Assembly (NCBI GenBank): GCA_028279595.1
Contig: JANQNK010000005.1
Location: 1-33,183, forward strand
Origin: Thermoplasmatota archaeon
Lineage (GTDB): Archaea > Thermoplasmatota > JAKEGO01
Direction: 5' to 3'
Length of the DNA: 33,183 nt
Shown in pieces: positions 1 to 33,183 of this stretch. Within the stretch, counting starts at the first letter, position 1; the number at the start of each line of letters is the position of its first letter. The notes below the pieces were generated by a model. It was not told where the DNA came from. It did no database searches and saw nothing but the letters and a program-made list of their open reading frames with translations. A program made the position numbers and the translations under genes.

Positions 1-1
1 A

Positions 2-1120
2 ACCTTGAACGTGACCAACGGGCACGGGCTTTCGAACGAGGTCACCAAGACCATCACGGTGGGAGGACTCACCATGCCCGAGGCTGATTTCTACTGGACG
101 CCGCGAACGGTCATGAATGGGACATTGGTCTCGTTCACGGACAATTCGACCGCTGGAAGCGGTGATATCGTCAATTGGACATGGGACCTGCCTTCGACCA
201 GTCACGCGATAGCTCCTGCATTCAGATGGGTCCAGAACCCGACATGGACCTTCGATCCAGGCTCCTACGACATCATACTCACCATAACCGATTCGCTTGG
301 ATACAACGACAGCGTCACGAAGACCCTCGATGTAACCGAATCTGTGACGATCAGCGGCCCGTACACCGAATGGAATGAGTCCGGCATCGTGATAGTGAAT
401 GCGGGTGGAGATGACCACATAACGATCACGACTACATTCCTTGACGAACCTCCGGGCGACGTACTGATCCCGAACGGAACCTACTTCGATGTCATCAGCG
501 GAGGACCTGGTAACGTAATATGGGTCAACATCACGTTCATGGTCCCGACGGCCGGATACTGGGGAAATCTGTCGATGTACGTCTGGAACGACGCTACCCA
601 GGAGTGGGGAAATGCAGGTGACGACCGGATCATCGGCGGATCGGGAGACGACACGATCTCATGCAATGTGAGTCATCTCACGGTGTTCGCCGTCGGGGAT
701 GCAGATGTCCTGACCGACCCCGGTGACAAGGTCGATTATGACGACGATGACCCCTTCCCGATGTGGGTCGTGGCTGTGGTAATCGTTGTCGTCGTTGGAA
801 CGCTCCTGCTCATGCAAGGCGGTCGTGATCGGGGCCGGTCGGAGGGCACCAGCAGCGATGAAGGATTCCAAAGGGGTCCAAGCCAGGTCGATCAGACATC
901 AGATGGAGGCGGCAGCGATGTACTCACTGGTTCGAGTGGAAATGATATGATCTCTGGTGGGGTCGATGACTCTGAGAGCGTTCCCGAGCCTGACGACCCC
1001 GATCTCGATGATGGTTCCGATGACAAGGACGATGGAATGGACCCGGAGTATGGAGCCTCCGGGCCCCCGCCAACCTACGATTCGTCGGGATATCGTGGCA
1101 ACACTGACGAACACGAATAG
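2..1120 (+). CDS. PKD-domain cell-surface protein (5' truncated) with C-terminal TM anchor and acidic tail
   Basis: Frame open from the window edge. PKD signature (P-x-ADF...VSFTDNS...WTWD...PGSYDIILTITD), then a domain ending SHLTVFAVG, a TM segment (WVVAVVIVVVVGTLLLM) and an Asp/Gly/Ser-rich tail. Confidence 0.8.
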   Translation, partial: TLNVTNGHGLSNEVTKTITVGGLTMPEADFYWTPRTVMNGTLVSFTDNSTAGSGDIVNWTWDLPSTSHAIAPAFRWVQNPTWTFDPGSYDIILTITDSLGYNDSVTKTLDVTESVTISGPYTEWNESGIVIVNAGGDDHITITTTFLDEPPGDVLIPNGTYFDVISGGPGNVIWVNITFMVPTAGYWGNLSMYVWNDATQEWGNAGDDRIIGGSGDDTISCNVSHLTVFAVGDADVLTDPGDKVDYDDDDPFPMWVVAVVIVVVVGTLLLMQGGRDRGRSEGTSSDEGFQRGPSQVDQTSDGGGSDVLTGSSGNDMISGGVDDSESVPEPDDPDLDDGSDDKDDGMDPEYGASGPPPTYDSSGYRGNTDEHE

Positions 1121-1135
1121 GCGAGGTGATGAGGA

Positions 1136-1888
1136 ATGGATAGGATACGATTTGAGATCATAGATGGTATCGCAATACTCAGTATGAGCAATGGCAAGAA
1201 CCCACAAGGATCCGGATTCGTCGAGGAAATGAATATTACACTAGACATGATAACGAAGGACCGCGAGATCAAGGGATTGGTACTGTCCAGCGATCATGAG
1301 CGATTCTTTTCGATAGGTTTGGACCTGCCCGACCTGATCGATCTATCGAAGGATGAATTCGCGTCCTTCCTCGACTCCTACAACAGGATGTGTCTGAACC
1401 TGTACACCATGTCGATCCCCACCGTTGCTGCCATCAACGGCCATGCAACCGCGGGTGGATGCATCATCGCCATGATGTGTGATCACAGGTTCATGGCCGA
1501 GGGACGATCCATAATGGGCCTGAACGAGGTCAAGCTCGGAGTCCCGGTACCCTACCATGCGGACAGGATACTCCATGATATGATCGGATCGAGGAATGCC
1601 ATGGAGATGATGGCAAGCGGGGACTTCTATTCAACGGACAGGTTGCTGGAGCTTGGCGTCATCGACAGGGTGGTTCCCCCTGAGGAACTGGTGGATCAGG
1701 CCACCGAACACGTCAGAAGTATCGGTGGGTCCCCTCTGGAGGCATTCTCGGCCATCAAGGCCAACCGGACCGACGCAGTGACCGCATGGATCGAGGAATC
1801 CCGGTCCAAGAAGGATGCTGAGTTCGTGGAGATGTGGTATTCCGAAAAGGCCAGAGCGGGCCTCAGGGCGGCGATGGAGAAATTCTGA
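1136..1888 (+). CDS. Enoyl-CoA hydratase/isomerase (crotonase) family protein
   Basis: FFSIGLDL, PTVAAINGHATAGGC, CDHR and GLNEVKLG motifs; GAGGTGA/GAGGA ribosome-binding site upstream. Confidence 0.9.
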   Translation: MDRIRFEIIDGIAILSMSNGKNPQGSGFVEEMNITLDMITKDREIKGLVLSSDHERFFSIGLDLPDLIDLSKDEFASFLDSYNRMCLNLYTMSIPTVAAINGHATAGGCIIAMMCDHRFMAEGRSIMGLNEVKLGVPVPYHADRILHDMIGSRNAMEMMASGDFYSTDRLLELGVIDRVVPPEELVDQATEHVRSIGGSPLEAFSAIKANRTDAVTAWIEESRSKKDAEFVEMWYSEKARAGLRAAMEKF

Positions 1889-1907
1889 TACTCCAGGAAG
1901 TGAATGA

Positions 1908-2381
1908 ATGGACTACGAGATAAGGAAGGGAAGGCTTGCCGACGCTCCCGCTGTCATTGAACTATGGAAGGCCCTGATCGACCATCACAGGGAACTGACC
2001 TGCTACGACATGGAAATGATCGATGAGGCGCCTGATATCTGGAGGAAATGGTACGAGAGACATGTGCGGTCCCCGAAGAGGTGCGCGATCGTCGCGGAGG
2101 CCGGCGGCCGCGTCATCGGATACTTCCTGGGTGCCATCGAGAGCCGCCCCGATCTCTTCAAACGCCGGCAGTTCGCACATATCTACGATACATATGTCCT
2201 GAAGGAGTGGCGGAGGGAGGGCGTCGCCACAGCCCTGCTGGACGAATTCACATCTTGGGTCAAGGAGAAGGGCATGGACTGGGTCACCGTTTACTATTCG
2301 CCAGAGAATCCGCATGGGCTCGGGTTCTGGCACGATTCCGGATACACGGACATCCTCATCACGGGCCAAAGATATCTATGA
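1908..2381 (+). CDS. GNAT-family N-acetyltransferase
   Basis: Acetyl-CoA binding motif YV...WRREGVATALL and N...FW...GY motif. Confidence 0.88.
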   Translation: MDYEIRKGRLADAPAVIELWKALIDHHRELTCYDMEMIDEAPDIWRKWYERHVRSPKRCAIVAEAGGRVIGYFLGAIESRPDLFKRRQFAHIYDTYVLKEWRREGVATALLDEFTSWVKEKGMDWVTVYYSPENPHGLGFWHDSGYTDILITGQRYL

Positions 2382-2450
2382 ATCCTTCGGGAAAATGATA
2401 ATAAGACCAACGTCCATCGTCGGCTGGAGTCACATAGAGGTGAAGATAGA

Positions 2451-2642
2451 ATGGGAGAACAACTCGAGTATAAATGTGGATCATGCGGGATCCATGCAAA
2501 GGCCATTGGCGACGTTCCTATCTGCTGCGGGCATCCGATGGTGAAGGTCGAAATGGATGCCTGCACATCCGCTGGCGCGAGTGCGGAACACGCACGGCCG
2601 ATGGACGAGGAAGAGCCCTGCGACGATGGTCGCGCGGGATAA
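2451..2642 (+). CDS. Small Cys-rich protein with desulforedoxin-like CxxC...CCG-x-PM motif
   Basis: 63 aa, YKCGSC-x12-CCGHPM; strong GAGGTGA RBS just upstream. Confidence 0.7.
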   Translation: MGEQLEYKCGSCGIHAKAIGDVPICCGHPMVKVEMDACTSAGASAEHARPMDEEEPCDDGRAG

Positions 2643-2689
2643 GACTTCAGGGTTACCGTAGTACGGGAACAACCCGGGGTCGGTGACGG

Positions 2690-3097
2690 ATGTCGGGGAA
2701 TGGGCGGCCCAAGTCCAGGAGTAGAGTCGTCAGAGCACTCTGGATAACTGCCGGAACTATCTCACTGGCGCTTGGGATAATCGGGATCGTCCTTCCAGTG
2801 CTCCCGACGACCCCCTTCCTACTCCTTACTACGTACTGTTATGACAGGGGATCCGAGCGCCTTCACAACTGGTTGATAAATAACAGGGTATTCGGTGAAT
2901 ACATTCGAAATTACACCGAGGGACGCGGGATACCCCTTAGGGTGAAGGTCACTGCCATCACCATATTGTGGGTCACGATCGGGATCAGCGCCTACTTCTT
3001 CATGCCCTGGCTGTGGGTCCGTATCATACTGTTCATCATCGCTGCCAGCGTGACCGTCCATTTACTCCGACTCCCGACGTATCACCAGGACGAATGA
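2690..3097 (+). CDS. YbaN/DUF454 family membrane protein
   Basis: LGIIGIVLPVLPTTPFLLL...S.RLHNWL...FG.YI signature. Confidence 0.88.
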   Translation: MSGNGRPKSRSRVVRALWITAGTISLALGIIGIVLPVLPTTPFLLLTTYCYDRGSERLHNWLINNRVFGEYIRNYTEGRGIPLRVKVTAITILWVTIGISAYFFMPWLWVRIILFIIAASVTVHLLRLPTYHQDE

Positions 3098-3160
3098 GTC
3101 AACCCTGCCCGTATTTATAGGAGGACCCCGTGGGGGGCTTACCCAAGGAAGGTAGTTAAC

Positions 3161-3589
3161 ATGCCTGTGAAGGAAGGAGACAGGATCAAGGTCGAGTACG
3201 AGGGCAAGCTTGCCGACGGAATGGTCTTCGACAGTTCCGAGGGCGGCGGTCCGCTCGAGTTCGTTGTCGGTACCGGCCAGGTCATCAAGGGATTCGAGGA
3301 GGCCGTGGTCGGTATGGAGGTCGGCGATGAGTCCACAGTCACTCTGGAACCAGCCGACGCCTACGGCGAACCGCAAGAGGACCTCATCGTGACCATACCG
3401 AACGAGAACTTCCCGGACGAACTGGAACCGGATACCATGGTCCTCATTGAGGACGATTCGGGCAACAAGTTCCCGGCACTCGTGGTGGCCATCGAAGAGG
3501 AGACCGTGACGTTCGACCTGAACCATCCGCTCGCCGGCAAGAGCCTCACGTTCACGATCAAGGTCGTCGAGATAGCTTCCGAGGAATGA
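3161..3589 (+). CDS. slyD: FKBP-type peptidyl-prolyl isomerase (short SlyD-like, no His-rich tail)
   Basis: YEGKLADGMVFDSS, GQVIKGFEEA, AYGE and DLNHPLAGKSLTF motifs. Confidence 0.92.
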   Translation: MPVKEGDRIKVEYEGKLADGMVFDSSEGGGPLEFVVGTGQVIKGFEEAVVGMEVGDESTVTLEPADAYGEPQEDLIVTIPNENFPDELEPDTMVLIEDDSGNKFPALVVAIEEETVTFDLNHPLAGKSLTFTIKVVEIASEE

Positions 3590-3643
3590 GTCACTGGCAA
3601 CATTTATTAGAGAGCACAAGTTCCGATGTTAAAGGGTGATGGA

Positions 3644-4294
3644 ATGGGAGCGACCAAGAAACCACAGAAGGAAGACGTTCCGAAGGAAGAACAGAGGCCC
3701 ACCGCAACGAAGGTGGTCGAACTTCCGCCGTTAGTAGCGGAACCCGCCCCGCTCGGCCTCATCGGCCTTGCAGTCGCGGCGTTGGTGCTTGCCCTTTCCG
3801 ACCTTGGTCAGTCCTCGATCGCCCACAAGTCTTTGATGATCCCGTGGACCCTGTTCCTCGGGGCAACGGCCCAGTTCATCGCCGGTATCATGGAGTACAG
3901 GCGGAACAACGTCTTCGGCGCAACGGCGTTCACAACCTATTCGATGCTGTGGTACTCCGTGTCCCTTACCCTGTTCATCACGATATTCCACGGCGACGTC
4001 GGTTTCGACCTCGCCCACTACGCGCATGGTCTGATAGGATTCATGATATTCAGCCTGATACTAACCCTCGCGTCGGCGATGACCAACAAGGTCTTCTTCG
4101 GGATCCTGATATTCATCGACCTGGCGATCTTCACGCTGGTGACGCACATACTGTTCGACACGGCGACCGAGCCGGTGGGCGTCTCGCTCATTGGTGTCTC
4201 GGCCCTGTCGTTCTATGGAGCGATGGCGATACTCGTCAACACCATGGCGGACAAGCAGGTGTTCCCGATGGGGAAGTCGGTCTGGACACCCTGA
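3644..4294 (+). CDS. satP: GPR1/FUN34/YaaH (SatP-like) acetate uptake transporter
   Basis: AEPAPLGL and QFIAGIMEY..NNVFGATAF motifs, six hydrophobic segments. Start placed after GGTGA RBS; alternative ATG at 3626. Confidence 0.85.
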   Translation: MGATKKPQKEDVPKEEQRPTATKVVELPPLVAEPAPLGLIGLAVAALVLALSDLGQSSIAHKSLMIPWTLFLGATAQFIAGIMEYRRNNVFGATAFTTYSMLWYSVSLTLFITIFHGDVGFDLAHYAHGLIGFMIFSLILTLASAMTNKVFFGILIFIDLAIFTLVTHILFDTATEPVGVSLIGVSALSFYGAMAILVNTMADKQVFPMGKSVWTP

Positions 4295-4336
4295 GCCGTC
4301 GGGTATTATAACCCTCGGAGCCGTTCACCACCCGGT

Positions 4337-5026
4337 GTGAACGTGGATCTCAATGGGATACTGGAACGTCTGGAGGCCGAATCCTGTCCCGCTTCACTCG
4401 AGGGGATGGCTAGCGTGGGGATCTCGATCGATCGAACGTTCGGTGTCAAGATGCCGATCCTCCGAGCGATGGCCAAGCAGGTTGGGAAGGACCACGCGCT
4501 CGCATCCGAGTTGTGGGATCACGGATGGCTCGAGACCCGCATCCTCGCTGGTATGATCGAGGACCCCGAGGTCGTGACCGGTGAACAGTTGGACTCATGG
4601 GTCTCCGAGTTCAACGACTGGGCGGTCTGCGACGCGACCTGCATGAACCTGATCGAGAAGACCCCTTTCAAGTACGACAAGGCGATCGAGTGGTCGAAGA
4701 GCGACGATGAGTTCACCAAGCGTGCAGGCTACGTGATGATGGCCCGTCTCGCCGTCGGCCAGAAGGGTGTCGACGACGACGGACTCGCAGCCTTCCTGCC
4801 GATGATAGTTAGGGGCGCGGACGACGAGCGGAACATGGTCAAGAAGGGAGTGAATTGGGCATTGCGCCAGATCGGAAAGCGGAACCTGAGACTGAACGAA
4901 CTCGCGATCGAGACCGGTGAGGAGATCGCCGCGATGGATTCGAAGGCGGCGAGGTGGATCGCCTCGGACGCCCTTCGCGAACTTCGGAGCGATACGGTCC
5001 AGGAACGGCTGCGTCGAAAGGGCTAA
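4337..5026 (+). CDS. DNA alkylation repair protein (AlkD-like HEAT-repeat family)
   Basis: FGV.MP.LR.MAK, WAVCD, EFTKRAG and DERNMVKKGVNWALRQIGKRN motifs; GTG start. Confidence 0.88.
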   Translation: MNVDLNGILERLEAESCPASLEGMASVGISIDRTFGVKMPILRAMAKQVGKDHALASELWDHGWLETRILAGMIEDPEVVTGEQLDSWVSEFNDWAVCDATCMNLIEKTPFKYDKAIEWSKSDDEFTKRAGYVMMARLAVGQKGVDDDGLAAFLPMIVRGADDERNMVKKGVNWALRQIGKRNLRLNELAIETGEEIAAMDSKAARWIASDALRELRSDTVQERLRRKG

Positions 5027-5063
5027 CTATCAATACGATAATAGGAAATCACTGGGGGATACC

Positions 5064-5327
5064 ATGGGCACAAGGACCATCGAGGTGACTGACGAGGAGT
5101 ACGAGATGCTGATCAAGGCGAGGACCGAGATCCAGAGGAAAGGGGACAAGGACGACGCCCTGAAGGGAATGGCCGTCGGTGCCGTCGCCGGAGCAGGTGC
5201 CATGCTCGTACTGCAAATGCTCCTCGAGGAGGACGTCGAGGTCGTTGAGGCCATCAGGCAGCATGTCATGGGGAACGAGAAGGCCGATTTCGTCATCAAG
5301 GGCGATTCCCACTACATCATGAAGTGA
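5064..5327 (+). CDS. Small hypothetical protein with ribbon-helix-helix/antitoxin-like N-terminus
   Basis: ATG after GGGGGA; MGTRTIEVTDEEYEML pattern; codon usage typical of the other genes here. Confidence 0.6.
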   Translation: MGTRTIEVTDEEYEMLIKARTEIQRKGDKDDALKGMAVGAVAGAGAMLVLQMLLEEDVEVVEAIRQHVMGNEKADFVIKGDSHYIMK

Positions 5328-5486
5328 GTTGTACGAGCCGGGACCAGAGGAATTCCTAGAATTGACGAGAAACCTTTCCTCTGGACCAGTTGATTTCGGC
5401 TATTCCACCGAAGTCAAAGAAATCAACGTATGGAAGAAGTCATCAGCGCCATCTCCCGATGAAGACTCCCGTTGACGGAAGGGAGA

Positions 5487-5562
5487 TGGTGCGGCTGCCG
5501 GGATTTGAACCCGAGCTAGAGGCTTGGGAAGCCCCGGTCCTGCCAGACTAGACTACAGCCGC
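5487..5562 (-). tRNA. tRNA-Gly(CCC), CCA encoded
   Basis: Cloverleaf: GCGGCUG/CAGCCGC acceptor stem, GGGGC-UUCCCAA-GCCUC anticodon arm, GUUCAAAUC T-loop, ends ACCA. Confidence 0.96.
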
Positions 5563-5585
5563 CCAGAGGTTGATTTTCAGAATCG

Positions 5586-5592
5586 TATTTAA
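5586..5592 (-). promoter_or_regulatory. TATA box of tRNA-Gly
   Basis: TTAAATA on the minus strand, 24-30 nt upstream of the mature 5' end. Confidence 0.6.
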
Positions 5593-5601
5593 GACTGTGG
5601 T

Positions 5602-7161
5602 TCACGACCCCAGCCGCTCGAGGACGAAGTCCCTGTCGAGCGATGCCAGGAAGAATCCCAGCCGTGGTCCGCGGTCCTTTCCGAGGAACGCTCTATAGAG
5701 TGCCCTGAAGACCGCTCCACCTTTGACATCGAGCTGTTCCGCAGCCGTATAGACCGCATTATGGAGTTCGTCCGCTGTCCAATCCACTCCTGATATCGCA
5801 TTGAGGTAGGCCTCGATCACTTTCCTGTCCTCGGCTTCGAGTTCCGGCGCTTCATCCAATAGGCTGAAGATCATTTGGTCCGGAGCGTGGTTCTCCAGGA
5901 AATAGCGGGCTGCCGCTATCTTCCTCTTCAGACGATCGACATGCTCCTCCGGAACCTCCGGGGTTCCGGTCCTCGCCAACGCCTTAAGCACCGAATCCCA
6001 GTCCGGAGCGATCTGGACGATTGACAAAAGATGGGTGAAGGGGACCTGGAAGTACGTCTCCGGAACGGACTCGACCTGGGAGAACTCGTACGATCGACGC
6101 AGTTCCTCCTCCTCCTTCGCCGGGAAGTTGTCGTCCTGACCGTGATAGACGCGCTCGACCCACTCGTAGTTCTCGATGAGCGGAACGAGCGTCTTGCTCA
6201 GCTGCAGGTCCTTCTGGCTCGTTACCTTGCTTCTGTAGAAGAAGAAACGCGAAAGTTCCGCTGTACCAGAGCTGGTGACATCACTGAGGCTGATGACGTT
6301 GCCAAGGGACTTGGACATCTTCTGTCCGCCGACCAGTATGAACTCGTATGGTACAGGGAAGGGAGGCTCGGTCTCGAAGATCTCCTTGCAGATCACACTG
6401 CTGGTAGCGTACGAACCTCCGGCAGCGGCGTGCTCCTTTCCGAAGGGTTCGCATGTCACACCGAGCAATGCCCATCGGGCGGCCCAGTCGACCCTCCAGG
6501 TCAACTTGCCCTCGGTGAGCTTTGCCTCACCCTCGTAGCCGCAACCGAGTATCTTCTTCTTTCCGGCCACTCCCTCGTCGCACCTGTATCGGACTACCTT
6601 ATCGTCAGGGTCCCATTCCATCGCCGTTGTCGGAGTGATCTTCCCGCAGGATGCACAGATCGGATCGAATGGCAGCCAGACATCCGACTTCTCGGACCCG
6701 GATATCCTCTGGATTATCTCCCTGATCCTCTCGGTGTTCTCCAGCGCCTTGATGACGTAAGGCTCCATCTGGCCAGATGTGTAGAGTTCCGCCGAGGAAA
6801 TGATCTCCGGATACACGCCCACCTCGTCGAGGGCCTCGATGAACGGGGTCGTGAAATGCTCGATGAACGATGTACAATGGTCCTCGGGACACGGGATATT
6901 GAAGTCCGGATACCCGAGGTACTTGCTGAACGACTGCGGGAGTTGCTCCGGGACGCTCCTCAGGGGGTCCATGTCGTCCATGATCCAGAGCAGATCGCCG
7001 GAGCCGCCCTTCTCGTCCAGGGCCCTGATGATGCCTTCGGCGATCATCACGTCCCCGGCGTTCCCGAAGTGGATCTGACCCGATATCGACGTTCCGGATG
7101 CTACCTTGTGAGAGTTACCTCTCTCAAGAAGCTGTTCGGAAACCGCATCGACCCAGTGCAT
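5602..7161 (-). CDS. lysS: Class I lysyl-tRNA synthetase
   Basis: MHWVD start, SG.IHFGN (HIGH-like), DDMDPLR, KLTWRVDWAARW, EPFGKEH, KMSKSLGN and GPRLG motifs. Confidence 0.96.
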   Translation of the reverse strand: MHWVDAVSEQLLERGNSHKVASGTSISGQIHFGNAGDVMIAEGIIRALDEKGGSGDLLWIMDDMDPLRSVPEQLPQSFSKYLGYPDFNIPCPEDHCTSFIEHFTTPFIEALDEVGVYPEIISSAELYTSGQMEPYVIKALENTERIREIIQRISGSEKSDVWLPFDPICASCGKITPTTAMEWDPDDKVVRYRCDEGVAGKKKILGCGYEGEAKLTEGKLTWRVDWAARWALLGVTCEPFGKEHAAAGGSYATSSVICKEIFETEPPFPVPYEFILVGGQKMSKSLGNVISLSDVTSSGTAELSRFFFYRSKVTSQKDLQLSKTLVPLIENYEWVERVYHGQDDNFPAKEEEELRRSYEFSQVESVPETYFQVPFTHLLSIVQIAPDWDSVLKALARTGTPEVPEEHVDRLKRKIAAARYFLENHAPDQMIFSLLDEAPELEAEDRKVIEAYLNAISGVDWTADELHNAVYTAAEQLDVKGGAVFRALYRAFLGKDRGPRLGFFLASLDRDFVLERLGS

Positions 7162-7164
7162 CCC

Positions 7165-7755
7165 TCATCTCTCTCCGATGATCGGGTTCGCCCTCATGAG
7201 CGCCCTTAGCGGGACGCCCTCGATCTCGTCCATCTGGGTCTTGTTCACCACGACGACGACGAGCTTGGGGTTCGCTCCGTACGACCTCGCGGTCTCGATG
7301 GCGCCCCTGACTGTATGGCCCGTGCCAAGGACGTCATCCACGATGACGACCTCCTTTCCGTCGATCCCGGCGTAGTTCGCTCCAAGTCCTCCGGTCCCGC
7401 CGTCCTTGCCCGGTCTGTACGTGGTGAACTCGACGCCGAGGTCCTCGGCGGTGAACGCTCCGTAAATGATACCGTTATGCGCTATCCCGATGACGGTATC
7501 GGGTATCCACTCCCCCTTCTCGATCTCCTCATAGACGATGTCGACCATTATGTCGGCGATCAATCGCATACGATGGGGGAACACGCCGATGGAACGCCAG
7601 CCAATCTTGACATCCGCCGGAGGCGTCCCGTCGAGGCTCCTGCTGAGGAGCCATGCGACCGTCTCCCTGCTCAGGTTCATCTCCCGCGCTATCTCCTCGG
7701 GATCGAAACCCTTCTCGCGGTATTCCATGGCGATCTTCTTCATCTTCTCTGTCAT
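7165..7755 (-). CDS. Orotate phosphoribosyltransferase-like protein with N-terminal HTH (GfcR/PyrE2 family)
   Basis: HTH (EEIAREMNLSRETVAWLL), DVKIGWRSIG, PRPP loop VVIVDDVLGTGHT; start after AGGTG RBS; 3 nt upstream of lysS. Confidence 0.85.
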   Translation of the reverse strand: MTEKMKKIAMEYREKGFDPEEIAREMNLSRETVAWLLSRSLDGTPPADVKIGWRSIGVFPHRMRLIADIMVDIVYEEIEKGEWIPDTVIGIAHNGIIYGAFTAEDLGVEFTTYRPGKDGGTGGLGANYAGIDGKEVVIVDDVLGTGHTVRGAIETARSYGANPKLVVVVVNKTQMDEIEGVPLRALMRANPIIGER

Positions 7756-7868
7756 TCTCACACCTGTTCCTGATATCGGACTGAGTTATTTAAAGATTGA
7801 CCGAGAATCGTTCGTAATTCCGAGGGTTTATATGACGGCCCCCCCATTCTGTCCCGGAGAGACCTACT

Positions 7869-8099
7869 ATGGGTATCATCAAGAAGACTGGCGAGGGGGT
7901 CATGGACGTCGGCGAGAAGGTCGGCAAGGGTGTGATGAAGGGCGGCGAGAAGGTTCTCGGCGCCGTGGACATCACCTGCGACAACTGCGGCAAGCTCATG
8001 AAGCCGGGGATCCTCGGCCCGAAGCGGACCGTCGACGGCAAGGACTATCAGTTCTGCACCGACGAGTGTGCCGACAAGTATGTCGAGGAACACTCCTGA
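7869..8099 (+). CDS. Small protein: 11-residue repeats plus TRASH/YHS-like metal-binding domain
   Basis: CDNC...DGKDYQFCTDEC; TTTATA box and GGAG upstream; typical codon usage. Confidence 0.75.
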   Translation: MGIIKKTGEGVMDVGEKVGKGVMKGGEKVLGAVDITCDNCGKLMKPGILGPKRTVDGKDYQFCTDECADKYVEEHS

Positions 8100-8165
8100 T
8101 CCCGAGCGAATGTGACCAATAGCTACCGGACGCATCAATTACATTAATGATAGTGAAGTTCAGGA

Positions 8166-10526
8166 TTACTCTTCCTTCTTTTTCTTGACTACCTTCTTGG
8201 CCACCTTCTTCTTTCTCTTCTTCTTGGGAGCTGGCTTCTTGACCTTGATGTCGGATTCGACGACCATTTCATCGTCGTCGGACTTCGATTCCTCGATCAC
8301 CTTCTCCACCTCGGCCTTCTCCTCCTCGATCGCCTTCTTCTTCTCCTTGACCTCTTCCTCTATGGCCTTCTTCTTCTCGGCGATCTCGTCCTCGAGCTCC
8401 TTCTTCTTCAAGGCTTCCTCTTCCTCGAGCGCCTTCCTCTTCGCCTCGAGCTCCTCGTCGAGGGAGTCGGACTTCTCGGCGTCCTTCTCGAGGGTCTTGA
8501 TGGCCTTCTCTTTGTCCTTCCTGGCCTTCTTCTTGGCGCGTTTCTCCTCGACCTTGGCCATGTTCTCGTCGGTCCAGCGTTTCTTCCCATAGGGGATACC
8601 GATCGTCGTGACTATGACCGTCGCAAGGATGACGATCAACGAGATGTTGGTGAAGAGTTCGATCTGCGATGAATTGAGTATGCCCTCCTCCTTGAAACCG
8701 TAGGTCAGTGGCAACGTTGCGAGGACCGCTGCGGAAAGTCCCCTTGGACCCAGGATCATCATCAACTCCCTGTCCTTCCTCTCAAGACCGCCCATCGTCA
8801 GATTGACGGAAGCGGCCCTTACGGCGAGTATGATCGCGGCCAGCAGAACGCCGTAGAGGACGATCATCGGTTCCGGTATCGTGAACAGCAATCCAACATA
8901 GACGAAGAAGAAGCTCTTGACGAAGAAGGTGATCTCCGAGTGGAACTGCTTCATGGACTTCGACATCCTCGCCGTCTCCTTGTACCTGAACATGCGCCCG
9001 ATCTCCGGGCCGTTCGCAAGGACGAGTCCGACCGACAGGGCAGCCACTGGACCGCTTCCTCCGGTGAACTGCGTGATCGCATAGACCACGAAGACGAAGG
9101 CGATGGTCAGCATGAACCCGTAGGACATCTTCTCGATCTTCGGCATCATGCGAAGCCAAAGTATCCCGAACATGCCGCCGAGGAAGATACCGATGGCAAA
9201 TGCACCGATGATACTTCCCAGGGTTCCGGACGCTCCGGTCGATCCCGATGTGGGAACAAGTATCTCTGCGATCGCAACGGCAGCGACTATACATAGAACA
9301 TCTGTGATCGTCGACTCGAGACTGAGGAGGACCTTTACTTCTTCGGATGTATCGACCTTCATCACCGTCGGGATGACAATGGCACCGCTCGTCCCTCCCA
9401 GAGCAGCCCCCAACATCATTCCGACCATCAGGTCCATTTCGAAGAACAGTACAGCCGCGACGGCACCCAATGCGATCATGGTCGTGACAAATCCGACGAT
9501 CGCGAGGATCGACGCGTGTGATGATTCCTTGATCACCTTGTCAAGACCCAGGTTGATCCCGCCGTCGAAAAGGATTATCGTAAGGGCGATCGCGGCGAAC
9601 AACGGAGAGATGTCCCTCAACAGATTCATCAGATCGTCGTTCAGGATCTGGAAGACCGATCCGATCAGTATACCCAGCACGATCAGAGAAAGGACCTCCG
9701 GGACCGAGAACCTGTCGAAGATGTACGAACCTACGAAACCGACGAAGATGACCAATCCCATGAGGATCATGAGCTGGACCTCGTCAACGGTTATCTGCCC
9801 CTCTTTATCCCCCTGCCCCTTGATCTTCGGTGCATCGAAGACCCTGAAATCGTAATGTTCGACTATCGATTGTTCCCCGTCATCGATATACTTGATAGTG
9901 TAGCGGAGATAGACGTCTCCTGCTTCGAGTCCCTCCAGTTCAGCGAAGCGTTTGTACGGACCCCAAATGTCCGAAGCATTGAATGCCTCATAGGTTTCGT
10001 TGTCCTGAGTATACCTGACACGGACGTATTGGATGTCCGGGACCCCAAGGATCGAAAGGTTCACGAAGATACGATCGTCATCCGTCGGATACCTGGGTAG
10101 AACGGTGAACGTGATCGTAGGTTCCGAAACGACCGGGAATGAGAAGGTCTGTGTGATATTCCGGAGCTGTGTATCATTTCCACTTCCAACATCGTAGTTG
10201 GCCTTTAGTGTCACGTCTGTCGTCCCTTCACTGAACGACCCGGCTGAATAAGTGTAATTGTTGGTGGCATCTTCATCATTCACGTATGATCCAACGATGA
10301 TCATGTCGAATGGACCCGAATCGCCATCGGGTCCCGAGAAGGAGATGTTCACAGAGGTGACATTCTCGAAACCTGTTAGTGATGTATTGAAGGTTACATT
10401 ATCACTGACAAGCGGTGAGACCGGATCTATGTCTGTCCTGATCGTGAACTGTGCTGAGGACGACCCTATGATCGTCACTGTCAACATCGCGATACACAGT
10501 GCCAGTATGCCCCATCTCATGCACAT
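8166..10526 (-). CDS. CPA1 (NhaP-like) cation:proton antiporter with N-terminal extracellular domain and Lys/Glu-rich C-tail
   Basis: ILFDGG, LESTITD and GPRGLSAAVLA motifs with about 12-13 TM segments; signal-peptide-like N-terminus. Alternative ATG at 10520. Confidence 0.88.
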   Translation of the reverse strand: MCMRWGILALCIAMLTVTIIGSSSAQFTIRTDIDPVSPLVSDNVTFNTSLTGFENVTSVNISFSGPDGDSGPFDMIIVGSYVNDEDATNNYTYSAGSFSEGTTDVTLKANYDVGSGNDTQLRNITQTFSFPVVSEPTITFTVLPRYPTDDDRIFVNLSILGVPDIQYVRVRYTQDNETYEAFNASDIWGPYKRFAELEGLEAGDVYLRYTIKYIDDGEQSIVEHYDFRVFDAPKIKGQGDKEGQITVDEVQLMILMGLVIFVGFVGSYIFDRFSVPEVLSLIVLGILIGSVFQILNDDLMNLLRDISPLFAAIALTIILFDGGINLGLDKVIKESSHASILAIVGFVTTMIALGAVAAVLFFEMDLMVGMMLGAALGGTSGAIVIPTVMKVDTSEEVKVLLSLESTITDVLCIVAAVAIAEILVPTSGSTGASGTLGSIIGAFAIGIFLGGMFGILWLRMMPKIEKMSYGFMLTIAFVFVVYAITQFTGGSGPVAALSVGLVLANGPEIGRMFRYKETARMSKSMKQFHSEITFFVKSFFFVYVGLLFTIPEPMIVLYGVLLAAIILAVRAASVNLTMGGLERKDRELMMILGPRGLSAAVLATLPLTYGFKEEGILNSSQIELFTNISLIVILATVIVTTIGIPYGKKRWTDENMAKVEEKRAKKKARKDKEKAIKTLEKDAEKSDSLDEELEAKRKALEEEEALKKKELEDEIAEKKKAIEEEVKEKKKAIEEEKAEVEKVIEESKSDDDEMVVESDIKVKKPAPKKKRKKKVAKKVVKKKKEE

Positions 10527-10589
10527 CCCACCGTTCGGTTGTTATGGATTCTGGGATATAAATAATGGACGCTCTCAGGGGCATAACGA

Positions 10590-10596
10590 TTATAAA
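10590..10596 (+). promoter_or_regulatory. TATA box of tRNA-Arg
   Basis: TTATAAA 24-30 nt upstream of the tRNA 5' end. Confidence 0.65.
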
Positions 10597-10619
10597 GCCC
10601 CGGTCAATCACCGACCCAT

Positions 10620-10693
10620 GCCCGAGTGGGGTAGCTTGGATATCCTTTGAGGTTGCGGACCTTACGACCCGGGTTCGAATCCCGGCTCGGGCA
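10620..10693 (+). tRNA. tRNA-Arg(GCG), CCA not encoded
   Basis: GCCCGAG/CUCGGGC acceptor stem, UGAGG-UUGCGGA-CCUUA anticodon arm, CCGGG-UUCGAAU-CCCGG T-arm. Confidence 0.95.
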
Positions 10694-10694
10694 C

Positions 10695-12728
10695 TCACTC
10701 CTTCTTCTTCTTGGTCTCGCAGCCCATGTCGATGCAGGTGATCCACGGTTTGCGTCCCTTCGTTATCACCTTGATGACCGGAGAACCGCAGGATTTACAG
10801 GTCTCTCCAGTGGGCTCGATGTGCCCGTACTGCGGCAGGGGATACGTGTTCCTGCATTCGGGATATCCCGAGCATCCTACGAACCGTTTGTTCGCCTTGG
10901 ACTGCCGGGTGTAGAGTGTCCCTCCGCACTCGCACTTGCCGATTACGTTCTCCTGAAGCAGCACCTTGCGGATGCCGATGCCGATCTCGTCGCTGTGCTC
11001 CTCGAGGGTATCCAGGACCTTGTCCAAGAGCTCGCGCGATCTCTTCACGACGTCGTCCTTGGTCATCTTGCCGTCGGCGATCTCGCCCATGTCGGACTCG
11101 AGCTCGGCGGTCATCTCCGCCTCGGTGATCTCGGAGGCGTGCTTCGCAAGCACGTCCACAACTGCCCCGCCCGTCGCGGTCGGGGTGATGCTCATCCCGC
11201 GGATGTATCCGCGCGAGTACAGTTTCGAAAGGATCTCGTGCCTTGTCGATTTCGTTCCGAGGCCAAGGCGCTCCATCTCCTGTATGATGTTACCCTGGGA
11301 ATACCGGGACGGGGGTTTCGTCTCCTTCCGGAGCAGGTTGATATCGGTCAGCTTGATCTCCGAGCCCATTGTGAGTTTCGGGACATGGGACTCCTCGGAC
11401 TTGAAGAAGGGATAGACCTGCCTCCAGCCGGGATCGACCGTCCTGTAACCCTTCGCGATGAAAGGCTCGTGCTCGACGTCTATCCTGGACTCCGAGGTCT
11501 CGACCCTCGCTGCGGGTGATAGCGATCCTAGGAAACGCCTGACGACGAGGTCGTAGACCATCCAGTGGTCCTTCTGAAGGTCCTTCCGCCGGGCCACCCC
11601 GACGGGATGGATCGGCGGGTGGTCGGTGCTGGTTTTCTTCCCCCTCGATGGGGTCATCGGACCGGCGAGGACGTACGCCGCTTCCTTCGAATGGTCGGAG
11701 TCCTCGAATATCTTCGCTGTGCCCTTCAGGTTGAGGGACCCGGGATATACGGTGTTGTCGGTCCTCGGATAACTGATGAGACCCTGGGTGTAGAGCTCCT
11801 CGGCGACGGACATCGCCCGCGATGCCTGGAGCCCCTGACCGGTGGCAGCCCTGAGGAATGCCGTCGTGTCGAACGGCGCCGGAGGTTTTACCTCCTTCGG
11901 TGTTACGCTCACCTCGACGACCTTGCCGGCAGATGCCGCCTCCACCTTGGCGAACCGCGCGTTCGCATCCGCCTCGTCCCTGAACGGTTCGGCCATGTGT
12001 CCCGCCTTGAACCTGACTCCGTCCTCCTCGAAGTTCGCCGGGATGACCCAGTACGGTTCCGGGACGAACGCCTTGATCTCGTTCTCCCTCTTGTTGATGA
12101 GCGCCAGCGTCGGCGTCTGGACCCTCCCTGCCGAGAGGAAGTCCTTGCCCGTACGCCTCGTTGAAAGTGACAGGAATCGGGTGAGGATGACCCCCCAGAG
12201 GAGGTCGATCTCCCTCCGGGATTCGGCGGCCTCGGCGAGGTTCCTGTCGACCTTCTCGATGTTCGAGAAGGCGTTCTTGACCTCCTGGGCCGTCAGGGCG
12301 CTGAACCTCGCCCTCGTCACCTGGTCCTCGGGAGCATCGAGCACGCCGATGCCCTCGACACCGATCAGCTCGCCTTCCCTGTCGAAATCCGTCGCGACCA
12401 CGACCTCGACGTCGCCCTTTGCGGAAAGTTCGCCGTAGATCTTCTTCAGTGCGGACGCGATACCGCTCTCGGTGACGATCTTCTCGGCGTCTGTCCAGAC
12501 CATGTCCTTGAGCCTCTTCCGTGACCATCTCTTGAACTCCTCGGGGAAGTCGATGTCGATGATATGACCCCGAAGACCGACCACGGCATAATCCCTCTCG
12601 TCCGTAGTGAAGGTGTGGTACTGGACCCTTCCTGACTTGTTCGCCTTGTCCCTGTTCCCGGACAGTATAGAGGATATCCGGCGGGCGGCATTGGCCTTCT
12701 CGCAGATCACGAAGACGCTTCCTGACAT
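10695..12728 (-). CDS. topA: Type IA DNA topoisomerase with C-terminal zinc ribbons
   Basis: TOPRIM (CEK, ATDFDREGE), SAGRVQTPTL, catalytic GLISYPRTD, GLGTKSTR and C-terminal Cys motifs. Start 12728 chosen from spacing to the TAAAATA box; ORF extends to 12749. Confidence 0.96.
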   Translation of the reverse strand: MSGSVFVICEKANAARRISSILSGNRDKANKSGRVQYHTFTTDERDYAVVGLRGHIIDIDFPEEFKRWSRKRLKDMVWTDAEKIVTESGIASALKKIYGELSAKGDVEVVVATDFDREGELIGVEGIGVLDAPEDQVTRARFSALTAQEVKNAFSNIEKVDRNLAEAAESRREIDLLWGVILTRFLSLSTRRTGKDFLSAGRVQTPTLALINKRENEIKAFVPEPYWVIPANFEEDGVRFKAGHMAEPFRDEADANARFAKVEAASAGKVVEVSVTPKEVKPPAPFDTTAFLRAATGQGLQASRAMSVAEELYTQGLISYPRTDNTVYPGSLNLKGTAKIFEDSDHSKEAAYVLAGPMTPSRGKKTSTDHPPIHPVGVARRKDLQKDHWMVYDLVVRRFLGSLSPAARVETSESRIDVEHEPFIAKGYRTVDPGWRQVYPFFKSEESHVPKLTMGSEIKLTDINLLRKETKPPSRYSQGNIIQEMERLGLGTKSTRHEILSKLYSRGYIRGMSITPTATGGAVVDVLAKHASEITEAEMTAELESDMGEIADGKMTKDDVVKRSRELLDKVLDTLEEHSDEIGIGIRKVLLQENVIGKCECGGTLYTRQSKANKRFVGCSGYPECRNTYPLPQYGHIEPTGETCKSCGSPVIKVITKGRKPWITCIDMGCETKKKKE

Positions 12729-12970
12729 CAGCCCGGACCATGGAGGCATCGTCTATTTTAGGGTTGTGGAACGCGGAAGAACGACCCGGACCCCGAAGGG
12801 GTCCGGACGGAGGATCGAGGAAAATGAGCTGTTCCGTGACGTGTCGGAAATGACGCTCGACGGCGTCCCGATGGGCCGTCGACGCGTCTCGAGGATGCGG
12901 TCCGGGATGGCGGTCGGGTCCCTGTCAATATCGCCAACTTTAAGTAATCCAGACAACTATCGAGAGGGGT

Positions 12971-13402
12971 ATGCGTGAGGCGCTCCTGCTGGCCGTCGTG
13001 ATAACGGTCTCCACCGCCTCGATGTGCTGTGTGGAAACTCCGGCTGACAAGATCGCGAGCTCGCCGATCCTGGTGCTGGACTACGTCGCACAGCAGGATA
13101 CGGTGAAGATATACCTTCACGGGGCCACGGACCACAGGTACGACAAGCTGTACCTCGAGGTGGATGGCGAGGTCCTGAACGACACCAAGGTCATGATGCT
13201 CTGCATGCAGCTCGATGTGGGCACCGAGAGGTTCAATCTCTCTGCGTCCGCCACGGACGGCAGCGACGTGTACTCGGCGGAGATGACCATCAGGGTCCTG
13301 CCGAACAAGGACGATGCCTTCCACGTCGACGTGTCGGGAGGCGACGACGAGTTCGTGGACAGGAGCGACCTTCCGTGGAAGCACAGGTTGAGGGAACAAT
13401 GA
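12971..13402 (+). CDS. Hypothetical secreted protein or lipoprotein
   Basis: Hydrophobic N-terminus ending SMCC, beta-rich body, GAGGGG RBS. Confidence 0.7.
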   Translation: MREALLLAVVITVSTASMCCVETPADKIASSPILVLDYVAQQDTVKIYLHGATDHRYDKLYLEVDGEVLNDTKVMMLCMQLDVGTERFNLSASATDGSDVYSAEMTIRVLPNKDDAFHVDVSGGDDEFVDRSDLPWKHRLREQ

Positions 13403-13746
13403 GGATGCGGATACCCGGAATGTACGCCTTCGTGATAGGCATCATCGTGGCCATCATGGCAGTCCTGGTACTGTGGTTCACGGGGTGGATCAAGACGGAG
13501 TCGTTCCTCACGGACATCCTTATCATCGTAGTGACCTGGGTCTTCATCTCGGGCCTTGCTTTGCTCGGCGCGATAATCCTCGGAATGTTCCTCGGTCACC
13601 GGATCCTTTCCTTCAAGGGGTTCACACCCTTCGAGAAGGAGATGCTCCTGATGCGCTCGGACATCAAGATGGTCTCCAAGCGCCTCGAAGCAATCGAGGA
13701 GGAGCTCGAGAAGATCCACTTCGACCTCGAGCACAAGGAATGGTAA
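13399..13746 (+). CDS. Hypothetical two-TM membrane protein with C-terminal coiled coil
   Basis: ATGA overlap with the upstream gene; two hydrophobic helices, then FEKEMLLMRSDIKMVSKRLEAIEEEL heptads. Confidence 0.75.
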   Translation: MRMRIPGMYAFVIGIIVAIMAVLVLWFTGWIKTESFLTDILIIVVTWVFISGLALLGAIILGMFLGHRILSFKGFTPFEKEMLLMRSDIKMVSKRLEAIEEELEKIHFDLEHKEW

Positions 13747-13785
13747 TATTCTCGTTCGAGGTCAATTCCCTACCAGTGGTAACGT

Positions 13786-15072
13786 TCACGGGGTCACGCG
13801 GCGCATCGTCCTCGGGAACGGTATCATGTTCCTGATGTGCTCGTTCCCGGTTATCCATGCGAGCGTCCTCTCCACGCCGAGCCCGAATCCGGAGTGCTGG
13901 ACGGTGCCGTATTTCCTCAGGTCCATGTACCAGTCGTAGGCCTCCGCGGGTATGTCCGATTCGGCGATCCTCTCTACGAGGACATCCATGTCCGCGATCC
14001 GCTCACCAGCACCGATTATCTCGCCGTAGCCCTCCGGGGCAAGGAGGTCGTTGGTGAGGACGCATCTCGGGTCCTCGGGGTCCGGTCTGTGATAGAAACC
14101 TTTCTCCCTGGGGAAATGGGTGATGAAGAGGGGCTTCGTCCTGTCGTCGGTCAGCACCTTCTCCTCGGTGTATCCCAGGTCTCCTCCCCACTCGAGGTCG
14201 ATGCCTTTCGTCCGGAGCTCGTCGAGGACCTCTGCATACCGCATCCTCTCGAAGGGTGTCTCAACGGCCTCCAGGACGGCGACGTCGCGGCCGAGGCGCT
14301 CCAGGTCGTCCCCGTGCCTCTCGACGATCCCCTCGAGGATCGAGACGAGCATTTCCTCCTCGATCGCCATCATCTCCTCGTTGCCGAGCCACGCGGACTC
14401 GACCTCGGCCATCCAGAACTCGGTCATGTGCCGTCGGGTCCTGGACTTCTCGGCCCTGAAGGTCGGTGCGATCGTGAAGATGTTCTCGAGACCGTACATC
14501 ATGGCCTCGGCATAGAGCTGCCATGACTGTGAAAGGTAGACCTTTCTGTCGTAGTAGTTGACCTCGAAGAGCGTCGAACCCCCCTCGACCGCCCCGCCTA
14601 CGAATATCGGGGCGTGGACCTCGTAATAGCCGCGCTCGAGGAAGTAGTCCCTGAACAGCTCGAAGAAGGTCGACCGGATCTTGAAGATCGACGTCATGTC
14701 CCGGCTCCGCAGCCAGAGGTGTCGGATGTCCAGGAGCCACTCGTCGCTCTTGTCCTTGGAAATGGGGAACGCTTCGGAGAATCCGACGATCTCCAGGCGA
14801 TCCGCCCTGATCTCCCGGCCCCCTGGAGCGCGTCCGTCCTCGACGATCTCCCCCTCGACCCATAGGGACGATTCGATGAGCGCCTTCGTCGCGTCCACGA
14901 AGCCCTCGGTCTCGTCCTTGATTATCGTCGTCTGGACGATGCCGGATGAGTCTCGAAGTACGATGAAAACGAGGCTCTTCGTCTTGCGGGTCCTGTAGAT
15001 CCAACCGCGTACCCTCACGGTATCGCCGATGTCCCTCTCGAAGACCTCGCTGACCCGGACAAGATCTGCCAT
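13786..15072 (-). CDS. asnS: Asparaginyl-tRNA synthetase
   Basis: OB-fold (VRGW...FIVLRD), YLSQSWQLY, motif 2 FRAEKSRTRRHMTEFW, DLLAPEGYGEIIG, motif 3 HSGFGLGVER. Confidence 0.93.
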   Translation of the reverse strand: MADLVRVSEVFERDIGDTVRVRGWIYRTRKTKSLVFIVLRDSSGIVQTTIIKDETEGFVDATKALIESSLWVEGEIVEDGRAPGGREIRADRLEIVGFSEAFPISKDKSDEWLLDIRHLWLRSRDMTSIFKIRSTFFELFRDYFLERGYYEVHAPIFVGGAVEGGSTLFEVNYYDRKVYLSQSWQLYAEAMMYGLENIFTIAPTFRAEKSRTRRHMTEFWMAEVESAWLGNEEMMAIEEEMLVSILEGIVERHGDDLERLGRDVAVLEAVETPFERMRYAEVLDELRTKGIDLEWGGDLGYTEEKVLTDDRTKPLFITHFPREKGFYHRPDPEDPRCVLTNDLLAPEGYGEIIGAGERIADMDVLVERIAESDIPAEAYDWYMDLRKYGTVQHSGFGLGVERTLAWITGNEHIRNMIPFPRTMRRVTP

Positions 15073-15113
15073 GGGCGGCAAACGGTTTTATCGTTTAAGA
15101 CCTTTCGTCCGCC

Positions 15114-15557
15114 GTGTACGTCGTGGTCGCCTGCTCCAGGTGCAAGTTGGCACGGATAGCCGGTGCCGATCAGAAGACCGCGGAGTGCCCGAGGTGCGGC
15201 AGGCGGATCGACCTCAAGAAAACGAGGATCTACCTCGTCACCGAGGAGATGGAGGTCGCCACGGGAGTCCTCGCGTCGGTCAATGAATCCCTTGCGGGGC
15301 CTCCTCCGGACAACGACGGGTCATGGGGAGACCTTCGCCCGGACGGGCGGGAGGACAGCACACCCGCACCCCGTCGCGACCTCATCTCAGTGGCCCGGAA
15401 CCTCTCCGCTGACGGGGCGGCGTTCACCGCAGACGAGCTGGCAGCGGGTTCGGAGATATCCATCGAAAAGGTCACTGAAGCACTCGAGAAATGGAGTTCC
15501 GAGGGGGTCGTCTATTCCCCGGAACACGGCACATACGTCCTCGTGGACCCATTATAA
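15114..15557 (+). CDS. Zinc-ribbon protein (DUF1922-like N-terminus) with probable C-terminal winged helix
   Basis: MYVVVACSRC...ECPRCG; C-terminal LEKWSSEGVVYSP..G.Y; GTG start, probably leaderless. Confidence 0.72.
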   Translation: MYVVVACSRCKLARIAGADQKTAECPRCGRRIDLKKTRIYLVTEEMEVATGVLASVNESLAGPPPDNDGSWGDLRPDGREDSTPAPRRDLISVARNLSADGAAFTADELAAGSEISIEKVTEALEKWSSEGVVYSPEHGTYVLVDPL

Positions 15558-15675
15558 CCTTCAACCATTAATATAGTCTATAACTCCATTACAGTGAAGA
15601 AAAGGTGGTTATCACCGTTATTTTTCTCATATTTAACCGGATGATTTATATAGAATCCAGCAATAAAATGGGTCC

Positions 15676-18600
15676 GTGAGGGTCATTACAATATTCGCTG
15701 TCGTCATCGTGACATATGCCCTCCTTCTTTCTACAGGTGCGGCTCTCAAGATAGTCGACGACGATTGGGGCGGTGCCGACCACTCGACGATCCAGGCGGC
15801 GATCGACGATTCATCCCCCGGTGAGACCATCCACGTCTACGACGGACTGTACTCCGAGGACCTCGACATCGACATCCCTGTGACCCTTTCGGGTAATGGG
15901 ACCGCCGCCGAGATCAACGCATTGTTCACAGCGGTGACCGCCGAGGACAACCTGACCCTCATAGGGTTCAAGATATCGGGGACCAATGCAATCGATGTAG
16001 GTCCGGATGCGACCATCACCGATATCACCATCGAGCTGTCCGGCTCCGGGACCGCCATCACATCCGGCGAGGGATGCATGATCTCGGACGTCATCGTATC
16101 CGAGGGCTCCATCGACCTCGGACCGAACAACTCTGTGGACAGTTCGAGGTTCGAGGACAGCAACATCGAGTTCGGAGGCACCGGATCGACACTGACCGGC
16201 TCGGTGATCTACAACTCGACCATCACGATCCACTCGAGCGGCAACGTGGTCTACGACAACATCATCGACCTGACCACTGTCGACGACACGGGAACGAACT
16301 CCTGGAACGTCACACCCTACTCCGATACCAACATCATCGGAGGCGACATCGTCGGAGGCAACTTCTGGTACGCGTACGACGGGGTCGATTCCGACGAGGA
16401 CGGCATAGGCGATGATCCCTTCGAGATCGATGGGGACACATCCGATCTCGCCCCATTAATGTACCTGCCAGCTCCGCCCACCATCGAGAACGAGGACGTC
16501 ACTCCCAGGACGGGCACCATCGCAACGACGTTCAACTTCACTCTGACCTACACCGACATCAACAACGATGCCCCCACTTACGTAAGGGCGGTATTCGATG
16601 CGATGACGATCAATCTCACAGCGGCCGACAACGGCGAACCGAGGAACGGAAGCCTCTACTCGGCGGAGGAATTACTCGACATGGGGAACCACTCGTTCCA
16701 CTTTGAGGTGTCCGATGGGACAACGGTGGTTTCGAGCGACAATATCACCGTCAGGATAGTCAATTCCATCCCGGAGGTCCAGGGTTCGAGGGACCCATCA
16801 ACGGGGACCGTCGAGACCCTGTTCAACTTCAACCTCACGGTACGGGACCTCGACGATGAGACCCCGACGACGGTAGTCCTCGACCTGGACGGACAGGAGT
16901 ACTCGATGCAGTACATCGGCGGCGAGGGACCGGTCTCAGGACTCAATTACTCGATCACCCTATCGCTGTCCAAGGGGGTCCACCAGTACAGGTTCAAGGC
17001 CATAGATCCCCACGGCGGGATCAATATCTCCGGGAACAGGAGCTTCATGGTGCTCAACACTCCTCCCGAGATCCTCGACGTCAGCGTCGAGAACGAAGAG
17101 GGCCTTCAGAGGTTCACTGTATCGGTCCACGACCCCGATGGAGAGGAGCCGGAGTACGCAAGGCTGATGATCGACAGCAAACCCGAGCCGATGACGCTCA
17201 CGGACAGTGACGAGGACACATTCGAGTACCAGAAGAAGCTCTTCGTCGAGGAGGGCTACCATGAGTACTATGTCCAGGTTTCGGACGACATCTCGGTCGA
17301 CGTCAGCGACGTCGAACCCCTGAACCTCACTGGCTTCCCGGCACTCAAGGCCCCCGGATTCACCCCTGAGGACCCCCGGAGCGAGCAGTCCATACACTTC
17401 TCTGTCGTTTACCAGGACAGGGATGGCCGCGCCCCGTCCTTTGTCCGTGTATGCATTGACGGAAACGATCACCAGATGAACCTGACCAGCGGCGATTACA
17501 CTACGGGTGCGATATACTCCTATTTCACGATGCTCCCGAGGGGCGTTCACACCTACAGTTACAACGTCTCGAACGGCGAGTACATCAACATGACCGAGAA
17601 CATGACGGTCGAGGTCATGAACACGCTGCCGTACGGAGCGCTCAACATCATTCCAGCGATCCCCGGTCCGGACGAGAACATCTCTCTGACCCTCTCCTAC
17701 GAGGACATCGACGAGGACGATCCCGTCGGTGTCAAGTTCTGGCTCGACGGCGACGAGCTCGACAGCGTGAAGGACGACCTCGGCCAGGGACAGTGGGTCA
17801 TAACATCTTCAGGCTTCGTCGATCATGGTTCCCATGTCATAAGGGTCAAGTTCGCGGATGGCCACGGGAACAGGACCATCCGGCGATGGATACCGGCAGA
17901 CAACGTACCGACGTTCATGACCTACATCTACAACAAGAACGGCAAGGCCGACGTCACGGTGAACGTCACGGCCACAGACATCGACAACGATGATCTCGAC
18001 GTCCTATTGGTCCTCGACGGATCGACCTATCCACTATCATCCATCGACGGTAACGAGACGAACACGACGAATGGCATGAACTTCACCATAACCATCCCGT
18101 TCCTCGAGGGCGACAACGATTTCGACATCGTCGTGAACGACACCATCCTGGAGTCCACGGACTCGTTCTCGCAGACCGTATTCATCAAGGACAACCTGGA
18201 CCCCGAGCTCGAACAGCTGGGTCACACCGTGGGAGTACCCGAGGATGAGATAACCAGCGCGACCCCGATCACCTTCAAGGTCGTGTACAAGGACCCGGAT
18301 CCCGAGGAGGGCATCTCGCCTCTGGTGAAGATAGTCCTGTACAGGGAGTCCGATGAAAGGGTAGAGGGGATCAAACTTAACGCGGTCAGCGATGACGAAT
18401 CCCATTCCCGCTACGAAGCGACCGTGTTCGTCTTCGAGGGTAGCTGGACCTATCATGCCATCGCCTACGATGGCTGGGGTGGGGAGGCGAACACGACCAA
18501 CCGTACCATCACGATCCAAGGAGATGCACCCATCGAGCCAGTGGTGGAGGAGGACGAGCCGCAGGATTATGGACCCCTCCAGGGTCTTCTCCAGGCACTC

Positions 18601-19434
18601 AGCGACACGACTATGCTCATCATTCTCATGGTCGTGGTGATCATCATATTCGCCGCTGCAGGCGCAGCGACCCGGGGCCGCAGGCAGCCAAGGCCGGGAG
18701 CCGGCCGTGCCCAGGAGCGCCCCGCAGAGGAGCCTCCCGGATACGGGCCTCCCCCATGGGAGGAGGAACGTACAAGGTATCCACCCGAGCCCTATCAGCC
18801 CGGCAGGGAGTATGACGCAGGACCTCCCAGGGAGATCGAGTTCACTCCCGAGACCGTCGAGTTCTCACCCGGCTCACCGCCTCCCGAGGAGGTCGAGGAG
18901 GACGAGGATGACATGGAGTGGCACAAGCCCTCGCCTAGGCCCAGCGCAGGCCCCTACGTACCCTCACTAGGCGGCACGGACGACCTCGATGAGTACCAAC
19001 CCCGTCACGACGATGAATGGGACGCCCTAATGGACAACACGGGTTTCGATGGAGCTCCCACGAGGGCACCTTCACCGGACCAATGGACCGCCGCGGAGGA
19101 GTCCGACTGGGATTCGGCCGACGGATGGGATGCTCCCGACAAGTCCGACCAGTGGACCGATTCGGAGCCAGAACCGCCTCAGGCTGATGACGGCTGGGGC
19201 GCAGAGCCTCCTCAGACTGACGATGGCTGGGGCACCCCGCAGGAACCACAGGACCAGGGCTGGAGCGACGACTTCGGCAGCGATGACGGCGCTTTCAATG
19301 ACGAGCACGGCGACGCCGACGTCCGACACTTCGACGGCGAGGCGACCGAGCAGAGGGGTCAGAAGAAGGAGAAGCCCGGCATCGGGATGTTCGACGACAT
19401 AGAAGAGGTCGACATCAGCGATTGGGACTTCTGA
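15676..19434 (+). CDS. Large surface glycoprotein: NosD/pectin-lyase-like beta-helix, about 7 Ig/cadherin-like repeats, TM anchor, acidic disordered tail
   Basis: Signal peptide, STIQAAID, GGNFW..Y.G.D.DEDGIGDDPF, repeated F.V.Y.D.D...P..V...DG units, many NxS/T sequons, TM MLIILMVVVIIIFAAAG. Confidence 0.85.
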   Translation: MRVITIFAVVIVTYALLLSTGAALKIVDDDWGGADHSTIQAAIDDSSPGETIHVYDGLYSEDLDIDIPVTLSGNGTAAEINALFTAVTAEDNLTLIGFKISGTNAIDVGPDATITDITIELSGSGTAITSGEGCMISDVIVSEGSIDLGPNNSVDSSRFEDSNIEFGGTGSTLTGSVIYNSTITIHSSGNVVYDNIIDLTTVDDTGTNSWNVTPYSDTNIIGGDIVGGNFWYAYDGVDSDEDGIGDDPFEIDGDTSDLAPLMYLPAPPTIENEDVTPRTGTIATTFNFTLTYTDINNDAPTYVRAVFDAMTINLTAADNGEPRNGSLYSAEELLDMGNHSFHFEVSDGTTVVSSDNITVRIVNSIPEVQGSRDPSTGTVETLFNFNLTVRDLDDETPTTVVLDLDGQEYSMQYIGGEGPVSGLNYSITLSLSKGVHQYRFKAIDPHGGINISGNRSFMVLNTPPEILDVSVENEEGLQRFTVSVHDPDGEEPEYARLMIDSKPEPMTLTDSDEDTFEYQKKLFVEEGYHEYYVQVSDDISVDVSDVEPLNLTGFPALKAPGFTPEDPRSEQSIHFSVVYQDRDGRAPSFVRVCIDGNDHQMNLTSGDYTTGAIYSYFTMLPRGVHTYSYNVSNGEYINMTENMTVEVMNTLPYGALNIIPAIPGPDENISLTLSYEDIDEDDPVGVKFWLDGDELDSVKDDLGQGQWVITSSGFVDHGSHVIRVKFADGHGNRTIRRWIPADNVPTFMTYIYNKNGKADVTVNVTATDIDNDDLDVLLVLDGSTYPLSSIDGNETNTTNGMNFTITIPFLEGDNDFDIVVNDTILESTDSFSQTVFIKDNLDPELEQLGHTVGVPEDEITSATPITFKVVYKDPDPEEGISPLVKIVLYRESDERVEGIKLNAVSDDESHSRYEATVFVFEGSWTYHAIAYDGWGGEANTTNRTITIQGDAPIEPVVEEDEPQDYGPLQGLLQALSDTTMLIILMVVVIIIFAAAGAATRGRRQPRPGAGRAQERPAEEPPGYGPPPWEEERTRYPPEPYQPGREYDAGPPREIEFTPETVEFSPGSPPPEEVEEDEDDMEWHKPSPRPSAGPYVPSLGGTDDLDEYQPRHDDEWDALMDNTGFDGAPTRAPSPDQWTAAEESDWDSADGWDAPDKSDQWTDSEPEPPQADDGWGAEPPQTDDGWGTPQEPQDQGWSDDFGSDDGAFNDEHGDADVRHFDGEATEQRGQKKEKPGIGMFDDIEEVDISDWDF
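19168..19266 (+). repeat. Three degenerate 33-nt in-frame tandem repeats (PEPPQADDGWG / AEPPQTDDGWG / TPQEPQDQGWS)
   Basis: Units at 19168-19200, 19201-19233 and 19234-19266 read directly from the sequence. Confidence 0.8.
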
Positions 19435-19527
19435 GGCCCTCTTTTACCGCATCATATCGGACACTTTCCAGCGTCCGCTGTCGCAGGAATTAAATACCTC
19501 CCAGGGTATCCCCGGGACGGTGTTAGA

Positions 19528-19746
19528 ATGGGCGTCTTCCCGAGGGCACAGGTGAAACGGATAATCAAGAGCGCCGGCGCGGAGATGGTGTCGAAGGACG
19601 CTGTCGACACGATGAACCAGCTTATGGAGGACCGGGCGCTCGAGCTCACCTCCCTGGTCGTCGAGATCGCGAAACACGCCGGCAGGAAGACCGTCCGCGA
19701 CGAGGACTTCATCCTCCTCGACCGCATCCACAGGACGCTCACGTAG
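19528..19746 (+). CDS. Archaeal histone (HMf family)
   Basis: P.A.V.RIIK.AGAE.VS.DA ... AKHAGRKTV..ED histone-fold signature; TTAAATA box at 19490-19496. Confidence 0.92.
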   Translation: MGVFPRAQVKRIIKSAGAEMVSKDAVDTMNQLMEDRALELTSLVVEIAKHAGRKTVRDEDFILLDRIHRTLT

Positions 19747-19754
19747 GTGTGCCG

Positions 19755-20894
19755 ATGTACCTGGACCTGTCGCCCGAACAGCTCATGATACGTGACACCG
19801 TCCGCAACTTCTCGGATCAGGTCATCGAGCCCAGGTCGGAGGAGATGGACCGTTCCAAGGAGTTCCCGTGGGACGTCATCAAGGCAGCATCCGAGATCGG
19901 CCTCATGGGGATGACCGTTCCCGCCGAGTACGGTGGAACTGGTTCCGATACGGTTTCCTACACCCTGGCGATCGAGGAGCTCTCGAGGGCCTCCGCGGTC
20001 ATCGGAGTCATCATTGCGGTCCACAACTCGGTCTCGGCATATCCTATAGTTAAGTTCGGGACGGAGGAACAGAAGAAGACAGTACTGCCGAGGATGGCGA
20101 GCGGGGAGGCCATAGGCGGGTTCGCGGTGACCGAGGCGGATGCCGGTAGCGATGCAGGCGGTGTGAGGACGACCGCCGAGAGGGACGGCGACGATTGGGT
20201 CCTGAACGGCAGCAAGATCTTCATCACGAACGGCAGCGTATCCGAGTACGTCATCGTCATGGCCCGGACAGCATCCGGGACCGGGTCGAAGGATTTCTCG
20301 ACCTTCATCGTCGAGAAGGGCACTCCTGGCTACACCTACGGCGTCCTCGAGGACAAGATGGGCATCACGGGATCGGACACGTCCGAACTGATATTCGAGG
20401 ACGTGAGGGTCTCCGACTCGATGCGTCTGGGCAACGTCGGCGACGGTTTCAAGATCGCCATGGTGTCCCTCGACGGCGGCAGGATAGGCATCGCCGCGCA
20501 GGGGGTCGGAATAGCCCAGGCCGCACTCGACCAGTGCATCAAGTACTCCATGGAGAGGGAGCAGTTCGGCCGCCCGATCGCGAAGTTCCAGGCGATCCAG
20601 TGGAAGCTCGCGAACATGGCGACCCGGATCGAGGCAGCGAGGAATCTGGCACTCCATGCCGCCCAGCTGAAGGACCTCGGTCAGCGCTTCACTAAGGAGT
20701 CCAGCATGGCCAAGCTGTACGCCACGGAGACGGCCACCTGGGCGGCGATCGAAGCGGTACAGATCCACGGCGGCTACGGCTACACGAAGGATTATCCGGT
20801 CGAGAGGTACATGCGGGACGCCAAGGTCACCGAGATATACGAAGGCACTTCTGAGGTCCAGAAGATGGTCATAGCCCGCGACCTTCTGAAGTGA
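19755..20894 (+). CDS. Acyl-CoA dehydrogenase (short/branched-chain type)
   Basis: FAVTEADAGSD, LNGSKIFITNG, LDGGRIGIAAQ, QIHGGYGY and IYEGTSEVQ motifs. AGGTG RBS overlaps the histone stop codon; alternative GTG at 19749. Confidence 0.95.
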   Translation: MYLDLSPEQLMIRDTVRNFSDQVIEPRSEEMDRSKEFPWDVIKAASEIGLMGMTVPAEYGGTGSDTVSYTLAIEELSRASAVIGVIIAVHNSVSAYPIVKFGTEEQKKTVLPRMASGEAIGGFAVTEADAGSDAGGVRTTAERDGDDWVLNGSKIFITNGSVSEYVIVMARTASGTGSKDFSTFIVEKGTPGYTYGVLEDKMGITGSDTSELIFEDVRVSDSMRLGNVGDGFKIAMVSLDGGRIGIAAQGVGIAQAALDQCIKYSMEREQFGRPIAKFQAIQWKLANMATRIEAARNLALHAAQLKDLGQRFTKESSMAKLYATETATWAAIEAVQIHGGYGYTKDYPVERYMRDAKVTEIYEGTSEVQKMVIARDLLK

Positions 20895-20942
20895 TAAATG
20901 ACCCGTTCTCTAGCAAGATCACTCTATACTGTTATTGATAAC

Positions 20943-21482
20943 TCATTGCTCGGAGTACCGCTCGTGCTCGCTGAAAACGCAGCCGCAGTAGGGCTGGCGG
21001 TAGAGCTGCAGCTCCTTCGACATCTCTATCGACCGCTTCCAGCCGTCCCTGAAGTCACGGTACAGGAACTCGACCCCGTGCCGTTCCCCTGCCTCAGCAC
21101 CGGCCCGTCTCACGGCCTCATGGTCCTGGTGTTTCGAGACCAGCAGTGTCGTGGTGAAGGCGTCGAAGCCGTTCGCCTCGGCGAACGCTGCCGTCCTTCC
21201 AAGACGTAGTTCGTAACAGCGGACGCATCTCTCCTTGCCATCCGCAACGCTGGACTGGATGTCCTCGAGCCATTCCGCGAGGGGGTACTCGTCGATATAG
21301 TGTACATTGATACTTCTCAACCCCGAGTAACGCTGGACCTCGTGCATCCTCTTCTGGTACTCCTTGTAAGGATGTATGTTGGGATTATACCAGAGCGCCT
21401 CCACGTCATGGCCCTCTCCCTCCAGGGTCTCCCGCGGGTAGGTCAGGCATGGAGCGCAGCACGAATGGATCAGTACCCTCAT
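20943..21482 (-). CDS. queH: Epoxyqueuosine reductase QueH (DUF208) family protein
   Basis: HSCCAPC, YNPNIHP, RC..C...RL, FTTTL and YRQPYCGC.FS motifs; start at MRVLIH, about 25 nt from an AATAAAT box. Confidence 0.88.
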   Translation of the reverse strand: MRVLIHSCCAPCLTYPRETLEGEGHDVEALWYNPNIHPYKEYQKRMHEVQRYSGLRSINVHYIDEYPLAEWLEDIQSSVADGKERCVRCYELRLGRTAAFAEANGFDAFTTTLLVSKHQDHEAVRRAGAEAGERHGVEFLYRDFRDGWKRSIEMSKELQLYRQPYCGCVFSEHERYSEQ

Positions 21483-21660
21483 CCGATTGTCATCGACGTT
21501 TTCCGATTTATTGGTTTCCTTCGACCTCCGACGACGCGCTCGTCGACGGGCCAGTCGGTCGACGACGCGTATCATTGGCCCAGGATTTGAGTGGTGCTGT
21601 TCACAGTTACATATTTATACGAAACCCCCTTTCGAATGAAGCGCAAGTCGGGGAATGAGT

Positions 21661-21939
21661 ATGAAGATGCCCAGGAAGATCAAACGGTACTGTCCGTCGT
21701 GCAAGAGGCACACACCCCACGAGGTGGAGCGGGTCAAGAAGAGGAAGGCCAGCGAGCTCAAGTGGGGGCAGCGCCAGTTCAGACGTGTCACTGCAGGGTA
21801 CAGGGGTTTCCCGAGACCCAAGCCGGAGGGCCGTGAGAAGCCCACCAAGCGTATCCACATCAGGTACAGATGCGACACCTGCAAGAAGGCCCATCAGCCA
21901 GCCAGCCAGAGGGCGAAGAAGTTCGAACTGGAGGAGTGA
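21661..21939 (+). CDS. rpl44e: 50S ribosomal protein L44e (eL42)
   Basis: [20 protein letters not shown]...WGQRQ...GYRGFPRP...KPTK...CDTCKKAH; alternative ATG at 21655. Confidence 0.96.
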
Positions 21940-21941
21940 TC

Positions 21942-22109
21942 ATGACTGGCGAGTTCATAATGGTCAAATGCCCGGATTGCGGAAACGATCAGCGGATCTT
22001 CTCGAGGCCCGCCACCGAGGTCAACTGCCTCGTGTGCGGATCCCCCCTCGCAAGGCCCACGGGCGGCAAGGCGGCGCTGACCGCCGAGACCGTCGAGGAG
22101 GAACAGTGA
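21942..22109 (+). CDS. rps27e: 30S ribosomal protein S27e
   Basis: F..VKCPDCGN.Q.IF...V.CLVCG..LA.PTGGKA; conserved operon position. Confidence 0.95.
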   Translation: MTGEFIMVKCPDCGNDQRIFSRPATEVNCLVCGSPLARPTGGKAALTAETVEEEQ

Positions 22110-22110
22110 C

Positions 22111-22896
22111 ATGGTGAAGGTGAACGAATACCCCGAAGAGGGAGAGTTCGTCGTCGGAACGGTGAAGAACGTCAAGGACTACGGCGCCTTCGTCACCCTC
22201 GACGAATACCTCGACAAGGAGGGTTTCGTTCACATCGCGGATGTCAGTTCCGGTTGGATCAAGTACATCAGGGACCACGTATGGGAAGGCCAGAAGGTCG
22301 TCTGCAAGGTGACCAAGGTCAAACCCGAGATGGGCCACATCGACCTCTCTCTCAAATCGGTCAACGATCATCAGAAGCGCCTCAAGATCCAGGAGTGGAA
22401 GAACGAGTTCAAGGCCGAGAACCTTCTCAAGCTCGTTGCTGACCGCACCGATTCCGAGTACGAGGTCGCGCTCGAGGCCTACGGGACCGAACTGGTCAAG
22501 GAGTTCGGCGCCCTTTACAACGCATTCATGGAGGCCTCGGCCGAGCCGGACGAGTTCCCGAGGACCCACAAGGGGGACTGGGTCGATGTCTTCGTCCAGA
22601 TCGCCCAGGAGAACATCTCCCCTCCTTCGGTGACCATCGACGGGGTCCTTTCGATGAACATCATCGATCCCGACGGCGTCGAGGTGATCCGCGATGCCCT
22701 CAAGGCCGTCGAGAACGCGATCGACGACGACGAGCTCGAGGTCCACGTATCCTACATCGGCGCACCGCGCTACAGGGTACAGGTAAAGGCACCCGACTAT
22801 AAGACCGCCGAGGAGGCGATCAAGAAGGCCTCCGACGTCGGCATCGACCTCATCCTCTCCAAGGAAGGCGAGGCGAGCTTCACAAGGAAGGGGTGA
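22111..22896 (+). CDS. eif2a: Translation initiation factor aIF2 subunit alpha
   Basis: S1 domain (YPEEGEFVVGTV...YGAFVTLDEY...GWIKYIRD), HIDLSLK and YIGAPRYR motifs. Confidence 0.96.
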   Translation: MVKVNEYPEEGEFVVGTVKNVKDYGAFVTLDEYLDKEGFVHIADVSSGWIKYIRDHVWEGQKVVCKVTKVKPEMGHIDLSLKSVNDHQKRLKIQEWKNEFKAENLLKLVADRTDSEYEVALEAYGTELVKEFGALYNAFMEASAEPDEFPRTHKGDWVDVFVQIAQENISPPSVTIDGVLSMNIIDPDGVEVIRDALKAVENAIDDDELEVHVSYIGAPRYRVQVKAPDYKTAEEAIKKASDVGIDLILSKEGEASFTRKG

Positions 22897-22903
22897 TCCA
22901 TCG

Positions 22904-23068
22904 ATGAAGAGCCTCATGAGACGTTGTTCATGCGGCCGGTACACGCTCCAGGAGGCCTGCCCCGAGTGCGGCTCCTCGGTCGACCCGCTCATTCCTCCCA
23001 GATACTCTCCGGAGGACCGGTTCGGCAAGTACAGGCGGCGTGCCAAGAGGGAGATGGCAGAGGAGTGA
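22904..23068 (+). CDS. nop10: H/ACA RNP protein Nop10 (54 aa; not in the ORF track)
   Basis: Hand translation MKSLMRRCSCGRYTLQEACPECG...PPRYSPEDRFGKYRR; GGTGA RBS; canonical position after aIF2alpha. Confidence 0.93.
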   Translation: MKSLMRRCSCGRYTLQEACPECGSSVDPLIPPRYSPEDRFGKYRRRAKREMAEE

Positions 23069-23127
23069 CCCGTTCGTCCAGACCCCTATACGAAATCATT
23101 TAATACCTCGTGACCGAATTCTGAGCC

Positions 23128-24162
23128 ATGAAGGCAGCCGTCATTCCGATCATCGTGATAGTTGTCCTCGTGGGTGCGTACTTCATGGTCAGCATGGAGG
23201 ACGACAGCGGGGGGAACAAGGCACCCAAGGCCGTTATCAGGTACGAGGGCGTCCAGCAGGCGGGCAAGCTCATCAGGTTCTACTCCGATGACTCGTCGGA
23301 CCCCGACGGGGATCCCCTGTCCTACCACTGGTCCTTCGGGGACGGCGCCACATGGCCCACCAAGAACACACAGGTGTACCACAGGTACCAGGAGCCAGGT
23401 TCCTATACTGTCACCCTCGTGGTCAACGACGGGTCCAAGAACTCCAAGACGACAGTTGACCTGACGATAACCGAATCCGACAACAGGCGGCCCTACGCCA
23501 GGGCCGAGGACGTCGGCATGGTCTTCCTCGACGAGGAGGACGGCGAGGTGACGGTCCGGTTCGACGCCAACGGCTCCTCCGATCCCGACAATGACGATCT
23601 CTTCTTCTACTGGGACTTCAACGACACCGTCGATCTCAACAATGACAGCATAATGAACAATGACGCCGAGGCCGAGGGCGCTTCGGTGGACTGGACATTC
23701 GACCAGTGGGGAGACCACAACGTCACCCTGACGGTCGCCGACGGCGAGGGAGAGAGCGCTGAGGACATACTGACCGACACCGACAGGATCGTCGTGATGG
23801 TGCGGTGGCCCACTCCGCAGGCCGATCTCGAGGCCCAGAGGAGGGATGGGATCCTGCTCGATTTCGAGATATGGCTTCGCAATGTCACAAGGAACATTCC
23901 CATCGAGGAGGCGAACTGGTACCTCGTGCGGGAAGGATCGACATATGCGAACGGGTCCCTGGCCGACAGCGGGGATGTGACGTACAGGGACGACGATGTA
24001 GACGGGAACATCTCATCAGAGGATAACATCGCCATCCAATCATCGTCCGATTCCGAACCGAACGACGTGTTCTACATCACGTACACGCTGAACGAGGTAC
24101 CCGGCCAGGAGCGCGGCGGCTTTGCCGCGCAGATCGGATACGTACTTCTGCCCGAGACCTAG
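23128..24162 (+). CDS. Membrane-anchored protein with two PKD domains
   Basis: N-terminal TM, SSDPDGDPLSYHWSFGDG...PGSYTVTLVV, second PKD (SSDPDND..F.WDF...VTLTVAD), C-terminal DDDVDGNISSED loop. Confidence 0.85.
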   Translation: MKAAVIPIIVIVVLVGAYFMVSMEDDSGGNKAPKAVIRYEGVQQAGKLIRFYSDDSSDPDGDPLSYHWSFGDGATWPTKNTQVYHRYQEPGSYTVTLVVNDGSKNSKTTVDLTITESDNRRPYARAEDVGMVFLDEEDGEVTVRFDANGSSDPDNDDLFFYWDFNDTVDLNNDSIMNNDAEAEGASVDWTFDQWGDHNVTLTVADGEGESAEDILTDTDRIVVMVRWPTPQADLEAQRRDGILLDFEIWLRNVTRNIPIEEANWYLVREGSTYANGSLADSGDVTYRDDDVDGNISSEDNIAIQSSSDSEPNDVFYITYTLNEVPGQERGGFAAQIGYVLLPET

Positions 24163-24228
24163 GCAGGGAAATGGACAGAGATATCTCTACCAGCATATCG
24201 TTCAGTCGTAGACCGGGCGGACGGTCCT

Positions 24229-25395
24229 TCAGGCCTTCTTGACCTTCTTGTGTAGGACCTTCATCACATCGTCCGGCAGGCCTTCCGACGGCGTTGAGAC
24301 ATCATCACCTTTTCCCGCCTGGACTATGGAATCGATCTCCGCGTTCTCCTCGGCCATCTCCTTGCCCAGTATCTCGAGCTGTGCCTGGATCTCTCCAGGC
24401 TTCGGGATGGTACCGAGGATGTCCTCCGATGTACCTATCTCCGCCTCGAGGTCCCTGAGCTCGTGGACGGTGTGTTCGCCCGTCTTCTGCGAGGCTCCCA
24501 GATATTCGGAAACGCCCTCGACCATCTTGGAGATCTCGAACGGGAATATGATCTTCGTCGACTTTCCGTTCGCGACCTTCGCGAGCGTGTCAAGCGATAG
24601 CACGGTAAGCGATTTCTGGTCAAGCGGTGTCGAACCGAGCGAAAGTATCCTCAAACGCTGGGCCTCACCCTGGGCGCGCAGGATCCGCGCGAGCCTCTCA
24701 CCCTCGGCCCTCAGGACCTGGGCCTGACGTTCGCCCTCTGCGGTCAGGATGTTGGACCTCTTGTCGCCCTCGGCCACCAGGATCGCGGAGCGCTTCTCGC
24801 CGTCGGCGATCAGGATCGCGGCACGGCGCTTCCTCTCCGAGGCGGTCTGCTCCTCCATCGCCTCCTTGACGGAGCCAACAGGATCGAGCTCGCGGATCTC
24901 CACCTTCGTGACCTGGACACCCCACGGGTCGGTCGCCTCGTCGATGATGTCCCTCAGCTCGATGTTGATCTTCTCTCTGTTGAAGAGCAGGTCGTCGAGT
25001 TCCATGAGGCCGATGATGGACCTCAGGCTCGTCTGCGCCAGCGCGACAGTGGCCGTGACGTAATTCTGGACATTGAATATCGCCTTCTCGGGGTCGACGG
25101 CCTTCAGGTAGATGACGGCGTCGACGTTGGTCGGGGAGTTGTCCTTGGTTATGACCTCCTGCCTCGGGACGTCGTACATCTGCTCGCGCATATCCACGCG
25201 TATCACGTGCGATATGAACGGCATAATAACATGAAATCCCGGTCTCAGCGCCCTTCTGTACGTTCCAAGTCTGATGAGCAATCCCGTCTCCCACGGCTTG
25301 ATGATCACTACGCCCTTCGCGAGCAGTAGAACCACCATGAGCAGTATTACCGCGAGCAGACAGATTCCTATGGTTACCACATCTGCCAATGCCAT
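24229..25395 (-). CDS. SPFH/band 7 (stomatin/QmcA-like) protein
   Basis: QEVITKDN..VDAVIY, AQTSLRSIIG, TDPWGV.V..VEI and AEGEK/AEGER repeats. Confidence 0.94.
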   Translation of the reverse strand: MALADVVTIGICLLAVILLMVVLLLAKGVVIIKPWETGLLIRLGTYRRALRPGFHVIMPFISHVIRVDMREQMYDVPRQEVITKDNSPTNVDAVIYLKAVDPEKAIFNVQNYVTATVALAQTSLRSIIGLMELDDLLFNREKINIELRDIIDEATDPWGVQVTKVEIRELDPVGSVKEAMEEQTASERKRRAAILIADGEKRSAILVAEGDKRSNILTAEGERQAQVLRAEGERLARILRAQGEAQRLRILSLGSTPLDQKSLTVLSLDTLAKVANGKSTKIIFPFEISKMVEGVSEYLGASQKTGEHTVHELRDLEAEIGTSEDILGTIPKPGEIQAQLEILGKEMAEENAEIDSIVQAGKGDDVSTPSEGLPDDVMKVLHKKVKKA

Positions 25396-25407
25396 TCCTC
25401 CTCTGTT

Positions 25408-25863
25408 TCACTTCTCTTTTCGCCCGGTCTCGCCGAGCCTCTCGACGGTGACATGGACCCCCTCGCTCGCCACCACCTTGATGCGCGCCCCCGCGGGTAT
25501 CCTCTCCTCCGCCTTGGCGCTCCATATCTCGCTGTGGATCTTGACCTTCCCCGACATCGAATCGGGGACGATATCCTTGGTGACGATACCGGTCTTGCCG
25601 ACGATCGACCACCGTCCGAGCGGGATGGGAGGCCGTTCCGGAGAGAGCTTCTTGTACAGGAATATCGAACCGATCGTGATGGGAATGACGAACATCGTCG
25701 CCACTATGATCGCGATCAGCGGGTCCGGTACGAACACGAGGAAGATCCCCAGTATGATAAGGACCGTCGCCGGAATGCCGAAGAAGAATCCCGGCGTCGA
25801 TATCTCGACGAACAACAGGATGATCCCCACTATGATCACCAGGAGAGCTATCTCAAAGGCCAT
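25408..25863 (-). CDS. NfeD family protein (short, OB-fold)
   Basis: E...PGFF.G TM region, G.VKI.SE.WSA, V...EGV.V.V; canonical partner upstream of the SPFH gene. Confidence 0.9.
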   Translation of the reverse strand: MAFEIALLVIIVGIILLFVEISTPGFFFGIPATVLIILGIFLVFVPDPLIAIIVATMFVIPITIGSIFLYKKLSPERPPIPLGRWSIVGKTGIVTKDIVPDSMSGKVKIHSEIWSAKAEERIPAGARIKVVASEGVHVTVERLGETGRKEK

Positions 25864-26095
25864 CAGCACTTATTGTCTGGCTGTTATTTAAACAGTTCTA
25901 TTCGACCCACAACAACGATTCATGCGCACGGTAGAGGCGTTGAGCCCTGCCGTATTCCGATGCATATCCAAGTCCTATGAGGAATGCGCTCGCCGGCGAC
26001 CCGGTCCGTCGGCATCGCGTCCCGGGACCTTTCTTTTGAGAGCGGTTCCGAGCCGTCGTCGAAAGTGATAACTACCGGAGATGCGATGCGCATGC

Positions 26096-27343
26096 ATGAC
26101 CCACCCATTCCTAACGCTCGACGACCTAGACCTGGATGGGAGCAAGGTACTCGTAAGGGTGGATTTCAACTCTCCGATCGACCCGGAGAGGCGGGACCTG
26201 ATGGACGACACCAGGATAATCTCGCACATCGAGACACTGAGGGCACTCAAGGACGCAGCGGTGGTCGTCATGGCGCACCAGTCGCGCCCGGGAAAGAACG
26301 ATTTTACCACGCTCCAGCCGCACGCCCGGCGTCTCAGGCGGCACATGGACATGCCCGTCCATTTCGAGGACACGCTCTTCAGCAACAATGCGCTAAGACG
26401 GATAGATGAACTCGAATCCGGCGAGATCATGCTCCTCGAGAACGTCAGGTTCTATTCAGAGGAGATATCCCTGAAGGGCGACGCGGAAACCCTCTCTAAA
26501 TGCCGTTATATCAGGAAACTGGCTCCGCATTTCGACATATTCGTCAACGACGCATTCGCCGCGGCCCACAGGGCGCAGCCGAGCACTGTCGGCTTCATAC
26601 CCCACCTGCCCTCAGCGGCCGGAATGCTCATGGAGCGCGAGCTCACCGTCCTCGGGAAGGTGCTCTCTACTTCCCAGAAACCGTCCATCGCCCTCCTCGG
26701 AGGCGCTAAGGCGGACGATTCAATCAGGATCATGGAGAACATGCTCGGCAACGACATCGTCGACAAGGTGCTGACGACGGGCGTCGTCGGGAACATCATG
26801 CTCTTGGCCAAGGGCGTATCCCTTGGAAAACCATCCGAGACATTCATCAAGAAGCACATCTCGAAGTCCGACGAGATCCTCGAGAAGGGCAGATCGCTCC
26901 TCGAGAAGTACAAGGACAGGATCGAGGTGCCGACGGATGTCGCCCTGAACGTCGACGGGACAAGGCGGGGCCTGACGGTCGAGCGCCTGCCATCCGAGAA
27001 GCCGATCCACGACATCGGTCTCGACACCGTCGTCCATTACGCCAACGAGATAGAGGGTGCAGGGTCCGTCATAGTCAACGGCCCCTCCGGGGTCTTCGAA
27101 CTGCCGGAGTTCGCCTTCGGCACCGAGGAACTGTTCCTCGCCCTGTCACGCTCCAAGGGCTTCACGGTCGCGGGCGGCGGCGAGACGAGCGCCGTCCTGA
27201 CGAGGATGGGCCTCAAGGGCGAGGTCGACCACGTCAGCACGGGCGGAGGCGCATGCATCACGATGCTCGGCGGCAAGCAGCTTGAGGTCGACAAGGCGCT
27301 CCGGACCGCAAAGCAGTGGTACGAAGAAGGCCGATACCACTGA
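26096..27343 (+). CDS. pgk: Phosphoglycerate kinase
   Basis: VRVDFNSP, AHQSRP, LLENVRF, VNDAFAAAHRA, GGAK, NGP.GVFE and HVSTGGGA motifs. Confidence 0.97.
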   Translation: MTHPFLTLDDLDLDGSKVLVRVDFNSPIDPERRDLMDDTRIISHIETLRALKDAAVVVMAHQSRPGKNDFTTLQPHARRLRRHMDMPVHFEDTLFSNNALRRIDELESGEIMLLENVRFYSEEISLKGDAETLSKCRYIRKLAPHFDIFVNDAFAAAHRAQPSTVGFIPHLPSAAGMLMERELTVLGKVLSTSQKPSIALLGGAKADDSIRIMENMLGNDIVDKVLTTGVVGNIMLLAKGVSLGKPSETFIKKHISKSDEILEKGRSLLEKYKDRIEVPTDVALNVDGTRRGLTVERLPSEKPIHDIGLDTVVHYANEIEGAGSVIVNGPSGVFELPEFAFGTEELFLALSRSKGFTVAGGGETSAVLTRMGLKGEVDHVSTGGGACITMLGGKQLEVDKALRTAKQWYEEGRYH

Positions 27344-27375
27344 CCGAGAAGGCCGGGAACTACATATACCAGGAA

Positions 27376-27381
27376 TTTATA
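27376..27381 (+). promoter_or_regulatory. TATA box of tRNA-Thr
   Basis: TTTATA about 30 nt upstream of the tRNA 5' end. Confidence 0.55.
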
Positions 27382-27409
27382 GGGGAGCAGTGCCTCTGAC
27401 GGCGTATAT

Positions 27410-27483
27410 GCCACCGTAGCTCAGTTGGCTGGAGCGGCCGCCTCGTAAGCGGCAGGTCGAGGGTTCGAATCCCTCCGGTGGCT
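27410..27483 (+). tRNA. tRNA-Thr(CGU), CCA not encoded
   Basis: GCCACCG/CGGUGGC acceptor stem, GCUC/GAGC D-stem, GCCGC-CUCGUAA-GCGGC anticodon arm, GAGGG-UUCGAAU-CCCUC T-arm, discriminator U. Confidence 0.97.
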
Positions 27484-27696
27484 TCGCGGTTCTATGAGTT
27501 TGATAACATAGCGAAGCCACCATTGGCTCAGAACCCGCTCCCAAACAGGGTTGCTCGAGAATAAGAATTGAACATCTGACTGATTATTCTCGAGCGAGGG
27601 TGAGCCGAAGGCTCACCTGAACGAATCCCGATGACCCTTCGGGCCATCTGGCCCGTCGGTTAGAATAGGAGTACACTGAGGTCTTAATCCTGCGGG

Positions 27697-27712
27697 TCCC
27701 TCCGGTGGCTTC
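27697..27712 (+). repeat. 16-nt exact direct repeat of the tRNA-Thr 3' end (att-like)
   Basis: TCCCTCCGGTGGCTTC occurs at 27470-27485 and 27697-27712. Confidence 0.9.
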
Positions 27713-28718
27713 ACTCACGCTCTCTTATCAGGTAATTGATGGTGAGTTCCGCAATATCACCCGAGTATTCACCTGTACGACGGATGCTCTCGGCGATGTA
27801 ACTTTCAGCGATGGAGAACTCCCCCTCCATCTTCATGGCGTTCCTGTTGATCTTCTCGCAGAGCGGTCTGAGCTTCTTGAGCTTGTCCAGGACCATGTTC
27901 GCGGCCCTGACGTCCTTCTTCGACCATGCGTTGATCGACTCCGTGAAGAGGTCCATAGCGAAATCACTGGCCTCCTCGATGTTCTTCAGCGCGGCTGGTC
28001 TGATAGAACCCTTGATGAGAACGTCGGCATTCCCTGCGATCGCAACTGCGTGATCGCCGATCCTCTCCATGTATCGGCTGATCAGGAAGAAATAGATCGC
28101 ATCCACTGCCTTGATCCCCATGCGGCGAGCGAGCTGCGTATCCAACATGGCAATGTTCGATTGACGGGCGACCAGCCAGTGAAGGCGGTCCACGTCATCG
28201 TCCCTCTGGATGATCTCCGCGATGTCGGATGGGTCCCCTGACTTCAGTGCACCGATCCCGTCATTGTGCATGGCGCGTATGAGGATGAAAAGGCGCTTTA
28301 TCGTGTTCTCGAAGGGCATCTCCGTCGGGTCCAGGAGGTCCTTGATCCGTATCGACCGGTCGTCCTCCTCGATTATCTCTGGACCAATGGTAAGCTTAGT
28401 GAAATCGGTGACAGTATCCCGGAGCGAAGGTTCTATCGGTGGATGCCCTCTGACCTCTATCACAGAATATCCCTGAATGTATGATCCGAGTAGGATGCGA
28501 AGGAGATAGCTCGGATTGTCGATGATGGACAGGTCGATGGTCTTCGACGAGTGTGTCTTCTCCCCTTCCGTGTTCGACGTGACTATCAGGGATCCATCAG
28601 GATGAGGGATCATTCCGACTGGATCGTTCTTCTTGATCCCGTTACTTACAATCCACTCCTTCGGAAGCGTGACGACATACGATGAGCCCCCCGTCATCTG
28701 TACCTTGCGGATCTCCAT
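27711..28718 (-). CDS. AbrB-PhoU phosphate uptake regulator
   Basis: MEIRKVQMTGGSSYVVTLPKEW AbrB domain, DDDVDRL and ERIGDHA PhoU repeats; GGTGA RBS; divergent from pstS. Confidence 0.93.
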   Translation of the reverse strand: MEIRKVQMTGGSSYVVTLPKEWIVSNGIKKNDPVGMIPHPDGSLIVTSNTEGEKTHSSKTIDLSIIDNPSYLLRILLGSYIQGYSVIEVRGHPPIEPSLRDTVTDFTKLTIGPEIIEEDDRSIRIKDLLDPTEMPFENTIKRLFILIRAMHNDGIGALKSGDPSDIAEIIQRDDDVDRLHWLVARQSNIAMLDTQLARRMGIKAVDAIYFFLISRYMERIGDHAVAIAGNADVLIKGSIRPAALKNIEEASDFAMDLFTESINAWSKKDVRAANMVLDKLKKLRPLCEKINRNAMKMEGEFSIAESYIAESIRRTGEYSGDIAELTINYLIRERE

Positions 28719-28888
28719 GATCTCACCGAAACATAAGTATATAGTTTCCCTAATAAGGATTTCTATACCTAATCCATAGAAATATAGAGGCCTATATTGT
28801 TAAAAGAATATGATATATTCTCTACTGGTTAACTATATATTCACTAGCGGACTTGCATGGCCGTGAACACCACCAGAGGTGACGCAAA

Positions 28889-29899
28889 TTGAAAACTACA
28901 ACTATGAAGGCGACTGCCGTGCTCGGTGTCGTGGTCCTGATCGCTATGTCGATGACCGGTTGCACAGAGAGCGGGGATGACAAACCGAAGTTGATCCAAA
29001 CAGGATCCAGCACAGTCCTCCCATTGGCCATCGCATGGGCCGAGGAGTTCGATGACGCAGACATATTCGTTTCCGGCGGGGGCTCGAGCCACGGCATCAA
29101 CTCCCTCCTGAACGAGGAGGCAGACCTCGGCGACGCCAGCAGGCTGATGAAGGGAAGCGACTACGAGAAGGTCGGTGGGTCCGCGAGCGACGTGAACGCT
29201 GACGGTACCGCGAAGAAGGCGGCTCCGACAGGCGTTTGGCCCTACAAGTGGATAGTTGCCTACGATGTCCTCACGGTCGTCGTGAACAACGGGAACACCT
29301 GGGCGGGCGAGCTGAACTACACCCAGCTATATTCGATATTCACAGCGGGCAGCTCGCGCATCGCGAAGGCCACCTACTGGGACCAGGTCCCAGGCCTTAA
29401 CGGAACGGCCCCGCACGAGAAGATCGAGATTTACGCTCCCGACGCAGCCAGCGGAACGTACGACTACTTCTTCGAGGAGATCATCCCCGACTGGGGCGAT
29501 GATACCCAGGAGACGGACACCAGGCTCGACACGGCAGACGAGTACCAGGGCAGCGCGGACGACAACGTCATCCTGACAGCCATAAAGAACAACGAATACT
29601 CCATCGGGTTCTTCGGTTACTCCTACTACAAGGAGAACACGGCGAAGGTTAAGGCGGTCTCGATCGCGAGCGGTGACGACGACTACGTTGCTCCGGCCAT
29701 GGAGAACGTCGCTGACTACCCGATGGCGCGTCCGCTCCACATATACACCGACGGGGTCCCGACCGGCGTGATCAAGAAGTACATGCAGTACGTATTGAGC
29801 GACGAGGGACAGGCTCTGGTTCCAGAGGTCGGTTATGTGAAGCTCGAACTGGTCGATCCGGCACTCGTGACCAGCCAGAGGGCGGCACTCGAAGCCTAG
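28889..29899 (+). CDS. pstS: Phosphate ABC transporter substrate-binding lipoprotein
   Basis: Lipobox-like MTGC, TGSSTVLP, GGGSSHGI, DASR, SGTYDYF and YPMARPL motifs; TTG start after GAGGTGA (alternative ATG 28904). Confidence 0.93.
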   Translation: MKTTTMKATAVLGVVVLIAMSMTGCTESGDDKPKLIQTGSSTVLPLAIAWAEEFDDADIFVSGGGSSHGINSLLNEEADLGDASRLMKGSDYEKVGGSASDVNADGTAKKAAPTGVWPYKWIVAYDVLTVVVNNGNTWAGELNYTQLYSIFTAGSSRIAKATYWDQVPGLNGTAPHEKIEIYAPDAASGTYDYFFEEIIPDWGDDTQETDTRLDTADEYQGSADDNVILTAIKNNEYSIGFFGYSYYKENTAKVKAVSIASGDDDYVAPAMENVADYPMARPLHIYTDGVPTGVIKKYMQYVLSDEGQALVPEVGYVKLELVDPALVTSQRAALEA

Positions 29900-29956
29900 A
29901 CAACAGCCCAAGCCCGAATAGTCGACTAAAGACTAGAATATGAAACGGGATACTCG

Positions 29957-31873
29957 ATGCAATGGCCACCCCGGGGGATGCGGTTCCCCTCGAGAGATGG
30001 AAATCCGTTCAGGAAGAGGTTCAGACCAGGGGAGACCCTGATCCTCCTCCTACTGTTCATCGCAGCGAGCATAGCGGTCGCCATAAGCGCGGCGATAATC
30101 TATACGCTCGCGGACGGTTCCATCGATTTCTTCTCCTCGGGGGAGGTCGGCGTATTCGAGTTCCTTACGGGGGACAAATGGGCCCCCAGCGGGGGGAGGC
30201 CGAAGTTCGGCGTTCTCCCGCTCCTTGCGGGCACCACGATGATCGCCGGTGGTGCGCTCCTCATCGGAGCCCCACTGGGGATCGGTGCCGCTGTCTATCT
30301 GTCCGAGTTCGCGGGGAGTCGAACCAGAAGCATTTTGAAACCGATCATCGAGGTCCTGGCGGGCATTCCCTCCATCGTGTACGGGTTCTTCGCGCTCCTG
30401 GTCATCAGTCCAATATTCCAGGAGCACTTCGGTGCTGAATATTTCAACGCCATCAGTGCCATAGTAGTGCTAGCCATAATGATATTGCCTATAGTCGTCA
30501 GCATCTCGGACGATGCGATGAAGGCTGTCCCGATGGAGCTCAGGGAGGCATCCTATGCCATGGGAGCGACCCGTTGGGAGACCGCAACCCGCGTTGTCAT
30601 CCCTAGCGCATCGAGCGGGATCATCGCATCACTCCTTCTTGGGCTCGGAAGGGCGCTCGGAGAGACGATGGTTGTGGCTCTGGCTGCTGGTAGCATCGCA
30701 AAGTACCACTGGAATCCCTTCGAGGGTGTCCAGACGATGACCGCCTACATTGCACAGGTAGCCACCGGTGACATTCCACCAGGGGTCGGTGTCGATGCGG
30801 CTTATGCCGTCGGCCTCCTCCTGTTCATCATAACGTTCATTGTTAACCTGATTGCCGGGATGATTGGCACCAGGATCAACAAGGGCAAATCGATGAAGAA
30901 GAGGAGGATATCGCTCGATCCACTGATATCACGTATAGCCAAAACCACCGAACCCGTACGGACCAGGATGGCAGAGGGATGGTTCAATGTTAAAAACCGC
31001 ATACGTCCCAGGAAACGGGAGCTGACCCTTAGGAAGAGGTACATCAAGAGTTGGATCGGGATGGGGGTTACCGGAACATCCTTGGTCATCGCAGTCTTGT
31101 TCCTGGCATACCTAGTGTACACCCTACTCGAACAAGGTCTCGGCGGAATCGACAATCAGTTCTTAGGGTACTTCCCCAGCAGATGGCCCCACAAGGCCGG
31201 CATCTACCCGGTCATTCTGGGATCCCTCTACCTTATGACACTTACCATGTTGATCTCGGTTCCTGTCGGTGTTGGGGCTGCCATTTACCTTACCGAGATC
31301 GCGCCAGACAGCCTCTACACGAGGTTCCTAAGACGCATCATCCAGAACCTCGCTGGAGTGCCGTCCATCGTGTTCGGTCTAGTTGGTTACTTCATGTTCG
31401 TACGATACTTCGATCTAAAAATGAGCCTGTTATCTGGGGCCCTTACCCTTTCCATCATGGCTCTGCCTATCATCATTGTGTCAACTGAGGAGGCATTGAA
31501 ATCGGTCCCAATGGGATTCCGTGAGGCTGCCCGCGGACTTGGTGCATCACGTTGGAAGACGGTCCGCCATCATGTATTACCAAATGCCTTGCCCGGGATC
31601 ATGACGGGATCCATACTCGCCCTTTCCAGGGCAATCGGGGAGACGGCCCCGATACTGTTCATAGGGTTCACCTTCGCGAAGGTACCACCGAGCTCGATCC
31701 ATGATCCATTCCTGGCCCTACCCCTCACGATCTTCTACTGGACACGCCACGAGAAGGCGGAGTTCCACGACCTTGCAGCCAGCACGATACTTGTGCTCCT
31801 GCTCATCCTGTTCATAATGAACTCCATAGCGATCATCATACGTCATCGCGCACAATCAAGGAGGAAATGGTAA
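29957..31873 (+). CDS. pstCA: Fused phosphate ABC permeases PstC-PstA
   Basis: One 638-aa ORF with two EAA loops ([14 protein letters not shown]; [14 protein letters not shown]) and two PSIV.G and RA.GET motifs. Confidence 0.9.
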
Positions 31874-32715
31874 TGAGTGTAGAAAGTGACGCCCAGCAAG
31901 TAATGGCCGAGGTACCAATGATCAAGGGGAATGGTGCTGGAAACGGGGTCAGGATGCCGAACAAGGTCGCCATCAAGATCAAGGATGTTGACGTATTCTA
32001 TGGGGACGTCCAGGCGATCAAGAAGGTGAGCCTGCCCCTCTACAAGAACAAGGTGACGGCGTTCATTGGTCCTAGCGGCTGCGGGAAGAGCACCCTGCTG
32101 AGGTGCATCAACCGCATGAACGATGAGATAGTGGGTTGCAAGACCACGGGGGAGATCATCTGGAAGGACATCGACATTCTGTCGAAGAAGGTAGATCCCG
32201 TCGCCCTCCGTCACAAGGTTGGAATGGTCTTCCAGAAACCGAATCCCTTCCCGAAATCGATCTGGAAGAACATCGCCTTCGGTCCGAAGATCCACGGCAC
32301 CCGGGCAAAGGACGAATTGAACGAGATCGTCGAGACCAAGCTCAAGGACGCCGCTCTCTGGGACGAGGTGAAGGACAGGCTTGACGAGCACGCCATGAGC
32401 CTTTCTGGAGGGCAACAACAGAGACTCTGCATCGCCCGTGCACTGGCCGTCGATCCGGAGGTCATTCTCATGGACGAGCCATGCTCCGCCCTCGATCCGA
32501 TCGCCACCGCAAAGATCGAGGACCTCATAACCGAGCTGAAGAAGAAGTACACTGTCGTCATTGTGACCCACAACATGCAGCAGGCTGCGCGGGTCAGCGA
32601 TTACACGGGATTCATGTACCTCGGACGACTCGTCGAGTTCGGTCGCACCGAGCAGATATTCGAGAACCCAAGGAAGCAGCTGACCGAACGTTATATTACC
32701 GGTAGATTCGGATAG
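31873..32715 (+). CDS. pstB: Phosphate ABC transporter ATP-binding protein
   Basis: [37 protein letters not shown] and YITGRFG motifs; TAATG overlap with pstCA. Confidence 0.97.
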
Positions 32716-32723
32716 GTGATAGT

Positions 32724-33183
32724 ATGACCGAGAAGTTCGTTGAAGAGCTCGAGCAGCTCAAGACCGACGTAATGGAGATGGCGGACCTGTCCATCGACAT
32801 GCTCAGAGGATCGGTCGAAGCGTTGAAGAATCGAGACCGTGACACCGCCGGAAGCGTTCTGGCAAGAAAGGGAAAGCTGGCGGAGATGGACACTCAGATC
32901 GAGACCGATGCACTCAGGTTGATTGCCCTCTACTCACCAGTCGCCGGGGACATGCGGACCATCGGATGCATACTGAAGCTGATCACCTACCTCAACAGAA
33001 TCGGTCGCTACGGAAAGGACATCGCGAAGATTTCCATCGACATTTCGGAGATGGAACACATCGCCAAGCTTATCGACATACCCCGGATGGCCGACGATGC
33101 CATTGCAATGATAGAGGATGCCATCAATGCCTTCAAGACCGAGGACATCTCCCTGCTAGCCGACTTCGAGGAGCGCGATGACG
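32724..33183 (+). CDS. phoU: Phosphate signalling protein PhoU (3' truncated; not in the ORF track)
   Basis: Hand translation MTEKFVEELEQLK...LIALYSPVAGDMR...LNRIGRYGKDIA; AGGTGA RBS; follows pstB. Confidence 0.92.
   Translation, partial: MTEKFVEELEQLKTDVMEMADLSIDMLRGSVEALKNRDRDTAGSVLARKGKLAEMDTQIETDALRLIALYSPVAGDMRTIGCILKLITYLNRIGRYGKDIAKISIDISEMEHIAKLIDIPRMADDAIAMIEDAINAFKTEDISLLADFEERDD

Follow-up and report, generated by a model that had tools for sequence, protein, structure and literature searches.

Directly behind the tRNA-Thr(CGT) gene of the window, by which we mean the whole 33,183-nt stretch of archaeal DNA analysed here, lie two nested gene-less modules that belong to an apparently undescribed family, members of which occur behind about half of the tRNA genes in the genome of this Thermoplasmata archaeon. 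The region (27486-27712) had been described in a sequence-only reading as a single element of about 200 nt, for which three options were offered: a tmRNA-like RNA, a minimal non-autonomous element with tRNA 3' ends as its integration sites, and the scar of a deleted island. The second of these is the best supported, and we consider it probable that the modules are non-autonomous units of site-specific insertion, which perhaps act as folded single strands. Membership of the family, its exclusive linkage to tRNA genes, the match of each module's arms to the local tRNA, the compensatory changes in its hairpins and its tandem and nested arrangement are all directly observed. Full-text literature searches found no description of archaeal fold-back tRNA-tail modules, and a study of archaeal tRNA gene fragments describes ordinary integration remnants only (PMC9897764).

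The host and target gene, tRNA-Thr(CGT) (27410..27483, plus strand; called by ARAGORN, 68.4 bits with the Rfam tRNA model), does not encode CCA and is preceded by a TATA-like TTTATA about 35 nt upstream. Its end forms the upstream tail copy, X0 (27466..27487, plus strand), which runs from C56 of the T loop through the discriminator to the trailer TCGC, and within which 27477-27487 (GGTGGCTTCGC) supplies the 5' strand of an 11-bp stem. The other strand of that stem, X' (GCGAAGCCACC; 27511..27521, plus strand), is arm 1 of the module and a perfect inverted copy of the end of the acceptor 3' strand plus trailer; it can pair over 11 bp with 27477-27487 or over 9 bp with 27704-27712. The loop between the tRNA-Thr tail and this inverted copy is an AT-rich spacer of 23 nt (27488..27510, plus strand) with a small inverted repeat of its own, CTATG...CATAG; the AT-rich spacer is 19-27 nt long in every other copy.

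A type-A core follows (27531..27629, plus strand), recognised by a covariance model, its fold, covariation and a census of its loops. It comprises hairpin 1 (27532-27536/27548-27552), hairpin 2, a 12-bp inverted repeat (27553-27564/27584-27595), and hairpin 3 (27598-27606/27610-27618), which has a GAA triloop and the apex CCGAAGG, all on the plus strand; the end of the core, CGAATCCC (27622-27629, plus strand), is already the start of a direct tRNA-tail copy. Nested behind it is a short type-B module (27630..27696, plus strand), which shares 80% identity over 74 nt with positions 44636-44709 of contig 7 (E 3.4e-12) and falls within an eight-copy alignment. Its plus-strand hairpins are Ba (27630-27637/27641-27648), with a TTC triloop and a conserved A.C mismatch, and, after the linker T27649, Bb (27650-27660/27688-27698), the loop of which carries UUAGAAU...UGAGGUCUUAA.

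The structure ends in the downstream direct tail copy, X1 (27697..27712, plus strand), in which the 16-nt sequence TCCCTCCGGTGGCTTC, made up of the last tRNA bases and two trailer bases, repeats 27470-27485 exactly. The direct repeat of the tRNA-Thr 3' end is thus present at both junctions, and the probability that a 16-mer recurs within about 230 nt is near 1e-7. The sequence that follows X1 (ACTCAC...) is unlike the upstream trailer. A convergent gene for a MazE/AbrB-PhoU-domain protein (27711..28718, minus strand; ORF list; Pfam PF01895 and PF04014) follows at once: the last two bases of X1 are also part of its stop codon (27711-27713), and the original tRNA end therefore probably abutted this gene. 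The stretch 27510-27715 folds with -89.1 kcal/mol, compared with -63.8 +/- 4.5 kcal/mol for dinucleotide shuffles (z = -5.68). Neither this fold nor the 16-nt repeat nor the inverted repeat is anywhere near what chance would produce. The ORF list shows no frame of 60 or more amino acids inside 27486-27712; the lack of a sizeable ORF was thereby confirmed, and the element contains no integrase gene.

The sequence-only reading had seen the parts of a tRNA in their usual order, and every motif that it listed was found in place: GCCACC-attg-GCTCAG (27516-27531), GAGC (27592-27595), CGAGGGT (27595-27601, identical to 27458-27464), the complementarity of GAAGCCACC (27513-27521) to GGTGGCTTC (27704-27712), the 12-bp inverted repeat 27553-27564/27584-27595, and hairpins at 27599-27617, 27630-27648 (seven of eight pairs, with one A.C) and 27679-27691. 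Their interpretation fared less well. GCTCAG, read as a tRNA feature, is not conserved in the other copies, in which the family consensus at that place is GA-GAACCC; GAGC, assigned to the 3' strand of a D stem, is instead the 3' strand of hairpin 2; and one 7-mer shared between 200 nt and 74 nt, as in the case of CGAGGGT, is about what chance would give. The acceptor-like stem does pair, but its mimicry of an acceptor does not hold, since the discriminator and trailer bases are paired as well, and in place of the proposed T-like stem there is no T arm, nor any 5' strand of a T stem in register. The 5' segment complements the tRNA 3' strand and does not copy the tRNA 5' end.

These results bear most directly on the idea of a tRNA-like RNA, cut by RNase P and tRNase Z at an acceptor-like helix, supplied with CCA and perhaps aminoacylated. 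A helix can indeed be drawn between the segment that resembles a tRNA 5' end and the exact 3'-end copy; it spans the discriminator and the trailer and leaves no free NCCA-type end, its least complementary part is the inner acceptor (positions 66-70), its 5' segment complements the 3' strand, and in the second copy at tRNA-Lys(CTT) the pairing continues 10 bp into the T stem. ARAGORN returned only the real tRNA from the region, with no second tRNA and no tmRNA; the Rfam tRNA and tmRNA models were likewise negative, and an Rfam search of 27300-27800 at E <= 10 found no tRNA-clan match within 27486-27712. At gathering thresholds, Rfam recognised three tRNAs and nothing else in the whole window. 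An RNA of the tRNA, tmRNA or mascRNA type was rejected on these grounds, as was a 7-bp acceptor helix with unpaired discriminator, the helix covering the discriminator and 2-5 trailer bases; the tRNA-like reading, and with it the option of a tmRNA-like aminoacylatable RNA, is largely refuted, and we give it almost no credence. An encoded CCA in the tails, as a sign of templating from mature tRNA, was discarded too: CCA occurs in only 2 of about 12 copies, where the end of a neighbouring module can account for it.

The genome is a 2.29-Mb metagenome-assembled genome of 21 contigs, 86% complete, in which all 42 tRNAs called by ARAGORN were scanned. By blastn, the element had partial matches in its own genome, at two contig ends and downstream of further tRNA genes. 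Sixteen of the 42 tRNAs are followed, at a distance of 84-290 nt, by an exact or near-exact repeat of their own last 14 nt, several of them by two, and approximately six more have truncated or contig-cut versions, which brings the number to about 16-22 of 42; the tail copies outside the window measure 14-22 nt. A covariance model built from 14 other type-A cores, with the window copy left out, matched 27531-27629 over its full length (1-97) with 63.9 bits and an E value of 1.6e-14. The model gave 16 strong matches in the genome, every one directly behind a tRNA gene or in a tRNA-linked array, and type A occurs in seven copies in a sister genus, represented by the only other sampled genome of the same family (73% complete). 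The expectation of the sequence-only reading that copies might be found behind other tRNAs, with ends that co-vary with the host gene, was thus borne out.

Among 150 genomes sampled across the phylum, type A was found only in the sister genome, in the same seven matches, and the one member of the same order in this sample gave none; a blastn search of 40 relatives with the element returned nothing. An exact 31-nt pattern comprising hairpin 3 and the T-loop remnant, sought in 185,579 species genomes, matched only 'MAG: Thermoplasmata archaeon isolate PMV_4.75', which corresponds to the sister genome, and the pattern had no match in the IMG/VR viral contigs. No empty allele, excised form or strain polymorphism was seen. 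An exact-protein look-up with the PhoU-domain protein found one other assembly, which has the same 367-nt spacing and no polymorphism; the element is therefore present there too. A PGK-anchored scan of metagenomes for empty and filled alleles retrieved only relatives of 31-48% identity. The pgk-tRNA-Thr locus of the sister genome has no type A and no clean empty site; it carries a different repeat, and its downstream synteny is broken. The same locus of a further genome (G002) is occupied by AT-rich DNA and hairpin units of an unrelated kind, and no integrase was detected in the 1.5 kb of sequence at hand.

A type-A module is about 130 nt long and consists of the spacer (19-27 nt), the inverted tail copy, three abutting hairpins and a tail that starts at T55/C56. 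In an alignment of 23 type-A copies, 94.3% of the helix cells (24 pairs) are occupied by standard pairs, and 18 of the 24 pairs have changed on both sides; when the partners were slid by 1-3 columns as a control, pairing fell to 33-47%. Every core, folded alone, forms three abutting hairpins. The MAFFT alignment is out of register by 1 nt between subfamilies, so that RNAalifold overlooked hairpin 2, and the counts rest on a hand-set structure with realignment to the covariance model. The pattern of substitution indicates that the fold is protected by selection.

The arms follow the tRNA at hand. The left arm reproduces imperfectly, as reverse complement, about positions 50 to 73 of the local tRNA plus 2-10 trailer bases, and on folding gives a duplex that copies the target site; the inverted segment extends from the spacer into hairpin 1 and includes the latter's 5' strand. 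Complementarity peaks at positions 51-56, 59-62 and 71 to +3, is lower at 57-58 and 63-70, and is lowest, as noted above, in the inner acceptor. Hairpin 1 tracks the local T stem: where the latter is of the CUC type, copies from two different hairpin-1-loop subfamilies have CTC/GAG; at tRNAs with a G5 stem the sequence is CCCC/GGGG, and at others CCCGG/CCGGG. Hairpins 2 and 3 and the spacer are not derived from the tRNA. The insert of hairpins 2 and 3 sits between T55 and C56 of the partial tRNA copy, not of the functional gene, at this fixed T-loop position in all copies, and the direct tail copy runs from C56 to 2-5 nt beyond the discriminator.

Of 15 copies, 7 form a longer stem with the upstream tail, into the trailer of which it extends, than with the downstream one, and in none is it clearly shorter: the lengths are 11 and 9 bp in the window, 11 and 7 bp at tRNA-Leu(TAA), and at least 10 and 4 bp at the Arg-TCT gene of the sister genus. 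Such a difference is expected if the crossover took place within the tail of a circle that has a single tail copy. The cores at Arg-TCT in the two genera differ more from each other than do cores at different tRNAs within one genome; this means either that a module's arms are templated anew on its target as it inserts or that resident copies have swapped cores by gene conversion. The same observation could be enlisted, along with the direct-inverted-direct layout of the tRNA 3' third, for a quite different origin, in which replication would switch templates at the quasi-palindromic T arm of strongly transcribed tRNA genes and leave behind copies that do not move and that gene conversion afterwards made alike. 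We regard this as very unlikely: the same non-tRNA hairpins 2 and 3 and the same spacer stand at the fixed T-loop position everywhere, compensatory change preserves the hairpins, and discrete types combine, stack and nest.

The types in question are A and B, found in the window, and two others, C and D. A complete type-B module is about 85-150 nt long and runs from a hairpin of tRNA end and complement, the loop of which contains CGTCAAT, through Ba and Bb to a tail that starts at T60; the copy in the window is a short form with Ba and Bb only. It is nested between C63 and a re-started T60 of the terminal tail of type A, with TCCC duplicated, and a type-A copy behind an intron-bearing tRNA on contig 7 contains a type-B module nested at that very point. 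In the eight-copy alignment of the type-B right half, which includes the copy in the window, 11 of 16 pairs are compensatory. A search of 400 phylum genomes with the type-B stem pattern gave two matches, both by chance and in coding DNA; a loose regular expression for the type-B hairpins gave 1577 matches and was uninformative. At the right end of the Arg-TCG island region, a type-A copy stands together with a complete type-B unit, and this type-A copy ends in the tail of some other tRNA, which implies that the modules travel.

Islands of this kind bear on the remaining option, that of a larger integrative island in tRNA-Thr that has lost its interior and kept the arms of its attachment site. 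Seven tyrosine recombinases (XerA and six non-Xer enzymes) were identified in the genome with Pfam profiles, four of them adjoining tRNA genes; no linkage to the modules was seen for any of them, and the sister genome, which is 73% complete, yielded no such enzyme. Real integrase islands do occur at other tRNAs, the Arg-TCG island has a type-B module immediately within its right end, and the 16-nt direct repeat of the tRNA end flanks the stretch as it would flank a scar. By our reading, the mini-element behind tRNA-Asp has a motif (ATTTCTGCCATT) in common with the left ends of two islands, which also speaks for a scar. The 14.5-kb island at tRNA-Pro(TGG) is the informative case. It is bounded by a plain direct repeat of 17-18 nt that starts at C56, the left boundary of type A as well, and its ends have no inverted arm and no module of type A, B or C; beyond its right-hand repeat lie an older spacer and a remnant of an inverted arm, TGGGCCC. 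Islands and mini-modules, for all their shared boundary, are therefore separate entities, which argues against a scar. Independent deletions would moreover not yield identical arm junctions and a core of three covarying hairpins in 23 copies, at 14 or more different tRNAs and in two genera. A deletion scar is accordingly unlikely.

A further question is whether the conserved fold is that of DNA or of RNA. In helices of at least 6 bp, G.U pairs outnumber A.C pairs by 19 to 2 among copies that are related to one another, or by 11 to 2 without two oddly folded copies; counted on the covariance-model alignment, in which three rows are mis-registered, the numbers are 14 and 1. The excess of G.U over A.C favours the tRNA-sense strand as the one that folds. 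Of the 23 copies, 18 have C(GNA)G at the tip of hairpin 3, with A, G, C and T all represented at N; the window copy has CCGAAGG there. The heptamers GCGNAGC and CCGAAGG are DNA mini-hairpin motifs that are extraordinarily stable as DNA and much less so as RNA; they occur in single-strand initiation sites (G4, ssiA) and in the single-stranded promoters of N4, CCGAAGG being the heptamer cited for ssiA (PMC13037366). The stability of such mini-hairpins depends on the closing pair (PMC3201870). The Ba triloops of type B are C(TNC)G in five of five cases, which is GNA on the opposite strand, and their mismatches are A.C, not G.U; types A and B thus seem to be of opposite polarity. With these small counts from related copies, a single-stranded DNA stage is a lead, not a result, and covariation and the G.U excess fit RNA equally well.

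We therefore weighed the possibility that the modules give rise to functional non-coding RNAs by read-through of the tRNA, as trailer-derived structured small RNAs comparable to rrA, rrB and rrF, which would owe their processing to the repeated 3' end, the DNA repeats being a mere footprint of their origin. The strong covariation in three hairpins, the predominance of G.U over A.C in the tRNA-sense strand and the fold (z -5.7) would all be accounted for, and no run of five or more T separates tRNA-Thr from the element, so that co-transcription with the tRNA is possible. There is also a precedent in Escherichia coli, where the tRNA-linked repeats (TLRs) share 18-19 bp of 3'-end identity and three of them are processed small RNAs (PMC8144298). 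Several features are awkward for an RNA. The longest stem takes up the tRNA's own acceptor 3' strand and trailer, and would compete in RNA with the folding of the tRNA; runs of T3-T5 stand right after the tRNA, ahead of most of the other copies; the apexes are DNA-type GNA triloops, not RNA tetraloops (PMC13037366); type B bears the opposite strand signature inside the same unit; no Rfam family matches; and tandem, nested and orphan copies with another tRNA's tail would be left unexplained. A family of trailer RNAs is a distinctly less probable alternative to insertion modules.

Other RNA and mobile-element identities were tried and rejected. No motifs conserved across the copies were found for a C/D-box or K-turn small RNA, a hammerhead, or a split or permuted tRNA, nor for the EBS/IBS pairing of a group II intron or tRNA-primed reverse transcription. 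Reverse transcriptase (PF00078) was not detected in this genome or in that of the sister genus (86% and 73% complete, respectively), which removed the retroelement or SINE-like candidates as well; an IS110 bridge-RNA element and a casposon were set aside because neither the IS110-type recombinase (PF02371) nor Cas1 (PF01867) was detected in either genome, and a REP/REPIN-RAYT identity because Y1-HUH/RAYT (PF01797) was likewise not detected in the two, both of which are incomplete.

For insertion modules, the arrangement suggests the following course of events. Modules would insert by conservative site-specific recombination inside the repeated tail, probably at a location within its T-loop part, through a recombinase supplied in trans, which is probably a tyrosine recombinase. 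The excised unit would hold one tail copy, followed by its own trailer, the spacer and the inverted copy with which that tail copy pairs, and the crossover would fall within the tail. The active form may be a folded single strand, more likely of DNA than of RNA, as in integron attC sites and the attP(+) of CTX phage. More speculatively, the modules might be the first archaeal counterpart of attC and attP(+), gene-less cassettes in which a folded single DNA strand would form a duplex that mimics the tRNA 3' end and would be inserted by a tyrosine recombinase of the host or of an island at the T loop of many different tRNA genes, both arms being re-templated at each new target and the GNA mini-hairpin stabilising or priming the single strand; in this full form we entertain the proposal only tentatively. 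One tyrosine integrase normally serves one tRNA, and the spread of the modules over at least 14 tRNAs therefore counts against the insertion reading.

In architecture, the closest described analogue is the TLR family of E. coli, of which there are 22 units at ten loci, with one to five units per locus; each ends in 18-19 bp of the 3' end of the upstream tRNA or rRNA, and their function is mostly unknown (Egan & Landy 1978 and Rudd 1999, as reviewed in PMC8144298). The three that have been studied (rrA/rrB/rrF) act as small RNAs that bind Hfq or CsrA (PMC8144298). The likeness, in which architecture alone is compared, is that of short gene-less units directly behind tRNA genes that end in a copy of the gene's 3' end; the units described here are archaeal and differ by an additional inverted tail copy, a covarying three-hairpin core and modules that nest.

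In mechanism, the closest analogues would be integrative elements that target tRNA genes with tyrosine integrases (T-loop sublocation) and their non-autonomous derivatives, together with sites that recombine as folded single strands. With the former, the modules share the flanking direct repeat of the tRNA 3' end, its start at C56, tandem accretion and a tRNA gene left intact; they differ in being gene-less, about 130-230 bp long, and members of one family at 14 or more different tRNAs. CIMEs are cis-mobilisable, non-autonomous derivatives of integrative elements of tRNA genes. The arms of a double-stranded attP have no need of a fold-back copy of the target or of hairpins conserved in structure, both of which the modules bear. 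In integron attC and CTX attP(+), imperfect inverted repeats refold into a target-like duplex, structure is conserved over sequence, the recombinase is provided in trans, arrays accumulate at a single place in the chromosome, and signatures are strand-specific. The modules resemble these in the target-like duplex formed by folding, the conserved structure, the arrays and perhaps strand-specific signatures, whereas their target is a tRNA 3' end, their flanking repeat is 16-22 nt compared with 7 nt in integrons, and the single-stranded stage is suggested by the GNA mini-hairpin loops and the G.T asymmetry. Like REP, BIME and REPIN sequences and MITEs, they are short, palindromic, gene-less, multi-copy intergenic units; unlike these, they occur only behind tRNA genes and their ends copy the target in place of fixed terminal repeats, and no gene for a RAYT or other Y1 transposase, as would move RAYT-dependent elements, was detected here.

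tRNA genes are classic landing sites of mobile DNA, and their known occupants carry an integrase of their own and are tied to one tRNA. Here, tiny gene-less units sit on about half of a genome's tRNA genes, with arms that copy the target in both directions. This suggests either that DNA can dock onto tRNA genes in a way not recognised before, possibly as folded single strands like those of integrons, or that archaea possess a large class of tRNA-trailer RNAs; in both cases there would be consequences for our view of how the target specificity of integrases changes and of the evolution of archaeal tRNA loci. For annotation, such units matter in that they break assemblies and mimic tRNA fragments.

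Two calculations addressed the strands separately. Folded as a circle of single-stranded DNA, the 227-nt unit of the window reached -44.7 kcal/mol for the top strand and -44.6 kcal/mol for the bottom strand, compared with -25.5 +/- 3.7 kcal/mol for shuffled sequences; the equal energies count against a preference for one strand. Across the type-A copies, the forward sequence had the more stable minimum free energy in 15 of 23, with a mean difference from the reverse of -0.85 kcal/mol, a weak asymmetry.

Behind tRNA-Gly(CCC) (5487-5562), on the minus strand, the window carries a complete type-B unit (5337-5486), in which the end of the tRNA together with its trailer (5492-5481) pairs with its complement at 5457-5446 around a CGTCAAC loop. 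This tRNA-end hairpin is followed by hairpins Ba (5426-5419/5397-5390) and Bb (5385-5378/5350-5344), both also on the minus strand, and the unit is closed by a truncated tail copy, TCCCGGC (5343-5337); the loop of Bb contains TTCTCGTCAATTC. At the tRNA-Thr element, the tail copy runs directly into a convergent gene on the minus strand (27711-28718), whose stop codon shares the last two bases of the copy; the gene encodes a fusion of an N-terminal MazE/AbrB-type domain with two PhoU domains.

Elsewhere in the same genome, an intron-bearing tRNA on the minus strand (contig C7, 44983-45100), for which the ARAGORN call was only partial, is followed by a stack of four units: one type A, a second type A with a short type B nested inside it, and another that is B-like. 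Modules were also found together with an integrase in the region behind tRNA-Arg(TCG) (locus L028; C14:112203-117640), about 5 kb of AT-rich DNA in which a tyrosine integrase is divided between two ORFs, one SAM-like (92 aa) and one catalytic (220 aa), and which also holds a beta-helix protein and tRNA-Ala(CGC); the region ends with a type-A copy bearing the tail of some other tRNA and, last, a type-B unit closing with the Arg tail. A 14.5-kb integrase island lies in tRNA-Pro(TGG) (C7:7343-21948), flanked by a 17-18-nt repeat that starts at C56, and similar integrase-bearing insertions, near-identical at their left ends, lie behind tRNA-Leu(GAG) (C1) and tRNA-Leu(CAA) (C5).

On the 5' side, the genes for Lys-CTT, Arg-CCT, Asp-GTC and Leu-TAG are preceded by copies of their own 5' ends, 14-28 nt long (C1:145975-146138, C5:36210-36346, C4:143705-143817 and C14:86977-87203). 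Lys-CTT and Arg-CCT have in addition a promoter-region copy ahead of the 5'-end copy, and a small hairpin module lying in between. These upstream arrangements resemble a mirror image, on the 5' side, of the modules behind tRNA genes.

In the sister-genus genome, a common repeat, GTACTTTTTCGAA...GATGTGAGAAAAAGCACG..., occurs behind tRNA-Thr(CGT) and behind the type-A unit of tRNA-Arg(TCT) (loci L054, about 1330-1500 on the minus strand, and L036); it is an additional module type, absent from the Thr locus of the window's genome. In the latter genome, contigs C1 (238914-238992) and C15 (45029-45153) both stop within one and the same type-A unit, that of tRNA-Ser(CGA), and their ends overlap with identical sequence. 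The assembly appears to have broken at this repeat, and C1 and C15 are therefore probably adjacent.
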